Of a stretch of DNA of 64,000 nt, positions 1 to 64,000 are shown one piece after another. The notes below the pieces were generated by a model that saw only the letters and a list, made by a program, of their open reading frames with translations, was not told the origin of the DNA and did no database searches. Each line of letters opens with the position of its first letter. Positions within the stretch are counted from its first letter, which is position 1. The DNA is taken from the NCBI GenBank assembly GCA_050251945.1, contig JBFWLW010000001.1, forward strand, positions 569,107 through 633,106. The letters run 5' to 3'. This stretch comes from Deferribacterales bacterium. Its GTDB lineage: Bacteria; Chrysiogenota; Deferribacteres; Deferribacterales; Geovibrionaceae. The position numbers and the translations under genes were made by a program.

Positions 1-908
1 ATCACACAACGTTCCAGCGATGAGTCGAAACTCATGTTTGCATGACAGAGTATATTTCTCGCTAACTCACATTTATCAGACGCTGTATTTAGAACTCCCC
101 CGCTGCCGCAACTCGAATTTGCCCACTCAGCATCACAGGTCGCCTGCGCCTGCGGGCAGAGATATCCGCCAGAGGTTCCCTCCGTACATTGGTATATTTC
201 AGTTGAGTCGGTGCAGAGATAGCATTTATCGGGATTATCAGTGCAATAAGAACTTATCATATCATCGGGTTCAACTTTCTCTGTTGGCATAGTCCCAGTA
301 ACACATCCAAGCTGTCCGTTGAATTCTACAAGAGCCGGATGGTTCATAGGCTGTCCGGAGTGTTCCCCGGTGTCACTCCATCTGCCTTCGCCATCCATCA
401 GAACCCAGTGTTCGCCGTAAACGGTAACGTTACCGATGTCGCTGCCGCTCACTGCGTTATCCGGCTGCCCAGAAGCCCAATTTCTGTGATTGAGCAAAGT
501 ACCGTCACGCCACTCAAAACGCGTGTCGCCTGTTGAACCCAGATTCTGGGTTTTGTCAGGATCGTACAACCCTATCCACGCCGATGAAGCTCCGCTGTAA
601 CTCACAATATGCTTCAGCAGTGTGTTTATATCTGCATTACGGACAATCGCTGAGGACTGAAAAGAAGTCCACGCCCCCTCGGTTTGCGTGAGCGCGTATG
701 TCGTATTTGTTGAATTGTCATAGACAAAGTTTTTATATGACGAGCTGCATGTGCCACCGGAAGAAACCAGCTCTGTACAGCTTTCAGCGCATTGAGACTC
801 GCAAAACGCCAGAGAATCATATGTTGCACCGTTATCCGAACAGAGCGCAGGCGCGCCGAACGAAACTGAGGCCCAAAGGAATATCAATAACAGTATGGAT
901 TTTTTCAT
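1..908 (-). CDS. Secreted Cys-rich protein with C-type lectin-like domain, TraN-like mating-pair stabilisation protein (partial, runs off left edge)
   Basis: Manually translated from ATG at 908 (TAATG overlap with upstream stop), open to the edge. MKKSILLIFLWASVSFG signal peptide; lectin motifs WIGL, FEWRDG, NWASGQPDN, WSD; many Cys; conjugation-gene context. Confidence 0.7.
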   Translation of the reverse strand, partial: MKKSILLLIFLWASVSFGAPALCSDNGATYDSLAFCESQCAESCTELVSSGGTCSSSYKNFVYDNSTNTTYALTQTEGAWTSFQSSAIVRNADINTLLKHIVSYSGASSAWIGLYDPDKTQNLGSTGDTRFEWRDGTLLNHRNWASGQPDNAVSGSDIGNVTVYGEHWVLMDGEGRWSDTGEHSGQPMNHPALVEFNGQLGCVTGTMPTEKVEPDDMISSYCTDNPDKCYLCTDSTEIYQCTEGTSGGYLCPQAQATCDAEWANSSCGSGGVLNTASDKCELARNILCHANMSFDSSLERCV

Positions 909-2626
909 TAGCTCTCCTCCCCGTATTTCGGCTTGACTGTTACGATTTCTTTAAGGATGCCGCTTTTTCGGCTCTCAAGTTCTGATACATCCCCGAACGC
1001 CTCGGAGACCAAAGGAGTATAAAATGCTTTCTTAAATGAAGAGCCGTCTTTAAATTCAACGGTAAATGGTGCGGAGAAATAGCCGTTTTTAATCAAACCA
1101 TCGGCGATGAGCCTGCGTTCACGGAGCATCTCCGTTACAGTAAAAAGATAATTACGCCGCTGATCCTGATCCGCATCGGCAAGAAGGACTTCCTCATGAA
1201 ATGATTCCCTTGAGAGCTTTTTCAGGATTTTCCAAAGTAGGTCAGTTTGAAAATAAACAACATTATCCGGCATACTGAAAGCGTCAAAACGTTTTCCGTT
1301 TATAACGTTAATCTTGCTGTCCAGTTCAACAATGAACTTATCAATATCAAGCCAGGACAGTTCTGCCTCTGAAGGTCGCTTTTCGTCTTGTGTTTCCACT
1401 ACCGTGCCAAAAATTCTATCAGACTGCTGAGACTGCTTGTTATGTTCTTGTGGCGCATACACGTCTGCTACATCAAGCTGCGGAAGAACCGAAGCAAGTT
1501 CCTTTCTCCTGGCATTTCTGTCTGCTTCTCGCAGCAGATCTGCTAACTCTCCCCCGCCGGTTCTGTGATGACTTAAAATAGCCGTCTCAACATCAGTTTT
1601 ATATGAAAGCTCCGAAAAACCTTCTATCCCGTTCAGAAGCAAAACCGATATCCGTGGATGGTCCCCCATTGAATACATGGCCTTGTCCAGTGCCTCTGAC
1701 TTACCGATATCATGCCCAAACGCAGCAAGCAGAAGCTGTGCAGAATATGCTCCGGGATTTTTAACAAGTTTAAGGACCTCTTCTGCAACATTCAGAGAAT
1801 GCCGCCAAAGATACACTTTTGAGAGAGCAGCATATGTGGACGGCTCTGAATACGGATTTACGTCCGTGCTACGGTTAACAACAGATGGACAGTCGCCCTT
1901 TTCATCAAGCAGCCTCATCACAGCTTCAATGATTTTTTCAGCCGGTAATCCAGCAACGTGATTCTTATAGAACAGAGTGAAATCATATTTATTAAAAACT
2001 ATTTCCGCTTGTTTTTGTATTTGCTCCGGTTTGTTTTCTGTCAGGTTGCGGATATCCGCGACCTGCTTTTTTCCTGTCCATAGACCTGAAAGCGTTTCCA
2101 GAGCTATCTGCTGTTTGTCTTCTTTTTTTTTGATTTCAGCTTTAGGATTTGCAATCACGATTATGATGAACAAAATTGTCAAAGAAAACCAAACGGGGCA
2201 AAATCCATTAAAGACCCCTGCAATAAAAATCACCCCAATCATAATGCCGGCAAAGACAACCTCGGATATCTTTCCAGTTCTTGCCTCTTTAAGACCGTAA
2301 CCGGCTTTCAGAGGATTGATGAACGGAACGCCCGATACAGTTAAAGCGTCCGCATAAATATGCAGGAGAGCGCCGATTAAAAAGAAATAAACAAAAGACA
2401 TGCCGAAATATGCGGAAATCAGAATTGAAAATATATAAATAAGCCACCAATGGCTTGTTTTACGATGAACTTTTTTCCAAAGAGTTTCATTGCCCATGGA
2501 GATAAACCTGTCGATAACATCAGGCAGAACAGACCCTGCCGTAAGTGCGCCTATTATCGCAAAATCATATTTTGCCGTTGCAAAGCCATAAACGGCGCCG
2601 ATAGCAATGTGACTTTTCCATTTCAT
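908..2626 (-). CDS. Fusion of YdjM-like membrane metal-dependent hydrolase (N-term) and HD-domain protein, putative MOBH-like relaxase
   Basis: N-term SH..LPDVID..HRKTSH..HIYADALTVSGVP with hydrophobic helices; C-term RHSLNVA..GHDIGK..SHH..EAD; adjacent to coupling protein. Confidence 0.65.
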   Translation of the reverse strand: MKWKSHIAIGAVYGFATAKYDFAIIGALTAGSVLPDVIDRFISMGNETLWKKVHRKTSHWWLIYIFSILISAYFGMSFVYFFLIGALLHIYADALTVSGVPFINPLKAGYGLKEARTGKISEVVFAGIMIGVIFIAGVFNGFCPVWFSLTILFIIIVIANPKAEIKKKEDKQQIALETLSGLWTGKKQVADIRNLTENKPEQIQKQAEIVFNKYDFTLFYKNHVAGLPAEKIIEAVMRLLDEKGDCPSVVNRSTDVNPYSEPSTYAALSKVYLWRHSLNVAEEVLKLVKNPGAYSAQLLLAAFGHDIGKSEALDKAMYSMGDHPRISVLLLNGIEGFSELSYKTDVETAILSHHRTGGGELADLLREADRNARRKELASVLPQLDVADVYAPQEHNKQSQQSDRIFGTVVETQDEKRPSEAELSWLDIDKFIVELDSKINVINGKRFDAFSMPDNVVYFQTDLLWKILKKLSRESFHEEVLLADADQDQRRNYLFTVTEMLRERRLIADGLIKNGYFSAPFTVEFKDGSSFKKAFYTPLVSEAFGDVSELESRKSGILKEIVTVKPKYGEES

Positions 2627-3927
2627 ACTTCTGCCCTCGGATAAACTACATCAATGTACAAGTCGCTTACTGCGTTGGTTTTACCGAAATATGCTCCATC
2701 GTAGTTGAGCATAAAAAACTCACGGCGCCCCAGGTTCAAAACATCCTCAACCTTCAACACATCTGCTTCAGTCTCTCTGATGTTCAACACTCCGGACGTA
2801 CTCATCATGCTCGTCATCTGCTTTTCAACTCCGAAATGGCGGCAAACGTATTCTGCAGTTTCAGAGTCCGGTACCCGCATGAATCCTTTGTTGTTTGTGT
2901 TGTCGAGAATTGAATTGCCAAAACTCCTGTCAAGCATGGCGTAGATCTGGTTGACACTCTGACAGAACCCAAAAAGCTGGACATTTGCACCGCCAGCTTT
3001 CGCAAAGAAATCGTCAATGCCCTTATAAAGAACGTTTTGAGCTTCATCCATGATGATCTGAAGAGTTGGCTGCACTTTTCTTCCTGAAGAAAAAATACGA
3101 CCGGTATAAGCCTGAAGCATAGAAATCAGAACCTTGCCGACCGTGAACGCCGCTTTCCTTGTTATCAATGAACCGACCTGCGCAACAAGGATTACGCCTT
3201 TACCACTCTCCAGTTTGTCTATAACAGGATTGCCGCGCGCATGTCCGATGACCTGTCCAATGTTACCGGATGTCAGCTCCATCAGCGCAACACGAAGAGA
3301 ACTGGAAACTTTGTTGTAATAATCCTGTCCGGAGTCCACTATTTTTTTGAGATCCGCAGCGAGCTGACGTGTGCTGTCATCGCCCGCTATCGTCTCAACT
3401 TTTTTCTGCAAAGTCTCAAGATCATGGTGAGACACAACGTCTTTGACATCGTTAAAGTTAAATCTCTCCCCGTATTCCTTTTTCGTAAGTACCATGAACG
3501 CCTGCACGATCATCAGAGACGTTTCATAAGCAACGTTGAAAAAGAAGGGCTCTTTTCCGACCTCGATACCGGCTATAAGGTGTCCGACAAGTTCCTCGAT
3601 CATGTAGTAATGTTCAAGCGGGTTCAGTTGGATGCTGTATTGTGGAAAAATCGGGGATAACAGCATTAAATCATCTTCGCGTTTGGCTTCCAGCGCCACC
3701 TGCGTTATCTTGCTGAAAAGTTCAACATCACCTTTCGGATCAATAATAACAACCGAATAACCTTTATTGATACTCTGCTCAACGATGTTCTCTATCATGC
3801 GGGTCTTACCAACCCGTGTGGTACCAAAACACCAAAAATGACCGGAAAGATCAGCATCATTGATTGCGATATCTATTTCTTTGTCCCGCTGGACAAGTCT
3901 GTGTCCGCGTCCGATATACGTCTTCAT
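2623..3927 (-). CDS. traD: Type IV coupling protein (TraD-like ATPase)
   Basis: Walker A GTTRVGKT, IIDPKGD, Walker B IIMDEA, QS motif, TraD-like C-terminus. Confidence 0.85.
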   Translation of the reverse strand: MKTYIGRGHRLVQRDKEIDIAINDADLSGHFWCFGTTRVGKTRMIENIVEQSINKGYSVVIIDPKGDVELFSKITQVALEAKREDDLMLLSPIFPQYSIQLNPLEHYYMIEELVGHLIAGIEVGKEPFFFNVAYETSLMIVQAFMVLTKKEYGERFNFNDVKDVVSHHDLETLQKKVETIAGDDSTRQLAADLKKIVDSGQDYYNKVSSSLRVALMELTSGNIGQVIGHARGNPVIDKLESGKGVILVAQVGSLITRKAAFTVGKVLISMLQAYTGRIFSSGRKVQPTLQIIMDEAQNVLYKGIDDFFAKAGGANVQLFGFCQSVNQIYAMLDRSFGNSILDNTNNKGFMRVPDSETAEYVCRHFGVEKQMTSMMSTSGVLNIRETEADVLKVEDVLNLGRREFFMLNYDGAYFGKTNAVSDLYIDVVYPRAEV

Positions 3928-4616
3928 TTGCCATACCTCACTATGACACGTTCTTTAAGCTCATTAGCCGTAAAGACTATATGTGCTTTAGGAATATACT
4001 TTTCCGTCTGCACAAGGCTTCTTGCGCCTGATATCCGATGGACACAGCTCACAGTGCTCCCCTGAAGCCGGAACAATTCGTCCACAAGACGCTCTGTTGT
4101 ACGGCTCAGGATAAAGCATACCTCTCTGTCCTTTTCAGAAAGCCCCGTCACATGAAACCAAAGTGTTTGTCCGTGAACGTAAGTATTGCGTTCGTGGACC
4201 GGAGTGCTGCGCACTGAACAATAAGCGGGAATACGGATACCTTCTGACGCTTCAGCGTAAAAAACTCCCACTTCCTGCTCATAACGCAGAAAAGAACAAT
4301 GGACAGCTGTACCCACAAACGGCTTTAAATATCTTTGCCTTGAAACGATAGCCTGTGCCTGAAATGCATTCTGAAGAGCTTTCGCCATGTGACGTAGGTC
4401 AGACCTGCGCAAAGAAAAGGTAGATTCTTTTCCACCAAAACCATTAGTTTGATATTTTCTGAGAACAAATCCACCCGACGCAAAATCGCAAACAACAGTA
4501 CAGCGGAGCTTGTGAGTATAAAACTGCTCCGCTGTCTGCCTGAGAATGCCTTTAATTTCATCCTCGCAAAGCCCGTATTTGAAAGCAATTTCATCAAAAT
4601 ATGCTTTCAGCCACAA
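3924..4616 (-). CDS. Divergent NusA-like protein (NTD, S1, KH1-like)
   Basis: Colinear with NusA by eye: EIAFKYGLCEDEI, YVHGQTLWFHV, ILSRT..LVDELF, RISGARS, ANELKERV. Confidence 0.6.
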   Translation of the reverse strand: MWLKAYFDEIAFKYGLCEDEIKGILRQTAEQFYTHKLRCTVVCDFASGGFVLRKYQTNGFGGKESTFSLRRSDLRHMAKALQNAFQAQAIVSRQRYLKPFVGTAVHCSFLRYEQEVGVFYAEASEGIRIPAYCSVRSTPVHERNTYVHGQTLWFHVTGLSEKDREVCFILSRTTERLVDELFRLQGSTVSCVHRISGARSLVQTEKYIPKAHIVFTANELKERVIVRYGK

Positions 4617-4852
4617 AGCTCAATTCTCCCCTGATTGCCGTCTTCCATTACGATAATGAGGATGTCGTCAAAAAATGCAGCGTAATCCCGATCGTCTTCT
4701 GCCTGAACAGCGACACGAAGGACAAGATCCTTCACGCTGTTCAGCGTTTTATTTGCTTCGTTAAGCTGCACGAAGGCGTTAATCGTGTTTTCGTTATAAT
4801 CAGCGTCATTCATGATGTTTTTCCGTTTTTTGTTTTTTCGTTTTTTTATCAC
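4607..4852 (-). CDS. Small hypothetical protein
   Basis: GTGA overlap with ssb stop and overlap with next gene; fills the operon gap; start uncertain. Confidence 0.45.
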   Translation of the reverse strand: MIKKRKNKKRKNIMNDADYNENTINAFVQLNEANKTLNSVKDLVLRVAVQAEDDRDYAAFFDDILIIVMEDGNQGRIELCG

Positions 4853-5280
4853 TCCGTTTTTTCATTTTTTGTTTGTTTTTTAGTTTTTTCGTTTGTGCCG
4901 CCATGGTCGGCATCAGGTTCGTCGAACGCGCCTTCAGCTTCGGAAGATGAGTTTGATTTCGGTTTTGAAAGCAGCTGAACGCTATCGGCAACTATGATGT
5001 GCTTTGACTGTGTTTTTCCGTCTTTTTCCCAAACCTTATAGTCAATTTCTCCTAAAATAATGACTTGGCGACCTTTGGTCAGGTGCTTGTGCATGGCTTC
5101 GCCATATTCACGCCAGACCTCAACGTCGATGTATATAGGTTTTTCTTTGTCTTTATCTTTGTTGGGACGCGTTGTCGCAAGAGTAAAAGAACACACCGCG
5201 ATGTCGCTGCCAGGGAGAAAACGAAGATCTGAGTCCTTCGTCAGGTTGCCAAGGATTATAAGTTGATTCACATAAGCCAT
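4849..5280 (-). CDS. ssb: Single-stranded DNA-binding protein (element-encoded)
   Basis: NQLIILGNLTKD..LRF..KGRQVII.G.I..W OB-fold; GGAGG RBS before ATG 5280. Confidence 0.9.
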   Translation of the reverse strand: MAYVNQLIILGNLTKDSDLRFLPGSDIAVCSFTLATTRPNKDKDKEKPIYIDVEVWREYGEAMHKHLTKGRQVIILGEIDYKVWEKDGKTQSKHIIVADSVQLLSKPKSNSSSEAEGAFDEPDADHGGTNEKTKKQTKNEKTE

Positions 5281-5350
5281 AATACCCTCCAGTGAGTTTC
5301 TAGGATAGAAATGACAGGTGGGGTAAATTAACACATGAGAAGAGAATTAC

Positions 5351-5369
5351 AGTGACCAAATAGTGACCA
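5351..5369. repeat. AGTGACCA direct repeat (11-bp period), candidate integrase arm-type sites
   Basis: Copies at 5351-5358 and 5362-5369, just upstream of the conjugation operon. Confidence 0.45.
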
Positions 5370-5496
5370 TAACTCACAAAAACAAGCAAAGATGAGCAAA
5401 TATAATGATTCTATAATATTTGCCTGTATTAGATATTTACGAATTTAAGGCAATCATTCTTTACGGCAGGAGGCCGGCCTTCCTTTTATATATCAT

Positions 5497-5528
5497 AAGA
5501 TGACGCCGACGTACACCGGCGCCATCTT
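5497..5528 (-). terminator. Hairpin downstream of lipase gene
   Basis: AAGATGACGCCG...CGGCGCCATCTT inverted repeat. Confidence 0.55.
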
Positions 5529-5554
5529 GAACCGACAAATCTGAATCACTCAAT

Positions 5555-7630
5555 TTAATTAGCGATAGCCCTTCTTATCTGACTGCAAAAATCCGCTATA
5601 TACTGTTTCACAAGATTACGCCTGTCACCTGAGATGACGCCGTATGCGACCGCCTGATCAAGAAGCTGGTTTGTGCTGCTTACGGCAAGCTGTTCCAGCC
5701 CGGCGCCAAGTCTGTTCTTCTGATCCTGATCCGGCGCTCTGTCCTGATAAATGGAAACAAACAAATCTTCCTTGTCCGAAGCAAACCTGATCAACAGACT
5801 TTCGAGCTCTTTCTCCGCTTGCGGATACTGTGCCAGCAGAGAGTCAAGGTTGCTTATTCCGAATACGTTTATAAGTATGTAGCGCCATGCCTGCAATTCA
5901 TAAGGAAAAGGGTTTCTGACAGCCGCCAAAGCCATTTCATACGTGCTTCTGGATTCATCGTAAACTGACGAACTCTCAACAAACGCCTTGGTCAGCAGGT
6001 CAATGAACGCTTTCTTCCCGAAGCCGAATTTACCGTAGATTATCGCCGCGTGAGCATCGCCCGATGAGCTGACTGAATCCGGAGCCTGTCCTGAAGACGC
6101 CAGAAGGAGTCTGTTTGCGGCGGAATGACTGCATCCGTTGAACTTGTTATATACTCCGGCGCAGTAATCCGAAGAAACGTTAGGCTGCTGTAACATATTC
6201 AGCAGTGATTTTGAAACCTGAACAGAAGCAAAAGCTCTCGCCATACCGGATTTGTAGTCAGGATTGAAACATGGCCAATAGTTTTCGGAAGAAACATCTT
6301 TTAATCCGACACATTTTACATAAGGTATGAAATCATCCTTAACGTATTCATATCCGAGAACGTTCATCAGTTCAAAAGATTTAAGAACTGCCGTTGTGTT
6401 CAGATACAAGACCATGCACTCCATCAGGTCTTTTATGCCGTGTCCGTTGTGCGTCGATTTCGGCAAAGTGACAAGACAGCCGAGCTTTCCTCCGAAGGTT
6501 GAAACGGGGTCATAGGCTGTCATAAATATCTCTATATTATTTTTCGACTGCCCCATTCTGTCGCTTTTAAGATGGATCATGGAAATTTCCGAAAGCCCCG
6601 CTGGATTATACCCGAAACCGGACATGCGGCTGATATTTCCCGATGCGTTTGCCGTCAGAGAAAACTGAGTAAGCCCGCCGCCAAGGGAATGTCCCGTGAC
6701 ATAAAAATTTTTACCGGGGTAGCTGTCCAGAATTATTTTGAGCAGCCCGGCAGCTTTCAGATAAAGCAGACTGGGTGCGGAAAGCTGCTCGATATCCGCA
6801 TACACCATATCAAGACTGTCCGTACCGGAAAATGACACGACAAGATTATTATCTTTTTTGCCGAGCCACGCCCTGAGCCCGCGGGAACTGGTGATAAGTC
6901 CTTTGGTCTCGTCGTATACTGGCTGGAGATATGACGGCAGTTCCGCTTTCTTCAAATTCACATATCCGCCGCTTTTTGAAGCGTCTATTCCGGAATAGGC
7001 AAAATCAGCGAACGTCAGCATGAGAGAAGCCATCGGCTTGTCAATATTTGTTCGCTTCACCTGATAGAAAAGAGCCGCCTCAAGCTGTGCCGCCGCTATA
7101 TTAAGAATTTCCGGTTCAAAAACCCTTGTGAAAAAATCCTGAATGGCGGTGAAACAACCCTGAATGAGACCTCTGTATTGCGGCAGCAGAACGTCGCCTG
7201 CCTGCGCAAGATACCTGCCCGCTATATCATCATCAGAAGATATCCCGAACCACTCCTTAAGGTCGTCAACAACGTCCCTTATCCTGCTTATTGAGTGAAA
7301 AAGAAGTCCCAGAACTCCCTGAAGCATCTGCGGACGGTTCACTTCCCTTCTGCAAAGATCAAGTATCGCCTGTTCTTCCGGAAGAAGTGAAAATCCCGAG
7401 CGTATCTTGTCTTCAAACATCTCAATAGCGACGGTATAGGTCTGTTTTATAATAAGAACCGCGTCGCTCTGGGAAACACTGGACGGATTTTTCAAATACT
7501 GCTGTTCCAGATCCTTTATCTTTTTAAGCACATCGTCAATTTCTGACGACGCTTTCAGATACATACTGTCACTCAACATCGGCACTGCCTTAAGCAGACC
7601 GCGTTTTATTGGTAAATATAATTTTTCCAT
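5555..7630 (-). CDS. Class-3 lipase / alpha-beta hydrolase domain protein with C-terminal domain paralogous to the upstream gene
   Basis: SFSGTD, VTGHSLGGGL, YNPAG, DPVS, HGI triad motifs; GGAGG RBS. Confidence 0.8.
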   Translation of the reverse strand: MEKLYLPIKRGLLKAVPMLSDSMYLKASSEIDDVLKKIKDLEQQYLKNPSSVSQSDAVLIIKQTYTVAIEMFEDKIRSGFSLLPEEQAILDLCRREVNRPQMLQGVLGLLFHSISRIRDVVDDLKEWFGISSDDDIAGRYLAQAGDVLLPQYRGLIQGCFTAIQDFFTRVFEPEILNIAAAQLEAALFYQVKRTNIDKPMASLMLTFADFAYSGIDASKSGGYVNLKKAELPSYLQPVYDETKGLITSSRGLRAWLGKKDNNLVVSFSGTDSLDMVYADIEQLSAPSLLYLKAAGLLKIILDSYPGKNFYVTGHSLGGGLTQFSLTANASGNISRMSGFGYNPAGLSEISMIHLKSDRMGQSKNNIEIFMTAYDPVSTFGGKLGCLVTLPKSTHNGHGIKDLMECMVLYLNTTAVLKSFELMNVLGYEYVKDDFIPYVKCVGLKDVSSENYWPCFNPDYKSGMARAFASVQVSKSLLNMLQQPNVSSDYCAGVYNKFNGCSHSAANRLLLASSGQAPDSVSSSGDAHAAIIYGKFGFGKKAFIDLLTKAFVESSSVYDESRSTYEMALAAVRNPFPYELQAWRYILINVFGISNLDSLLAQYPQAEKELESLLIRFASDKEDLFVSIYQDRAPDQDQKNRLGAGLEQLAVSSTNQLLDQAVAYGVISGDRRNLVKQYIADFCSQIRRAIAN

Positions 7631-7642
7631 AAAATACCTCCG

Positions 7643-8506
7643 TTAAAGCATATTGCCCCTTTCCACATGCAGAGCCATTGCGCGAACGCTCTGTATATAT
7701 CTGTCAAGAAACGCGGAGATGCGGTTGATATATGTGCTTCTGTCCGATTCGCTGATATAGTGTATAGTGCTGAGCCAGTTCAGATAATCCGAAGTGTGCT
7801 GAATAATGGTCGTTTTGATTTTATTCTGCACCCCGTGCTGGTCAAGTCTGCCTGCAAGATAGTCCGAATAGATCGCTTCTCTTGCCGTCACATAAGCCTG
7901 CAAACGCTGTCTGGCTATGGCAAGCCCTGCCTGAGGGCTTTTCGCAAGAATACCGTCTACGTCTATTCCCGCCTCTTCAATGGCAATTTTGCGCCATGCC
8001 AGAAGTTCGTCGTCAATATAACTGCTGAGCCTGTTCATCACTGTGTTATATGCATTCTGATTATCGGTGTAGCCTGCCGTAACAGTATTGTAAGCCGTCA
8101 CCAGAAGCTGCCTGAGCTGATCAAGCCCCATTCCGTATTTTCCGAAGAAAAACACCGCATACTCGTCTTTTGCCGCCTGCCGCACGTCGGCGGAAGCATC
8201 GCAAACAAGCAGCTCTCTGTTGGCGAGGGTGTGACACACACCGTTCACGCAAAAATGTATTCCACCCCTAGAGCCTTCCGTGCCGGGCGGAACGTAAGTC
8301 ATCAGCCACTCCTTATAACAGTTTACGGTTGCAACTAGTGTTTTCGGATCCGAAGTACCCCAGCCCCTTCCGAAATTTGTCCATTGGATGCTTCTGTCGC
8401 TCTTGCTCACCACAAAAGAGTGGGTTGAGTTGGGAACGACATAAGCTGAATCCAGAGAGTACGCCTCGACTGTCATCAAGCTTATTCCGGGTTTATCACC
8501 ACCCAT
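7643..8506 (-). CDS. Hypothetical protein with His...NGVCHxxANR motif (possible permuted papain-like thiol enzyme)
   Basis: AAGGAGG RBS before ATG 8506; 12-bp gap to lipase gene; THSF and NGVCHTLANR motifs. Confidence 0.7.
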   Translation of the reverse strand: MGGDKPGISLMTVEAYSLDSAYVVPNSTHSFVVSKSDRSIQWTNFGRGWGTSDPKTLVATVNCYKEWLMTYVPPGTEGSRGGIHFCVNGVCHTLANRELLVCDASADVRQAAKDEYAVFFFGKYGMGLDQLRQLLVTAYNTVTAGYTDNQNAYNTVMNRLSSYIDDELLAWRKIAIEEAGIDVDGILAKSPQAGLAIARQRLQAYVTAREAIYSDYLAGRLDQHGVQNKIKTTIIQHTSDYLNWLSTIHYISESDRSTYINRISAFLDRYIQSVRAMALHVERGNML

Positions 8507-8660
8507 GCTGAACCTCCTTAAACAATAAGATATTAAATCATACCCACCTGTTAAATTAATTGTCAAACAGAAAACATTTCTTCATGATCAGCACATATGT
8601 TCACCATGCAATTAATGTGGTTTTTTTCAATTACTTGAGTATTGTGATTTGACTGATAAA

Positions 8661-8706
8661 AAAAGCCGACTCGCCTTTTTTATAAAAAGGTCTCCAGTCG
8701 GCTTTT
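8661..8706. terminator. Intrinsic terminator
   Basis: AAAAGCCGACT...AGTCGGCTTTT inverted repeat. Confidence 0.7.
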
Positions 8707-8744
8707 GAAAGGCTATTGAAACAAATATTAAGCGGTTTAAGGAA

Positions 8745-9308
8745 TCAGATTTCCATCCCCACCAGTTTCCATGAGAAAAGTCCGTGTCTTTCAAATATCA
8801 TGCTGACGGGACTCTCCTTCTCCTGAGTAATAGTGAAGGCAAACTTATTCAGGCTTCTGTAGCCGCTTGAAAAATCCACGGATTTACCGGAATCCTTTTC
8901 TTTTGCGGTGTTTTCCGAACTTTGTCCATCTTCAGACTGTCCGGCATCATCGTCTCCGCCCTTTGGCTTTATCCCGTTTTTCATCACCATGGCGAGAGCT
9001 TCGGGGGTGACAAGGCTGTCGACCAGCTGGTCCACAATACTGGCTGCGAAAGCGGTTCCAAGTGCACCCAAAGCCCCTGCATACTCGCTGTTTGCAAGCT
9101 CTTTTGCTACCCTTGCATTAAATGTCGCTTTCAGATTCTCCCTTAACTTAGGATAATCGACATATCCGGAAAGCTTATCGGCATTTCCCTCTTCTCCAGC
9201 TGATCTAATTGAATACAGCGCATAGAAAGGAGAAGCGAAATATACTGCAAAAAATATTATAACAAGAGTTGTGACGGCTAAAATTCTCTTTTTCATAAAT
9301 AACCTCAT
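8745..9308 (-). CDS. DUF2939 family protein
   Basis: N-term TM, ASPFYA..YVDYPKLRENLK..LVTPE..R.GLFSWKL. Confidence 0.75.
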   Translation of the reverse strand: MRLFMKKRILAVTTLVIIFFAVYFASPFYALYSIRSAGEEGNADKLSGYVDYPKLRENLKATFNARVAKELANSEYAGALGALGTAFAASIVDQLVDSLVTPEALAMVMKNGIKPKGGDDDAGQSEDGQSSENTAKEKDSGKSVDFSSGYRSLNKFAFTITQEKESPVSMIFERHGLFSWKLVGMEI

Positions 9309-9383
9309 TAACCTTTTATGACACTACATCAGACCGGATAGGATTTCAACACAATGTAATGTTAATTATATTTTTCACTTAAC

Positions 9384-9412
9384 TTGACAAAATAGAAATT
9401 TTCGTATAATAT
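9384..9412 (+). promoter_or_regulatory. Sigma70-type promoter of ablAB
   Basis: TTGACA at 9384; TATAAT at 9405 (15-bp spacer) or TAATAT at 9407 (17-bp spacer). Confidence 0.5.
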
Positions 9413-9461
9413 ATTTCATACATAAATTTTATATGTTGGATTTATTAAGAACGGAGGCATT

Positions 9462-10772
9462 ATGATTTATACGAAGCATCAGCAGGAAATTGCTGAGAGT
9501 CTTAACCCTGACTCAAACATTAACGACTGGAAAGACTGGAAATGGCAGATGCGCCACAGTATCCGCACCATAGAGGATTTCGAGAGCATCATGGACATAT
9601 GTTTCGAGCCATCGGAACGGGAAATGATGCAGAAAACCCTCGAAAAATTCCCTATGGCAATCACCCCCTACTACACTTCGCTTATAGACAGAAACAACAT
9701 TAAAGACGACCCGGTATTCAGACAATCTTTCTGCTCTGTTGAAGAGCTGAACATCGACACATGGGACATGGCGGACCCGCTGAGCGAGGACAATGACAGC
9801 CCCGTACACTCCATCACCCACAGATACCCCGACAGAGTGCTTTTCCATGTGAGCAGCATGTGCGCCGTGTACTGCCGCCACTGCACGCGAAAACGTAAAG
9901 TGGGCGACAGGGACACCATCCCTTCCAAAGATATTTTGGAAGCCGGACTTCAATATATACGCGAGCATACCGAAGTTCGCGACGTTCTGATATCCGGCGG
10001 TGATCCGCTGATGCTTTCCGACAGCAAACTAAAATGGCTTCTGGATGAGGTAACCTCCATACCACACGTCGAAATAGTGCGTATCGGCACGAGGATGCCT
10101 GTTGTGCTTCCCTACAGAATCACCGGCAAGCTTGCTGATATCCTGTCAAAATACGATAATCTCTGGATAAACACGCATTTCAACCACCCAAGGGAGATAA
10201 CCGAATCCGCAGTGGCGGCTCTGAGAAAACTTACAAAAGCAGGGATACCGCTGGGCAACCAGACAGTCCTTCTTTCAGGTGTCAACGACTGCCCTCTGAT
10301 AATGAAATCCCTGATGCACAAACTTGTGAAACACCGCGTGCGTCCGTATTATATATATCAGTGCGACCTTTCCGAAGGTCTTTCTCACTTCAGAACTCCG
10401 GTCAGCAAGGGGATAGAGATAATCGAGCTTTTGCGCGGGCATACCAGCGGACTCGCCGTACCCACATACGTCATTGACGCACCCGGCGGCGGCGGAAAAA
10501 TTCCCATATCTCCGAACTATATTGTTTCATGGTCAACCAACAAAGTAATCCTGAGAAACTATGAAGGTATTATCTGCACGTACAAGGAACCTGACAGCTA
10601 CACACCAGTTTACTGCGACCGCAACTGTACCGACTGCAATCTGCAGTTTAACACCGAAGGCTCTGAATATCTTCCGCTTGTGGGTATTGAAAAGCTCATG
10701 GCGGACTATGACGAACGGATAGCGCTGATACCGGACGACAACGAACGCATCAAGAGGAGAACCAATGACTGA
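9462..10772 (+). CDS. ablA: Lysine 2,3-aminomutase (radical SAM)
   Basis: [31 protein letters not shown]; followed by ablB. Confidence 0.93.
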
Positions 10773-11580
10773 CAGGATGGAAAACAGATACAACGCCTCC
10801 ATACATCACGGAAAATTCAGCGACAGAGTATATCTGACTGAGTTAAAATCTGCTTTCAGCCTGTCTGATCTGTCGAAAATCGAAACGCTGGCTGCAAAAG
10901 CGGATTACTCAAAGATAATCGCAAAGGTCAAAGACAGACATTCCGGTATTTTCGCTGAAAACGGATACACATGTGAAGCTTTCTTCCCGCTTAAAACGGG
11001 GAACAGGGTATCTTTTATGGTTAAATACCTGAAAGCGGAACGTATAGCGGTCAAGAACGGTACGATAATCTCCGACGTACTGAAAGAGGCGGAGAATACA
11101 GGCATAAGATACCACAGTACGGATATGCATATGCGCAGACTGACGGAGCATGATGCAGATGCGCTTGCAGAGCTTTACAGGCAGGTGTTTGAGACCTATC
11201 CGTTTCCCATACACGAATCAGGATACCTGAGCGAAACAATGGCTGGAAATATGCGCTACTACGGCGTGTTCTCTGGAGAAAAGCTCATAGCGGCAGCCAG
11301 TGCGGAAACGGACGGTGACAAAACGTATGCGGAGATGAGTGATTTTGCCACGCTGGAAGAATACCGCAGGCTCGGACTTGCGGCGGCATTGAACAAAGAA
11401 CTGGAGAAAAGCCTTTCCGTCGATGGGGTTAAATGCTATTATACCATAGCGAGAAGCGTATCCTACGGCATGAACAAAACATTTGCCGGATGCGGATACA
11501 CCTTCACAGGCACCCTGTTCAACAACACGAACATCGGCGGCGGAATAGAAAGTATGAATGTGTGGTATAAACACGAATGA
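10765..11580 (+). CDS. ablB: Beta-lysine N-acetyltransferase
   Basis: [44 protein letters not shown]. Confidence 0.9.
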
Positions 11581-12185
11581 ATAACTTTATACAGGAAACA
11601 CTGTTTCTTGTAACGATTATCAACCCGATAGGAATATTTATGTATCTGGCACCTGTACGCCAGAACCTTTCCGAGCGCGATTTTCTGCGCGTACTTTTTA
11701 AAGCAACCATTATCTCCCTGTCGATAAACCTGATATTCACATTCGGCGGGGAGTGGATGTTCAGAACGATGCTTAAAATAGACTTCAATTCGTTCCGGAT
11801 ATTCGGCGGAATAGTCCTTCTGAGCATCTCCCTTATGTCCATCATACACGGCGGACGCGCACTGATAAACATACGCGGCAGTCTGGACGACCTCGCATCC
11901 GAAATAGCCATGCCTTTCATGACCGGCGTCGGCACCATATCCGTCTGTATCCTGCTCGGCAGTAAAATGAGCGCTGCCGGAGCTGCCGCGGCCAACCTTA
12001 CGGCGGCGGCAGTAGCGTTCACGGTGGTGGGCACTCTGGCTGTAATCCGTTACCACCTGAGCGACAGGATCACAATCGCTTTCGACAAAGTTCTTGGGAT
12101 TTTCATCCGTATAAACGGTTTTTTCATGGGCGCGTTCGGCGTTGAAATGATAAAAACAGGGGTACTCAATATAATAAGGTCATAA
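11577..12185 (+). CDS. MarC family membrane protein
   Basis: IINPIG, FRIFGG, AMPFMTG motifs. Confidence 0.85.
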   Translation: MNNFIQETLFLVTIINPIGIFMYLAPVRQNLSERDFLRVLFKATIISLSINLIFTFGGEWMFRTMLKIDFNSFRIFGGIVLLSISLMSIIHGGRALINIRGSLDDLASEIAMPFMTGVGTISVCILLGSKMSAAGAAAANLTAAAVAFTVVGTLAVIRYHLSDRITIAFDKVLGIFIRINGFFMGAFGVEMIKTGVLNIIRS

Positions 12186-12258
12186 TTGACCTGAATCAAA
12201 GGAAACCATTCAAAAAGCCTCTATTATAGCTTCAGAAAACAGAAACACGGAGGCTGTA

Positions 12259-12645
12259 ATGAACGCTCTTATAAACGAACTCAAAAAGGATCACGAACAA
12301 CTGCTTAAGATACTTCAGGAAACACAGGATCTCGGACTTGTCACCGATGCCGGACGTAAAAAACTGCTGGAAGGTAAAAAACTCCTTGCGGACCACCTTA
12401 TGAAAGAAGATATAAAACTCTATCCGGTGCTGGCAAAAAGCGGTTCAGCCGTTACCGCAAACGAATTCGCAGTGGAAATGAAAGGGCTCACAAGCTCTAT
12501 TCTGAATTTCATCAACAGGCTTGAAACATCGAAAAACGATATGGAATATGCGAAAGAACTGGGCAGGATAGTCTCCACCCTCAAAATGCGCATCCGAAGG
12601 GAAGAAATTCAGCTTTACCCGCTTTACGAAAAAATGAGTGCATAA
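12259..12645 (+). CDS. Hemerythrin-like domain protein
   Basis: DHEQL, HLMKED..LYP, RIRREE..LYP. Confidence 0.75.
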   Translation: MNALINELKKDHEQLLKILQETQDLGLVTDAGRKKLLEGKKLLADHLMKEDIKLYPVLAKSGSAVTANEFAVEMKGLTSSILNFINRLETSKNDMEYAKELGRIVSTLKMRIRREEIQLYPLYEKMSA

Positions 12646-12671
12646 AACAACTTACAAAGTCAGGAAAATGC

Positions 12672-12755
12672 GAGATCGCGTCGTCGCATGCGCTCCTCGC
12701 GAAGACATAAGATACTGTCATTGCGGGGAAGCTGACGGGCTGACGAAGCAATCTC
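12672..12755. repeat. REP-like palindromic element
   Basis: GAGATCGCGTCGTC...CGCGAAGAC..GTCATTGCG...GACGAAGCAATCTC; 12654-12730 closely matches the reverse complement of 59024-59100. Confidence 0.8.
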
Positions 12756-12781
12756 ATTACTAGGCGCATGAAAGCGTCTTT

Positions 12782-12913
12782 AAGACTGATTACAAAATCA
12801 AAAAAAGATCGCGCCGTCGCGTACGCTCATCGCGAAGACAAAAAAACGTCTCTGCGAGGGGTTTTAACCCGAAGCAGTCTGAGTCTTTGTAAATTTAATT
12901 TGTCAACAACCTG
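12782..12913. mobile_element. MITE with IS1182-like ends carrying a REP-like palindrome
   Basis: Ends AAGACTGATTACAAA / TTTGTCAACAACCTG; imperfect 19-bp direct repeats at 12762-12780 and 12914-12932 form the terminator. Confidence 0.7.
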
Positions 12914-12937
12914 AGGCGCATACAAGCGCCTTTTTTT

Positions 12938-13459
12938 TTACAAAGGAAGACCGTTGAGCAGAATCCTGCTGCCCTTATCCGGACTCTCTTCGTAGTCCTG
13001 AAAATTCTGTAACTTTGAAACAAGTTCATCAGGGTCAGCGACGCCTTTAACAACGGCAGCCAGACCGCCGGAGGCGAACACGGCTATTGTTCCGTAATTC
13101 ATAAACCTGCCGAAAATACCCTTTCCCGCCACCAGCAGATTGACTTCTGTCGTATCAAGCTGAACAACGTTTCTTCTGAGTATCCCGCGCGTCACTATAA
13201 ATCTTTTATCTGTAAAACCTATCTCAGTATTCTTGAAATGCATGAAAGTGAAAAAGAACGGATACAGCCCGGCAAACAGGATAACTGCATATATTCCTCT
13301 ATAGCCAATCCCCCATGAAGAAACCACTGCAAATCCGCTGAAAGCAACCAGAACAAGAAATGCACCGAACATCATGGGCAGAACAAGCGGAAACACCTTG
13401 ACCCTGTTGATACAGATGACTTTTTCGTCGGGTTTAACGATATTTTCGATATAGCTCAT
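12938..13459 (-). CDS. Bacterial PH-domain membrane protein
   Basis: Two TMs, then TEIGFTDKRFIV..G..GIFGRFMNYGTI. Confidence 0.75.
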   Translation of the reverse strand: MSYIENIVKPDEKVICINRVKVFPLVLPMMFGAFLVLVAFSGFAVVSSWGIGYRGIYAVILFAGLYPFFFTFMHFKNTEIGFTDKRFIVTRGILRRNVVQLDTTEVNLLVAGKGIFGRFMNYGTIAVFASGGLAAVVKGVADPDELVSKLQNFQDYEESPDKGSRILLNGLPL

Positions 13460-13465
13460 TTTTTA

Positions 13466-14791
13466 TTATTCCATCCCGTATTTTTCCAGCCTGTAAAGAA
13501 GCACATGGCGGGGTATATTCAGATATTTCGCTGTGCGGCTTTTGTTCCCGCCGAATTTCGCAAGTGCGCGGGTGATGATTGTCTTCTCCATCTCTTCAAG
13601 ATCCAGCCCCTCATCCGGCAGATGCATGTTCATACAGGTGACGATATCCGCGCTGTCCGCCTTTATATCGTTTGCCGATACCTCGCCCTGCCCTTTAAGA
13701 ATACAGAGACGATACACAGTATTTTCAAGCTCGCGGATATTGCCTTTCCAGCGTGCATTGGCAAGCTTTGTCAGCGCTTCTTTGGAAAAAGTGACCTTTG
13801 AACCGTATTTCTTTGAGAACAGTTCGACAAGTTCGCCGATATCCTCTCTGCGCTGTTCCAGCGAAGGAACGTCCACAGGGAACACATCCAGCCTGTAATA
13901 CAGGTCTTCCCGAAAAGTTCCGTTATCGCTCATCTCTTTAAGGTTTTTATTTGTAGCGGCAACCACCCGCGTGTCTATCTTAACCGGCAGAGCCGACCCC
14001 ACCGGCTGGATTTCCGATTCCTGCAGAAATCTAAGAAGCTTCACCTGAACTGAAAGGGGCATCTCCCCTATCTCGTCCAGAAAAAGAGTGCCGCCCTCAG
14101 CCTCCGCTATTTTGCCTTTATAATCCCTGTCCGCTCCTGTGAACGAACCTTTCCTGTGCCCGAAAAGTTCGCTTTCAAAAAGCTGTTCGGGTATTGCCGC
14201 GCAGTTCACGGCTATGAACTGCTTATCGGAGCGGGCGCTTTTCACATGGACATATCTGGCGGCAAGTTCCTTGCCCGTTCCGCTTTCACCCAGCACCAGA
14301 ACAGGAGCATCCGTCGGAGCCACCGTCTCGGCGAGTTTCAGCATAGCCTTGAATGCAGGACTGCTGCCCGCCATCCTCGGCATATTTGTTTCTTTCATAT
14401 ATTGCTTAAGTCTGCTGTTCTCCCTGCGGATACTGCTGATTTCAATGGCTTTCCTGATAGCGTTGAGCAGGTCTTCATTCTCGAACGGCTTTGTTATGTA
14501 ATCGTATGCGCCGTTTCTTATTGCGGCGACTGCATCGGGTATGTTCCCGAAGGCAGTCATTATAATCACAGGCATATCGGGATATAGCTGTTTCGATTTT
14601 TCAAATATCTCCATACCAGAAATTTTCGGCAGGCGGATGTCGGTGACAAGAACATCATAACTGCTTTCCGTGAGTTTTGCCATCCCTTCAAATCCGTTGT
14701 GTACAACCTCGTTAGCCACACCCTCACCTGTGAGGAACATGGAAACCAGCGTCGCGAGGGAAACGTTATCTTCAATTATCAAAACGCTCAT
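13466..14791 (-). CDS. Sigma54-dependent response regulator (NtrC family)
   Basis: REC domain, GESGTGKE, GSFTGA, FLDEIG, Fis-type HTH. Confidence 0.93.
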   Translation of the reverse strand: MSVLIIEDNVSLATLVSMFLTGEGVANEVVHNGFEGMAKLTESSYDVLVTDIRLPKISGMEIFEKSKQLYPDMPVIIMTAFGNIPDAVAAIRNGAYDYITKPFENEDLLNAIRKAIEISSIRRENSRLKQYMKETNMPRMAGSSPAFKAMLKLAETVAPTDAPVLVLGESGTGKELAARYVHVKSARSDKQFIAVNCAAIPEQLFESELFGHRKGSFTGADRDYKGKIAEAEGGTLFLDEIGEMPLSVQVKLLRFLQESEIQPVGSALPVKIDTRVVAATNKNLKEMSDNGTFREDLYYRLDVFPVDVPSLEQRREDIGELVELFSKKYGSKVTFSKEALTKLANARWKGNIRELENTVYRLCILKGQGEVSANDIKADSADIVTCMNMHLPDEGLDLEEMEKTIITRALAKFGGNKSRTAKYLNIPRHVLLYRLEKYGME

Positions 14792-15855
14792 TTATGCCTG
14801 TCCTGTATATACATTGTAAAAACCGTACCGTCTGCGTCCGAGCTGACGGTTATCTCCCCGCCGTGCGCATTGGCTATGCTCCCTGCAATGGGCAGTCCAA
14901 GCCCTGTCCCGTCGTCCTTAGTAGTAAAGAAAGGCTCGAATATCCTGTCGGCGTTCTCAATACCGCTCCCGTTGTCCGCCACGGCAAAAAAGGTTCTGTC
15001 CTTCTCATGCCCGGCGGAGATAGTCACTCTGCCGTTTCCGACACCTTCAACAGCGTCCACCCCGTTCAGCACAAGGTTCAGAAGCGCCTGTTTCAGCGAG
15101 TTCTTATCACCAAATACAGTAAAACCATCAGGCAGAGGATTTTCAACGGTTATTGCGACATCCCTGCGGGATGCAGAAAGTTTTGAAAGCTCCGCAACCT
15201 CCGCCAGAAGCGAAGAGATCACTATATCGCACGGGTCGTTATTACCGAAACGGGCATATTGCAGGAACCTGTTGACGAAGCTGTTGAGCCTCTCTATCTC
15301 CGATTCCAGAATATCCGTTATCCGCGGGTCGGTCTTGCCGCTCTTTATCATGGCTATGCCCGACTTGATAGCGGCAAGGGGATTGCGTATCTCGTGGGCT
15401 ATCCCCGCACTTAACTGACCAAGGGAACGCAGTCTGTCGTCATGCGCCATCTTCTTCTCAAGAAGAAGCTTTTCGGCAGACATCTGCTCCACCTTACGCT
15501 TTTCGTCCTTAAGTTTGCCGGAAAAATAGCCGGACACTATGCCCACTGCATATATCATGGATATCTCCACAAGAGAAGGAACATGATGATGTCCGAAATG
15601 CCCTGAAAATACACCGAGATAAGCATTAGGGCTGTATATCACTGTCATGGCTGCGGCAACGATAACACCGCCTTTAAAACCGAATTTAAAGGCGGCGTAT
15701 ATTACAATGATATAAAATATGTAGTAATGCGCCAGATGCACGGCGCTGAAATGGGACGGCACGCTGTAGTGAAAATATGTCACCACCGCCGTGGACAGCA
15801 ATATTATGCCGATGGATATCAGCGTGTCTTTATCAGGCTTGCTTTTCGATTCCAC
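14788..15855 (-). CDS. Membrane sensor histidine kinase with His-rich TM region
   Basis: AHEIRNPL, N/G boxes, GTGLGL; HFGHHH loop. Confidence 0.92.
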   Translation of the reverse strand: MESKSKPDKDTLISIGIILLSTAVVTYFHYSVPSHFSAVHLAHYYIFYIIVIYAAFKFGFKGGVIVAAAMTVIYSPNAYLGVFSGHFGHHHVPSLVEISMIYAVGIVSGYFSGKLKDEKRKVEQMSAEKLLLEKKMAHDDRLRSLGQLSAGIAHEIRNPLAAIKSGIAMIKSGKTDPRITDILESEIERLNSFVNRFLQYARFGNNDPCDIVISSLLAEVAELSKLSASRRDVAITVENPLPDGFTVFGDKNSLKQALLNLVLNGVDAVEGVGNGRVTISAGHEKDRTFFAVADNGSGIENADRIFEPFFTTKDDGTGLGLPIAGSIANAHGGEITVSSDADGTVFTMYIQDRHK

Positions 15856-16516
15856 TTACCAACCCGTCCTCCATGCTGACAATCGTGTGACCCGCCTTTG
15901 CGTATTCGGGTGAATGTGTCACCATCACAACGGCAAGTCCGGTGCTGTTCAGCTCCCTCAATAAATCTATTATAGCATTTCCTGTTTTGCTATCAAGACT
16001 TCCGGTGGGTTCATCCGCAAACAGAACGGAAGGTTTTTTTATAAGAGCCCGCGCAATGGCGACCCTCTGCTGTTCCCCGCCTGAAAGTTTTCCGGGAAGG
16101 CGGTTCTCTTTGCCCTCAAGTCCGACACTGGAAAGTATCCTGTTCGCCTCTTCGCGCAGTTCTTTCCCGATGGGTCTCAGACCGTGCATATAAGGCAGAA
16201 GAACGTTCTCCGCCGCAGTCAGATACGGAAACAGATGATACGCCTGAAATATTACCGATATATCGTTGCGCCGCACCAGATTTATCTGCGATGAGGATGC
16301 TGTTGTAAGCTCCGTGCCTTTGAACATTATGCTCCCGCTGTCGGGTTCAAGAAGAGTTGACATTATATTCATCATCGTGCTCTTACCGGAACCGGATTTC
16401 CCCACGATACTGACAAATTCCCCTTCCGCAACGTCAATGCTGACACCTTTCAGCACTTTTGCCGAAACACCGTCCGCAGTGTATGTCTTGTGTATATCTT
16501 TCAGATTAAGCATCAT
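15833..16516 (-). CDS. ABC transporter ATP-binding protein (LolD/MacB type)
   Basis: [25 protein letters not shown]. Confidence 0.92.
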
Positions 16517-16524
16517 CCCCCCCC

Positions 16525-17688
16525 TTATATCCTGCTGAACGCATCTGTCGGGCGCATCTGTGCGGCTTTAAGCGCCGGAAATGCCGATGCACAGACGGAA
16601 AGTGCCGATACGGCGGCAACCGTAACAAGCAGATGGAGCCAGTTGAACGTTATGTGCGCGTTCTCTCCAAGCGACAGAATCTTCAGAAGCTCGCCGCTGC
16701 CGAGATAGCCTCCGGCATAACCGAGTATGCCTGACACACCACCTATTATAAGAGATTCAAAACTGAATATTATAAATATCTTACCACCTGAATAGCCGAG
16801 AGCGCGCAATATGCCTATTTCGTTTTTACGCTCATTTACAGCGGCAAGCATGAACATCGCAAGCATAAAGCAGGCGGTAAGCAGTATGACACCGCCGAGT
16901 CCAAGCACAAGATGCTGAACTGTCTGGATTGTCGCCATACGCTGTTTAACTATGTTCTGCATGGCGTTTATCTCGGTATCAGGCAGCTTTTCGGATATCT
17001 GATGCACTATGTCCTCTATTGGGCAGCCGGCGCAGAGGGCGGCGACATCCGCGTAATTTATCAGGTTGGGCTTGTTTACCGCCGCCTGAAGACTATGAAG
17101 ATCCGCGAATATACTGTTGTCGTCCTCCGTACCAGTCGGCTTAAGAACACCTGAAACCACGAATGATTTGTTTCCTACAGGTATAGTGTCTCCGGTTTTG
17201 AGTCCCAGATGTTCAGCCGCTCTGCTTCCGGCGATAACCTCGTCGGTCTTTGCAGGTACTCCCCCCATGACCGACCAATAACTTTTTATGCGCATTTCCT
17301 GCGCAAAAATAACACCGACCACCGCCACCGGTTTGTTTTTATAGTGTATAAGCTCAAGAAGTTTGGGGGCGACGGTACTTATATTTTTATTCAGCTCAAT
17401 GCCGTATATAGCGTTAACGGTCTCCTTCTCAGGCAGATATCTGACCTGATATGCAAGGTTTCCCATGGAAAACCCGCCGTAGCTTATCTTAAGTGATTCA
17501 GTCTTAGGATATATGACCACATTCGCGCCGAACGCCGTCATCTTCTCTTCAAGAGAATGTCCGATGGAACGGGAAACATTATAAAGAAGCACTACAGAAA
17601 GGATACCCAGCGTAAAAACAGCAACAAGTATTCCTGTGCGCAGAAGCTTCCGCTTAAGATTTCTGAAAGGCAGCGTGAATATGTTCAT
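16525..17688 (-). CDS. ABC transporter permease (FtsX/MacB type)
   Basis: ERKNEIGILRALG; periplasmic CAGC motif. Confidence 0.88.
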   Translation of the reverse strand: MNIFTLPFRNLKRKLLRTGILVAVFTLGILSVVLLYNVSRSIGHSLEEKMTAFGANVVIYPKTESLKISYGGFSMGNLAYQVRYLPEKETVNAIYGIELNKNISTVAPKLLELIHYKNKPVAVVGVIFAQEMRIKSYWSVMGGVPAKTDEVIAGSRAAEHLGLKTGDTIPVGNKSFVVSGVLKPTGTEDDNSIFADLHSLQAAVNKPNLINYADVAALCAGCPIEDIVHQISEKLPDTEINAMQNIVKQRMATIQTVQHLVLGLGGVILLTACFMLAMFMLAAVNERKNEIGILRALGYSGGKIFIIFSFESLIIGGVSGILGYAGGYLGSGELLKILSLGENAHITFNWLHLLVTVAAVSALSVCASAFPALKAAQMRPTDAFSRI

Positions 17689-17696
17689 GCATCACC

Positions 17697-18134
17697 CTAG
17701 AAGTACATGCCGCCGGAGCGGATATCGTCAACTTTTATGGTTATCTGTTTGCCGTCAAGTCCTCTGTTCAGAGGTGACGGGTTACATCCGCCCTTGACTT
17801 CGTTTATCCTGCTGGTGTCAAATTTCTGACCGCAGTTGTTGCACACCATGACGCTGCCTTCCTGCCTGTATCCTTTCTTTTCAGGGTAACAAACGTCACA
17901 GGCATCAAAAGCCGCGCGGACTATGCCGTCTTCTGCGCGTACAAGGAAAAATTTGATCTCTTTTCCGTCCACAACAGTGTAGTAATAATGTGCCTGAGTG
18001 TCGCTCACTTCCGATTCGGAGATGGTTATTAATCCATTCTGAGCCTTAAGCTCTTTGTATTTACCGGTTTGCCCGCAAGCAGACAGTATAAAAGCGAAAA
18101 TAAGTGCGGAAAGAAGATATACAAATTTACGCAT
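17697..18134 (-). CDS. DUF2318 Cys-motif lipoprotein
   Basis: LSAC lipobox; AFDACDVC, VCNNCG, GGCNP; GGAGG RBS before ATG 18134. Confidence 0.82.
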   Translation of the reverse strand: MRKFVYLLSALIFAFILSACGQTGKYKELKAQNGLITISESEVSDTQAHYYYTVVDGKEIKFFLVRAEDGIVRAAFDACDVCYPEKKGYRQEGSVMVCNNCGQKFDTSRINEVKGGCNPSPLNRGLDGKQITIKVDDIRSGGMYF

Positions 18135-18167
18135 TGATTCCTCCATAATATTTCTCATGAAATTTAA

Positions 18168-18184
18168 AGCAACATATATGCCTG
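18168..18184 (-). promoter_or_regulatory. Sigma54 -24/-12 promoter
   Basis: Minus strand CAGGCATATATGTTGCT (GG-N10-GC), upstream of an operon encoding a sigma54 activator. Confidence 0.7.
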
Positions 18185-18229
18185 AAAAAGAAACTGCAAA
18201 ATGTCAGATATTTATAAAAACAGCTCATA

Positions 18230-18255
18230 AAAAATGCAGAATATTCTACATTTTT
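18230..18255. promoter_or_regulatory. Candidate enhancer palindrome for the sigma54 activator
   Basis: AAAAATGCAGAATATTCTACATTTTT near-perfect palindrome; related copy near 18198-18217. Confidence 0.5.
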
Positions 18256-18507
18256 CTTACACTAACCCGAAGATTATTCTTCAAAAAAAATTCAGAAATC
18301 AGGCTTTTTTTGACTGTTTCAGATATGTCAAAGCCCAGAAACATATAGAGTTTTTCATGCATAAAAATAACCCTATATTTCCATATCAGAGTATGCATGT
18401 ATGCGGAAAATACATATATTTGGCTTTACAAATATAAAAAAAGAAAATAGAATTATGAAGACAGAAACACATGTCTAAAAGAACTCTCGCTTAAAAGGTT
18501 TATTTGT

Positions 18508-19200
18508 ATGCTTACATATATGGATTTTAAAAAGAATATTACTGACGGCGACTTTGAGGCTGCCAAAGAGATGCTTAAAGAAGCCGACATCGACACTGCC
18601 CCCTTCACAGCACTTGCTAACTCATCAATGTTTCTGTCGCTGCTTTTTCGTTATCCCGACGATAATGTTTACGACCTTTTAAAAGACAATTGGGATTCAT
18701 TCGGCGACTTCATCAGTGAATATACTGAGGATTTTCCCCAAATTTACAATCAGACAGAGATGCAGAGCGACTTCATAAAACTCTTCAAACAGGATTTCAA
18801 AGGGAGCAAGGTTGTTCCCTATATCTCATATTACACCGAAGAAAATAAAACCCTCTACGGCAAAAGCACTTTCAAAATAAGAGAGTGGATGGCGGCAGAA
18901 GGATTCGTTCTGGACTCCGAAACATCCGACCTCGAAGACAACATATTCATAGTTCTTGAATTTCTTTCAGCAATATTCGGAAGGCTGGCTCAGCCTGAAA
19001 ACATAGAAAAGTGGTACGCAACCCTGCAGATTCTTTACAAACTTACAGGCACATACGGTGCCGTTATGACCGAAGAATTTGCAAAACTTGTGCAGGAGCG
19101 GAAAGAAATGCCTTTCTATGCCGCCGCTGCCGCGCTCCTTGACAGTTTTTTAAACGATATCGACACGATTCTGAAGGATGTACTCTCCGACGGGGAGTAA
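18508..19200 (+). CDS. TorD/DmsD family molybdoenzyme chaperone
   Basis: PYISYY..LYG.ST, EDNIFIVLEFL, FY; near molybdoenzyme genes. Confidence 0.75.
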   Translation: MLTYMDFKKNITDGDFEAAKEMLKEADIDTAPFTALANSSMFLSLLFRYPDDNVYDLLKDNWDSFGDFISEYTEDFPQIYNQTEMQSDFIKLFKQDFKGSKVVPYISYYTEENKTLYGKSTFKIREWMAAEGFVLDSETSDLEDNIFIVLEFLSAIFGRLAQPENIEKWYATLQILYKLTGTYGAVMTEEFAKLVQERKEMPFYAAAAALLDSFLNDIDTILKDVLSDGE

Positions 19201-19217
19201 ATTTTCAGATAGATGAT

Positions 19218-19299
19218 GAGATCGCTTCGTCGCTTTGCTCCTCGCGAAGACGTAACTTCCGTTCCGTCTCTGCGAACCCCAGCGGGGTGAAGCAGTCTC
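19218..19299. repeat. REP-like palindromic element
   Basis: GAGATCGCTTCGTCGC...GTCTCTGCGA...GAAGCAGTCTC. Confidence 0.8.
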
Positions 19300-19567
19300 G
19301 TCTTACCACCTCCTTTATATAAAACATTCGCCTTCTTTTGTGCGAATGTTTCTGCACCGGGCTAACCGGAAAGGAGGGTCGGGGTGGATTTGATTAGCAT
19401 TTAATGTAAATCCCTCCAAACCTCCCATTGTTAAAGGGAGGCTTAAACGACGGAAGAAAAATTTTGATAAGAAGTCGATGAAGTAATTAAAAGGGTAAAT
19501 CTTTTTTATGCCCTTTTATATATGGCGGTTCCATACAGACCGTTCGTAATACTATAGGGAGTATTGT

Positions 19568-21505
19568 ATGAGGAAAGTATTGTCATTTATTCTCCTTACG
19601 ATGTTTGCTGCTTCTGCCTATGCAGCGGATGTCACCCTTGAGGAGCTGAAAGGTCAGATTTCAGATCTTCAAAACCAGATCAACACAATGTCTCAGCGTG
19701 TTGACAAAAACGAAGTTCACCGTATCAAAGATAAAGTTGATATCGGCATAGAACTGAGAACAAAAGTTGACAGCATCAGCTATGAAGACATGAGAGCTAT
19801 GGATGCTATGACCAACGATATGATGGGTCTTTGGCTGCAAGGCTATATGATCAACGGCGACGCTATGGATTCCACCGGTGCCTTCACCGGCGTAACAACT
19901 GACTGGGATACAAACGGCGACGGTTTCAACGACGCATGGATGAACACATACGGCGCTGATTTCATGAATTTCGCTTACGGTTATGTAACATCAGCAGAAG
20001 GTCAGGCGGCATTCAGCTCTTCCGATATGCAGACATGGCAGACAAACAACGCCACGGCTATCGGAAACGTATACTCTGCCAGCACAGACCTTCAGGCTAT
20101 GGGAACAACAGGTCAGTACATTGCCGCTCTTATGGTTTATATGTCACAGGTAATGGACAGCAACACCATATCTGCTTCTGAAGCAAATATGATGAAATCA
20201 ATGTTTTCCGCTATGTCACCCCGCAAATACGACCACAACAACGACACAATCTTCACTAACAAGCTGCGTATACGTCTGAACAGCACTGTTAATGAAAACC
20301 TTTCTTTCACCGGTCGTCTGGTTATGTACAAAACATGGGGCGACTCAACTGACGCACGCTGGTTCAACGGAACGTACAACTCCATGAACATGGACGGAAA
20401 CTCCGGAGCAATCCCCACTGACGACAAAATCCACGTTGAAAGAGCTTACTTCGTTTACAAAAATGATATGGGTCCCATCCCCTATCACTTCTCTTTCGGT
20501 AGAAGACCTTCCGACTACGGTCCCGGCGAAGAACTCCGCAACAATGCAACACAGGGTGGTTCTCCCCTTGCGCATATAATCCAGTGGCAGTTCGACGGCG
20601 GTTCACTCCAGTTCGACTTTGAAAATGTTATCGAAGCACTGCCCGGCTCATTCATCAAGTTCTGCTACGGTAAAGGCTATGAATCCGGATGGGGTTCAAG
20701 CAACGCCACAAGCGCAAACAACGGACTTATCGCAACGCCCTCTGTGGACGACGTTGAGTTCTTCGGAACCATCGTTAAGTTCTATGACGACGAAACTTAC
20801 AAATTCTGGTACAACTATGCCAGAGGATTCGGTGTCACAGACGGTTTCACAGGTTCAACTGTTATGCCTTACAGCATCACAGGTACAGATTATGACCTTG
20901 ACGGAAGCTATGACGCATTCACATTTGATATGAACACATCAGGTTCCTCATCCAGAACAGAAGCAACTGCCGACCTCGGTGACATGGAATGGCATTCATT
21001 CCTTGCACAAGGCAAGTCTTTCGGATTTGACTGGTTTGCATCATATTCTATGAGCAAATCTCACCCCAACGGCAACACATCAAACAGCGCAATGTACCAG
21101 TTCATGAATCAGGACACACTTCTTGGTTCAGACAGCAGCAAAAACGGTCAGAGCTACTGGGTTGGCGTCTCTACTCCTGAACTGCCCCTTACAGGCGGTA
21201 AATTCGGATTCGAGTACAACCACGGTTCTAAATACTGGGTTGCTATGACAGGCGCTGAAGACGATCTCGTAGGTTCAAAACTTGCTGTCCGCGGTGATGT
21301 TTACGAACTTTACTATCACCAGCCCATCGTTGGCGATAAACTGTTCGCAACACTCGGCTACCAGTACTACGACTACGAATACACCAACTCAGGCAGCTAC
21401 CTTGGCGCACCGGTTAAAATTTCCGATGCAACTGCTTTCAACACTATGACCGCAGTAGCTGACAAAGTTGAGAAATTTTACGCTTCCTTCACTTACAGAT
21501 ATTGA
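19568..21505 (+). CDS. DUF3373 family outer-membrane porin-like protein
   Basis: Signal peptide, N-term coiled coil, GRLVMYKTWG, VERAYF, SFGRRP, C-terminal YRY. Confidence 0.8.
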   Translation: MRKVLSFILLTMFAASAYAADVTLEELKGQISDLQNQINTMSQRVDKNEVHRIKDKVDIGIELRTKVDSISYEDMRAMDAMTNDMMGLWLQGYMINGDAMDSTGAFTGVTTDWDTNGDGFNDAWMNTYGADFMNFAYGYVTSAEGQAAFSSSDMQTWQTNNATAIGNVYSASTDLQAMGTTGQYIAALMVYMSQVMDSNTISASEANMMKSMFSAMSPRKYDHNNDTIFTNKLRIRLNSTVNENLSFTGRLVMYKTWGDSTDARWFNGTYNSMNMDGNSGAIPTDDKIHVERAYFVYKNDMGPIPYHFSFGRRPSDYGPGEELRNNATQGGSPLAHIIQWQFDGGSLQFDFENVIEALPGSFIKFCYGKGYESGWGSSNATSANNGLIATPSVDDVEFFGTIVKFYDDETYKFWYNYARGFGVTDGFTGSTVMPYSITGTDYDLDGSYDAFTFDMNTSGSSSRTEATADLGDMEWHSFLAQGKSFGFDWFASYSMSKSHPNGNTSNSAMYQFMNQDTLLGSDSSKNGQSYWVGVSTPELPLTGGKFGFEYNHGSKYWVAMTGAEDDLVGSKLAVRGDVYELYYHQPIVGDKLFATLGYQYYDYEYTNSGSYLGAPVKISDATAFNTMTAVADKVEKFYASFTYRY

Positions 21506-21527
21506 TCCCCTGTAGGTTTTTTGTGAG

Positions 21528-21559
21528 AAGGGCAGCCCGCTTGGGCTGCCTTTTCTTTT
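21528..21559 (+). terminator. Intrinsic terminator
   Basis: GGCAGCCC-loop-GGGCTGCC plus T tract. Confidence 0.8.
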
Positions 21560-21868
21560 CCATTCACAACAAATAACTTTTAGCAATAAATCAAATTTTG
21601 CAAATTTAATTCTTGAATATCTATAGAAATCAGGTATTGATGATAGTATATTTATTTATGCGCGTTTATACATATGCGTACATTGTAAGTAAACAAGAGT
21701 TTATCGCAAATTACACAAAACTGTTTTCAAAACGCACCGGTGCTGACGCTTCATGTGATGCGGAAATCAGTTTTTCGTATTGTTTGTTGATAAACCAGAA
21801 TAAACCAGCGCATTAAGGTATCAACTTTATTTTTAACTATTTTATTACGATGCGCGAAAGGAAGAAAT

Positions 21869-22330
21869 ATGGCACGTCCTGTAAAAAAGAGACTTGTCAA
21901 GCACAGGCTGACATACAAGGCTTTCGGTCCTGTGAACATTGACGAGACCAAAGATTCAAAAGTTATCGCAATCCCGGCTGACCAGCTTGAGGCGATGCGC
22001 CTCGCTGACCTGGAGGGTTTGTCCCAAAACGACGCCGCCGACCAGATGGGTGTTTCGAGACAGACCTTCGGACGCATTATCGAACAGGCAAGGCAATCAG
22101 TAACCTACGCTCTGATCAACGGTTTTATCCTCAGTATTGCATATGACAGCAACATAGAAATATGCGAACGAGACCTGAAATGTATCGAATGCGGACATGA
22201 ATGGTGTCAGGGATTCTGCCAGTCTGAGGAAGATACCGTATGCGAAAAATGCGGTTCTCATGAGATCATCAAAATGAAACGATGCGGTAAATACTGCGAA
22301 TGTCCCTTAAAGGTAAATAAGGTGATCTAA
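21869..22330 (+). CDS. DUF134 HTH protein with C-terminal Cys cluster
   Basis: MARP, EAMRLADLEGLSQ..AA..MGVSRQTF; CxxC..C..CxxC. Confidence 0.85.
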   Translation: MARPVKKRLVKHRLTYKAFGPVNIDETKDSKVIAIPADQLEAMRLADLEGLSQNDAADQMGVSRQTFGRIIEQARQSVTYALINGFILSIAYDSNIEICERDLKCIECGHEWCQGFCQSEEDTVCEKCGSHEIIKMKRCGKYCECPLKVNKVI

Positions 22331-22638
22331 AATTTTTGAGCCGTGTCTGATTTTTTTTCAGGCACGGCGTTCATACTTTTTTCTGTTTTTTTTATTCAAA
22401 TTTCCATCAATAAATCAATACGTTCAAATAAAACCATATACATCCTAATTTAAGTAAATTATAACAAAAGAGAATACACGTGCGTCCGTTTTAGACGGAG
22501 CTTACTTAAACACAAGGCGATAATACATCTAATTTTAGCCTTTTCATATGAACCACTTAAAACGTTATATAAAAATCTAACAACGTTTAAAAATCGATAA
22601 AAAACACCAGAAATCGCTTGCTTAAATGTATGAAAATC

Positions 22639-22660
22639 TGTATATTGTATACCGTATACA
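22639..22660. promoter_or_regulatory. Candidate operator, three tandem TGTATAC-like heptamers
   Basis: TGTATAT TGTATAC CGTATAC A; similar site at 27026-27047. Confidence 0.5.
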
Positions 22661-22722
22661 TAGAGATGTACGAATAGTATTTTTAAGATACTGATGTTGT
22701 TACACAATTAGGAGGTCCCCCT

Positions 22723-25041
22723 ATGACGCTTTCCGGTATGAATGTTAGCCGTAGAAAGTTCCTCGCAGCCTCGGGCGGTGTTGTTGCAGCCGGCCTCGTT
22801 GCTGCAAACCTCTCAACTCTCAAAGCTGTGGCAAGCGGACATTCGCCCGCTCCCACTGGTGAGATAGGAGAGAAGCACATAGCGTCAAGCTGCGAAATGT
22901 GCGTTAACAAATGCGGTTTCTTCGCTCATGTCGTGGACGGCAGACTTAAAAAACTTAACCCCAATCCTAAGTTTTTCAAGAGCCGTGCCATGCTTTGCGC
23001 AAGAGGAAACGCAGGCGCTGAAGAACCATATAACCCCGAAAGACTCACCAAACCTCTGCTTCGCGTGGGCGAAAGAGGCGAAGGAAAATGGAAAGAAATT
23101 TCCTATGAAGAGGCGTTTAAGCTTGTTGCAGAAAAACTGAAAGAATTCAAAGTTAAAAACGAGAACAGAAGCTCCGTTGCCTTCGCATCGTCAGAAGGTT
23201 TTCAGGAAGAAATGTTCCAGTACCTTGTTCAGTCTTACGGTTCAACAAATACCGTACGCCACCCCACTCTCTGTCTGTCCTCTGTTATTCAGGGATGGTC
23301 ATCAGTGTACGGCGTATATCCGGATGCTGACCTTAAAAATTCAAAGTTCGTTATCATGTTCGGAGCAAACAGAGCGGAAGCTATCGTTACTCCCGACTCC
23401 ATAGACTTTGTTAAATATAAACCAGAAGGCGCGAAACTCATCTATCTCGATCCCCGCTTCACAAACACAGCGACAAAGGCGGATAAATGGTATCCCGTCA
23501 AGCCCGGAACAGACCTTGCGTTCGTTCTCGGTGTTATCAACGTTATCATAACCGAAAAGCTTTACGACGCGGCTTTTGTTGAACAGTTCTGCGACGGTTT
23601 TGCAGACCTTGAAACAATGATCGCACCCCATACCCCCGAATGGGCGGAAAAAGAGTGCGAAATCCCCGCTGTTGAAATCCGCTGGGTAGCAAGAGAATTC
23701 GCAAAAGCAGCACCTGCGGCTGTCGCTTATCCCGGCAGAAGAACAAGCTGGTATGTCAACGACGTTTATTTCCGCAGAGCCTGCGCTATCCTTACAGCTA
23801 TATGCGGCTGCTGGGATGCACCCGGCGGAATATGTCCCAAAGCGTCCGTACCGCTTAAAAACCTCGACCCGCTCTTTCCTTATTTTGAAATGACCGACGA
23901 CCGTATCGACGTTGCATCATCTGTAAAAAACAGACTGCCTCAGGATAAAAGGTCGGATAACATGCCCACTGACAGTGTTGCATATCTCGGTGAAAAGGAC
24001 GGAAGCTGGCTGAGATTCAGAGACGCAATCATCGCACAGGATCCCTACCCTGTTGAGGCTATGATCGTTTACAAACAGAACTTCATCGAAGCTGTGCCTA
24101 ACCGCGCGAAAACCATGGAGATGCTGAAAAAGATCAAGTTCATGGCGGTTATAGATATCCAGATGACAGAGGTTGCATACTTCGCAGACCTTATTATTCC
24201 GGAATCAACCTACCTTGAGCGCTGGGATTCGGTTCACAACCTTGCAAGCATATGGCCCATCGCAACATTCCGTCAGCCTGTTATAGAACCTGTATTCGGA
24301 ACAAAATCAATGTTCGAGATAGCTGGCGGCATCATCAACGAAATGCTGAAACTGCCCGAACTCTGGGACGATGCAGACGAAATGGAAGTTGAAGACTTCA
24401 AAATGGACGTTGCCGAAGATATATTCGGTCAGCCTCTGGAAGAATACATCAAACATCAGCTCGCTGACCATCCCGGTGCATATGAGCAGATGATGAAAGA
24501 GGGAGTTTTCTACCTCACCGACGAAGCTTCATACGGCAAAACACGCAACCCAGAATTCCGCTTTAAAACAAGAACAGGAAAGATCGAGCTTGCAAACGTT
24601 AAATACGCCGACAAAGGTCTGAGCCCCCTGCCCATCTATGCGGCACCCCGCCAGCCCGAACCCGGCAAATACCGTATGATCCTCGGACGTCACGGTTTCA
24701 ACACTCACACAGGCACACAGAACAACGAATATCTCTGGGAGATCCAGAAAGAGAACGTTATCTGGATAAACACTGCAGAAGCCAAAAAGATAGGCGTTAT
24801 TTCCGGCGACTATGTCACCGTGAAAAGCTCTGTCGGCGAACAGACAATAAAAGTCTTCTCTACAGAAAAGATACGCAAAGACTGCGTTTTCTTTGCACAC
24901 GGCTACGGTCGTCTTTCACCCCAGCTCAGCCTTGTATACAAAAAAGGCGCATCGCAGGCGGCTATACTTGAGGACTACCTCGAGCCTATTTCCGGCAACG
25001 CTGCCATGCACGAAACTTTTGTATCAATCGCTAAGGCTTAA
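22723..25041 (+). CDS. psrA: Molybdopterin oxidoreductase catalytic subunit (PsrA/PhsA/SrrA family)
   Basis: Tat signal SRRKFL; CEMCVNKC..C FS0 cluster; HPTLC Mo ligand; PESTYLER. Confidence 0.85.
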   Translation: MTLSGMNVSRRKFLAASGGVVAAGLVAANLSTLKAVASGHSPAPTGEIGEKHIASSCEMCVNKCGFFAHVVDGRLKKLNPNPKFFKSRAMLCARGNAGAEEPYNPERLTKPLLRVGERGEGKWKEISYEEAFKLVAEKLKEFKVKNENRSSVAFASSEGFQEEMFQYLVQSYGSTNTVRHPTLCLSSVIQGWSSVYGVYPDADLKNSKFVIMFGANRAEAIVTPDSIDFVKYKPEGAKLIYLDPRFTNTATKADKWYPVKPGTDLAFVLGVINVIITEKLYDAAFVEQFCDGFADLETMIAPHTPEWAEKECEIPAVEIRWVAREFAKAAPAAVAYPGRRTSWYVNDVYFRRACAILTAICGCWDAPGGICPKASVPLKNLDPLFPYFEMTDDRIDVASSVKNRLPQDKRSDNMPTDSVAYLGEKDGSWLRFRDAIIAQDPYPVEAMIVYKQNFIEAVPNRAKTMEMLKKIKFMAVIDIQMTEVAYFADLIIPESTYLERWDSVHNLASIWPIATFRQPVIEPVFGTKSMFEIAGGIINEMLKLPELWDDADEMEVEDFKMDVAEDIFGQPLEEYIKHQLADHPGAYEQMMKEGVFYLTDEASYGKTRNPEFRFKTRTGKIELANVKYADKGLSPLPIYAAPRQPEPGKYRMILGRHGFNTHTGTQNNEYLWEIQKENVIWINTAEAKKIGVISGDYVTVKSSVGEQTIKVFSTEKIRKDCVFFAHGYGRLSPQLSLVYKKGASQAAILEDYLEPISGNAAMHETFVSIAKA

Positions 25042-25052
25042 GGGAGGCTTAA

Positions 25053-25610
25053 ATGAGTCAGAAAAAATACGGAATCGTATTAGATGCTAAAAAATGCCTT
25101 AACTGCAAGGCATGTACAGTCGCCTGTAAGTTTGAGAACGGCGTTGAGGTAGGCGACGAACAATACAGAATATGGGTTGCCGAAAAAGAGCTTAAAGGCA
25201 CTTTTCCCAATCTCCGTCTGGATTTTGAACCATCACAGTGCCAGCATTGTGAAAACACTCCCTGTGCAAGCGTATGCCCCACAAGCGCAACGTACAAAAC
25301 AGACGAGGGTGTGGTTCTCATCGACTATAAAAAATGTATCATCTGCAAAGCATGCATGACAGCTTGCCCCTATGATGCAAGGTTCGTAAGCGAGGTTCAC
25401 CACGCTATTGAAAAATGCACTTTCTGCTATCACAGACTCCCCGAAGGCAGAGAGCCTGCATGTGTGGAAACATGCCCCACAAAGGTAAGAGTTTTCGGCG
25501 ATCTGAACGACCCGAACTCTAAAGCTGCGAAGCTGCTGGCAAAGCATGATACATATCAGCTTAAGCCTGAGAAGAACACCAGACCCAGACTGTTCTACAT
25601 CATCAAGTAA
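25053..25610 (+). CDS. psrB: 4Fe-4S electron-transfer subunit
   Basis: Four Cys clusters (CLNCKAC, CQHCENTPC, CIICKAC, CTFC..CVETCP). Confidence 0.88.
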   Translation: MSQKKYGIVLDAKKCLNCKACTVACKFENGVEVGDEQYRIWVAEKELKGTFPNLRLDFEPSQCQHCENTPCASVCPTSATYKTDEGVVLIDYKKCIICKACMTACPYDARFVSEVHHAIEKCTFCYHRLPEGREPACVETCPTKVRVFGDLNDPNSKAAKLLAKHDTYQLKPEKNTRPRLFYIIK

Positions 25611-25624
25611 GGACGGAGGAAAGA

Positions 25625-26848
25625 ATGTCAGCACAAGATACTGAAACAAAACAAGGAATAATATCAACCATCAAAGGTCTGATAACCTTCAACAAAGATA
25701 TCCCTGTCATGCCCCTGATCCTTATAGGTCTGGTTTTGGCGGGCATAGGCGCTGTAACTGCTGTTATAGTGCTTGTGAAAGGTCACGAACAAATGTATGC
25801 GGTAAACCGCGAGGTACCGTGGGGTATGCTCATCGGAACATACGCGTATTTTGTTATCACATCAACGGGTCTCGCTTTCATCGGCGGTCTCGGACACGCG
25901 TTCGGATTTGAGAACTTCGCAAAAATAGGCAGACGCATAGTTGTCCTTGCAACACTGGTACTGCTTGCAGGTTTCACACAGATACTCATGGAACTCGGAC
26001 ACCCCATCCGCATGATCATCTGGATGATGCTTTCACCCAATTTCGCAGCTCCTATCCTCTGGATGGGCGTGTTCTATTCTATAGAACTTGTCATCCTCGC
26101 ACTGGAGCTTTACTACGCTTTCAAAGCACACCCCACTGAAAAAGACCACAGAACAGCCGCCATGCTCGGCTTTGCGGCAATGGTAGTCGGTACGCTTGCG
26201 ACAAGCAACCTCGGTTTCGTGTTCGGTTCACTCACCGCACGTCCCTGGCTGTACGGCGTACACTTCCCTCTGTTCCTTGTGGTGTCCGGCATAACAGCGG
26301 GTGCGGCTCTGCTTATGCTTGTGCATAACATCGCATACAGATTCAGCATCCCCGAAGAGTTCAAACCTTCCATGAATGCGCTTGCAAAACTCATGGGCGG
26401 CGGTATCGGCATAATGATGCTTATGTATGTCTGGAAGTTCCTCACATCCATCTTCACACAGCCCGCAGGTTCATATGAGTCCGCAATGGCTCTCATAGCA
26501 GGACCTCTGGCGGCTAACTTCTGGATTGGCGAAATGCTTCTGGCGGTTATTATCCCCCTTCTTCTGCTTGTAACGGCAAAGGGGAACACGAAAAGATACG
26601 GCATAGCAGGACTTGTGTTTATGATCGGTCTCTATTTCACAAGGGTTAACTACATAGTCGCAGGTCAGATGCCCGTTATGCGTGTGGCAACCGACGGTTC
26701 AGGCGTACATGCAAACGTTAACGGTCTCGCGATATATTCACCGTCCATAGCCGAGTGGGGCATTTTCCTCCTCGGAATAGGCGCGGCGATGGTTCTGTAT
26801 TTCAGCGCAGAAAAATTTCTGGATCTGAAAACACCTGAACATCACTAA
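25625..26848 (+). CDS. psrC: NrfD/PsrC membrane anchor
   Basis: VPWG, ELGHPIR, multiple TM helices. Confidence 0.85.
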   Translation: MSAQDTETKQGIISTIKGLITFNKDIPVMPLILIGLVLAGIGAVTAVIVLVKGHEQMYAVNREVPWGMLIGTYAYFVITSTGLAFIGGLGHAFGFENFAKIGRRIVVLATLVLLAGFTQILMELGHPIRMIIWMMLSPNFAAPILWMGVFYSIELVILALELYYAFKAHPTEKDHRTAAMLGFAAMVVGTLATSNLGFVFGSLTARPWLYGVHFPLFLVVSGITAGAALLMLVHNIAYRFSIPEEFKPSMNALAKLMGGGIGIMMLMYVWKFLTSIFTQPAGSYESAMALIAGPLAANFWIGEMLLAVIIPLLLLVTAKGNTKRYGIAGLVFMIGLYFTRVNYIVAGQMPVMRVATDGSGVHANVNGLAIYSPSIAEWGIFLLGIGAAMVLYFSAEKFLDLKTPEHH

Positions 26849-26867
26849 GATATTCACAGATAAAAAT

Positions 26868-26898
26868 AAAGGGCAGCTTTCGGGCTGCCTTTTTTTTT
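26868..26898 (+). terminator. Intrinsic terminator
   Basis: GGCAGCT-TTCG-GGCTGCC plus poly-T. Confidence 0.85.
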
Positions 26899-27025
26899 GA
26901 TATTATATAATGTATACAATATGCATTGAAAAATATATACAGATGTGTATAATCAAAACATCAGTTGATACTCACAAACCAGTTCCTCTTTTTTTTATTT
27001 CATTGTAAGTAAAGCTAAATACGAT

Positions 27026-27047
27026 TGCATACTGTATTCAGTATACA
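27026..27047. promoter_or_regulatory. Candidate operator matching the psrA upstream site
   Basis: TGCATAC TGTATTC AGTATAC A. Confidence 0.5.
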
Positions 27048-27141
27048 GAATATATGAATTTCTGTATATTAATATACACCAGAAACAAACTTTGTTTGAG
27101 TTTATGGGCAACAGTGCATTAAAAACGTTGGAGGTTGTTTT

Positions 27142-28356
27142 ATGCGTTTTATGAGCAGACTGTTTATTGTTCTCTCGCTGATTGCGGCTCTTTTTGTTAT
27201 GGGCTGCGGAGAAGCTGCAAAAGCTCCCGCCGCACCTGCCAAGGCCGCCGAGGCAGCTAGCGTTGCTGACATGGCAAAAGCTGCCAAAGTTGAACTGGTT
27301 AAGTTTGAAGAAGTCAACAAGATAGTCGGTAACGGCGTCTATGACAAAACCAGAGGCACACTCGTTGATGCGCGCCCCGCAAAGGTATACGCCGCATCTC
27401 ATATTCCCACAGCTTTCCTTCTGTCAGACACAGCAATAGCTGAATACTGGCCTGCATTTGAAAAACTCGGTCTCGCAAAAGATGCCTACATAGTTACATA
27501 CTGTGGCGGCGTTAAATGCGAAAAGTCTCTTATCGTAGCAAAATATCTGAAAGAACAGGGATATACAAACGTTAAGATGTATCTTGACGGTATGCCCGAC
27601 TGGCAGACAAAAAACTACGGCGAAATAACTATCGACACAGCCAAAAAATTCTTTGACAACGGCAAAGCAGTCTTCATAGACGCACGCCCCGCAAAGATTT
27701 TTGCCAAAGGCTCAATCCCCGGATCAATCAGCATCCCCGACACAGAGTGGGCAACTGCAAAGGTCAATCTTCCCGCTGACAAAGAAGCTCTTTACATCCC
27801 CTATTGCGGCGGATTTAAATGTGAAAAATCTCACTTTGTAGCAGAGCAGATGTTCAAACTCGGCTATAAAAACGTTCAGGTTTATGCAGGCGGTGTTCCT
27901 GAGTGGCAGGCGGCAGGATATCCTCTTGCACCCGCAGGTAAAGTTGCCGCTCCCGCAGAAGCACCCAAAGCTGCTGCTCCCGCATCAACTGGCGGACTTC
28001 CTCAGGGCGATGAACCGGGTATCATAAGCACAGCTTACTTTGTTTCTACAGTTGCAGATCCGGCAAAAAGACCCGCAGACGTAACCATCGTTGACGTACG
28101 CAACGCAAACGAACTTTCCGACGGCGTTTTCCCCGGCTCCATCAACATCTCTTCCAAAGAGACTGCAAACGGATGCCCCGCTTTCACAGCTAAGCTTCCC
28201 AAAACAGGTTATGTTATATTCCACTGTGCTTCCGGCGGACGCGCAATGGAAGTTTATGACTTCCTTAAAGACACATGTAAACTGCCCGACATGTCAAGAT
28301 TCTATTTCCTTGACGCATATGTAAACTGTTCAGGCGGTAATTGTACTGCTAAGTAA
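27142..28356 (+). CDS. Three-domain rhodanese lipoprotein (sulfur/selenium transferase)
   Basis: VMGC lipobox; DARP..HIP, YCGGVKC, YCGGFKC, HCASGGRA. Confidence 0.88.
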   Translation: MRFMSRLFIVLSLIAALFVMGCGEAAKAPAAPAKAAEAASVADMAKAAKVELVKFEEVNKIVGNGVYDKTRGTLVDARPAKVYAASHIPTAFLLSDTAIAEYWPAFEKLGLAKDAYIVTYCGGVKCEKSLIVAKYLKEQGYTNVKMYLDGMPDWQTKNYGEITIDTAKKFFDNGKAVFIDARPAKIFAKGSIPGSISIPDTEWATAKVNLPADKEALYIPYCGGFKCEKSHFVAEQMFKLGYKNVQVYAGGVPEWQAAGYPLAPAGKVAAPAEAPKAAAPASTGGLPQGDEPGIISTAYFVSTVADPAKRPADVTIVDVRNANELSDGVFPGSINISSKETANGCPAFTAKLPKTGYVIFHCASGGRAMEVYDFLKDTCKLPDMSRFYFLDAYVNCSGGNCTAK

Positions 28357-28377
28357 TCGCGGCGATATTTCGTCTTT

Positions 28378-28408
28378 AAAAGGCGGGGCATATGCTCCGC
28401 CTTTTTTT
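28378..28408 (+). terminator. Intrinsic terminator
   Basis: AGGCGGGGCA-TA-TGCTCCGCCT plus T tract. Confidence 0.85.
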
Positions 28409-28467
28409 GCTTGTGCCTCCTGTAAAAACAGATATAATATAACATAGTTTTATCAGGAGGCAAAAAT

Positions 28468-29244
28468 ATGGGCAATTCTGTAATAATCGCTGAAAAATCA
28501 GGTCACAAAGGCTATATCATCCTGAACCGCCCCGATGCATACAACACATTTTCGGAAGAATTCGCACTCCTGCTGAACAAAGCTCTGGAAGATTTCGACA
28601 GAGATGACGAGGTTCGTGTCGTAATCGTTAAGAACAACGGAAAGCATTTTTCCACGGGAATAGACCTGCACGAACTGGAAAAGGTCGAAGATTCAAAACT
28701 GATTGAGTTCATCTCCCTTATGGACAGGCACAACCACACCATCGCAAACATGAGAACCCCTGTAATATCATCGGTAAAGGGTTATTGCGTTGCAAACGGA
28801 GCCAGCCTCAGTTTCGGATGCGATATGACGATATCTGCTGAATCTGCACGCTTCGGCACAACTGCAGTCAATATTGGACTAATATGCACAGGTCCCGGCG
28901 TACCGCTTTCAAAACTTGTAAGCAAGAAGAAGGCTATGGAGATGATACTTCTGGGTGATCAGCTCACGGCACAGCAGGCGCTTGAGCTTGGGCTTGTGAA
29001 CTGGGTTGTACCTGACGATGAACTTGATGCAAAAACAGAAGAAATAGCCGACAAACTGGCATCTAAAAGCCCTCTGGCTGTGGCGGCAGGCAAGATAGGA
29101 CTGAGCGCGACATACGACATGGGATTTCATGCGTCTATAGATAACGGTTCAAAGGTTTTCGCAGGTCTCTGCGCAACGGAGGACGCCGCCGAGGGTATCC
29201 GCGCCTTTTTTGAAAAGCGCAAAGCCGAGTGGAAACTTAAGTAA
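28468..29244 (+). CDS. Enoyl-CoA hydratase/isomerase family protein
   Basis: LNRP, FSTGIDL, A..LGLVN, EGIRAFFEKR. Confidence 0.9.
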   Translation: MGNSVIIAEKSGHKGYIILNRPDAYNTFSEEFALLLNKALEDFDRDDEVRVVIVKNNGKHFSTGIDLHELEKVEDSKLIEFISLMDRHNHTIANMRTPVISSVKGYCVANGASLSFGCDMTISAESARFGTTAVNIGLICTGPGVPLSKLVSKKKAMEMILLGDQLTAQQALELGLVNWVVPDDELDAKTEEIADKLASKSPLAVAAGKIGLSATYDMGFHASIDNGSKVFAGLCATEDAAEGIRAFFEKRKAEWKLK

Positions 29245-29274
29245 AACAAAAAAAGGCGTGATTCTGCCCCGCCT

Positions 29275-29470
29275 CAGACTGATGACAAAGAAGAAAAAGA
29301 CTATATCTAGATCGCGTCGTCGCTTTATTCGACAAATAGTTTAAAGTGGACTCATTCAGCCTGCGGCTAGTGCTTCTCGCGAAGACGGAAATAAAAACCT
29401 GTCTCTGCGAGGGCTTTAGCCCGAAGCAGTCTAATTGTTTCATATAAATCTTTTGTTTGTCAACAACATA
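29275..29470. mobile_element. MITE with IS1182-like ends carrying a REP-like palindrome
   Basis: Ends CAGACTGATGACAAA / TTTGTCAACAACATA; imperfect 21-bp direct repeats at 29254-29274 and 29471-29491. Confidence 0.7.
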
Positions 29471-29489
29471 AGGTGGGGTTTCGCCCCGC

Positions 29490-30596
29490 CTATTCAAGTT
29501 CTAAGCCCTTTTCCTTCCGTAATGTATCTATCTTTTCCAACGGTCTTTCAAGTTGTTTCGTGCGTGTAGTGGTCAGCGCCTCGAACTCTTTCTTAACGTC
29601 ATCTATGCGCTTGCCCAACGTATCGAATTTGTCGGTAAACATGCGCCACTGTTTATAAAACTCGCTGAACAGTTTCAGCATATCCGCAGAAGTGCTTTCA
29701 AATGCGAAATTTTCAACCGACTGTCTGATAACCGCCAGCACAGCGAAAAGTGACATCGGCGAAGTCAGCACAACGTTATTCGCCAGCGCATAATCCATCA
29801 CAGTGTCGTCATTTTCATAAATGAATTCGTAAACGCTCTCGTTGGGGATGAACAGAAGAACAACGTCCAAAGTGTTTTCGCTCCTGTCAACATAGCCTCT
29901 GTCCTTAACGTCCTTTATCTTGGTTTTAACGTCTTTTATGAACAGTTTAAGGCATGCATCCCGCTCCGAACCTTCCGTCTGATAAAATCTGACATAGTTA
30001 TCCAGAGGGAACTTGACATCCATGTTCAGCATCAAACCTTTTGGAAGCATGAAAGTGAAATCCGGACGGCTGCCGTTCTTCATGGTTGTCTGTTCTTTGT
30101 AGTTTACGTTCTCTATCAGCCCGGCGGCGCGGATTATATCCAGCGCCATCCGCTCGCCCCACCTGCCCCTTTCGGCGGATGAAGACAGTGCGCGGTTAAG
30201 GTCGTTAGCAACGTCCGTAAGGCGCTCGGTCTGTCGGACGGTTCCTTTTATCTGTTCGGAAATCTCCGCAAACTTTGACTCACGCTCTTTTTCCATGGAA
30301 TTCATGAACAGTTGCAGTTTCTCAAGGCTGTCCTTCATATGCACAAGCTGGGCGTCGATAAGTTCTTTTTTGCCTTCGAGCTGTCTCTCGCCCTCACCCG
30401 TTTTCGCATCCAGCGTGAGCTTCGCCAGCCTGATAAACTCCTCGGAATTGCGGGAAAGACTGTCCATGGAGACCTGCGCGAACACGTTTTTCAGTCCGTC
30501 CGCCATCTCCTCTTCCCTGCGTCGAAGAAAATAGGACGCGCCGAACCCGCAGAGGCATCCGGCGATGAAAACCATGATAACTATAACGTAGCTCAT
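29490..30596 (-). CDS. rmuC: DNA recombination protein RmuC
   Basis: RGRWGE, RPD..LP, DVKFPL, FIPNES. Confidence 0.9.
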   Translation of the reverse strand: MSYVIVIMVFIAGCLCGFGASYFLRRREEEMADGLKNVFAQVSMDSLSRNSEEFIRLAKLTLDAKTGEGERQLEGKKELIDAQLVHMKDSLEKLQLFMNSMEKERESKFAEISEQIKGTVRQTERLTDVANDLNRALSSSAERGRWGERMALDIIRAAGLIENVNYKEQTTMKNGSRPDFTFMLPKGLMLNMDVKFPLDNYVRFYQTEGSERDACLKLFIKDVKTKIKDVKDRGYVDRSENTLDVVLLFIPNESVYEFIYENDDTVMDYALANNVVLTSPMSLFAVLAVIRQSVENFAFESTSADMLKLFSEFYKQWRMFTDKFDTLGKRIDDVKKEFEALTTTRTKQLERPLEKIDTLRKEKGLELE

Positions 30597-31210
30597 ATTC
30601 CTGCCTTAAGCTTTATAAGGGCGTTCACAACCGCCCCCGCACAGGGACTGCCGCCCTTTGTGCCTATATTTGTAATATATCCCATCCCGCTCTCCGCGAG
30701 CATTGCCTTGCTCTCCGCCGCCATAACAAACCCCACCGGAAGACCTATCACCAGTGCGGGATTGATCAGCCCCTCTTTGTGCAGTTCCATTATCTTAAGC
30801 AGTGCCGTCGGCGCGTTGCCCACTGCATATATCGCTTCGGGATAGTTCCTTGCGGCGTATTCCATACTGTATTCCGCGCGTGTCTTGCCCTGCGCCGCCG
30901 CTTCGGCAGCCACATTATTGTCAGTTATAAAACAATGGCGCTCTATGCCCACAGCCTCTGTATATTTTGCCGTAATGGCGGTCTTCACCATGTTCACATC
31001 GCATATCACAGGCAGTCTGCGTTCAAGAGCATCCATAGCCCTTTCAATGGCATCGGGGCTGAAAAGCGTCATTTTCGCGAATTCAAAATCCCCTGTGGTG
31101 TGTATCAGACGCATAACAACGCGTTTTTGCCTCTCGTCGTATGCCGAAAGGTCGCACCCCGCCTCTATTATCTCAAAAGACTCCTTCTCAATTCTGTCGC
31201 CCTTGTTCAT
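30593..31210 (-). CDS. cbiC: Precorrin-8X methylmutase
   Basis: IEKESF.II, RLIHTTGD, GNAPTAL, PVGFV, KGGS. Confidence 0.92.
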   Translation of the reverse strand: MNKGDRIEKESFEIIEAGCDLSAYDERQKRVVMRLIHTTGDFEFAKMTLFSPDAIERAMDALERRLPVICDVNMVKTAITAKYTEAVGIERHCFITDNNVAAEAAAQGKTRAEYSMEYAARNYPEAIYAVGNAPTALLKIMELHKEGLINPALVIGLPVGFVMAAESKAMLAESGMGYITNIGTKGGSPCAGAVVNALIKLKAGI

Positions 31211-31212
31211 GC

Positions 31213-31896
31213 TTAGCCCTTTTTAAGTATTGCGGTGGAAAGATAATTTATCTTTTTTGTCTCTTCGCCGTTAAGATCCAGTATTATCTCGTCATCAAGG
31301 GTCGCGCGTGAAATCACATACGCGGTCTTTATGCCGTTTTCTTTGACGAAATTTTTCAGCACATCCAGCTTGTTATGCACCTTCATAACGAACACGGTTG
31401 CGAATTTTTCAGTACATTCCTTAAGGAACGACGTGTCGTCCTTCATCTCAACCGTACAGAAGCTCTCGTCCTTCTCCGTAACCGACATACAAAGGATGTT
31501 CGGCACAGCGGAAATGGCGGATATACCCGGAACAAATTCCATTTTAACGCCGTAGTTTTCCAGTTTATGCGCCAGATAGTTCAGGGTCGAATATATGGGC
31601 GCGTCGCCGATGGTGACGTAGGTGACTTTTTTGCCTTCCTTCACCATGCCGTGTATATCGGCGGCAAGTGCGGCATATTTCGTATCAAGGTCACCCTTGT
31701 CCCCTGTCATGGGGAAATAATACATATATATTTTCTCTTCGGGAACAATACCTTTAATAATATCCTTTGCGAGACTTCTGCCTGTCTTGTCCGACTGGGG
31801 AACAACGACAACGTCGCTTTCGTTCATGAGGCGTACAGCCTTAACTGTCAAAAGTTCTGGGTCGCCGGGTCCTATTCCTATTCCGTAGATTTTCAT
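31213..31896 (-). CDS. cbiL: Precorrin-2 C20-methyltransferase
   Basis: GIGIGPGDPELLT, FPM, TIGDAPIYST, VFVMK. Confidence 0.9.
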   Translation of the reverse strand: MKIYGIGIGPGDPELLTVKAVRLMNESDVVVVPQSDKTGRSLAKDIIKGIVPEEKIYMYYFPMTGDKGDLDTKYAALAADIHGMVKEGKKVTYVTIGDAPIYSTLNYLAHKLENYGVKMEFVPGISAISAVPNILCMSVTEKDESFCTVEMKDDTSFLKECTEKFATVFVMKVHNKLDVLKNFVKENGIKTAYVISRATLDDEIILDLNGEETKKINYLSTAILKKG

Positions 31897-31917
31897 TTCA
31901 ACTCCTGAAAACTTTAT

Positions 31918-31984
31918 GAGATTGCCACGTCGCTACGCTTCTAGCAATGACGTCTTTGCGGGGAACAGAGTGACGAAGCAATCT
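31918..31984. repeat. REP-like palindromic element
   Basis: GAGATTGCCACGTCGC...GCAATGACGTCTTTGCG...GACGAAGCAATCT. Confidence 0.8.
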
Positions 31985-31988
31985 GAAT

Positions 31989-33302
31989 TTATATAATGTT
32001 CTTTATCAGCGGGTTATCGCACAAAAAATGCAGGTGCGTGTAAGCCGCGAAAGTATTTTTATATATCAGCCCGTCGCGGGATATTTTACCGTCCGTAATG
32101 CGCGTCAGTTTATACGCGTATTCGCCTGAATAGCCTTCCATGGCGGAATAGTGAAACTCGTGACCGACGTTGCTCTGCCCGCCTGCGCCCATTATGCAAT
32201 CTTTTACAAGCTCTGCGCGGACGTAGCCGAGCGCCTGCCGTCTGGCGCACATTCTGGTTTCGCAGTCGAAAATACCAGCCATAGGAAAAAATCCGCCGTC
32301 GGTGTGGATGCCGCGTGAAAGGTACATCAGCCCGCCGCACTCAGCATAGAGCTTTCCGCCGTTTTCCGCATAGTCTTTTATGATTTTCGCAGTCCTGCTT
32401 TCCGAAAGCTCTTTTGCATACAGTTCAGGATATCCGCCACCTATGTAAACAAAATCCGCACCATCTATGCCATCGCCAGCCAAAGGACTGAAAAATTTCA
32501 CGTCAAAACCCTGCGAAGTAAGGAATTCCATGTTTGAATTATAGTAAAACTGAAAAGCTTTATCGTATGCAACATAAGCCACCCGATCAGGCTTAACCGC
32601 AGGTTCCTGCACACAGGCAGGTCTTTCGGCACTACACAGCGACAGAAGCCCGTCGACGTCCACGTTTGCCGATGCGAAGTCGGCGCACATATCAAGATAG
32701 CTGTCGTCAATCTCCATGGCGGTCTTTATACCGAGATGCCTTGAACCCAGAAGGTTTTCGCTGTTTCTGGGCAACGTACCCAGAACTTTGCAGTCTGTAT
32801 GGGTCTCAACCGCAGACCGCACCAGAAGTGCGTGGCGGTCGGAAGCTATATTGTTCAGCACAACTCCGGCTATGCGCATCTTTCCGAGCTCGGTGATGCC
32901 GCGAACCACTGCCGCAGCAGTGTATGAACTGCCGGAGCAATCCACAACCAGAATACACGGAACATCAGTTATCGCGGCGATATCGGCGCTGCTCCCTTTA
33001 AAATCCGTATGGGAAATACCGTCCAGAACGCCCATAACACCTTCTATGACTGCGGCATCGGCACCCTTACAGCCGTGAGCATAAACGTTGCGGACTGTTT
33101 CCCGCGAAAGCATTACGCTGTCAAGGTTATAAGCCTTTCTGCCCGATGCGCGCTCCAGATGCAGAGTGTCTATATAATCCGGTCCGCATTTGAAAGGCGC
33201 AACAGTACGTCCGGTGCGGGTCAGATACCTGATAATGCCCGTTGTCAGAGTGGTTTTGCCGGAGCCGCTCTTGTCGGCGGCTATAATGAATGAACTGAAC
33301 AT
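31989..33302 (-). CDS. cbiA: Cobyrinate a,c-diamide synthase
   Basis: SGSGKTT, FKCGPDYID, EGVMG, GGGYPE, AECGG, HEFHYS. Confidence 0.93.
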   Translation of the reverse strand: MFSSFIIAADKSGSGKTTLTTGIIRYLTRTGRTVAPFKCGPDYIDTLHLERASGRKAYNLDSVMLSRETVRNVYAHGCKGADAAVIEGVMGVLDGISHTDFKGSSADIAAITDVPCILVVDCSGSSYTAAAVVRGITELGKMRIAGVVLNNIASDRHALLVRSAVETHTDCKVLGTLPRNSENLLGSRHLGIKTAMEIDDSYLDMCADFASANVDVDGLLSLCSAERPACVQEPAVKPDRVAYVAYDKAFQFYYNSNMEFLTSQGFDVKFFSPLAGDGIDGADFVYIGGGYPELYAKELSESRTAKIIKDYAENGGKLYAECGGLMYLSRGIHTDGGFFPMAGIFDCETRMCARRQALGYVRAELVKDCIMGAGGQSNVGHEFHYSAMEGYSGEYAYKLTRITDGKISRDGLIYKNTFAAYTHLHFLCDNPLIKNII

Positions 33303-33366
33303 ACACTGAGATTATTGCATTATCTATAATCTTGCAAGGGAAGAAAAAAAAGGCTACCCTGACTCC

Positions 33367-34020
33367 ATGAAAATATCAGCGCCGTCTTTTGTCATCCCCG
33401 ACAGCAGGGCAAACAACGTACTTTATCTGAAGCCATACACAGACGAGGTAGAGCTTCTGTTCTTCGACAGCAGGCACGATTTCGACATGCCGTCGGACGC
33501 GGAAATTGCAGAGCTTGCGGCATTTGGCATGGATTACAGCATACACCTGCCCACAGACAATGACCTGAATACTGCGGAAGGCTGGCAGGTCATAGACGCA
33601 TACATAGCAAAACTAGAGCCTCTGAAACCCCTGCGCATGGTGATACATCCCGCTGAAAGTGCCTTTTTTATCAAAGAAACGCACAAAAGGCGCGAACACA
33701 ACATCATAATAGAAAACACCGGTTTTTACGGTTCTTTTTTCGACGACGCGGTTGGAATGGGGCTGGGACTATGTTTTGACAACCCCCATGCAGGTGAAAA
33801 GGCGCAAGAATTCCACGAAAGATACAAAGCGCATATCCGCGAATACCATCTTCAGGGTGAAACAAACGGCAAACACCATAAAAGTCTTGAGCATATAGAA
33901 CTCAATCTGTTAGAATCCATCCTTGCTAATGCAAAATGTAACGGGGCGACCGTCTGTCTTGAGATGTTCAGCAACGACGATTTCCTCAGATCATACGAAA
34001 TAATCAGGGAATACATATGA
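33367..34020 (+). CDS. cbiR: Cobamide remodeling phosphodiesterase CbiR-like (AP endonuclease 2 fold)
   Basis: SFVIP..NV..L..DEVELLFF, IHLP, IEN, CFD..H, HLQG..H, LEMF; next to cobU/cobS. Confidence 0.7.
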   Translation: MKISAPSFVIPDSRANNVLYLKPYTDEVELLFFDSRHDFDMPSDAEIAELAAFGMDYSIHLPTDNDLNTAEGWQVIDAYIAKLEPLKPLRMVIHPAESAFFIKETHKRREHNIIIENTGFYGSFFDDAVGMGLGLCFDNPHAGEKAQEFHERYKAHIREYHLQGETNGKHHKSLEHIELNLLESILANAKCNGATVCLEMFSNDDFLRSYEIIREYI

Positions 34021-34526
34021 TAACACTTGTTACCGGCGGTATTAAAAGCGGGAAAACGGCATACGCTCTCAGACTTTGCGGGGAATACTCTTCAAAGACC
34101 TACGTTGCCACAGCGGAAGCTTTCGACGAGGCAATGCAGGACAAAATTGACCTGCACAAAGCGGAACGGGACGGAAGCTGGACGACAATAGAGGAACCCG
34201 TCAGCCTGCACAGCGTTTTCGATAACGCTGAAAATCAGGACGTAGTGCTTATCGACTGCATAACAATGTGGCTGAACAACCTTATATACAAACAGCTTAA
34301 TATTGAAAAACACATAGAGCATTTTATGGAGAGGCTGGCGGAATGTAAAAAGCCGGTGGTCATTGTAACCAACGAAACGGGTCTGGGTGTTATGCCTGCA
34401 AACCCCGAAGGCTGTAAATTCGCCGACGAACTGGGTAAGCTGAACACAAGGCTTGCGGCGGCATCCGACAGCGTGGTTTTTATGATATCTTCAATACCGC
34501 TCGCCATTAAGGGAGGAAAAAAGTGA
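34017..34526 (+). CDS. cobU: Adenosylcobinamide kinase/guanylyltransferase
   Basis: TGGIKSGKT, YVATA, W.TIEEP, DCITMW, VTNE.G.G. Confidence 0.92.
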   Translation: MITLVTGGIKSGKTAYALRLCGEYSSKTYVATAEAFDEAMQDKIDLHKAERDGSWTTIEEPVSLHSVFDNAENQDVVLIDCITMWLNNLIYKQLNIEKHIEHFMERLAECKKPVVIVTNETGLGVMPANPEGCKFADELGKLNTRLAAASDSVVFMISSIPLAIKGGKK

Positions 34527-35596
34527 AACTCACTGAGATTATTGCATCCGTTAAGCCCGCAGACAAAGAAATTTTCAAACAGGCGCAGGAGAGAACCGCA
34601 AACCTGATCATGCCGCCCAGAGCGCTGGGAAGGCTCAATGACATCGGCGAAAAGATATGCTCCATTCAGGGAACGATGAAACCCAAAGTTGACAAACGCA
34701 TGGTTTTTGTCATGGCGGGAGACCACGGAATAACGGAAGAGCGGGTGGCAGCGTTTCCGCAGGAGGTCACAGGTCAGATGATGGGCGCTTTCGTGGCTGG
34801 AATGGCTTCTATCAACATCCTGTCCAAACAGGCAAAATCAAAAGTTCTCGTGGCGGATATCGGCGCTGTCTGCGACGTTAACGCAGTCCCCTCCGATCCC
34901 GACAACACATTCATAATAAAAAAGATACGCAGAGGCACGGCAAACTTCACCAAAGGTGCGGCAATGACCCGCGAAGAGGCGGAAGCATGCGTCATGGCGG
35001 GTTTTGATATAGCCTCCGAGATGATACAGAAACACGGACTTAACCTCATCGCCACAGGCGACATGGGCATAGGAAACACTACCCCGTCCAGCGCCATCGG
35101 TGCTGTTTTCACAGGAGAAACTGCGGAAGTTATGACCGGATTCGGTTCCGGCATTGACAACGAAGCACTGCAACGCAAGATAAACACCATTAAACGCGGC
35201 ATAGAGCTGAACAAACCCGATAAAAAGGACGCTCTTGACGTGCTTTCAAAGGTCGGCGGACTTGAGATAGGCGCTATCGCAGGGGTTATCCTCGCAGGCG
35301 CATACCACAGGATTCCCGTTATGATAGACGGGATCATATCTGCCGCAGGCGCACTCATCGCCTTCGGTCTCTGCCCACTTTCCGTTGAGTATATGATAAG
35401 CGGGCATAAATCCGTTGAACCCGGACAGATAAAAATGCTTCAGTACATGAACCTCGAACCGCTGGTAGACCTCGGTCTCAGACTCGGCGAGGGAACCGGA
35501 GCAGTCATGGCTATGCACTCCGTGGAAGCGGGCGTAAGGGTCATAACGGAGATTGCCACATTCGCAGAAGCAGGCGTTTCCGGCAAGGAGATGTAA
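34523..35596 (+). CDS. cobT: Nicotinate-nucleotide-dimethylbenzimidazole phosphoribosyltransferase
   Basis: AGDHG, GDMGIGNTT, LRLGEGTGA. Confidence 0.93.
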   Translation: MKLTEIIASVKPADKEIFKQAQERTANLIMPPRALGRLNDIGEKICSIQGTMKPKVDKRMVFVMAGDHGITEERVAAFPQEVTGQMMGAFVAGMASINILSKQAKSKVLVADIGAVCDVNAVPSDPDNTFIIKKIRRGTANFTKGAAMTREEAEACVMAGFDIASEMIQKHGLNLIATGDMGIGNTTPSSAIGAVFTGETAEVMTGFGSGIDNEALQRKINTIKRGIELNKPDKKDALDVLSKVGGLEIGAIAGVILAGAYHRIPVMIDGIISAAGALIAFGLCPLSVEYMISGHKSVEPGQIKMLQYMNLEPLVDLGLRLGEGTGAVMAMHSVEAGVRVITEIATFAEAGVSGKEM

Positions 35597-35597
35597 C

Positions 35598-36311
35598 ATC
35601 TTTAAACGTTATCTCGACGCACTCAGCTTTCTGACAGTTATAAGGTTTAAGACCAAAGATTTCGACGGACGAAAAGCCGTGTACAGCTTCGTTCCTGTCG
35701 GCTTAACGGTGGGATTGCCGCTCTGGCTGTTCTATACCTATGCGCAGGCATACCTGCCGCAAACGGCAATGGCTGTAATAACGGTGCTTTACCTCGTTCT
35801 GATAACAGGAGCACTGCACCTTGACGGGCTGGCTGATACGGCGGACGGTATATTCTCGTTCCGCGACCGCGAAAAGATGCTTGAGATAATGAAAGACAGC
35901 CGCATCGGCACAATGGGCGCCGTGGCTATCGTAATGGCACTGATTATAAAAACTTTTTCAGTCTATTCCATATCAAACCCGCTCTACCTGCTGGTGATTC
36001 CCGCCTATTCTCGGTTCAGCATGGTTTTCGGGTTTTACATGTTTAAATATGCGCGGGAAACAGGTACGGCGGCGGCGTTCTTCGGGACTTTTTCGCCGCT
36101 GGTGTTCGTTCAGGGTATACTGCTGCTGTGCATAAGCTATTTCTTCGGCGCATACCAGTTCGTTATTTTCAATATCGCTTTTCTGATATTTGTCTATCTT
36201 ATTACAAGACTGTATAGAAACAGAATAGGCGGCATAACCGGCGATATGCTCGGTGCGATGTGCGAATCGTCCGAAGCGTTTCTGTTTCTGGTGGCGGTGT
36301 GCTTATGGTGA
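35598..36311 (+). CDS. cobS: Adenosylcobinamide-GDP ribazoletransferase (start uncertain: ATC 35598 or TTG 35553)
   Basis: ALSFLT, TGALHLDGLADTADG, MKDSRIG, GGITGD. Confidence 0.9.
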   Translation: MFKRYLDALSFLTVIRFKTKDFDGRKAVYSFVPVGLTVGLPLWLFYTYAQAYLPQTAMAVITVLYLVLITGALHLDGLADTADGIFSFRDREKMLEIMKDSRIGTMGAVAIVMALIIKTFSVYSISNPLYLLVIPAYSRFSMVFGFYMFKYARETGTAAAFFGTFSPLVFVQGILLLCISYFFGAYQFVIFNIAFLIFVYLITRLYRNRIGGITGDMLGAMCESSEAFLFLVAVCLW

Positions 36312-37363
36312 TGTTTCAGCACGGCGGTAACGTATATTCAGCGGCGGAGGCGGCGGGATGCCATGTGGACGAGATAATCGATCTAAGCAGTAACGTATCT
36401 CCTTTTACATCGGATGCGCTATTGAAAGGGCTTAACGTCAAAGATATCGTTTCGCGCCTGCCCGAACCGTACAGCAGAACGCTGACAAATGATATCGCGA
36501 ACTACCATGACCTGCCTGTCGAAAACTTTCTGACGGGAAGCGGTACAACGGAATTCATTCACCGGATATGCCAACTTTATGCTGGTAAACGCGCTGTTAT
36601 ACTCCAGCCGACCTACGTTGACTATATGAAGCACGCACAGCTTGCGGGCATGACGGTTACCAACTGCACCATGACCGCAGAAAAAAAATTCGCGTTCGAC
36701 GACAACGAGCTTATAGAATATCTGCCGGACGCAGACGTCTGTTTCATCTGCAATCCCAACAACCCCACGGGAACTCTTATCAGCAAGGATGAACTGCGCT
36801 TCATAGCCGATATGTTCCAAAAGACAATGTTCGTAATTGACGAGTCATATATAGATTTCTGTGTGGACAAAAACCCCACACTGATAGGCTGCACACTGCA
36901 CAACATGATAGTTCTGCGCTCCTTTTCAAAGGCGTACGGAATCCCCGGACTTCGTGCCGGATACGCTTTTTCGCAGGACAAAAATCTTCTGGCGGAGATC
37001 AAAAGCACCATGTCTCCGTGGAACATAAACAGCCTTGCGCAGGAAGTCTGCAAAAAAGCTCTTAAACTGGATATCACAAGCCCTATGAGGCAGGTATGCC
37101 AGATAAAAGCAAACACATTGAGCAGACTGGCGCATAACGAAAACCTTCATATCATGCCCGGCGAGGCAAACTATATTCTTATAAAGCTTAAAAGATCGGA
37201 CGCTACATCTTTCAGCGAATATATGCTGAACCACAAGATACTTATCCGCAACTGTTCAAATTTTGCCGGTCTTTCGGACAAATATGTCCGGATAGCCGTT
37301 AAGGAACAGGTACATATGGACACCTTCTGCCATCTTGCGGAAACCTATTTCAGGATATTCTGA
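36305..37363 (+). CDS. cobD: Threonine-phosphate decarboxylase
   Basis: HGGN, DLSSN, CNPNNPTG, DESY, RSFSK..GLR. Confidence 0.88.
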   Translation: MVMFQHGGNVYSAAEAAGCHVDEIIDLSSNVSPFTSDALLKGLNVKDIVSRLPEPYSRTLTNDIANYHDLPVENFLTGSGTTEFIHRICQLYAGKRAVILQPTYVDYMKHAQLAGMTVTNCTMTAEKKFAFDDNELIEYLPDADVCFICNPNNPTGTLISKDELRFIADMFQKTMFVIDESYIDFCVDKNPTLIGCTLHNMIVLRSFSKAYGIPGLRAGYAFSQDKNLLAEIKSTMSPWNINSLAQEVCKKALKLDITSPMRQVCQIKANTLSRLAHNENLHIMPGEANYILIKLKRSDATSFSEYMLNHKILIRNCSNFAGLSDKYVRIAVKEQVHMDTFCHLAETYFRIF

Positions 37364-38802
37364 TGAAAGCCAAACCAATCATGTTTCAGGGAACGGGAAG
37401 CGGAGTGGGCAAGTCCGTCATATGTGCGGGTTTCTGCCATCTGCTTGCGCGCAGAGGCGTAAAGGTCGCACCGTTCAAATCCCAGAATATGGCGTTGAAC
37501 AGCGGTGTTGCACAGGGCGGCGAAATGGGCAGAGCGCAGATTTTGCAGGCACAGGCTGCCGGCATAGAACCAGACGTGCGCATGAACCCCGTGCTGCTTA
37601 AACCCATCGGCAATTCAACAAGTCAGGTGATACGCATGGGCAAACCGGTGGGCAACTTCACAGCCAGACAGTATTATGAAATGTCGCAGGACAACCTTAA
37701 AACCGCTATAGAGGCTTATGAAAGCCTTTCGGCGGAATACGATGTGATCATAATCGAAGGGGCGGGAAGCCCCGCTGAGATTAATCTGCACAATACAGAC
37801 ATTGTGAACATGAGAACGGCGGAATTTGCCGACGCTCCCGTGTACATAATAGGCGACATAGACCGCGGCGGCGTTTTCGCATGGATGAAAGGCACATACG
37901 ACCTTCTGCCGGACTATGGAAAACCACGGGTAAAAGGCTTTATAATCAATCGGTTCCGCGGCGACATATCCCTTTTACAGCCCGGCATTGACATGTTTAA
38001 AGATATTGTTCCAGTACCGATTGTCGGCACTGTGCCGATGCTGAACCTCACACTTGAAGAAGAAGACAGCCAGAGCATAAACGACAGCACAAAAGGCGGT
38101 TTCGTAACTGTCGCCGTCGTACGGCTTGCCCGAATGTCAAACTTTACGGACTTCGCTCCCCTCGCCTCCTGCCCCGACATAAACCTGATATACGCAAAAT
38201 CACCCAATGAGCTTACCGGAGCGGACATAATCATTATCCCGGGGAGCAAAAGCACCATAGCCGATATGAAGGATATGCGTATGCGCGGGTTTGACCGGAA
38301 GATACTCTCCATGGCAGGCAAAACACCGATAGTGGGTGTATGCGGCGGATTCCAGATGCTTGGGAAAACCATAAAAGACCCCGAAGGCATCGAGGGAGAC
38401 GATAAAGAGTGCGCAGGGCTTGGACTTCTGGATATGGAAACCGTCATCACACCCGAAAAGACGCTTCTGAACAAAACATATCATGGCAAAGAACAGCTTG
38501 ACGGTCTGAATTTCTCAGGATACGAGATACATATGGGCGTATCATCAACAAAACGCGCCTACACGCAGTTATGCACGGAAAAAGATATATGTATAGCCGA
38601 CACTGAAAATAGGGTTATAGGAACATACATACACGGGCTTTTCGACAGCGCAGACGTGGCTTCACGCGTTACAGCAATGTCCGGAAAAGCCATAAAACCA
38701 GATTACTCTTATCATAAAAATAAACAGGCACAGCTTGACCTGCTTGCCGACACATTGGAACAGAACCTTGACACCGACACTATCCTCTCTTCTTTATATT
38801 GA
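37363..38802 (+). CDS. cobQ: Cobyric acid synthase (CbiP/CobQ)
   Basis: QGTGSGVGKS, PFKSQNM, EGAGSPAEIN, CGGFQMLG, GYEIH. Confidence 0.93.
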   Translation: MKAKPIMFQGTGSGVGKSVICAGFCHLLARRGVKVAPFKSQNMALNSGVAQGGEMGRAQILQAQAAGIEPDVRMNPVLLKPIGNSTSQVIRMGKPVGNFTARQYYEMSQDNLKTAIEAYESLSAEYDVIIIEGAGSPAEINLHNTDIVNMRTAEFADAPVYIIGDIDRGGVFAWMKGTYDLLPDYGKPRVKGFIINRFRGDISLLQPGIDMFKDIVPVPIVGTVPMLNLTLEEEDSQSINDSTKGGFVTVAVVRLARMSNFTDFAPLASCPDINLIYAKSPNELTGADIIIIPGSKSTIADMKDMRMRGFDRKILSMAGKTPIVGVCGGFQMLGKTIKDPEGIEGDDKECAGLGLLDMETVITPEKTLLNKTYHGKEQLDGLNFSGYEIHMGVSSTKRAYTQLCTEKDICIADTENRVIGTYIHGLFDSADVASRVTAMSGKAIKPDYSYHKNKQAQLDLLADTLEQNLDTDTILSSLY

Positions 38803-38806
38803 CTTC

Positions 38807-39733
38807 ATGGCTCTGATAGCCGCTTTCTGGCTGGACTGGTTTCTGGGCGAACCGGATATCCCGTTCCACCCTGTGCGTATTGCCGGAAGCGCAGTCAGCT
38901 ACTGCGAAAAATCACTGCGCCGCAAAGGAACCATATTTGAAGGTGTTCTCTCAGCATTTATAACACTGACCTTTACTCTGTCAACCGCAGGTGTTTCACT
39001 CTATTACGCGGCGAAAGCAGGGAGCTTCTGGTACTTTATAGTAAGCACCATAATCATCTATTTCTCAATAAGCGTCCGCTCACTGGCGGAACACGCGGAA
39101 AACGTGCAGAAAGGACTGGAAGAATCGGACGAAAAAGGCAGAAAAGAGCTTTCAAAGATTGTCTCAAGGGACACCGAAAATATGCCGAAAGAGAAAATAG
39201 TAACCTCCGACATTGAATCCGTCTCCGAAAACTATGTGGACGCGGTGGTATCGCCTCTGTTCTTTGCCGCTGTTCTGGGTCCCATGGGTGCCGTTCTGTT
39301 CAAGACCGTCTCCACCATGGATTCCATGATAGGCTATAAGAACGAAAAATTTCTTTATTACGGCAGGTTTGCCGCCCGATTCGACGACGTTCTGAATTTC
39401 ATACCTGCAAGATTGTCGATTATCCCTATTGTTATAGCATCCATCTTGCTCCGTCTGAACACGAAAAATGCGATAAGATGCTTTATGAGATACAGACTTT
39501 CACATGCAAGCCCCAACTCCGCACACCCGATGAGCGCTTTCGCGGGGGCGTTGAACATCCGGCTGGGCGGTGCCGTGAGCTATTTCGGCAAACTCACCGA
39601 AAAACCGTATATCGGCGACAGCGAACGCATACCGGAAACTGCAGATATTACAAAATCAGTCAGGCTGATGGAAACATCATCCGTAATATGGGCTGTGATA
39701 TGCTGCCTTATCACCATTTGGAAGGTGATGTGA
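38807..39733 (+). CDS. cbiB: Adenosylcobinamide-phosphate synthase (start uncertain)
   Basis: HPV, IVSRDT, ESVSEN, TMDSMIGY, SPNS. Confidence 0.92.
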   Translation: MALIAAFWLDWFLGEPDIPFHPVRIAGSAVSYCEKSLRRKGTIFEGVLSAFITLTFTLSTAGVSLYYAAKAGSFWYFIVSTIIIYFSISVRSLAEHAENVQKGLEESDEKGRKELSKIVSRDTENMPKEKIVTSDIESVSENYVDAVVSPLFFAAVLGPMGAVLFKTVSTMDSMIGYKNEKFLYYGRFAARFDDVLNFIPARLSIIPIVIASILLRLNTKNAIRCFMRYRLSHASPNSAHPMSAFAGALNIRLGGAVSYFGKLTEKPYIGDSERIPETADITKSVRLMETSSVIWAVICCLITIWKVM

Positions 39734-40170
39734 TGCAGCCGTTCAGCTTTAATCTGAAAGATAAGGACGTGCTGTTCATCGGCGGCGGCAAGGTCGCACA
39801 GCGCAAGCTGAAAGCATTGCTGAAAGAAAACTGCCGCATAACCGTAATCGCTGAAGAGGTGACGCAGGATATATCCGAAAGCGGTGCGAATGTTATTCTG
39901 CGCGGGTTTAAAGATTCTGATATAACAGAAAAATATGCTTTTGTTTTCTGCTGTACGAACGACAGACAGGTTAATAGTAAGGCGGCTGACATATCAAAAA
40001 AACTGCGGATTCCCGCCAATATTGCCGACGACCCCGAGGCTTCGGATTTTCATACAACGTCTGTGATCCGATCCGGTGATTTCGTCATTTCTATATCAAC
40101 CGAAGGGAAAAACCCGTCAAAAACAAAAAAAATGCGCGAAAAACTCGAAAACCTCCTAAAAAACATATAA
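39733..40170 (+). CDS. Precorrin-2 dehydrogenase (SirC/CysG N-terminal type)
   Basis: IGGGKVAQRK, NIADDP..DF, ISTEGKNP; TGATG coupling to cbiB. Confidence 0.85.
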   Translation: MQPFSFNLKDKDVLFIGGGKVAQRKLKALLKENCRITVIAEEVTQDISESGANVILRGFKDSDITEKYAFVFCCTNDRQVNSKAADISKKLRIPANIADDPEASDFHTTSVIRSGDFVISISTEGKNPSKTKKMREKLENLLKNI

Positions 40171-40207
40171 TCATTTGACAATATTATCTTTGAAATAATA
40201 GTTTTAA

Positions 40208-40762
40208 ATGGTAATATGTCTCATGAAACTGTTATATTTTCCCGGAGTACAATCTATTCTGGCTGACGACTATGAATATGCACAAAGCTATAAGCTTGTG
40301 CACCTGATGCAGATATGCGACTGCGACATCTTCGATTACCGCAATTTTGACGCTCAGAAGAGCATAAAACTGGTAAAAGAGTATGACGTGCTGTTCGGTT
40401 CATCATTCGGCGGCTATTTCGCATTTAACATGGCTGTCATCACCGGACAAAAATGCATAAGCGTTAACCCGTCTCTCTATCTGGACAAACGGTTCGCCAT
40501 GCTTATGGAAAAATATCCGAACAAGCTCAGCTTCATAAAACCTGCCCAGCTTGAAGCCATTAAAACAGAACCGCTGAAAAACACGCATCCGAACATCCAT
40601 ATTCTCATAAACACGGACGATGAAGTGTTGGATGCCGAGAAGATCGTCGGTATAGCTGAAAAATTCGGATGTAACATCTACAGATACGAAAAAGGCGGAC
40701 ATGAAAGCAGTAACTTCATCGGCGAGATGCTGCCGACTATAAAGCAGATTCTCTCCGAGTGA
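40208..40762 (+). CDS. YqiA/YcfP-like alpha/beta hydrolase
   Basis: GSSFGG, VNP, DEVLD, GGH. Confidence 0.8.
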   Translation: MVICLMKLLYFPGVQSILADDYEYAQSYKLVHLMQICDCDIFDYRNFDAQKSIKLVKEYDVLFGSSFGGYFAFNMAVITGQKCISVNPSLYLDKRFAMLMEKYPNKLSFIKPAQLEAIKTEPLKNTHPNIHILINTDDEVLDAEKIVGIAEKFGCNIYRYEKGGHESSNFIGEMLPTIKQILSE

Positions 40763-42089
40763 CCAGATAAACCGCTAAGTCTCTAAATTTATACAATCTT
40801 TCTGCGCCGAAAATCCCGGTTTTCTTATTGACTATCTCAACATAATCCCCATCCGCAGGACGCTTATCCAGATAGCTGTCGAAATAGAAATGCATCGCAG
40901 CGACATCGTTTGGATTGGTTATCTCGCTCTTTGCCGCAACAACAGGTATTCCCCTCTCTGCAGCTACTTTTTTTGCAAACAGAAGCGCATCATAAGTCGT
41001 GGGTTTCGTCACAGGCGGCAGAAAAGCATAGAGCGCCAGCAGAAAAACCACGGCAGCGCGCACCCATTGCGACAGTCCGCGTCTGACAACAGATATAAAC
41101 CCGTATGCCGCAAAGATACTGGCAAACAGATAAAATTCGTAAAGATATCTGTGCTCTTTTGTCCTGGCAAAGTGGATGACAACAAAAAAGACGGCAGTTG
41201 TAACAAGCATATATTTTATCTGTTCCGTCACTTTTCTGTTTCTGAAAAGCCTGTATATGCCGTATATCAGAAAGGGGGTAAAATAGATGCCGTGCAGGAA
41301 CATATATTTAAGATATTGCCAAATAGGACGGTCAATATAGTATCTTTTCTGCGAACCTTCTATACCGAATCTTGCAAAATTCTGATCAAGGAAATAATGC
41401 TCATAAAAATAAGGATTTTTTATCAGAACGTATGTATACCACCACGCATATACCGGAATGGAAACGATCAACATCAGAATAAGGTCAACTATATATCTTT
41501 TTCTGTTGATGCCTTTGCCGAAGAAAATGAACGGTATGGCTGTGATGAGGGGCGTATAGCCAATCGGTCCTTTGGTAAATACCGCAAGACCCATAAAAAG
41601 ACCAGCCGCAACGGCATAAAGTCTGTTCTGCTGTTTGATATAAAACACCATAAACATAACAGAGGCGATGATAAAGAAAGAGACAAGCGCCTCCATCTTA
41701 AGCATCTGCGTATTTTTATAAACCACATATGAAAAGAAGAACATCATAGGCGCCGCAACAGCCATGTCTTCATCGTCGAAAAGCTTTTTTGCGATAGTGT
41801 AAAGCACCCAAGCGATCCCGGCAACAGCAACGATCACAGCTATCTTTGCACCGAAAACGGTTGCTCCGAAAACTTTTATGAAAAGTGCATTCAGCCAGAA
41901 AAAGAGCGGCGGCTTGTTCATATAAAGGTCGCCGTTAAGGGTAAGTATAAGCGGATTATCGCCTGTAAGAACGTTTTTTGAAATAGAAGCGTAGTTTATG
42001 CTGTCGCCGCGCAGGTCGCCATCGCCTACCCTGCCCGCAAATAGAACCACAAAGAAAAGAACGGTCCAGTTTCTTACACTGCTAAACAT
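40737..42089 (-). CDS. ArnT/GT39-like membrane glycosyltransferase
   Basis: KPPLFFWL, TKGP, multiple TM helices. Confidence 0.85.
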   Translation of the reverse strand: MFSSVRNWTVLFFVVLFAGRVGDGDLRGDSINYASISKNVLTGDNPLILTLNGDLYMNKPPLFFWLNALFIKVFGATVFGAKIAVIVAVAGIAWVLYTIAKKLFDDEDMAVAAPMMFFFSYVVYKNTQMLKMEALVSFFIIASVMFMVFYIKQQNRLYAVAAGLFMGLAVFTKGPIGYTPLITAIPFIFFGKGINRKRYIVDLILMLIVSIPVYAWWYTYVLIKNPYFYEHYFLDQNFARFGIEGSQKRYYIDRPIWQYLKYMFLHGIYFTPFLIYGIYRLFRNRKVTEQIKYMLVTTAVFFVVIHFARTKEHRYLYEFYLFASIFAAYGFISVVRRGLSQWVRAAVVFLLALYAFLPPVTKPTTYDALLFAKKVAAERGIPVVAAKSEITNPNDVAAMHFYFDSYLDKRPADGDYVEIVNKKTGIFGAERLYKFRDLAVYLVTRRESAL

Positions 42090-42194
42090 TTACCTCTCCG
42101 GTTCAGACTAACAAATTTATAAATGGAGAAAGTGGAAATGACAAGTCAATTTATTATTTTGCATCCGGCTGTAAATCTGCTATTGTTGTTTTCT

Positions 42195-43100
42195 ATGGAC
42201 TCATTAGTATTGCTTATTTTCTGCTTCTTGTTCGGCATGGTTGCGAGGAAGCTGGAGCTTCTGCCCTCTTCCACGCCCATAGTGCTGAATAATTTCATAA
42301 TCAACCTCTCAATGCCCGCGATAACCTTCCTTTTCATTCACAGGATGGAGTTCGATACATCGCTTCTGTTTCCGGTATTTATGCCGTGGATACACTTTGC
42401 GCTGGCGTTCGGCATTTTTTACATGATCGCGAAATGGAAAAAATATGACCGCAAAATGACAGGAACAATGATACTTACGGCGGGTCTTGGCAACACTTCG
42501 TTCGTTGGGTTTCCGCTGATAACGGCATACTACGGAGCGGAATATCTGGGCGTTGGCGTTCTCTGCGACCAGCCCGGCAGCTTCCTTGTTCTTTCGACTC
42601 TGGGCATAGCCACGGCGGCATATTACTCATCCGGCTCAGTAAGTCCTTTAGGACTTCTCAAAAAAGTATTTACTTTCCCGCCGTTTCAGGCAATGCTTCT
42701 TGCCGTTCTTCTTCGTTCGTTTGAAATTCCGTGGTGGGCGGAATCTTCGATGAAGACACTGGGACTGACCATAACCCCGCTTGCAATGGTCTCCGTCGGC
42801 TATCAGCTTAAGCTGGTGAAATCCGGCGGAATAATAAATAAATTATTTTTTGGTCTCGGCTATAAACTTTTTCTCGCTCCGGCTTTCTTCTATGTGCTGT
42901 ATGTTTTGATACTGGGCGGTGCTGGGAAAAATATGCAGGTGACATTGTTTGAATCAGCGATGGCGCCTATGATAACAGCCGGAATAGTATCTATTCAATA
43001 CGGACTTGACGAAGATCTGGCGGTGATGATGCTTGGGGTGGGGATACCCCTTTCGCTTCTGACCACGCCGATATGGTATTATTTGTTTTCAGGGGTATAA
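42195..43100 (+). CDS. AEC (auxin efflux carrier) family transporter
   Basis: GNTSFVGFP, FPPF, TPLAM..VG. Confidence 0.85.
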   Translation: MDSLVLLIFCFLFGMVARKLELLPSSTPIVLNNFIINLSMPAITFLFIHRMEFDTSLLFPVFMPWIHFALAFGIFYMIAKWKKYDRKMTGTMILTAGLGNTSFVGFPLITAYYGAEYLGVGVLCDQPGSFLVLSTLGIATAAYYSSGSVSPLGLLKKVFTFPPFQAMLLAVLLRSFEIPWWAESSMKTLGLTITPLAMVSVGYQLKLVKSGGIINKLFFGLGYKLFLAPAFFYVLYVLILGGAGKNMQVTLFESAMAPMITAGIVSIQYGLDEDLAVMMLGVGIPLSLLTTPIWYYLFSGV

Positions 43101-43786
43101 TGATGATCGACATCCGCAAGGTCGATGTGACCTATGAGGACGGAAACAAGGGACTTTCCAACATTGAACTTCAGATTGACAAGGGTGAACTGGTTTATGT
43201 AACCGGCAGCAGCGGCGCGGGTAAATCCACACTGCTGAGGCTTATGTATGCAGACATCATACCTTCCCGCGGCATAGTTAAGCTTGAGGGACAGGATATC
43301 GGCGGAATGAACCACAACAGCAAGGCGTTTCTGCGACGCAACGTCGGCGTTATCTTTCAGGATTTCAAACTGCTGGAAGATGCGACCGTATATGAGAACC
43401 TTGTTCTTCCGCTTGAAATATTCTATCTCGGCAAAAACATAATAGAACCGAAGATACATCATATCCTTAAAGCACTGGATATTTTCCAGCACAGGGATTC
43501 CGACGTCAAAAAACTTTCCGGCGGTGAAAAGCAGCGTGTGGCAGTTGCGCGCGCACTTCTGAACGACCCGCTGATAGTGGTTGCAGACGAACCCACTGGA
43601 AGCCTCGACCCGAAAAACGCTGACAAAATAATGGACATGCTTCTGCACAAATCAGCCAAAGGCACCACCATACTTATTGCCACACACGACCAGAGGATAA
43701 TCAGCGAATATCCGGGACGTGTGATACATCTTGACGGCGGAAAGCTCGCTTTCGACAGCAAAACACAAGGAAACGCCGATGTATGA
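43100..43786 (+). CDS. ftsE: Cell division ATP-binding protein FtsE
   Basis: GSSGAGKST, FQDFKLL, LSGGEKQRV; upstream of ftsX-envC. Confidence 0.88.
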   Translation: MMIDIRKVDVTYEDGNKGLSNIELQIDKGELVYVTGSSGAGKSTLLRLMYADIIPSRGIVKLEGQDIGGMNHNSKAFLRRNVGVIFQDFKLLEDATVYENLVLPLEIFYLGKNIIEPKIHHILKALDIFQHRDSDVKKLSGGEKQRVAVARALLNDPLIVVADEPTGSLDPKNADKIMDMLLHKSAKGTTILIATHDQRIISEYPGRVIHLDGGKLAFDSKTQGNADV

Positions 43787-44669
43787 ACAATATAAATTCG
43801 CATTTATAAAAGGCTGGGGGATGTTTCGCAAAGACCTGAAACACAGCGTCCCGTCCATACTGACACTCGGCACACTGCTGTTTCTCTATTTCGCAGTGTT
43901 CACCGTAAACTCTTCCGTTTCAAAAGCGATTGGAAGCGTCACAGACAGCAGACTTGTGCGCGTTTTCATACAGGACGATGCTGAACCGAAAGAGGTCAAA
44001 GCCAAACTGAACGAGCTTAAAATCGACGGAGACGTGGTCTATTTCAACAGAAGCGATGCAAAAGAACGTGTGCTGGAGATAGCTCCAAACGCTGAAAACC
44101 TCAAAGAACTTCCCGAAGAACTTTTTCCCCGTTTTTTCGAGGTCAAAACAGTTATCGCGGAGGACAACGATGCAGAGATCATCTCTCTCTCAGACAATAT
44201 AACAAAGATCGACGGTGTACAGTCGGTGGAATCCGGCAGGAAGCAGAACGAAAAGATGCAGAGGATAAAAAGCATCTCAGGAGTGTTCGTACTGACGCTC
44301 ACTCTGCTGACAGGCATCTCCTGCGCATTCATAGTATTCAACAACATCAGGCTCAGCCTCTACAGGCACCACAGATCCATCATGGTATACACTCTCGTCG
44401 GAGCCACCAGAAGATTCATCACACTGCCCTACGTCGTTTCATCAAAGTTTGAGGCAACGTGCGCTTTCGCTCTGGCGTGGTTTCTCAATAAAATATTCGT
44501 AGGATTTGCCGGAAATCATATCTTACAGGATTCTTTCTTTGTGCTGACAACACCGGGGATGTGGCACAACATTATATTATATGTCGTTCTGATGTCCCTT
44601 TCGGGCGTCTCTGCAATATACAGCGTCGTGACATTCCTTATGAAACAGAAGAGTATAAATGAAATATAG
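43779..44669 (+). CDS. ftsX: Cell division permease FtsX
   Basis: NNIRL..LVGAT..FI..P; operon context. Confidence 0.82.
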   Translation: MYEQYKFAFIKGWGMFRKDLKHSVPSILTLGTLLFLYFAVFTVNSSVSKAIGSVTDSRLVRVFIQDDAEPKEVKAKLNELKIDGDVVYFNRSDAKERVLEIAPNAENLKELPEELFPRFFEVKTVIAEDNDAEIISLSDNITKIDGVQSVESGRKQNEKMQRIKSISGVFVLTLTLLTGISCAFIVFNNIRLSLYRHHRSIMVYTLVGATRRFITLPYVVSSKFEATCAFALAWFLNKIFVGFAGNHILQDSFFVLTTPGMWHNIILYVVLMSLSGVSAIYSVVTFLMKQKSINEI

Positions 44670-45795
44670 CGTCCTTCTGATATCGCTTTTTGTATGTTTC
44701 AGCGCGTTTGCGGCAAAACAGGATAAGCTGTCCACCATAAGACAGCAGATATCCAAACAGAACCAGTCTGTCAAACAGGCGGCTGAAGAGAAAAAGAAGA
44801 TGGCTGAAAAGCTGGAACAGGCGCAGGAAAACCTGCAAAAACAGCAGAGCGCCGTGCGGCGGATGAATCTTAAATACTCTTCAATTAAGTCTGAACATCG
44901 GAAACTCGTTGCAAAAAGTAAAAAACTCGAACGTAAACACGCAGAACTTATAAAAACCATAAAAGCGGCAAACAAATATATGGTTTCCTCCGGCGAATAC
45001 GACATGCTGGAAGCGGTTATAATGTCAGACAGCGCAAAGGACGCGGCGGCGATGAGCCAGATAATAGGTGCGGTCAATTCAAAGCTTTACGATTCCGTAC
45101 AGGAGCTTAAGCGCACCAAGGAAGAAATTATAGATAACGCCGCAGAACTTGAGACAAAAAGAAAAAATATGGCAAAGGCGGTTGCAGAAAAAAAATCCGC
45201 CCTTGACGAATATAAAAAGAAAAAACAGAATACAGACAGGATGTACCGTGATGCAGTAAAGGACGAGAAGGTACATAAAGAGTACCTTTCACGTCTTCGT
45301 AAACGCGAAAAAGCATTACAGGCACAGCTTGCCAAGATAAAGAGAGATTTCGCAAAATCTGCACCCGTAAGCTTTAAGGGTCTGTCCTCGGAATTCGGCA
45401 GACAGAAAGGAAAGCTCATCTGGCCCGTACACGGACACGTTATCGAAAAATTCGGCGTGAAGACCGTTGAAGGGTTTAAGGGTGTGATACTGAAAAAAGG
45501 GATAAAGATCGTTCCATCATCAAACTCCGTTAAAGCGGTGTATGACGGAGTTGTTATACACAGGGACAACGCGTGGGGACTGGGTAATTTCCTCATTGTT
45601 GCGCACCCGTCCGGTTTTTACAGTCTGTATGCAAATATGGACGCAATAAACGTGTCAAAGAATGAAAAAGTGAAAACAGGGCAAAATCTTGGAACAATAG
45701 ATATTGACCATGAAACGAATACACCGTATCTTTACTTTGAAATACGCATACATGACAAGGCGGTCGACCCGTTGGAATGGCTCGCCTCTTCTTGA
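44659..45795 (+). CDS. envC: Murein hydrolase activator EnvC
   Basis: Coiled coil plus degenerate M23 domain (WPV.G, KGI.I, SLYA, LYFEIR). Confidence 0.85.
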   Translation: MKYSVLLISLFVCFSAFAAKQDKLSTIRQQISKQNQSVKQAAEEKKKMAEKLEQAQENLQKQQSAVRRMNLKYSSIKSEHRKLVAKSKKLERKHAELIKTIKAANKYMVSSGEYDMLEAVIMSDSAKDAAAMSQIIGAVNSKLYDSVQELKRTKEEIIDNAAELETKRKNMAKAVAEKKSALDEYKKKKQNTDRMYRDAVKDEKVHKEYLSRLRKREKALQAQLAKIKRDFAKSAPVSFKGLSSEFGRQKGKLIWPVHGHVIEKFGVKTVEGFKGVILKKGIKIVPSSNSVKAVYDGVVIHRDNAWGLGNFLIVAHPSGFYSLYANMDAINVSKNEKVKTGQNLGTIDIDHETNTPYLYFEIRIHDKAVDPLEWLASS

Positions 45796-45814
45796 TACAT
45801 TTTAGGAGATACAA

Positions 45815-47080
45815 ATGAGATTCAAATTCAGATTTCTTCCGTTTCTGACACTTCTGCTGACAATCGCACTCATCGTTACCTCTGTGGCGCTCTTCCGCTC
45901 CCAGAATGTATACGCGGCGAAACAGGATAAGTATCAGAATCTTGACATATTCACACAGGCTCTCTATCTGATAGAGAACAACTATGTCGAACCTGTTGAC
46001 GACAAGAAGATAATCTACGGTGCCATAAAGGGTATGACGCAGGAACTTGACCCCCACTCCGCTTTCATGGATCCCAAAACACTTAACGAGTTTGAAGTGG
46101 AAACACAGGGCGAGTTCGGCGGACTGGGTATCACCATCGGTATGAAGGACAAGATACTTACGGTAATAGCACCCCTTGAAGACACTCCCGCATTCAGAAA
46201 AGGCATCAAAGCAGGCGACCAGATAATCAAAATTGACGGGAAAAGCACCATGGATATCACCATTGACGACGCGGTAAGCAAAATGCGCGGCAAAGAGGGT
46301 ACCGAGGTCACAATCACCATTGTGCGGAAGAACGTTGATAAACCTTTTGACGTTAAACTCAAGAGAGCCATCATTAAAATAAAATCCGTCAAATACGCTA
46401 TGATAGACAAGAACATCGGATACATCAGACTTATCCAGTTCAGCAACGATATATCCGGTCAGCTTGAGGAAGCCCTTCGCGCTGTGGACAAAGAGGGCGC
46501 GAAATCATACATACTCGACCTGAGAAACAACCCCGGCGGGCTTCTTACCGAGGCGATCAAAGTTTCCAGCGTGTTCCTGCCAAACGATCAGATAGTGGTA
46601 TACACAATGGACAGAGCGCAGAAAAGACAGGATTACAAATCCACTTCATATTTCAATAAAGAGCTTAAAAAGCCTATCGTCCTGCTTGTTAACGAAGGCA
46701 GCGCATCTGCCGCAGAGATACTTACGGGAGCACTTCAGGACTATAACAGAGCAGTTGTCGTCGGTGCGAAGACCTACGGAAAAGCTTCCGTACAGAATGT
46801 CATCCACCTTTCAGACGGCTCAGGCATCAAGCTTACAACTGCCAAATACTTCACTCCTAAAGGACGTTCAATCCACGGTATCGGTATCGAACCCGACGTG
46901 AAGGTTGAAGCCAAACACGAAGACCCGGCAGAGCATCAGGACAAAAAAGAGGATGAAGAACTGGATAAAGACTTCACCACAAACTCTGCCAAGGCTGATT
47001 TTGACCTTGTCAAAGACGTTCAGCTGAAAACGGCTCTGGACAAGATCAAGGAAATGTCAGGAAATGCAGCAGCTAAATAA
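45815..47080 (+). CDS. ctpA: S41 carboxyl-terminal protease
   Basis: LDPHS, PDZ GGLGI, DLRNNPGG, SASAAEI, TYGKAS. Confidence 0.92.
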   Translation: MRFKFRFLPFLTLLLTIALIVTSVALFRSQNVYAAKQDKYQNLDIFTQALYLIENNYVEPVDDKKIIYGAIKGMTQELDPHSAFMDPKTLNEFEVETQGEFGGLGITIGMKDKILTVIAPLEDTPAFRKGIKAGDQIIKIDGKSTMDITIDDAVSKMRGKEGTEVTITIVRKNVDKPFDVKLKRAIIKIKSVKYAMIDKNIGYIRLIQFSNDISGQLEEALRAVDKEGAKSYILDLRNNPGGLLTEAIKVSSVFLPNDQIVVYTMDRAQKRQDYKSTSYFNKELKKPIVLLVNEGSASAAEILTGALQDYNRAVVVGAKTYGKASVQNVIHLSDGSGIKLTTAKYFTPKGRSIHGIGIEPDVKVEAKHEDPAEHQDKKEDEELDKDFTTNSAKADFDLVKDVQLKTALDKIKEMSGNAAAK

Positions 47081-48293
47081 TTTCAGCCGCAAACCTGAAG
47101 ACAACAACAAAAAAACGGATATAAAAAAGCTCCTCATTGTGGGAGCTTTTGCCGTGGTTGCGGCAATATTCGCCTCCATGGGTATACTGCACTTTCTGCT
47201 GAAAGACGACGCTCCTGCGCCCAAACAGGCAAAAACAGTGCAGGCTCCCGTTAACGCACCCAAAGACATTGCAAAAGACGACAATCCCCACGCCATTGGG
47301 CTGGACAAGCGCGCCGTCATGGACGCAATAGCTCTCTCCCTGTTTGATAACGGGATGGACAACAGCTCTATCAAAGAGACTACGGAAACGCAGGACGGCG
47401 ACGTTCTGAAACTGCATGTAATAATAGATCAGGGCGATGCTAACCTCAAAGAGCTTAAGAACAGTATAGCCGACCGCATTAAAGCAATGAACGTTGAGCC
47501 GGAGGTCGGTAAATCAATCTCCTTTGAAAGCGGCAGCCTTTCAGCTTTAATAGATTTCATTGAAAGAAAAGCCGAAAAATCGGCGACACCCGCGAAAAAA
47601 CCGACCGTTCAGCACAATTACGAAGGTGTGAAGGTTGCATTCGTTATTGACGACTGCGGCTACAGCCTCTCTCTTGCCGAAAAACTGGGCAAGGTGAAAT
47701 ATCCTCTCGCCATGGCAATAATTCCCTACACACCCCACAGTAAAGAATCAGCGGATATCTTCCGTAAGCTCGGCAAATCAGTTTTCCTTCACCAGCCGAT
47801 GGAACCAAAATCATACCCGCAAAACGACCCCGGCAAAGGAGCTATACTCCTCAATATGCCGGAAAGCCTCATAGAGATATCACTTCGCAAGAACGTTGAA
47901 GACCTCGGCGGAAAGATAGACGGTTTCAACAACCACATGGGTTCGGGACTGACAGAAAGCCGCGAAAAGATGCAGCAGGTATTCGGTGTTATGAAACATT
48001 ATACAGATTTCTATGTGGACAGCTACACGTCGCCCAAAACCGTAGCATACGACGAGTGCCGGAAAGAGGGCATGACATGCGCCATAAACAATAAATTCAT
48101 CGACAACGAATCAGACCCCGAATATATCAGAGGCAAGATAATGGACGGCGTTAACCTTGCGAAGGCAAACGGCTCCATAATCATGATAGGTCACCTGCGC
48201 GAAGCAACAGTGAACGTTCTGATTACTATGCTTCCGGAACTGGAGGCAATGGGCGTGGATATTGTACCCGTTAAGGAGCTTGCGGCAAGGTGA
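47064..48293 (+). CDS. Divergent polysaccharide deacetylase family protein
   Basis: VIDDCG, LHQPMEP, NNHMGS, VDS.T, IGH. Confidence 0.88.
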   Translation: MQQLNNFSRKPEDNNKKTDIKKLLIVGAFAVVAAIFASMGILHFLLKDDAPAPKQAKTVQAPVNAPKDIAKDDNPHAIGLDKRAVMDAIALSLFDNGMDNSSIKETTETQDGDVLKLHVIIDQGDANLKELKNSIADRIKAMNVEPEVGKSISFESGSLSALIDFIERKAEKSATPAKKPTVQHNYEGVKVAFVIDDCGYSLSLAEKLGKVKYPLAMAIIPYTPHSKESADIFRKLGKSVFLHQPMEPKSYPQNDPGKGAILLNMPESLIEISLRKNVEDLGGKIDGFNNHMGSGLTESREKMQQVFGVMKHYTDFYVDSYTSPKTVAYDECRKEGMTCAINNKFIDNESDPEYIRGKIMDGVNLAKANGSIIMIGHLREATVNVLITMLPELEAMGVDIVPVKELAAR

Positions 48294-49270
48294 TAATCTT
48301 AGGAATAGAAACCTCCTGCGACGAAACCTCGCTTGCGGTGTTTGACTCGGAAAAAGGGATTCTGGCGAGTTTCACAAACTCCCAGATAGAACTGCACAAT
48401 AAATTCGGCGGAGTTGTGCCTGAGGTTGCGTCGCGCAACCACATACTGAAAATTGAGGAACTCTTCTCCAAATGTATGGAAAAGGCGGAACTCACTCCCC
48501 AAGACCTAGACATAATAGCCGTAACCACAGCCCCCGGGCTTATCGGTGCGCTGTTTGTCGGAGTATCATTCGGAAAGGCTCTGGGCTATACTCTTAAAAT
48601 ACCCGTCATACCCGTTAACCACCTTTCCGCTCATATCCTTGCTGCGGAACTGGAAAATCCGGAACTGAGACCTCCGTACACAGCGCTTATCATCTCCGGC
48701 GGACATACCCACATCTATGACGTTGACGCGGCATACAATTTCGAGCTTCTTGCGAAAACGGTTGATGACGCGGCGGGGGAATCTTTCGATAAGGTCGCAA
48801 AGATGATGGAACTCGGATATCCCGGCGGTCCGCTCATTGAGGCGTTGGCAAAGGAAGGCAACGAAAAGGCTGTGAATTTTCCGATAGCCATGCGCAAAGA
48901 GAACAACTATTCATTCAGCGGACTTAAAACCGCCGTGATGAACAAGATAAACGAAAACAGCGTATCACACGCCGACATAGCGGCGTCTTTTCAGAGGACA
49001 GTTGCCGAAACACTCATAATGAAGACACTTCGCGTTGCGAAGGAAACAGGCAGAAAGAACGTAGTGGTTGCGGGCGGCGTTGCCTGCAACGGATACATCC
49101 GTCAGACTTTCGCGCAGCAGAAAGGCTTTAACGTATATTTTCCGTCTAAAAAACTCTGCACCGACAACGGGGATATGATAGCCTTCGCCGCATACAGATT
49201 TTTCAAACACAGGAAATTTTCATCACTCTTAGAAACGGCACATGACAGAGCACAGCACATCAACAAATAA
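48290..49270 (+). CDS. tsaD: tRNA N6-adenosine threonylcarbamoyltransferase
   Basis: GIETSCDET, GGVVPE, NHLSAH, SGGHT, SFSGLKT, TDN. Confidence 0.95.
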   Translation: MIILGIETSCDETSLAVFDSEKGILASFTNSQIELHNKFGGVVPEVASRNHILKIEELFSKCMEKAELTPQDLDIIAVTTAPGLIGALFVGVSFGKALGYTLKIPVIPVNHLSAHILAAELENPELRPPYTALIISGGHTHIYDVDAAYNFELLAKTVDDAAGESFDKVAKMMELGYPGGPLIEALAKEGNEKAVNFPIAMRKENNYSFSGLKTAVMNKINENSVSHADIAASFQRTVAETLIMKTLRVAKETGRKNVVVAGGVACNGYIRQTFAQQKGFNVYFPSKKLCTDNGDMIAFAAYRFFKHRKFSSLLETAHDRAQHINK

Positions 49271-50252
49271 CTACCTTGAAATGCTTAAAAACAGACCCAT
49301 GTTCGGAGCGCCGCTGGCTGGGGTTTCTACGCCATCTTTCCGTAAAGTCGTGCGTCTGTTCAACGAAGGGCTTATTTTCACGGAGATGGTCAGCGTTGAA
49401 GGACTGATACGCAAAGGTTCCGGCACCATGGTATTTCTGCGCACAAACGACTGCGACGAACCGCTGGGCGTTCAGCTTTTCGGCAGTAAACACGAAAGCT
49501 ATGCAGATGCCGTAAAGGTTGTGCTTGGCACCATAACTCCTGCTGTGATTGACATCAACATGGGATGCCCCGTAAAAAAAGTGATAAAGACCAACAGCGG
49601 CGCGGCGATGCTTCGCGACGAATTGAACATTGCCAAAGTGGTTCGCGCGGCAAGATCGGCATGTGAGACAGTCCCTCTTTCAATCAAAATACGTCTCGGC
49701 TGGGACGCCAATTCCATCAACTATAACGAAATAATAAGAATAGCATACGAAGAGGGTGCGTCAGCCGTAACACTGCACGGTCGCACAAAGGCGGAAGGAT
49801 TCGGCGGACAGGTTCATTACGACATGATAACCGACGCTAAATCACGCGCAAAGCTCCCCATTATAGGCAACGGCGACATCGTAGACATGGAAACTTACAG
49901 CAATATGCTTAAAACCGGCGTTGACGGTGTTATGATAGGGCGCGGGATGATGAAACAGCCATGGATATTCAAGGCGCTTGCCGACGGCAAAGATCCCGAC
50001 GGCTTCCTTGAGACCGCCAAACTGAAAGACCTCATTTTCACCATCATGGATTACGAAATGCAGAACGCCAGAGGAAGCAGATACCTCGACGTTTCAAAGA
50101 AATATATTGTCTGGCTGATGAAAGGACTGCCCGGCGCGGCATCACTGCGCTACAGCGTGTACGAATGCGGCGACAGGCAGAAACTTGACGATATGCTTGA
50201 AAATTATTTCAGCAGTATAAAAGATATTCCGACAGATCAGAGTTCAGAATAG
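49242..50252 (+). CDS. dusB: tRNA-dihydrouridine synthase (DusB-like)
   Basis: APLAG, DINMGCP, LHGRT, GNGDI, GVMIGRG. Confidence 0.9.
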   Translation: MTEHSTSTNNYLEMLKNRPMFGAPLAGVSTPSFRKVVRLFNEGLIFTEMVSVEGLIRKGSGTMVFLRTNDCDEPLGVQLFGSKHESYADAVKVVLGTITPAVIDINMGCPVKKVIKTNSGAAMLRDELNIAKVVRAARSACETVPLSIKIRLGWDANSINYNEIIRIAYEEGASAVTLHGRTKAEGFGGQVHYDMITDAKSRAKLPIIGNGDIVDMETYSNMLKTGVDGVMIGRGMMKQPWIFKALADGKDPDGFLETAKLKDLIFTIMDYEMQNARGSRYLDVSKKYIVWLMKGLPGAASLRYSVYECGDRQKLDDMLENYFSSIKDIPTDQSSE

Positions 50253-51372
50253 CTCTGAGTTCAGGCGCGTCTTCCCTGTCCGTTTCAGCAAACAGAAAAC
50301 AGAACACTCCGTATTTCACGAAATCCGTCTCACGCAGTTCAAGAACATGAGAAAAACTGTTCTTGAGCTTTTCATAATTGAATCCCAGAAGCAGACTGTC
50401 ATCTATCTTCGGGCTTTTTTCAACGACAACCATGGCGTAAACCCTGTCGCCGCAGATATCTTCTATCTCATCCCAATGCGGAACCCTGCTCTCTGCGAAA
50501 TATTCGTAAGTATTTATCCCGTATGCAAAAACAGAAATATCCGTACAACACCATCCGGCAAACCGCAGAGGGTTAAGCTCAACAGGAACAACCCTGCCGC
50601 TGTCGTCTATACGCACTTCTATATGAAACGGAAAATCATTAACCACTGCCAGTCTGCCCAGTGACACGAGGAATTTTCTGACCTTCTCTGATATCTCTTT
50701 AACTATCGGCACGGAGGTTACATACACCCTGTCGGAAACGTCCGATGCCCCGGAGAAATAATGTTTAAGAACATTCAGTATGACAGGTTCGCCCTCTGCA
50801 TTGTAATATCCGTCGATGGCATATTCCGTCCCTTCTATCACCTCTTCAATGATGAAGCTGTGAGAGTTCAGAACGTCGTCGGGGTAGTAATCGCGAACTT
50901 TCTCCATCTCGGTGATTATCTGCGGACGGACGGTCTTCCACGCCCTTTCGTCCTCAACATAATGCACCCCAAGACTGAAAAAGCCCACCGCCGGCTTTAT
51001 TATGAAGGGAAAGCGCAGGTCTTTCGCCTTAAGCGCTTCTATTTCGTGGAAAAGCACCTCTCTGTAAAAGAACTCCGGAAACATGCCGCTCAAAAGATCG
51101 CGGAATTTAACTTTGTTCTTGAACAGATCAACTTTTTCGACAATATCCGAGAACATCAGGTTCTCGTTTATCCACGCCACAGCGTTTTCAGAGTTAGTAT
51201 ATATCACAGGCTTACTGCGAAACCTGTCGGCAAATCTTTCAGAACTTAAAAGATTACAGCCCTCGCCCAGAAGCTCCTTCGCGGTATCGTTGTCAAGCAC
51301 CGGATAATTGTTGCGTCTGATAGTATCCAGAAGCACTTTTGACACATATGGTTTGTCCAGTATAAACATCAC
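50209..51372 (-). CDS. ATP-grasp domain protein
   Basis: IKPAVGFFS, IIEE.I.G.EY.ID, HIEVR, ELNPLRFAGW. Confidence 0.85.
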   Translation of the reverse strand: MMFILDKPYVSKVLLDTIRRNNYPVLDNDTAKELLGEGCNLLSSERFADRFRSKPVIYTNSENAVAWINENLMFSDIVEKVDLFKNKVKFRDLLSGMFPEFFYREVLFHEIEALKAKDLRFPFIIKPAVGFFSLGVHYVEDERAWKTVRPQIITEMEKVRDYYPDDVLNSHSFIIEEVIEGTEYAIDGYYNAEGEPVILNVLKHYFSGASDVSDRVYVTSVPIVKEISEKVRKFLVSLGRLAVVNDFPFHIEVRIDDSGRVVPVELNPLRFAGWCCTDISVFAYGINTYEYFAESRVPHWDEIEDICGDRVYAMVVVEKSPKIDDSLLLGFNYEKLKNSFSHVLELRETDFVKYGVFCFLFAETDREDAPELRAILNSDLSEYLLYC

Positions 51373-53489
51373 ATCCTCATGGACAGAGAGAGTCTGCCCC
51401 GCTCCTTATCTATGCTCAAAACCTTGGTTTTGACTATCTGTCCGACTTTAACCACTTCGGACGGTACCTTTACGAACTTATCCGCAAGCTGGGAAATATG
51501 AACAAGCCCGTCGTTTTTCAGTCCCACGTCAACGAAAGCGCCGAAATCCACAACGTTGCTTATCTTGCCCGTAAGAATATCGCCGACATTCAGTTCATTT
51601 ATGCTTATGACCCCTGCCTTGAAAATAACAGGGTCAACGTCATCCCTTATATCTCTGTCCGGTTTTTCAAGGTTGTCCAGAATATCTTTTATGGTGTACT
51701 CGCCCAGTCCGAGCTTGTTCGCCATTGCAGGAAGATCCTTTCCCTTAACGGCAAGCTTGACCATCTCGCACTTGTCCACGCTGAGATTCATAGCAGTGAG
51801 AAACGAGTGTACCGCGCCGTAGCTTTCCGGGTGAATGAACATGCTGTCCAGCTTCTCCTGACCGCCGTATACCTTAAGAAAACCCGCCGCCTGTTTAAAT
51901 GTCAGCTCCCCTATTCCGTCAACCTTCATAAGCTCCTGACGGGAGGTGAAACGACCAATGCGTTCACGGAATTTCACTATCTTCTCAGCAAGCGATGCGC
52001 TGAGACCTGAAACATAAGACAGAAGGGACGCGCTGGCGGTGTTCAGGTCGACACCGACATTATTCACCACATCTTCAACAACTTCTGTCAGAGTTTTATC
52101 AAGTTTCTTGCCCTGCACGTCGTGCTGATACATTCCCACACCGATTGCCTGCGGCTCTATCTTAACCAGTTCCGCCAGCGGGTCGATAACGCGTCTTGCA
52201 ATAGACACTGCACCTCTGATGGATACGTCGAGGTCGGGAAATTCTTTTTTAGCCACATCACCTGCGGAATACACACTTGCTCCCGCTTCGCTGACGATGG
52301 TGTATCGTATGTCGAGACTGTCGGATTTTATGACGGAAGCGATAAATTCCTCTGTTTCACGGCTTGCCGTACCGTTGCCTATGGCGACGGCGTTAACGCC
52401 GAAATCTTTCACCGCTTTCAAGAATATCCTGCGCGCGCCTTCAACGTCCTCCTGTGGTTTTGTGGGATACATCACCCCATATCCCAGAAGCATACCCGTA
52501 GGGTCAACCACGGCGTATTTGCATCCTGTACGAAACGCCGGATCAACGCCCATAATGGTTTTGCTCTTCACCGTGGGTGTCAGAAGAAGGTTTTTGAGAT
52601 TGTCCGCAAAAACTTCAATTGCTTTAAGCTCACCCTTCTCTTTCAGTTCGCCGCGGAACTCAAGTTCGAGTGAAAGCTCTATCATCTTCTTGAACGCCTG
52701 TCTTACGCATTTAACGGTAATATCGTTTTTAACAACGCCTTTGTCGGCAGACACCTTTTGAATGGCGTTCAGGCACATCTCTTCATCTATTATAAGTTTC
52801 AGCTTAAGTATCTTTTCACGCTCGCCGCGGAACATTGCAAGCACCCTGTGGGGAGGGATTTCGCTGAGTTTCTGTGAAAACTGGTAATAGTCTTCATACG
52901 GGCTGCGCTCCTTGCTCTCTGTTTTCTGCGAAGATTCCAGAACACCGTAAAGAGTATAAAGTTCGCGGATGCGGTTCTTCACATCCACATCGTGACCAAT
53001 GTCCTCTGTGATGATATCCGCCGCCATGGTAATGGCTGTCTGTGCGTCGGCGACCGCTTCGTTTATGTACTTAGCCGCCTCATCGTCAAGTCCCGAAAGA
53101 TTTTCGTTTGATCTGATGTAGACCGACAAAGGCTCAAGTCCCGCTTCACGGGCGATGTCCGCTTTTGTCTTCTTTTTGGATTTGTATGGTTCGTAGAGGT
53201 CTTCAACCTCTTTCAGCGTTTCCGCCGCAAGGATGCGTTTTCTCAGTTCATCGGTGAGTTTGCCTCGCTCGTCAATGGCGGCAATAACCTCTTCCCTGCG
53301 CTTGGCAAGGTTTCCAAGGTACTCGTACCGTTCTATAATGTTGCGGATGTCCTCCGCATCCATACTTCCCGTCATTTCTTTGCGGTATCTGGCTATAAAG
53401 GGAACTGTGTTGCCTTCCAGATAAAGATCAATAACGCTGTCAATGTGGTTCTTTCTGAATTGAAATTCCTGATAAAGCCTGTCTCTCAT
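51369..53489 (-). CDS. tex: Tex-like RNA-binding transcription accessory protein
   Basis: TVPFIARYRKE, DPAFRTGCK, EAGASVYS, GVGMYQHD, C-terminal S1. Confidence 0.95.
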   Translation of the reverse strand: MRDRLYQEFQFRKNHIDSVIDLYLEGNTVPFIARYRKEMTGSMDAEDIRNIIERYEYLGNLAKRREEVIAAIDERGKLTDELRKRILAAETLKEVEDLYEPYKSKKKTKADIAREAGLEPLSVYIRSNENLSGLDDEAAKYINEAVADAQTAITMAADIITEDIGHDVDVKNRIRELYTLYGVLESSQKTESKERSPYEDYYQFSQKLSEIPPHRVLAMFRGEREKILKLKLIIDEEMCLNAIQKVSADKGVVKNDITVKCVRQAFKKMIELSLELEFRGELKEKGELKAIEVFADNLKNLLLTPTVKSKTIMGVDPAFRTGCKYAVVDPTGMLLGYGVMYPTKPQEDVEGARRIFLKAVKDFGVNAVAIGNGTASRETEEFIASVIKSDSLDIRYTIVSEAGASVYSAGDVAKKEFPDLDVSIRGAVSIARRVIDPLAELVKIEPQAIGVGMYQHDVQGKKLDKTLTEVVEDVVNNVGVDLNTASASLLSYVSGLSASLAEKIVKFRERIGRFTSRQELMKVDGIGELTFKQAAGFLKVYGGQEKLDSMFIHPESYGAVHSFLTAMNLSVDKCEMVKLAVKGKDLPAMANKLGLGEYTIKDILDNLEKPDRDIRDDVDPVIFKAGVISINELNVGDILTGKISNVVDFGAFVDVGLKNDGLVHISQLADKFVKVPSEVVKVGQIVKTKVLSIDKERGRLSLSMRM

Positions 53490-53557
53490 TAATCACCCGA
53501 AGATATTGTTCGTAATGGAATTATCTTACTCGAATACAGAGAGCGGGACAAGAGTTT

Positions 53558-54781
53558 TCAGCTTGCCGAACAGACCCTGTTTCTTCCTTCTTTTTTTGCA
53601 GTGTAAAGCAGGTTGTCCGCGGCGGATATCATGTCGTCCAGCCCCTTGCCGTAGCTCGAGCAGACTCCAATGCTCACGGTAACGTTTATTTCAATGCTGT
53701 TATATGAAACGCCGGATCTTTCTATCATACTGCGCAGACCTTCAAAATAGTCCCCGTCCGCACCCGGTTCGATGTATATGCAGAATTCCTCACCGCCGAA
53801 ACGTGAAACAAGTCCGCGTTTGCCGATATATTCCGTGATCGCCTGCGAAATGTTTTTCAGCACATAATCACCGACATTGTGTCCGAAAGAATCGTTTATC
53901 CTTTTAAAATGGTCTATATCAAGCACCGCAATGCTCTTAGATTTCTCGATATCAAATACTTCGTTCATATGCATGAAGAAATATCTCCGGTTGTAAAGCC
54001 CTGTAAGATAGTCTTTGTAAGACATATCACGGATATGGTCGATAAGCATCAGAGTTTGCAGGTTCTGGTTGACCCTGCAATAAAACTGTTCAGGGCTGAA
54101 CGGTTTCAGAAGGAAGTCGTTTGCACCGTATTTTATAAATTTTGCCGAAAGCTCCGCCGTCCCCTCTCTGGACATACCGATGAACGCCACTTTGTCTTTG
54201 GGAAATTTCTTACGGATGAGACGCACCAGATCGAAACCGGAAAGCTCGGGCATAAGATAGTCGGCTATAACTATTTTCAAATTATCAAGCTTCATGGCAA
54301 GATCAAAGGCTTCCTTGCCGGATTCGCAGGTATGCACGCGGAAAAGATGCGCCGCCAGCAGAGCCTTTATCCTGTTTCTCATAAGTCGGGAATCGTCGGC
54401 AACGATAACGTCGATATTTCGGTTAAGCATCATCTGCCGGAGCAGCTTAGCAATATAGATGTCACTGTCTGGATCTTTTTTCAGAACATAATCGACAATG
54501 TTTTTTTTCCATATTTTTTCGCGGAGGGTATCGTCATAGTCTCCGGTGTATACGATGGCGGGGATTTTTTTGTTCTGCGCAAAATCAACCATGCCAGCCT
54601 GTGCGGCATCAGGAAGGTTCAGGTCAACAACCACAGCAAAATAGCCAAAAGCAGATGTGTACTCCATCGCCTTCGCATAAGTTACGGCGTGGTCAACCTC
54701 CAGACCGGTCTCAAGCTCTATCCTCTTTTTCAGGAGAGTTCCCAGAATATTGCTGTCTTCTACAACCAGTATCTTGTCCAT
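53558..54781 (-). CDS. REC-REC-GGDEF diguanylate cyclase
   Basis: Two REC domains, DYLTGLYNRR, DIDHFK, GGEEF. Confidence 0.92.
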   Translation of the reverse strand: MDKILVVEDSNILGTLLKKRIELETGLEVDHAVTYAKAMEYTSAFGYFAVVVDLNLPDAAQAGMVDFAQNKKIPAIVYTGDYDDTLREKIWKKNIVDYVLKKDPDSDIYIAKLLRQMMLNRNIDVIVADDSRLMRNRIKALLAAHLFRVHTCESGKEAFDLAMKLDNLKIVIADYLMPELSGFDLVRLIRKKFPKDKVAFIGMSREGTAELSAKFIKYGANDFLLKPFSPEQFYCRVNQNLQTLMLIDHIRDMSYKDYLTGLYNRRYFFMHMNEVFDIEKSKSIAVLDIDHFKRINDSFGHNVGDYVLKNISQAITEYIGKRGLVSRFGGEEFCIYIEPGADGDYFEGLRSMIERSGVSYNSIEINVTVSIGVCSSYGKGLDDMISAADNLLYTAKKEGRNRVCSAS

Positions 54782-54835
54782 ATGAACCTATCCTAAAAAC
54801 AGAATAGAGAAACCTAGCAGAAAACGAAGTGTTTT

Positions 54836-55345
54836 TTAACTGTTATTTTTGTAATTCTGCACACGTTCACTTATAGTTTTCATTACAATATTAACCGATT
54901 TAACGTCTTTTTTATCATTAGAACCGAAAAGTGAAGTCAAAAGTGCATAAAATTTTGAAACAAGCGAAACGTATAAAACCAACCCTTCCTGTGTGGCGGT
55001 AATCTTTTTCATCCGTCTGTCGTCGCCGGATTTAACGGTTCCGACATAACCGGCTGTTTCCAGCCCTTTTATAACAGAAGACGCCGTTGCACGTGAGATG
55101 CCCATGTGATCCGCCAGCTCATATGGAAAAAGTCCTTCGGGATAAGAGGAAAGAAGGGAGAGAGCCGTATATCTGCTCAGAGACAGATTATTTTCAGAAA
55201 AAAATTTCTCAATTTCCACAAGCATATCGCTGGATGCCTTAAGCACCCCCAGAACAGAAGACACGGACGAAGCGTCAACATTCTTATCATCGCCAGCGGC
55301 AGCCTTGATGGCTTTTTTATCAGGGATATCTTTCAGCAGAAACAT
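54836..55345 (-). CDS. MarR family regulator
   Basis: ELA..MGISRATAS, DRR, T.EG winged helix. Confidence 0.85.
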   Translation of the reverse strand: MFLLKDIPDKKAIKAAAGDDKNVDASSVSSVLGVLKASSDMLVEIEKFFSENNLSLSRYTALSLLSSYPEGLFPYELADHMGISRATASSVIKGLETAGYVGTVKSGDDRRMKKITATQEGLVLYVSLVSKFYALLTSLFGSNDKKDVKSVNIVMKTISERVQNYKNNS

Positions 55346-55404
55346 AAGCTCACCGTTTTTTATTTAATTTTACCACGAAATCGGCAAAACAGTGAGAAAT
55401 GATA

Positions 55405-56289
55405 TTAAAGAATAGAGCGAACCGTGTTTTTTCCTGCAAGTTTAGCCATACTCACCGCTATTTCCGCTCTGGAAACCGTGTTTTCACAGGCGTCGTCCTG
55501 CGCGGACACCTGCGAACAGCCGAAACTTGCAGTAAGTCTGAGCTTACCCGATGGAGTGGTTATATCACTGGATTCAAGAACCTTTCTAAGTCTTTCTGCA
55601 AGCATCTCAGCGCCCTTAACGTCGGTATCAGGCAGAAGCACAGAAAACTTGTCGCCGCCAAGCCTTGCAATCACATCAGACTGGCGCAGAACTCGCTGCA
55701 GAACTCTGGAAATATGCACCAGAAGAGAATCACAGACCTTTTGTCCGTATACTTCCATCATTTCGCGGAACCCGTCCATGTCAACGGATATCACGGAATA
55801 GGTTCTGAAGGTGCGCAGAAACCTGTGATAAAAGCTGTTAAGCTCCGTTATAAAGAAACTGCGGGAATAAACGCCTGTCAGCGGGTCGGAAAATGACGTT
55901 TCTTTAAGCTTGTTCTCAATATTCTTCTGTTCCGTTATGTCCCTTGTGAGCCATATGACGCATCTTCTATCCATAAAACTGAAAGGGGCAACACGCGCCT
56001 CGAACCAGACCTTACCCGGTTCCGCGGCACCCATGCTGCACGTTTGTTCCTCAAAGTCATATTCGTAAATATTCGGTTCATCATTAGTTATGGTTTCGCG
56101 GATAATGGCTATGAACCTGTCGGCGAGGTGTTTGTCTATCACTTCATATATATTTCTGCCTATGAGAGTTTTTCCGTCACCCGCACTGCGTCCGATAACG
56201 TCGATATAATCTCCGTCCTCGGAAAAAACGTACACAGGATCTGGTAACGCATTCATCGCAGCAAATATAAAATCTTGACTGTTTTTCAT
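55405..56289 (-). CDS. PAS-GGDEF protein with degenerate GGDKF site
   Basis: PAS..RDITEQK, DPLTG, RQSD I-site, GGDKF. Confidence 0.88.
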   Translation of the reverse strand: MKNSQDFIFAAMNALPDPVYVFSEDGDYIDVIGRSAGDGKTLIGRNIYEVIDKHLADRFIAIIRETITNDEPNIYEYDFEEQTCSMGAAEPGKVWFEARVAPFSFMDRRCVIWLTRDITEQKNIENKLKETSFSDPLTGVYSRSFFITELNSFYHRFLRTFRTYSVISVDMDGFREMMEVYGQKVCDSLLVHISRVLQRVLRQSDVIARLGGDKFSVLLPDTDVKGAEMLAERLRKVLESSDITTPSGKLRLTASFGCSQVSAQDDACENTVSRAEIAVSMAKLAGKNTVRSIL

Positions 56290-56460
56290 GTTTTGCCAAC
56301 ACCTCAGGATTATATACCCGAGCTTAATTTAATATTCATTATTTCGCAACGGATATGTTTACTTCAATTCGTATGGTTAAGATTACCAAATTTTTCAAGT
56401 CACTGTTCCATGTTTGATATTATATGGTATTATGAATAAATTTGATTCTGCGGTAGGTAA

Positions 56461-58026
56461 ATGAATTTTATTTTTAGATTTCTCAATCGGCGTTACTCCA
56501 TCAGACTGCTGATTTTTTTCATGTCCGTTTTTCTTTTTCTTTTTTTTGTCGGCGGAGCGGTGCCTATTATGCTGGAGGATTACGCCGAAAAGAACGAGAG
56601 CTATGCCCATAAATATATAAGCGAAATGGACAGGATATCTTCGGATATCAGAATCACTCTGACCAAACTGAACGGTCTGAATCTGAAAGACTGCGACAGT
56701 GAAATGATAAAACAGCTTCGTTTCGCTCAGTTTGAATCGAAATATATAAAAGATATCGGCTATAGTGTGGACAGCAAACTGATCTGCACATCGGGGCTTG
56801 GAAAACTGGATAAACCTTTCGACGAGCTTCCGCCTGATCTCGTTACTCCTCAGGGCGCGCTGGTTTGGCTTAAAGTACCTATCAAACTGTTCGATTTTGA
56901 GAAAATGGCGCACGTTGTACGTATAGGTCACTTCAACGCCGTTTTCAACACAAGCGAAATAGATAAAAAAGACATATCAGCGTCCAATCTTGCCATTTAT
57001 GTGGTACAAAAGGATAAACCGCCTTATTTCTACGGTGGCAACAAAGCTCTGACCATCGACAGGTTCATCCCAAAATCATCGGTTTACGACATGCACGGCA
57101 TGAAGACAATCAAATGTTCGGAAACATCGAATATCTGTGCCGCCGTGTACGTTTCATATTCGGAAATAATACAGAAAGAAGCACCGATGATCTTCGGCAT
57201 AGTCATGCTGTCCGCAATCAGTACGATATTTTTCATGAAGTTTCTTTACGATCTGCTGAACAAATTCAAGGGATTCAGAAACAGATTCAGATTCGGGCTC
57301 ACCGCCGACAGGGTACTCTGTTATTACCAGCCCATTGTTGAGCTTGAAACATCAAAACTGATAGGCTGCGAGGTGCTCTGCCGCTGGGTGGATTTCGACG
57401 GACGGGTCGCAACTCCCGACGAGTTCCTGCACATAGTCAAAGAACAGCACAAAACAAAAGAATTAACACAAATAATCATAGATAAAAGCTTTGCTGAACT
57501 TACCCCCATAATTAGCCCTATTCCTCAATTCAAAATATCGTTCAATATCTTTCCGTCTGATTTTCAAACGGATACCATAGTTAATATGATAGACAGCTAC
57601 AGAGAAAAACACCCTGAACTCACCATAAACCTTGAACTTACGGAAGATGAACTTATTGAACTTGCACAGGTTTCAGTCGCCATCGACGAACTCAGGGCAA
57701 AAGGATACGTTATATCCATCGACGATTTCGGAACCGGATATTCAAGCCTTTCGTACCTGCGGGAAATAAACGCGGACTACATAAAGATAGACCGTTCTTT
57801 TGTGCGCGAAATTGAACACGGCTCTATAAAATCAAATCTTATACCGGATATTGTGAACATAGCCAACAGCATCGGGTCACAGGTAATAGCCGAAGGCATA
57901 GAAAAACAGGAACAGATCGAATATCTGGTGTCTTTCAAAGTGGCATACGGTCAGGGATATCTGTTCGGCAAACCATGCTGCGCCAAAGATTTTTCAAACC
58001 TTGTATGCGGAGATAAACTTTGCTGA
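56461..58026 (+). CDS. CSS-motif EAL c-di-GMP phosphodiesterase
   Basis: Periplasmic C...ICTS, YQP, EVL, ELTE, DDFGTGYSS, EGIE. Confidence 0.9.
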   Translation: MNFIFRFLNRRYSIRLLIFFMSVFLFLFFVGGAVPIMLEDYAEKNESYAHKYISEMDRISSDIRITLTKLNGLNLKDCDSEMIKQLRFAQFESKYIKDIGYSVDSKLICTSGLGKLDKPFDELPPDLVTPQGALVWLKVPIKLFDFEKMAHVVRIGHFNAVFNTSEIDKKDISASNLAIYVVQKDKPPYFYGGNKALTIDRFIPKSSVYDMHGMKTIKCSETSNICAAVYVSYSEIIQKEAPMIFGIVMLSAISTIFFMKFLYDLLNKFKGFRNRFRFGLTADRVLCYYQPIVELETSKLIGCEVLCRWVDFDGRVATPDEFLHIVKEQHKTKELTQIIIDKSFAELTPIISPIPQFKISFNIFPSDFQTDTIVNMIDSYREKHPELTINLELTEDELIELAQVSVAIDELRAKGYVISIDDFGTGYSSLSYLREINADYIKIDRSFVREIEHGSIKSNLIPDIVNIANSIGSQVIAEGIEKQEQIEYLVSFKVAYGQGYLFGKPCCAKDFSNLVCGDKLC

Positions 58027-58060
58027 GTTGCTTTTTTCTGTAAAATAAGTATATTAGTTT

Positions 58061-58197
58061 TATTCTCAGGGCGGGGTGCAAGTCCCCACCGGCGGTAATC
58101 CCTTTTCGGGTAGCCCGCGAGCGTCTGCCTCACAGCAGAGACAGCAGATACGGTTAGATTCCGTAGCCGACGGTCACAGTCCGGATGGAAGAGGATA
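58061..58197 (+). ncRNA. FMN riboswitch (RFN element)
   Basis: TCAGGGCGGGGTG..CCCCACCGGCGGT..AGCCCGCGAG..CCGACGGT..AGTCCGGATG, upstream of ribB. Confidence 0.95.
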
Positions 58198-58272
58198 TTT
58201 GAACATGTCACGCGTCCGCGCGGCTATCTTACTCTCCCACAACGCCCTGATTCATGTACAAAGGAGTAAACC

Positions 58273-58902
58273 ATGAATCAGACAGGTCTTAAAATTTTCG
58301 GAAACTCACAGGAACGGATGGAAAAAGCTCTGGCTTCGATGAGGTCAGGCGAGGGAATCATCGTTGTCGACGATGAGGACAGAGAAAACGAAGGGGATAT
58401 CATCTATCCCGCGGAAACTCTCACCGCAGCCCAAACGGCAAGGCTCATCCGCGATTGCAGCGGCATAGTCTGCGTATGCATCACAGAAGAACAGCGCAAA
58501 ATTCTCGGTCTTGAGATGATGACCCGCAACAACAGAAGCCAGTTCGGCACAGCATTCACAGTGTCCGTTGAGGCAGCAGAAGGCGTTACGACAGGCGTTT
58601 CCGCCAAAGACAGGCTCACAACCATACAGGCTGTTATGAACGGCGCAAAACTCGCTTCACCCGGTCATGTCTTTCCTCTTGTAGCACGCGAAGGCGGTGT
58701 TTTTGAGAGAGGCGGACACACGGAGGCGACCATCGACATGGTCAAACTCGCAGGTTATAAACCGTGCGGCGTTCTCTGTGAACTGACAAATCCCGACGGG
58801 ACAATGATGAAACTGCCTCAGATAACCGAATATGCCGTGCAGCACGGTTTCACTGTTATAAGTATTGAAGATATCAAAGAATATATCGGCGCTCACGTTT
58901 AA
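58273..58902 (+). CDS. ribB: 3,4-dihydroxy-2-butanone-4-phosphate synthase
   Basis: [29 protein letters not shown]. Confidence 0.95.
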
Positions 58903-58929
58903 AGAAAAGCCGGAGTGAAAACTCCGGCT

Positions 58930-59110
58930 CTGGTTGTTGACAAACAATTTAAAACCAATGAGATGAAGGCGAAACAAGTTCGCCATTTTCCGCTTCGCTC
59001 CAAAAGCCGCGTCAGCCTATGGCTTCCTCGCAATGACAGTAGCTTACGTCTTCGCGAGGAGCGTATGCGACGACGCGATCTCCTATTTCCATGACTTTGT
59101 CATCAGTCTG
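58930..59110. mobile_element. MITE with IS1182-like ends and perfect 22-bp target duplication
   Basis: Ends CTGGTTGTTGACAAA / TTTGTCATCAGTCTG; AGCCGGAGTGAAAACTCCGGCT at 58908-58929 and 59111-59132. Confidence 0.85.
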
Positions 59111-59136
59111 AGCCGGAGTGAAAACTCCGGCTTTTT

Positions 59137-59772
59137 TCATTTAGGCATGGTCATTTCAAACTTCTGGTGACAGCTTATGCAATAAGCCGTCTGCTCAGTG
59201 TGGATGTGGTGGCACATGGAACACGCTACATCTCCAAGATGCGATTTATGCGGGTTCCTGTCCTTGAATTCCGCCGGTTCGGTCTTCTTCTGAAGCTCTT
59301 CAAGCGAACCGTGGCATGCCAGACAAACGTCGTTGCTCACCTCAGCGGCGAATACAGGCAATTCTTTTCCATGGCAGCCCGTACAGAACACCTGCGCCTT
59401 AGCGTGCTTATTATCCATAAACTCTGATGTCTGCCAGCTGACCGTCATGTCTTTGATAAGGTCGGTCTCCTCTGTAACCTTACCTTTTTTACCGCCCTTC
59501 ACTGTGAAAGGAGCGCTTCCTTTCATCTCGTGACAGACAGTACATTCCACACCGTCACTGTGTTTCAGGTGAATGCCGGAAGCGAACGGGTCTGTTTTGC
59601 CTGCATCCACGCCTTTATGACATGCGGGGCAGGTCACAGGCTGGAATTTGACCTTTTTATGGTCTTTCGGCAATACGTCCGCAGGCTGGTGGCACTCAAG
59701 GCAGGCGGGCTTTTCAGCCGCAATAACAATGCCGGAGATACACAGCATAATGATAATTATCAAAGTTTTCAC
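59137..59772 (-). CDS. Periplasmic heptaheme cytochrome c (Mcc-like)
   Basis: Signal peptide plus seven CxxCH motifs. Confidence 0.9.
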   Translation of the reverse strand: MKTLIIIIMLCISGIVIAAEKPACLECHQPADVLPKDHKKVKFQPVTCPACHKGVDAGKTDPFASGIHLKHSDGVECTVCHEMKGSAPFTVKGGKKGKVTEETDLIKDMTVSWQTSEFMDNKHAKAQVFCTGCHGKELPVFAAEVSNDVCLACHGSLEELQKKTEPAEFKDRNPHKSHLGDVACSMCHHIHTEQTAYCISCHQKFEMTMPK

Positions 59773-59825
59773 GGCGTCACCTTAAATAAGATAGGACGGG
59801 GCAAAACACCCCGCCCTTTAATAAT

Positions 59826-61355
59826 TTATTTCGCCGCGCTGCGTCCGGCTATCCTGCCGAAAACAACACAGTCTGCAATTGCGTTTCCTCCAAGCCTGTT
59901 GTCACCATGGATACCGCCTGTTGACTCGCCGCATGCGAAGAAATTAGGTATCAAATTACCCCAGATATCTATAACCTGCGCGGTATCATTTATACGCAGA
60001 CCACCCATTGTGTGGTGAACTGCCGGCCATTGAGCGATTCCGTAGAACGGTCCCTTTTCAATGGGGATCATTTTAGATGTTATGGGTTTACCAAAGTCGG
60101 GGTCTTTGCCGTCTTTCAGATACTGGTTGTGCTGGTTGACTGTCGCAACCAGAGTATCAGCGGGCAGACCGAGTTTTCCTGCCAGTTCAGCTATCGAATC
60201 GGCTTTAAAGAACCTGCCTTTGGAAATGCCCTTATCCACCTCTTCCTGTGTTCCCATAAGCGGGATCATTTCCTGACATAAGATGGAATATGTGGGTTTC
60301 ATTCCTGTGTTTATCTCAGCATGAGATACAACGTCCCTTCTTTCAAGGTCGTTTACGAACCTTTTTCCTTTTTTGTCAACATAGATAAGTCCGTATCCGG
60401 GACCTCTGAACGGATATACCGCAGGACTGTCCAGCGTGCCTGTCTCTGGTTCGGCATAAGGATATAGCTGGATAAAACACATTTGCAGGCTGTCTGCACC
60501 TATCGCCTGTGCATATCTCAGCATCTCGCCTGTCGCCCCGGGCTGGTTAGTACAGTTAAATTCCGGTACAATGGCAGGGTTAAAACTTGCACGCATTTTT
60601 ATATCGCGTGAAAAACCTCCGCTCGCCATGATTACCGCCTGTTTAGCTTTAAAATTGCGTTTTCTGCCTTTGACGTCAACTTCAACTCCGAGAACGGGCT
60701 TGTTTTCACCCTCTTCACGCCATATCCAGCTTACAGGCATATTCAGCATTATCTTCGCTCCTCGTTTCTCTGCAATGCGTTTCAAAGCCTCTGTATACCC
60801 GCGCCCGACGCCCTCAACACATGTGTGCGTCCTGTATGCGCTATGTCCTCCGGTGCGGTTGAGGATTGGACGAAGTTTAAGTCCGCCCTCTGTTACCATC
60901 CAGTTCAAAGCGTCGCTGGAATTATCGGTAAGTATCTGCACGAGTTCAGGGTTTCCATAAAAGTCGCCGCCTTTGAGAGTATCCGACTTATGAAGAGCCG
61001 CGCTGTCGTCACCAAGCTTCAAGGTTTCACGCAGATGAAGAAGATCGGTCCAGCTGTTATATTCACCGCCGTTGATGATTGAGTTACCGCCATACATAGG
61101 CATCTTTTCAAGGATTACAACGTCCTTGCCTGCAGCTGCGGCTTCCGCTGCTGCCGCCAACCCTGCAAATCCTGAACCGATAACTATGATATCATACGTT
61201 TTATCCCATTTTGTCGGGATCTTCTTCTGTGCTGCTTCCGCTTCGGAGGGTGATAAAAGATTCATCGCCATACCGCTTGCCGTTACCGCCGCGACTGTCA
61301 TTCCGGACTGCAAGAAACGACGTCTTGACAGACCGCTTTCACTTTTACTTTTCAT
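59826..61355 (-). CDS. Tat-exported flavocytochrome c flavin subunit (Mrd/UrdA/FccA family)
   Basis: SRRRFL, GSGFAG, GGNS, HHTMGG, NRLGGNA; QLYP in place of QxHP. Confidence 0.9.
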   Translation of the reverse strand: MKSKSESGLSRRRFLQSGMTVAAVTASGMAMNLLSPSEAEAAQKKIPTKWDKTYDIIVIGSGFAGLAAAAEAAAAGKDVVILEKMPMYGGNSIINGGEYNSWTDLLHLRETLKLGDDSAALHKSDTLKGGDFYGNPELVQILTDNSSDALNWMVTEGGLKLRPILNRTGGHSAYRTHTCVEGVGRGYTEALKRIAEKRGAKIMLNMPVSWIWREEGENKPVLGVEVDVKGRKRNFKAKQAVIMASGGFSRDIKMRASFNPAIVPEFNCTNQPGATGEMLRYAQAIGADSLQMCFIQLYPYAEPETGTLDSPAVYPFRGPGYGLIYVDKKGKRFVNDLERRDVVSHAEINTGMKPTYSILCQEMIPLMGTQEEVDKGISKGRFFKADSIAELAGKLGLPADTLVATVNQHNQYLKDGKDPDFGKPITSKMIPIEKGPFYGIAQWPAVHHTMGGLRINDTAQVIDIWGNLIPNFFACGESTGGIHGDNRLGGNAIADCVVFGRIAGRSAAK

Positions 61356-61704
61356 AGCAACCTCCTGAAATTTGAGACATAGACTTATAGTGAATTATAC
61401 ACCTGATCAAACATATTTAATTATTCATTGATTCATTAAATCTCAATATAATTTTGCATGTAAATTATTCATATGTTTAAGCAGTATTTGCCCGTATTGT
61501 AAATTTTGTAAAGCAACATAAGTGTAATATCTGGTAAAATATTTCAATATTTGCATAATACGCTGATGATAAAACTTCTCTGTTATCACAGGACGTAAAT
61601 TATCTGTCTGAGAAACAAAACAATTTATTTCTGTATCAAAAAGAAGTTTACATAATATTTCAGTGGGTTTAGAAGTGTTATATTAACTTAACTCGGGAGG
61701 AAAA

Positions 61705-62346
61705 ATGAAACTCATCGCAATTAACGGAAGCCCCAGAAAAAACTGGAACACGGCTATGCTTCTTGAAAGCGCGGCAGAGGGAGCAAGATCAAAAGGCGCC
61801 GATGCGGAAATTGTGCACCTCTATGACCTTGATTTCAAAGGATGCCACAGTTGTTTCGCCTGCAAACTCATCGGCGGCAAAAGCTACGGCAAATGTGCCG
61901 TTAAAGACGGTCTGACGCCCCTTCTGGCGAAAATAGCAGATGCCGACGCATTCGTCATCGGCTCGCCTGTTTATTACGCCGACGTGACCGGAGAGACCCG
62001 CTCATTCATGGAACGTCTTTTCTATCCGTTCATGATGTATGACAAAAACTATTCCAGCCTTTTTCCCAAAAAAATAAAGACCGGATTTATATATGATATG
62101 AACCAGAAAGAAGAGATGATGAAGGCACGCGGTTACGAGTATTTCTTCGACATGAACAAGACATACATGGGCAAGATATTCGGTTCCTGCGAATATATCA
62201 CCGCCTGCAATACATATCAGTTCACTGATTACTCAAAATACGAATGCTCTGCATTCGACCCGGTGGCTAAGAAAGAAAGCAGAGAAACCCAGTTTCCCAT
62301 AGACCGCCAGAAGGCTTTTGAATTGGGCGCATCACTGGTAAGCTGA
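61705..62346 (+). CDS. Flavodoxin family / iron-sulfur flavoprotein
   Basis: NGSPR, CHSCFAC..C, GSPVY. Confidence 0.88.
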   Translation: MKLIAINGSPRKNWNTAMLLESAAEGARSKGADAEIVHLYDLDFKGCHSCFACKLIGGKSYGKCAVKDGLTPLLAKIADADAFVIGSPVYYADVTGETRSFMERLFYPFMMYDKNYSSLFPKKIKTGFIYDMNQKEEMMKARGYEYFFDMNKTYMGKIFGSCEYITACNTYQFTDYSKYECSAFDPVAKKESRETQFPIDRQKAFELGASLVS

Positions 62347-62353
62347 CAAACAA

Positions 62354-62377
62354 AAGGCGACCTATCGGGGTCGCCTT
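62354..62377 (+). terminator. Hairpin terminator
   Basis: AAGGCGACC..GGTCGCCTT. Confidence 0.65.
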
Positions 62378-62473
62378 AAAATTCATTTAAGTTTTTATTG
62401 ATCATATTTATATTTGAAATATCATTTATCAAAATATATATTTTAATATAAAAGCACTTTTAATTAATTTGAT

Positions 62474-63478
62474 ATGAGACCTATTATGAAAGAAAAACTT
62501 CAAGATTTTTCAGGTTATTTTGAAATAATAGACAATTTGAGAAAATTTGTAACACATATAGACCCTATTTTAAATTTAAGTTTAATAATAACACCTTACA
62601 ACTCAAATAAAGTCTTATATCACTACACATCAATTAATACTCTTAACAATATTTTAGAAAGCAGATCACTACATTTATCAAATATACACAGTATGAATGA
62701 CTCAACAGAATTATTTTATGGACAAAACCTGATTCTTGATACATTGGAAAATAATAAAAGTAAGTATTTTTTTGCTGAATCACTTAAAGATTATTTTATG
62801 AAGTACAATAAAGAAGACGTGGCTATTCGTTTAAAGAATAAAAAAGAAAATTCATATACTTTTTTTGTTCTTAGTCTAACAATAAACCCCGATAATCTGA
62901 CACTATGGAGGTTGTATGGAGACAATTGTAAAGGTTGTAGCATTGGAATATTATCAGAAAATATTGATGATTATTCAAAACACCCAAAAAGAGATAACCA
63001 ATATAACTATTCTCTAAGTAAAAAAATGTACAAAGTAATATATGAAAAACGCAAGCAAAGCCAAATAGTTGTTAATTATCTGAATAGCATATTAAATTTC
63101 CAGCAGGAAAATATGTTTTCAGAAGACGATTTGATACAATATTATGAACTAATTTCATCATCTCTTAATCAAATTGCATCTGTATTCAAGTCCAAAGATT
63201 ACAGAGATGAGAGGGAAATAAGATTAATAATAGAAACTGAATTAGCAAAGAACGCTATCCAATACAAAAATAGAAATGAACAGGAAATCCCTTTTGTTGA
63301 AGTAGTGGAAAAGCAGAAAGAAGATAATTTAGTTGTCCCAAATTTTATTTCAGAAATATATACTGGTCCTTGCTTTGATGAAAATGGGGTTTCTTCCAAT
63401 CATTTTATAAAAGACGACATTACAAAAGGAAAACCAGCTATTATTAAAAAATCAAAAATATCTTCATTTAAGCCATAA
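62474..63478 (+). CDS. DUF2971 domain protein (AT-rich)
   Basis: YHYT, MND..E, SLT..DNL.LWRLYG..G..IG, FK..DY..E.E.R. Confidence 0.8.
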   Translation: MRPIMKEKLQDFSGYFEIIDNLRKFVTHIDPILNLSLIITPYNSNKVLYHYTSINTLNNILESRSLHLSNIHSMNDSTELFYGQNLILDTLENNKSKYFFAESLKDYFMKYNKEDVAIRLKNKKENSYTFFVLSLTINPDNLTLWRLYGDNCKGCSIGILSENIDDYSKHPKRDNQYNYSLSKKMYKVIYEKRKQSQIVVNYLNSILNFQQENMFSEDDLIQYYELISSSLNQIASVFKSKDYRDEREIRLIIETELAKNAIQYKNRNEQEIPFVEVVEKQKEDNLVVPNFISEIYTGPCFDENGVSSNHFIKDDITKGKPAIIKKSKISSFKP

Positions 63479-63544
63479 TAAACGACAAAAAATCTAAAGT
63501 ACAATCACGTGCTTTCTTCAAGAGTTGATAATACAAGCAAGAAT

Positions 63545-63752
63545 AGGTTGCTTCGTCACTTCGCTTCTCGCAAAGACAATGAACTGTTTGTCTTCGTGAA
63601 CCCTTTATGGGTGAAGCGATCTAAAGATTTCAGATTGCGTCGTCACGTTGTTCCTCGCAAAGACAATGGACTGTTTGTCTTCGCGAACCCTTTATGGGTG
63701 AAGCGATCTAAAGATTTCAGATTGCGTCGTCACGCAGTTCCTCGCAATGACA
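63545..63752. repeat. Tandem array of 87-bp REP-like palindromic units (~2.4 copies)
   Basis: Units start at 63545, 63632 and 63719 and are near-identical. Confidence 0.85.
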
Positions 63753-63903
63753 GCATATGATTTAGACTTAGTCTTTAGATGCGAGCAGAACAAGGCGGAC
63801 GATAAAAAATCGAAGAGTGTATATAGATATACATGAGGAAGGTTTTTTGAGGACAACGAAGTTATACGATGTGGATAAAGGCTAATTTTAAACGTAAAAA
63901 ATC

Positions 63904-64000
63904 CCTGGCGGCGACCTACTCTCCCATGTGTTAATCTTCACACAGTATCCTCGGCGCTGGAGAGCTTAACTTCCGTGTTCGAAATGGGAACGGGTGTAGT
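63904..64000 (-). rRNA. rrf: 5S rRNA (partial; 5' end beyond window)
   Basis: Plus strand CCTGGCGGCGACCTACTCTCCC..CGGCGCT..GCTTAACTTCCGTGTTCGAAATGGGAACGGGTGT is the reverse complement of 5S. Confidence 0.95.

Follow-up and report, generated by a model that had tools for sequence, protein, structure and literature searches.

A conserved gene pair linking a His/Cys enzyme-like protein to a class-3 lipase that carries its degenerate copy

Organization of the locus

The window analysed here is a stretch of 64,000 nt (C1:569107-633106) from a 3.07-Mb genome (G000), and the closest named relatives of its proteins belong to Seleniivibrio (83% and 95% protein identity). Two genes on the reverse strand, spaced by 12 bp and hereafter called A and B, form the module under study, with A first and B following (Table 1). 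Each is preceded by a GGAGG ribosome-binding site. Because the AAGGAGG of gene A lies 6 nt before the ATG at 8506, the start yielding a 287-aa protein is favoured over the TTG at 8566; the A orthologs in G002 and G006 are identical to it in start and length. The promoter candidate upstream of A has 11/12 matches to the consensus and was the best among 10 sites found, compared with 7.0 expected in shuffled sequences. Beyond the stop codon of B there is a stem-loop (z -1.95 for the 100-nt segment, a modest value) that possibly marks the transcript end.

Table 1. Coordinates of the A-B module and flanking features in the window
Feature	Position	Strand	Description
Gene A	7643..8506	-	287 aa; N-terminal His/Cys domain (~10-165) and C-terminal helical bundle; predicted permuted papain-like cysteine enzyme
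Gene A His29 codon	8420-8422	-	At strand start
Gene A Cys91 codon	8234-8236	-	At helix N-terminus
Gene B, entire	5555..7630	-	691 aa; lipase plus degenerate copy of A
B residues 1-190	7061..7630	-	Helical N-terminal region, common to the caspase-coupled lipase; predicted inhibitory pro-domain
B residues ~192-412	6395..7057	-	Class-3 lipase fold; triad S315/D374/H397 intact
B residues ~419-691	5558..6376	-	Degenerate gene A copy (Cys440 for His, Ser501 for Cys); predicted pseudo-enzyme
Gene A ribosome-binding site AAGGAGG	8513..8519	-	6 nt 5′ of ATG at 8506
Sigma-70-like promoter candidate TTGACA-18-TATGAT	8537..8566	-	Upstream of A; consensus match only
13-bp stem-loop without U tract	5497..5528	-	After B stop codon
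22-bp att-like direct repeat	5464..5485	.	Context; closes ~63-kb ICE; other copy C1:511711-511732
DUF2939 gene	8745..9308	-	Context; match to PADLOC candidate PDC-S55, E 2e-46

The copies of the 22-bp repeat lie 62.9 kb apart and bound an ICE (C1:511711-574591) with tra-like genes, inserted just past an EamA-like gene; the distal copy is followed by a 394-aa ORF that looks integrase-like by eye, and window positions 1-5485 constitute the right end of the element. The module had been described as lying beside an ICE end. It does adjoin that end, but it lies outside the ICE, past the repeat, and in G002 and G006 this site holds the module but no ICE, so the link is incidental.

Several neighbouring features deserve mention in their own right. 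The low-GC cargo of the ICE (~C1:543900-556500) contains many unannotated genes, some of which look by eye like defence or toxin-antitoxin genes. An ICE gene at window positions 908-2626, adjoining the coupling protein, encodes a YdjM-like membrane domain fused to an HD-domain (relaxase-like) protein. Short dispersed repeats at 12654-12915 (~12665-12760 and ~12795-12915) occur in dozens of copies in G004 and G005 and are REP- or MITE-like.

Gene A is homologous to the C-terminal region of the lipase

Global alignment of A with B residues 413-691 gave 68/271 identical positions (25%) and a score of 132, compared with a mean of 11 and a maximum of 34 for 500 shuffles. BLASTP aligned A 42-193 with B 452-605 (E 1e-14, 29% over 155 aa), and a profile-profile comparison of A with the B tail returned a probability of 99.4 (E 3.7e-21, 196 columns). 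In the AlphaFold models (mean pLDDT 84.7 and 84.2) the order of strands and helices is identical in A and in B 421-690. The preliminary description had A colinear with the C-terminal ~270 aa of B; both ORFs are present, the alignment, BLASTP and profile methods agree, and the matching motif pairs that it listed all fall in register in the global alignment. It had also noted a missing His and a Ser at the Cys site of the fused copy, and indeed B Cys440 aligns with A His29 and B Ser501 with A Cys91. B Cys500 is not conserved, being Thr in 21/25 homologs.

The His/Cys dyad is kept in unfused proteins and lost in most lipase fusions

A representative search for the A-like domain recovered 72 proteins at E <= 0.001. 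For the family set, 103/104 proteins matched the domain profile, of which 93 were analysed after removal of pieces <230 aa and one repeat protein. Both His29 and Cys91 are retained in 58 of 61 unfused homologs, the exceptions being two truncated fragments and P0074; one row counted as unfused, P0056, is in reality a truncated fusion. Across 48 homologs His29 is invariant and Cys91 is present in at least 90%. Among the 32 lipase-fused copies, both dyad residues are absent from 27 and both present in five. The 27 degenerate fusions have Lys (13), Thr (11), Cys (2) or Tyr (1) at the His position and Ala (20), Ser (5), Gly (1) or Val (1) at the Cys position.

A quick IQ-TREE run (SH-aLRT only) placed the degenerate copies in a single clade (SH-aLRT 100), to which three stand-alone proteins and three active fusions are joined (SH-aLRT 95). 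The relatives of gene A fall elsewhere in the tree and include two further active fusions, P0054 and P0042. Since the degenerate copies form one clade apart from the group of A, the B tail is an old paralog whose active site was lost once and which has been kept since; an origin of the tail as a local duplicate of A was ruled out by the same placement. The intact His/Cys domain of P0042 is fused to a different class-3 lipase, indicating that the lipase link arose more than once, and single-chain lipases with an intact domain are represented by P0054, P0061, P0064 and P0065.

Among G000, G002 and G006, dN/dS was ~0.05 for A and 0.04-0.06 for the whole of B; within B, the lipase domain gave 0.02-0.03 and the degenerate domain (B 414-575) gave 0.04-0.10, with some comparisons involving G006 saturated. 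These ratios show strong purifying selection on the degenerate copy, and the other domains of the pair are under purifying selection as well. The dyad pattern and this selection support the earlier proposal of an enzyme/pseudo-enzyme pair.

Two further architectures occur in the family. P0025, a homolog of the lipase-pseudoenzyme protein, has an additional C-terminal Jacalin lectin domain (E 2.7e-14). A 173-aa protein (L103:1486-2007) has a hydrophobic N-terminus and the His/Cys core only (E 1.7e-4), which suggests that one branch of the family is secreted and consists of the catalytic domain alone.

Linkage, distribution and inheritance of the module

An intact A lies directly upstream of a degenerate-fusion B at 5/5 loci fetched: G000, G002 (= L001), G006, Kineothrix L002 and metagenome contig L080. 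These represent three independent lineages, and the co-occurrence of A and B homologs that a two-gene module implies thus holds at all five. The distribution is rare and patchy, across unrelated phyla. The module is present in 3/7 genomes of the genus and 0/9 other genomes of the family, and the other genomes of the order (n=45) yielded one distant single homolog. It was found in 1/401 Lachnospiraceae and in 1/320 scored Clostridia, both times in the seed genome itself; a second Lachnospiraceae match was weak and was rejected.

Within the genus, the slot between the EamA-like gene (assigned by eye) and kamA is variable. It is empty in G005, holds a 74-aa ORF in G004, the module together with sulfate-assimilation-like genes (by eye) in G006, and the module with the DUF2939 gene in G000 and G002. 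The module has a dS of 0.6-0.8 between G000 and G002, compared with 0.58 for the neighbouring kamA, and a GC content of 47.3%, compared with 46.6% for the genome and 40.7% for the ICE. A dS near that of kamA and a host-like GC content point to vertical inheritance at one site in Seleniivibrio, unlike a fast-moving defence cassette.

Gene B encodes a class-3 lipase fold with an intact triad

The lipase domain of B has a GxSxG nucleophile, an Asp and a His on a class-3 fold. S315 (within GHSLGG), D374 and H397 are invariant in 25/25 B homologs, so the triad reported previously is intact. The best Foldseek match of B is the T6SS lipase effector 9cys (E 8.8e-6), with other class-3 lipases scoring equally well by structure. 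Three low-confidence loops in the AlphaFold model of the N-terminal region (11-16, 104-108 and 170-173) are candidate cleavage sites. Neither A nor B has a hydrophobic N-terminus, a hydropathy cut passed by just 2/93 family rows; judged by this cut, the earlier statement that both lack a signal peptide holds, and the two proteins are probably cytoplasmic.

Gene A plausibly adopts a permuted papain-like fold

Domain, structure and profile searches assigned A to no known family, with no match in Pfam, NCBIfam or the PDB, and detected no caspase- or trypsin-like character; neither A nor B matched a PADLOC HMM (PADLOC-DB 2023, whose coverage precedes newer systems). In line with the preliminary description, the searches run gave the pair no family assignment, and we found no account of the A-B module in the open-access literature searched, the comparison also taking in the accessible parts of two further reports (PMC12799240; 10.64898/2025.12.03.692087). 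The pair is a real, conserved and unannotated enzyme/pseudo-enzyme-lipase module.

According to the accessible text of two papers, permuted papain-like NlpC/P60 (PPNE) enzymes have their Cys at the N-terminus of the core helix and their His on a beta-strand (PMC3142127, PMC10318531). DSSP assignment of the A model locates His29 on strand 29-34 and Cys91 at the start of helix 91-98 (pLDDT ~70-73 around residues 81-120), so the model shows the His-before-Cys order with both residues on the corresponding elements. The nearest neighbours of A 5-135 in ESM feature space are IcsB_M, TseH, Lnb_N and CLN5 (scores 0.89-0.93), which we treat as leads. Foldseek and VIA result lists for A consisted mostly of helical-bundle matches, PPPDE and Ac81 were below threshold (E 0.75 and 1.3), and hhalign of A against shallow TseH, LRAT, DUF3750 and Lnb profiles gave no match, as was also the case for 6/6 known-versus-known controls. 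Position 44, a candidate third polar residue, is Asn in 30/61 and Cys in 27/61 unfused homologs; among 13 close homologs, 11 have Phe and two have Tyr at position 85, a candidate oxyanion Tyr. The earlier assignment to the permuted papain-like enzymes therefore has the language-model neighbours and the secondary-structure pattern on its side, with Foldseek, VIA and the profile test speaking neither for nor against it; on that basis the fold is plausible for A.

A caspase takes the place of the His/Cys domain beside a close lipase relative

Parabacteroides faecis (L003) encodes a 381-aa lipase with the N-terminal helical region and the lipase domain but without an A-like tail. Its sequence matches that of the active fusion P0061 at 49% identity across 308 aa, and the two are sisters (support 89) in a quick lipase-domain tree of 25 rows that included 18/27 degenerate fusions. 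Five bp upstream lies a caspase gene (Pfam C14, E 5e-28) with His-Gly and Ser-Cys motifs. The presence of a caspase in place of the His/Cys domain is the simplest sign of this domain being a protease with the lipase as its target; by analogy, the single locus hints that the His/Cys domain activates it. The proposal of a protease-activated lipase has thereby gained one comparative case. A linked caspase- or trypsin-type protease gene was found for the L003 relative only, and not for A-B.

The caspase-lipase unit (L003:8964-10942) occurs in 1/401 Bacteroidales, the query genome itself, and is itself a candidate for a lipase system activated by a protease. A second tail-less lipase relative (L004:403-3196) is preceded by two similar-looking ~210-aa proteins without a Pfam, NCBIfam or PADLOC match.

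Defence context

PADLOC was run on 60/90 listed ORFs at six loci, omitting duplicates and genes scanned earlier. The only full-length matches were PDC-S55 (window and L001) and a type IIG RM gene (L081), the remainder being partial ATPase, HTH or similar cross-matches. No validated defence system was detected in the flanks of the four A-B loci screened, where the only full-length match among the scanned proteins was the candidate PDC-S55, and at the fifth (L080) the one flanking gene had no PADLOC match. The DUF2939/PDC-S55 gene, with a separate hairpin and T run of its own (~8652-8706), adjoins the module at 2/3 Seleniivibrio loci (G000 and G002) and not in G006. In L081, a distant stand-alone homolog of A is flanked on one side by an HTH gene and on the other by the type IIG RM gene plus PD-T4-6 (E 1e-101). 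Another such homolog is carried by a Bacillus plasmid, where an integrase, an S16 protease and a HEPN/nucleotidyltransferase pair are found nearby. Neither A nor B has an evident sensor domain, and no immunity-like gene is linked to the module at the loci examined. Defence-island support is weak. For the preliminary suggestion of an undescribed anti-phage or toxin system, the links to defence islands are thin.

Possible functions of the module

We tentatively favour, at somewhat less than an even chance, a protease-gated lipase effector with a pseudo-enzyme docking domain, possibly anti-phage. Here A, as a permuted papain-like cysteine protease, would bind B by way of the related domain that lacks His and Cys; that domain would serve docking and regulation, while the N-terminal helical region of B would act as a pro-domain holding the lipase inhibited. 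Following a stress or phage trigger, A may cut this region (at loops 104-108 and 170-173), and the freed lipase would attack the inner membrane and kill or arrest the cell. The more ambitious version is a new cell-death or anti-phage system built on a prokaryotic protease/pseudoprotease switch: a lipase zymogen would recruit members of a novel family of permuted papain-like proteases via the pseudo-protease fused to it, and caspases could replace the protease. This version is doubtful, though within reach.

The main rival is lipid remodelling, because the nearest characterised permuted enzymes by ESM features are acyltransferases or phospholipases. A would then be a phospholipase or acyltransferase of permuted NlpC/P60 type, comparable to LRAT/PLAAT, Tox-Act1, Lnb or CLN5, and would work in series with B, with the dead copy as a structural subunit; lysolipids made by B might, for example, be transacylated or hydrolysed by A; as a sub-variant, A may acylate B and thereby target it to the membrane. 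The accessible text of one study places lipid acyltransferases and phospholipases, rather than proteases, among families of the IcsB_M/TseH/Lnb_N/CLN5 type (PMC12994826), and permuted members are described, as far as the available parts of the sources go, as lipid-acting with hydrophobic S1 pockets (PMC3142127; PMC12994826). Repeated fusion of the domain to lipases, the housekeeping neighbourhoods and the vertical inheritance fit this explanation as well. However, a caspase replaces the domain beside the L003 lipase, distant members without a lipase reside in conflict-like or mobile loci, and the distribution is very sparse and spans unrelated phyla. On balance, we regard lipid remodelling as unlikely, yet deserving of weight.

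It is improbable that the genes form a toxin-antitoxin-like pair, in which B would be a constitutively toxic lipase neutralised by A through binding of the homologous domain or through modification or degradation of B. The small gene comes first with a 12-bp spacer, linkage is complete at the five loci and the pair has long been retained at one chromosomal site, but single-chain intact-domain versions (P0054, P0061, P0064 and P0065) and lipase-only versions (L003 and L004) exist, and a DNA-binding domain was seen in neither A nor B. Secreted antibacterial effectors of T6SS or polymorphic-toxin type (a Tle-like lipase with a TseH/Tox-Act1-like enzyme) are very improbable: the 9cys match and TseH among the neighbours of A recall them, but other class-3 lipases match the B structure as well, no adjacent secretion or immunity genes and no signal or PAAR/Rhs domain were seen, and VipB (PF05943) was not found in 5/5 carrier genomes, three of them 96-100% complete, with a model that detected the E. 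coli control and may miss Bacteroidota systems.

If correct, the protease-gated effector would bring two new elements into the protease-effector logic of bacterial immunity, a protease family so far without annotation and a pseudo-enzyme adaptor. The family also offers natural controls, since one lipase occurs in a split, a fused-active and a caspase-driven version. Under lipid remodelling, there would still be a so far unstudied family of His/Cys enzymes, connected with lipid metabolism and accompanied by a conserved pseudo-enzyme. The protease-gated effector would further supply a clear lipase-fold hydrolase for a module class whose substrate, according to the accessible part of a recent report, is still open (10.1101/2025.11.14.688446).

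Comparison with known systems

B shares its fold and Ser-Asp-His triad with T6SS Tle effectors (9cys) and other class-3 lipases (LipA, fungal lipases, plant PLA1 and EDS1/PAD4), but has additional N- and C-terminal domains, no linked immunity gene, and hosts in which VipB was not found. Caspase-8 and cFLIP are a protease-pseudoprotease pair. The likeness to A-B lies in an active cysteine enzyme accompanied by a dead paralog predicted to regulate by homotypic contact, whereas the folds are unrelated and the dead copy in A-B is fused to the putative substrate and effector. With PPNE enzymes, A shares the strand His preceding a helix-N-terminal Cys and neighbours drawn from PPNE families in ESM space; it differs in showing no clear conservation of the third residue or of the oxyanion Tyr, and in having an extra ~120-aa helical bundle and a dead paralog on a lipase as its partner.

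Among the closest parallels is LcCaspase-LcHydrolase, where, in the accessible text of the report, caspase cleavage activates the zymogen of a toxic lipase-like alpha/beta hydrolase (10.1101/2025.11.14.688446). Both systems link a cysteine protease gene, predicted in the case of A, to a lipase-like alpha/beta hydrolase, and the layout at L003 is identical. Relative to what that text describes, the partner role in A-B is filled by a His-before-Cys protein rather than a caspase, and B, at 691 aa, combines a class-3 lipase with a helical region at its N-terminus and a pseudo-enzyme fused to it, but has no fused sensor. A-B falls outside the caspase and trypsin modules described so far, but most likely works, by analogy, like a protease-activated hydrolase effector.
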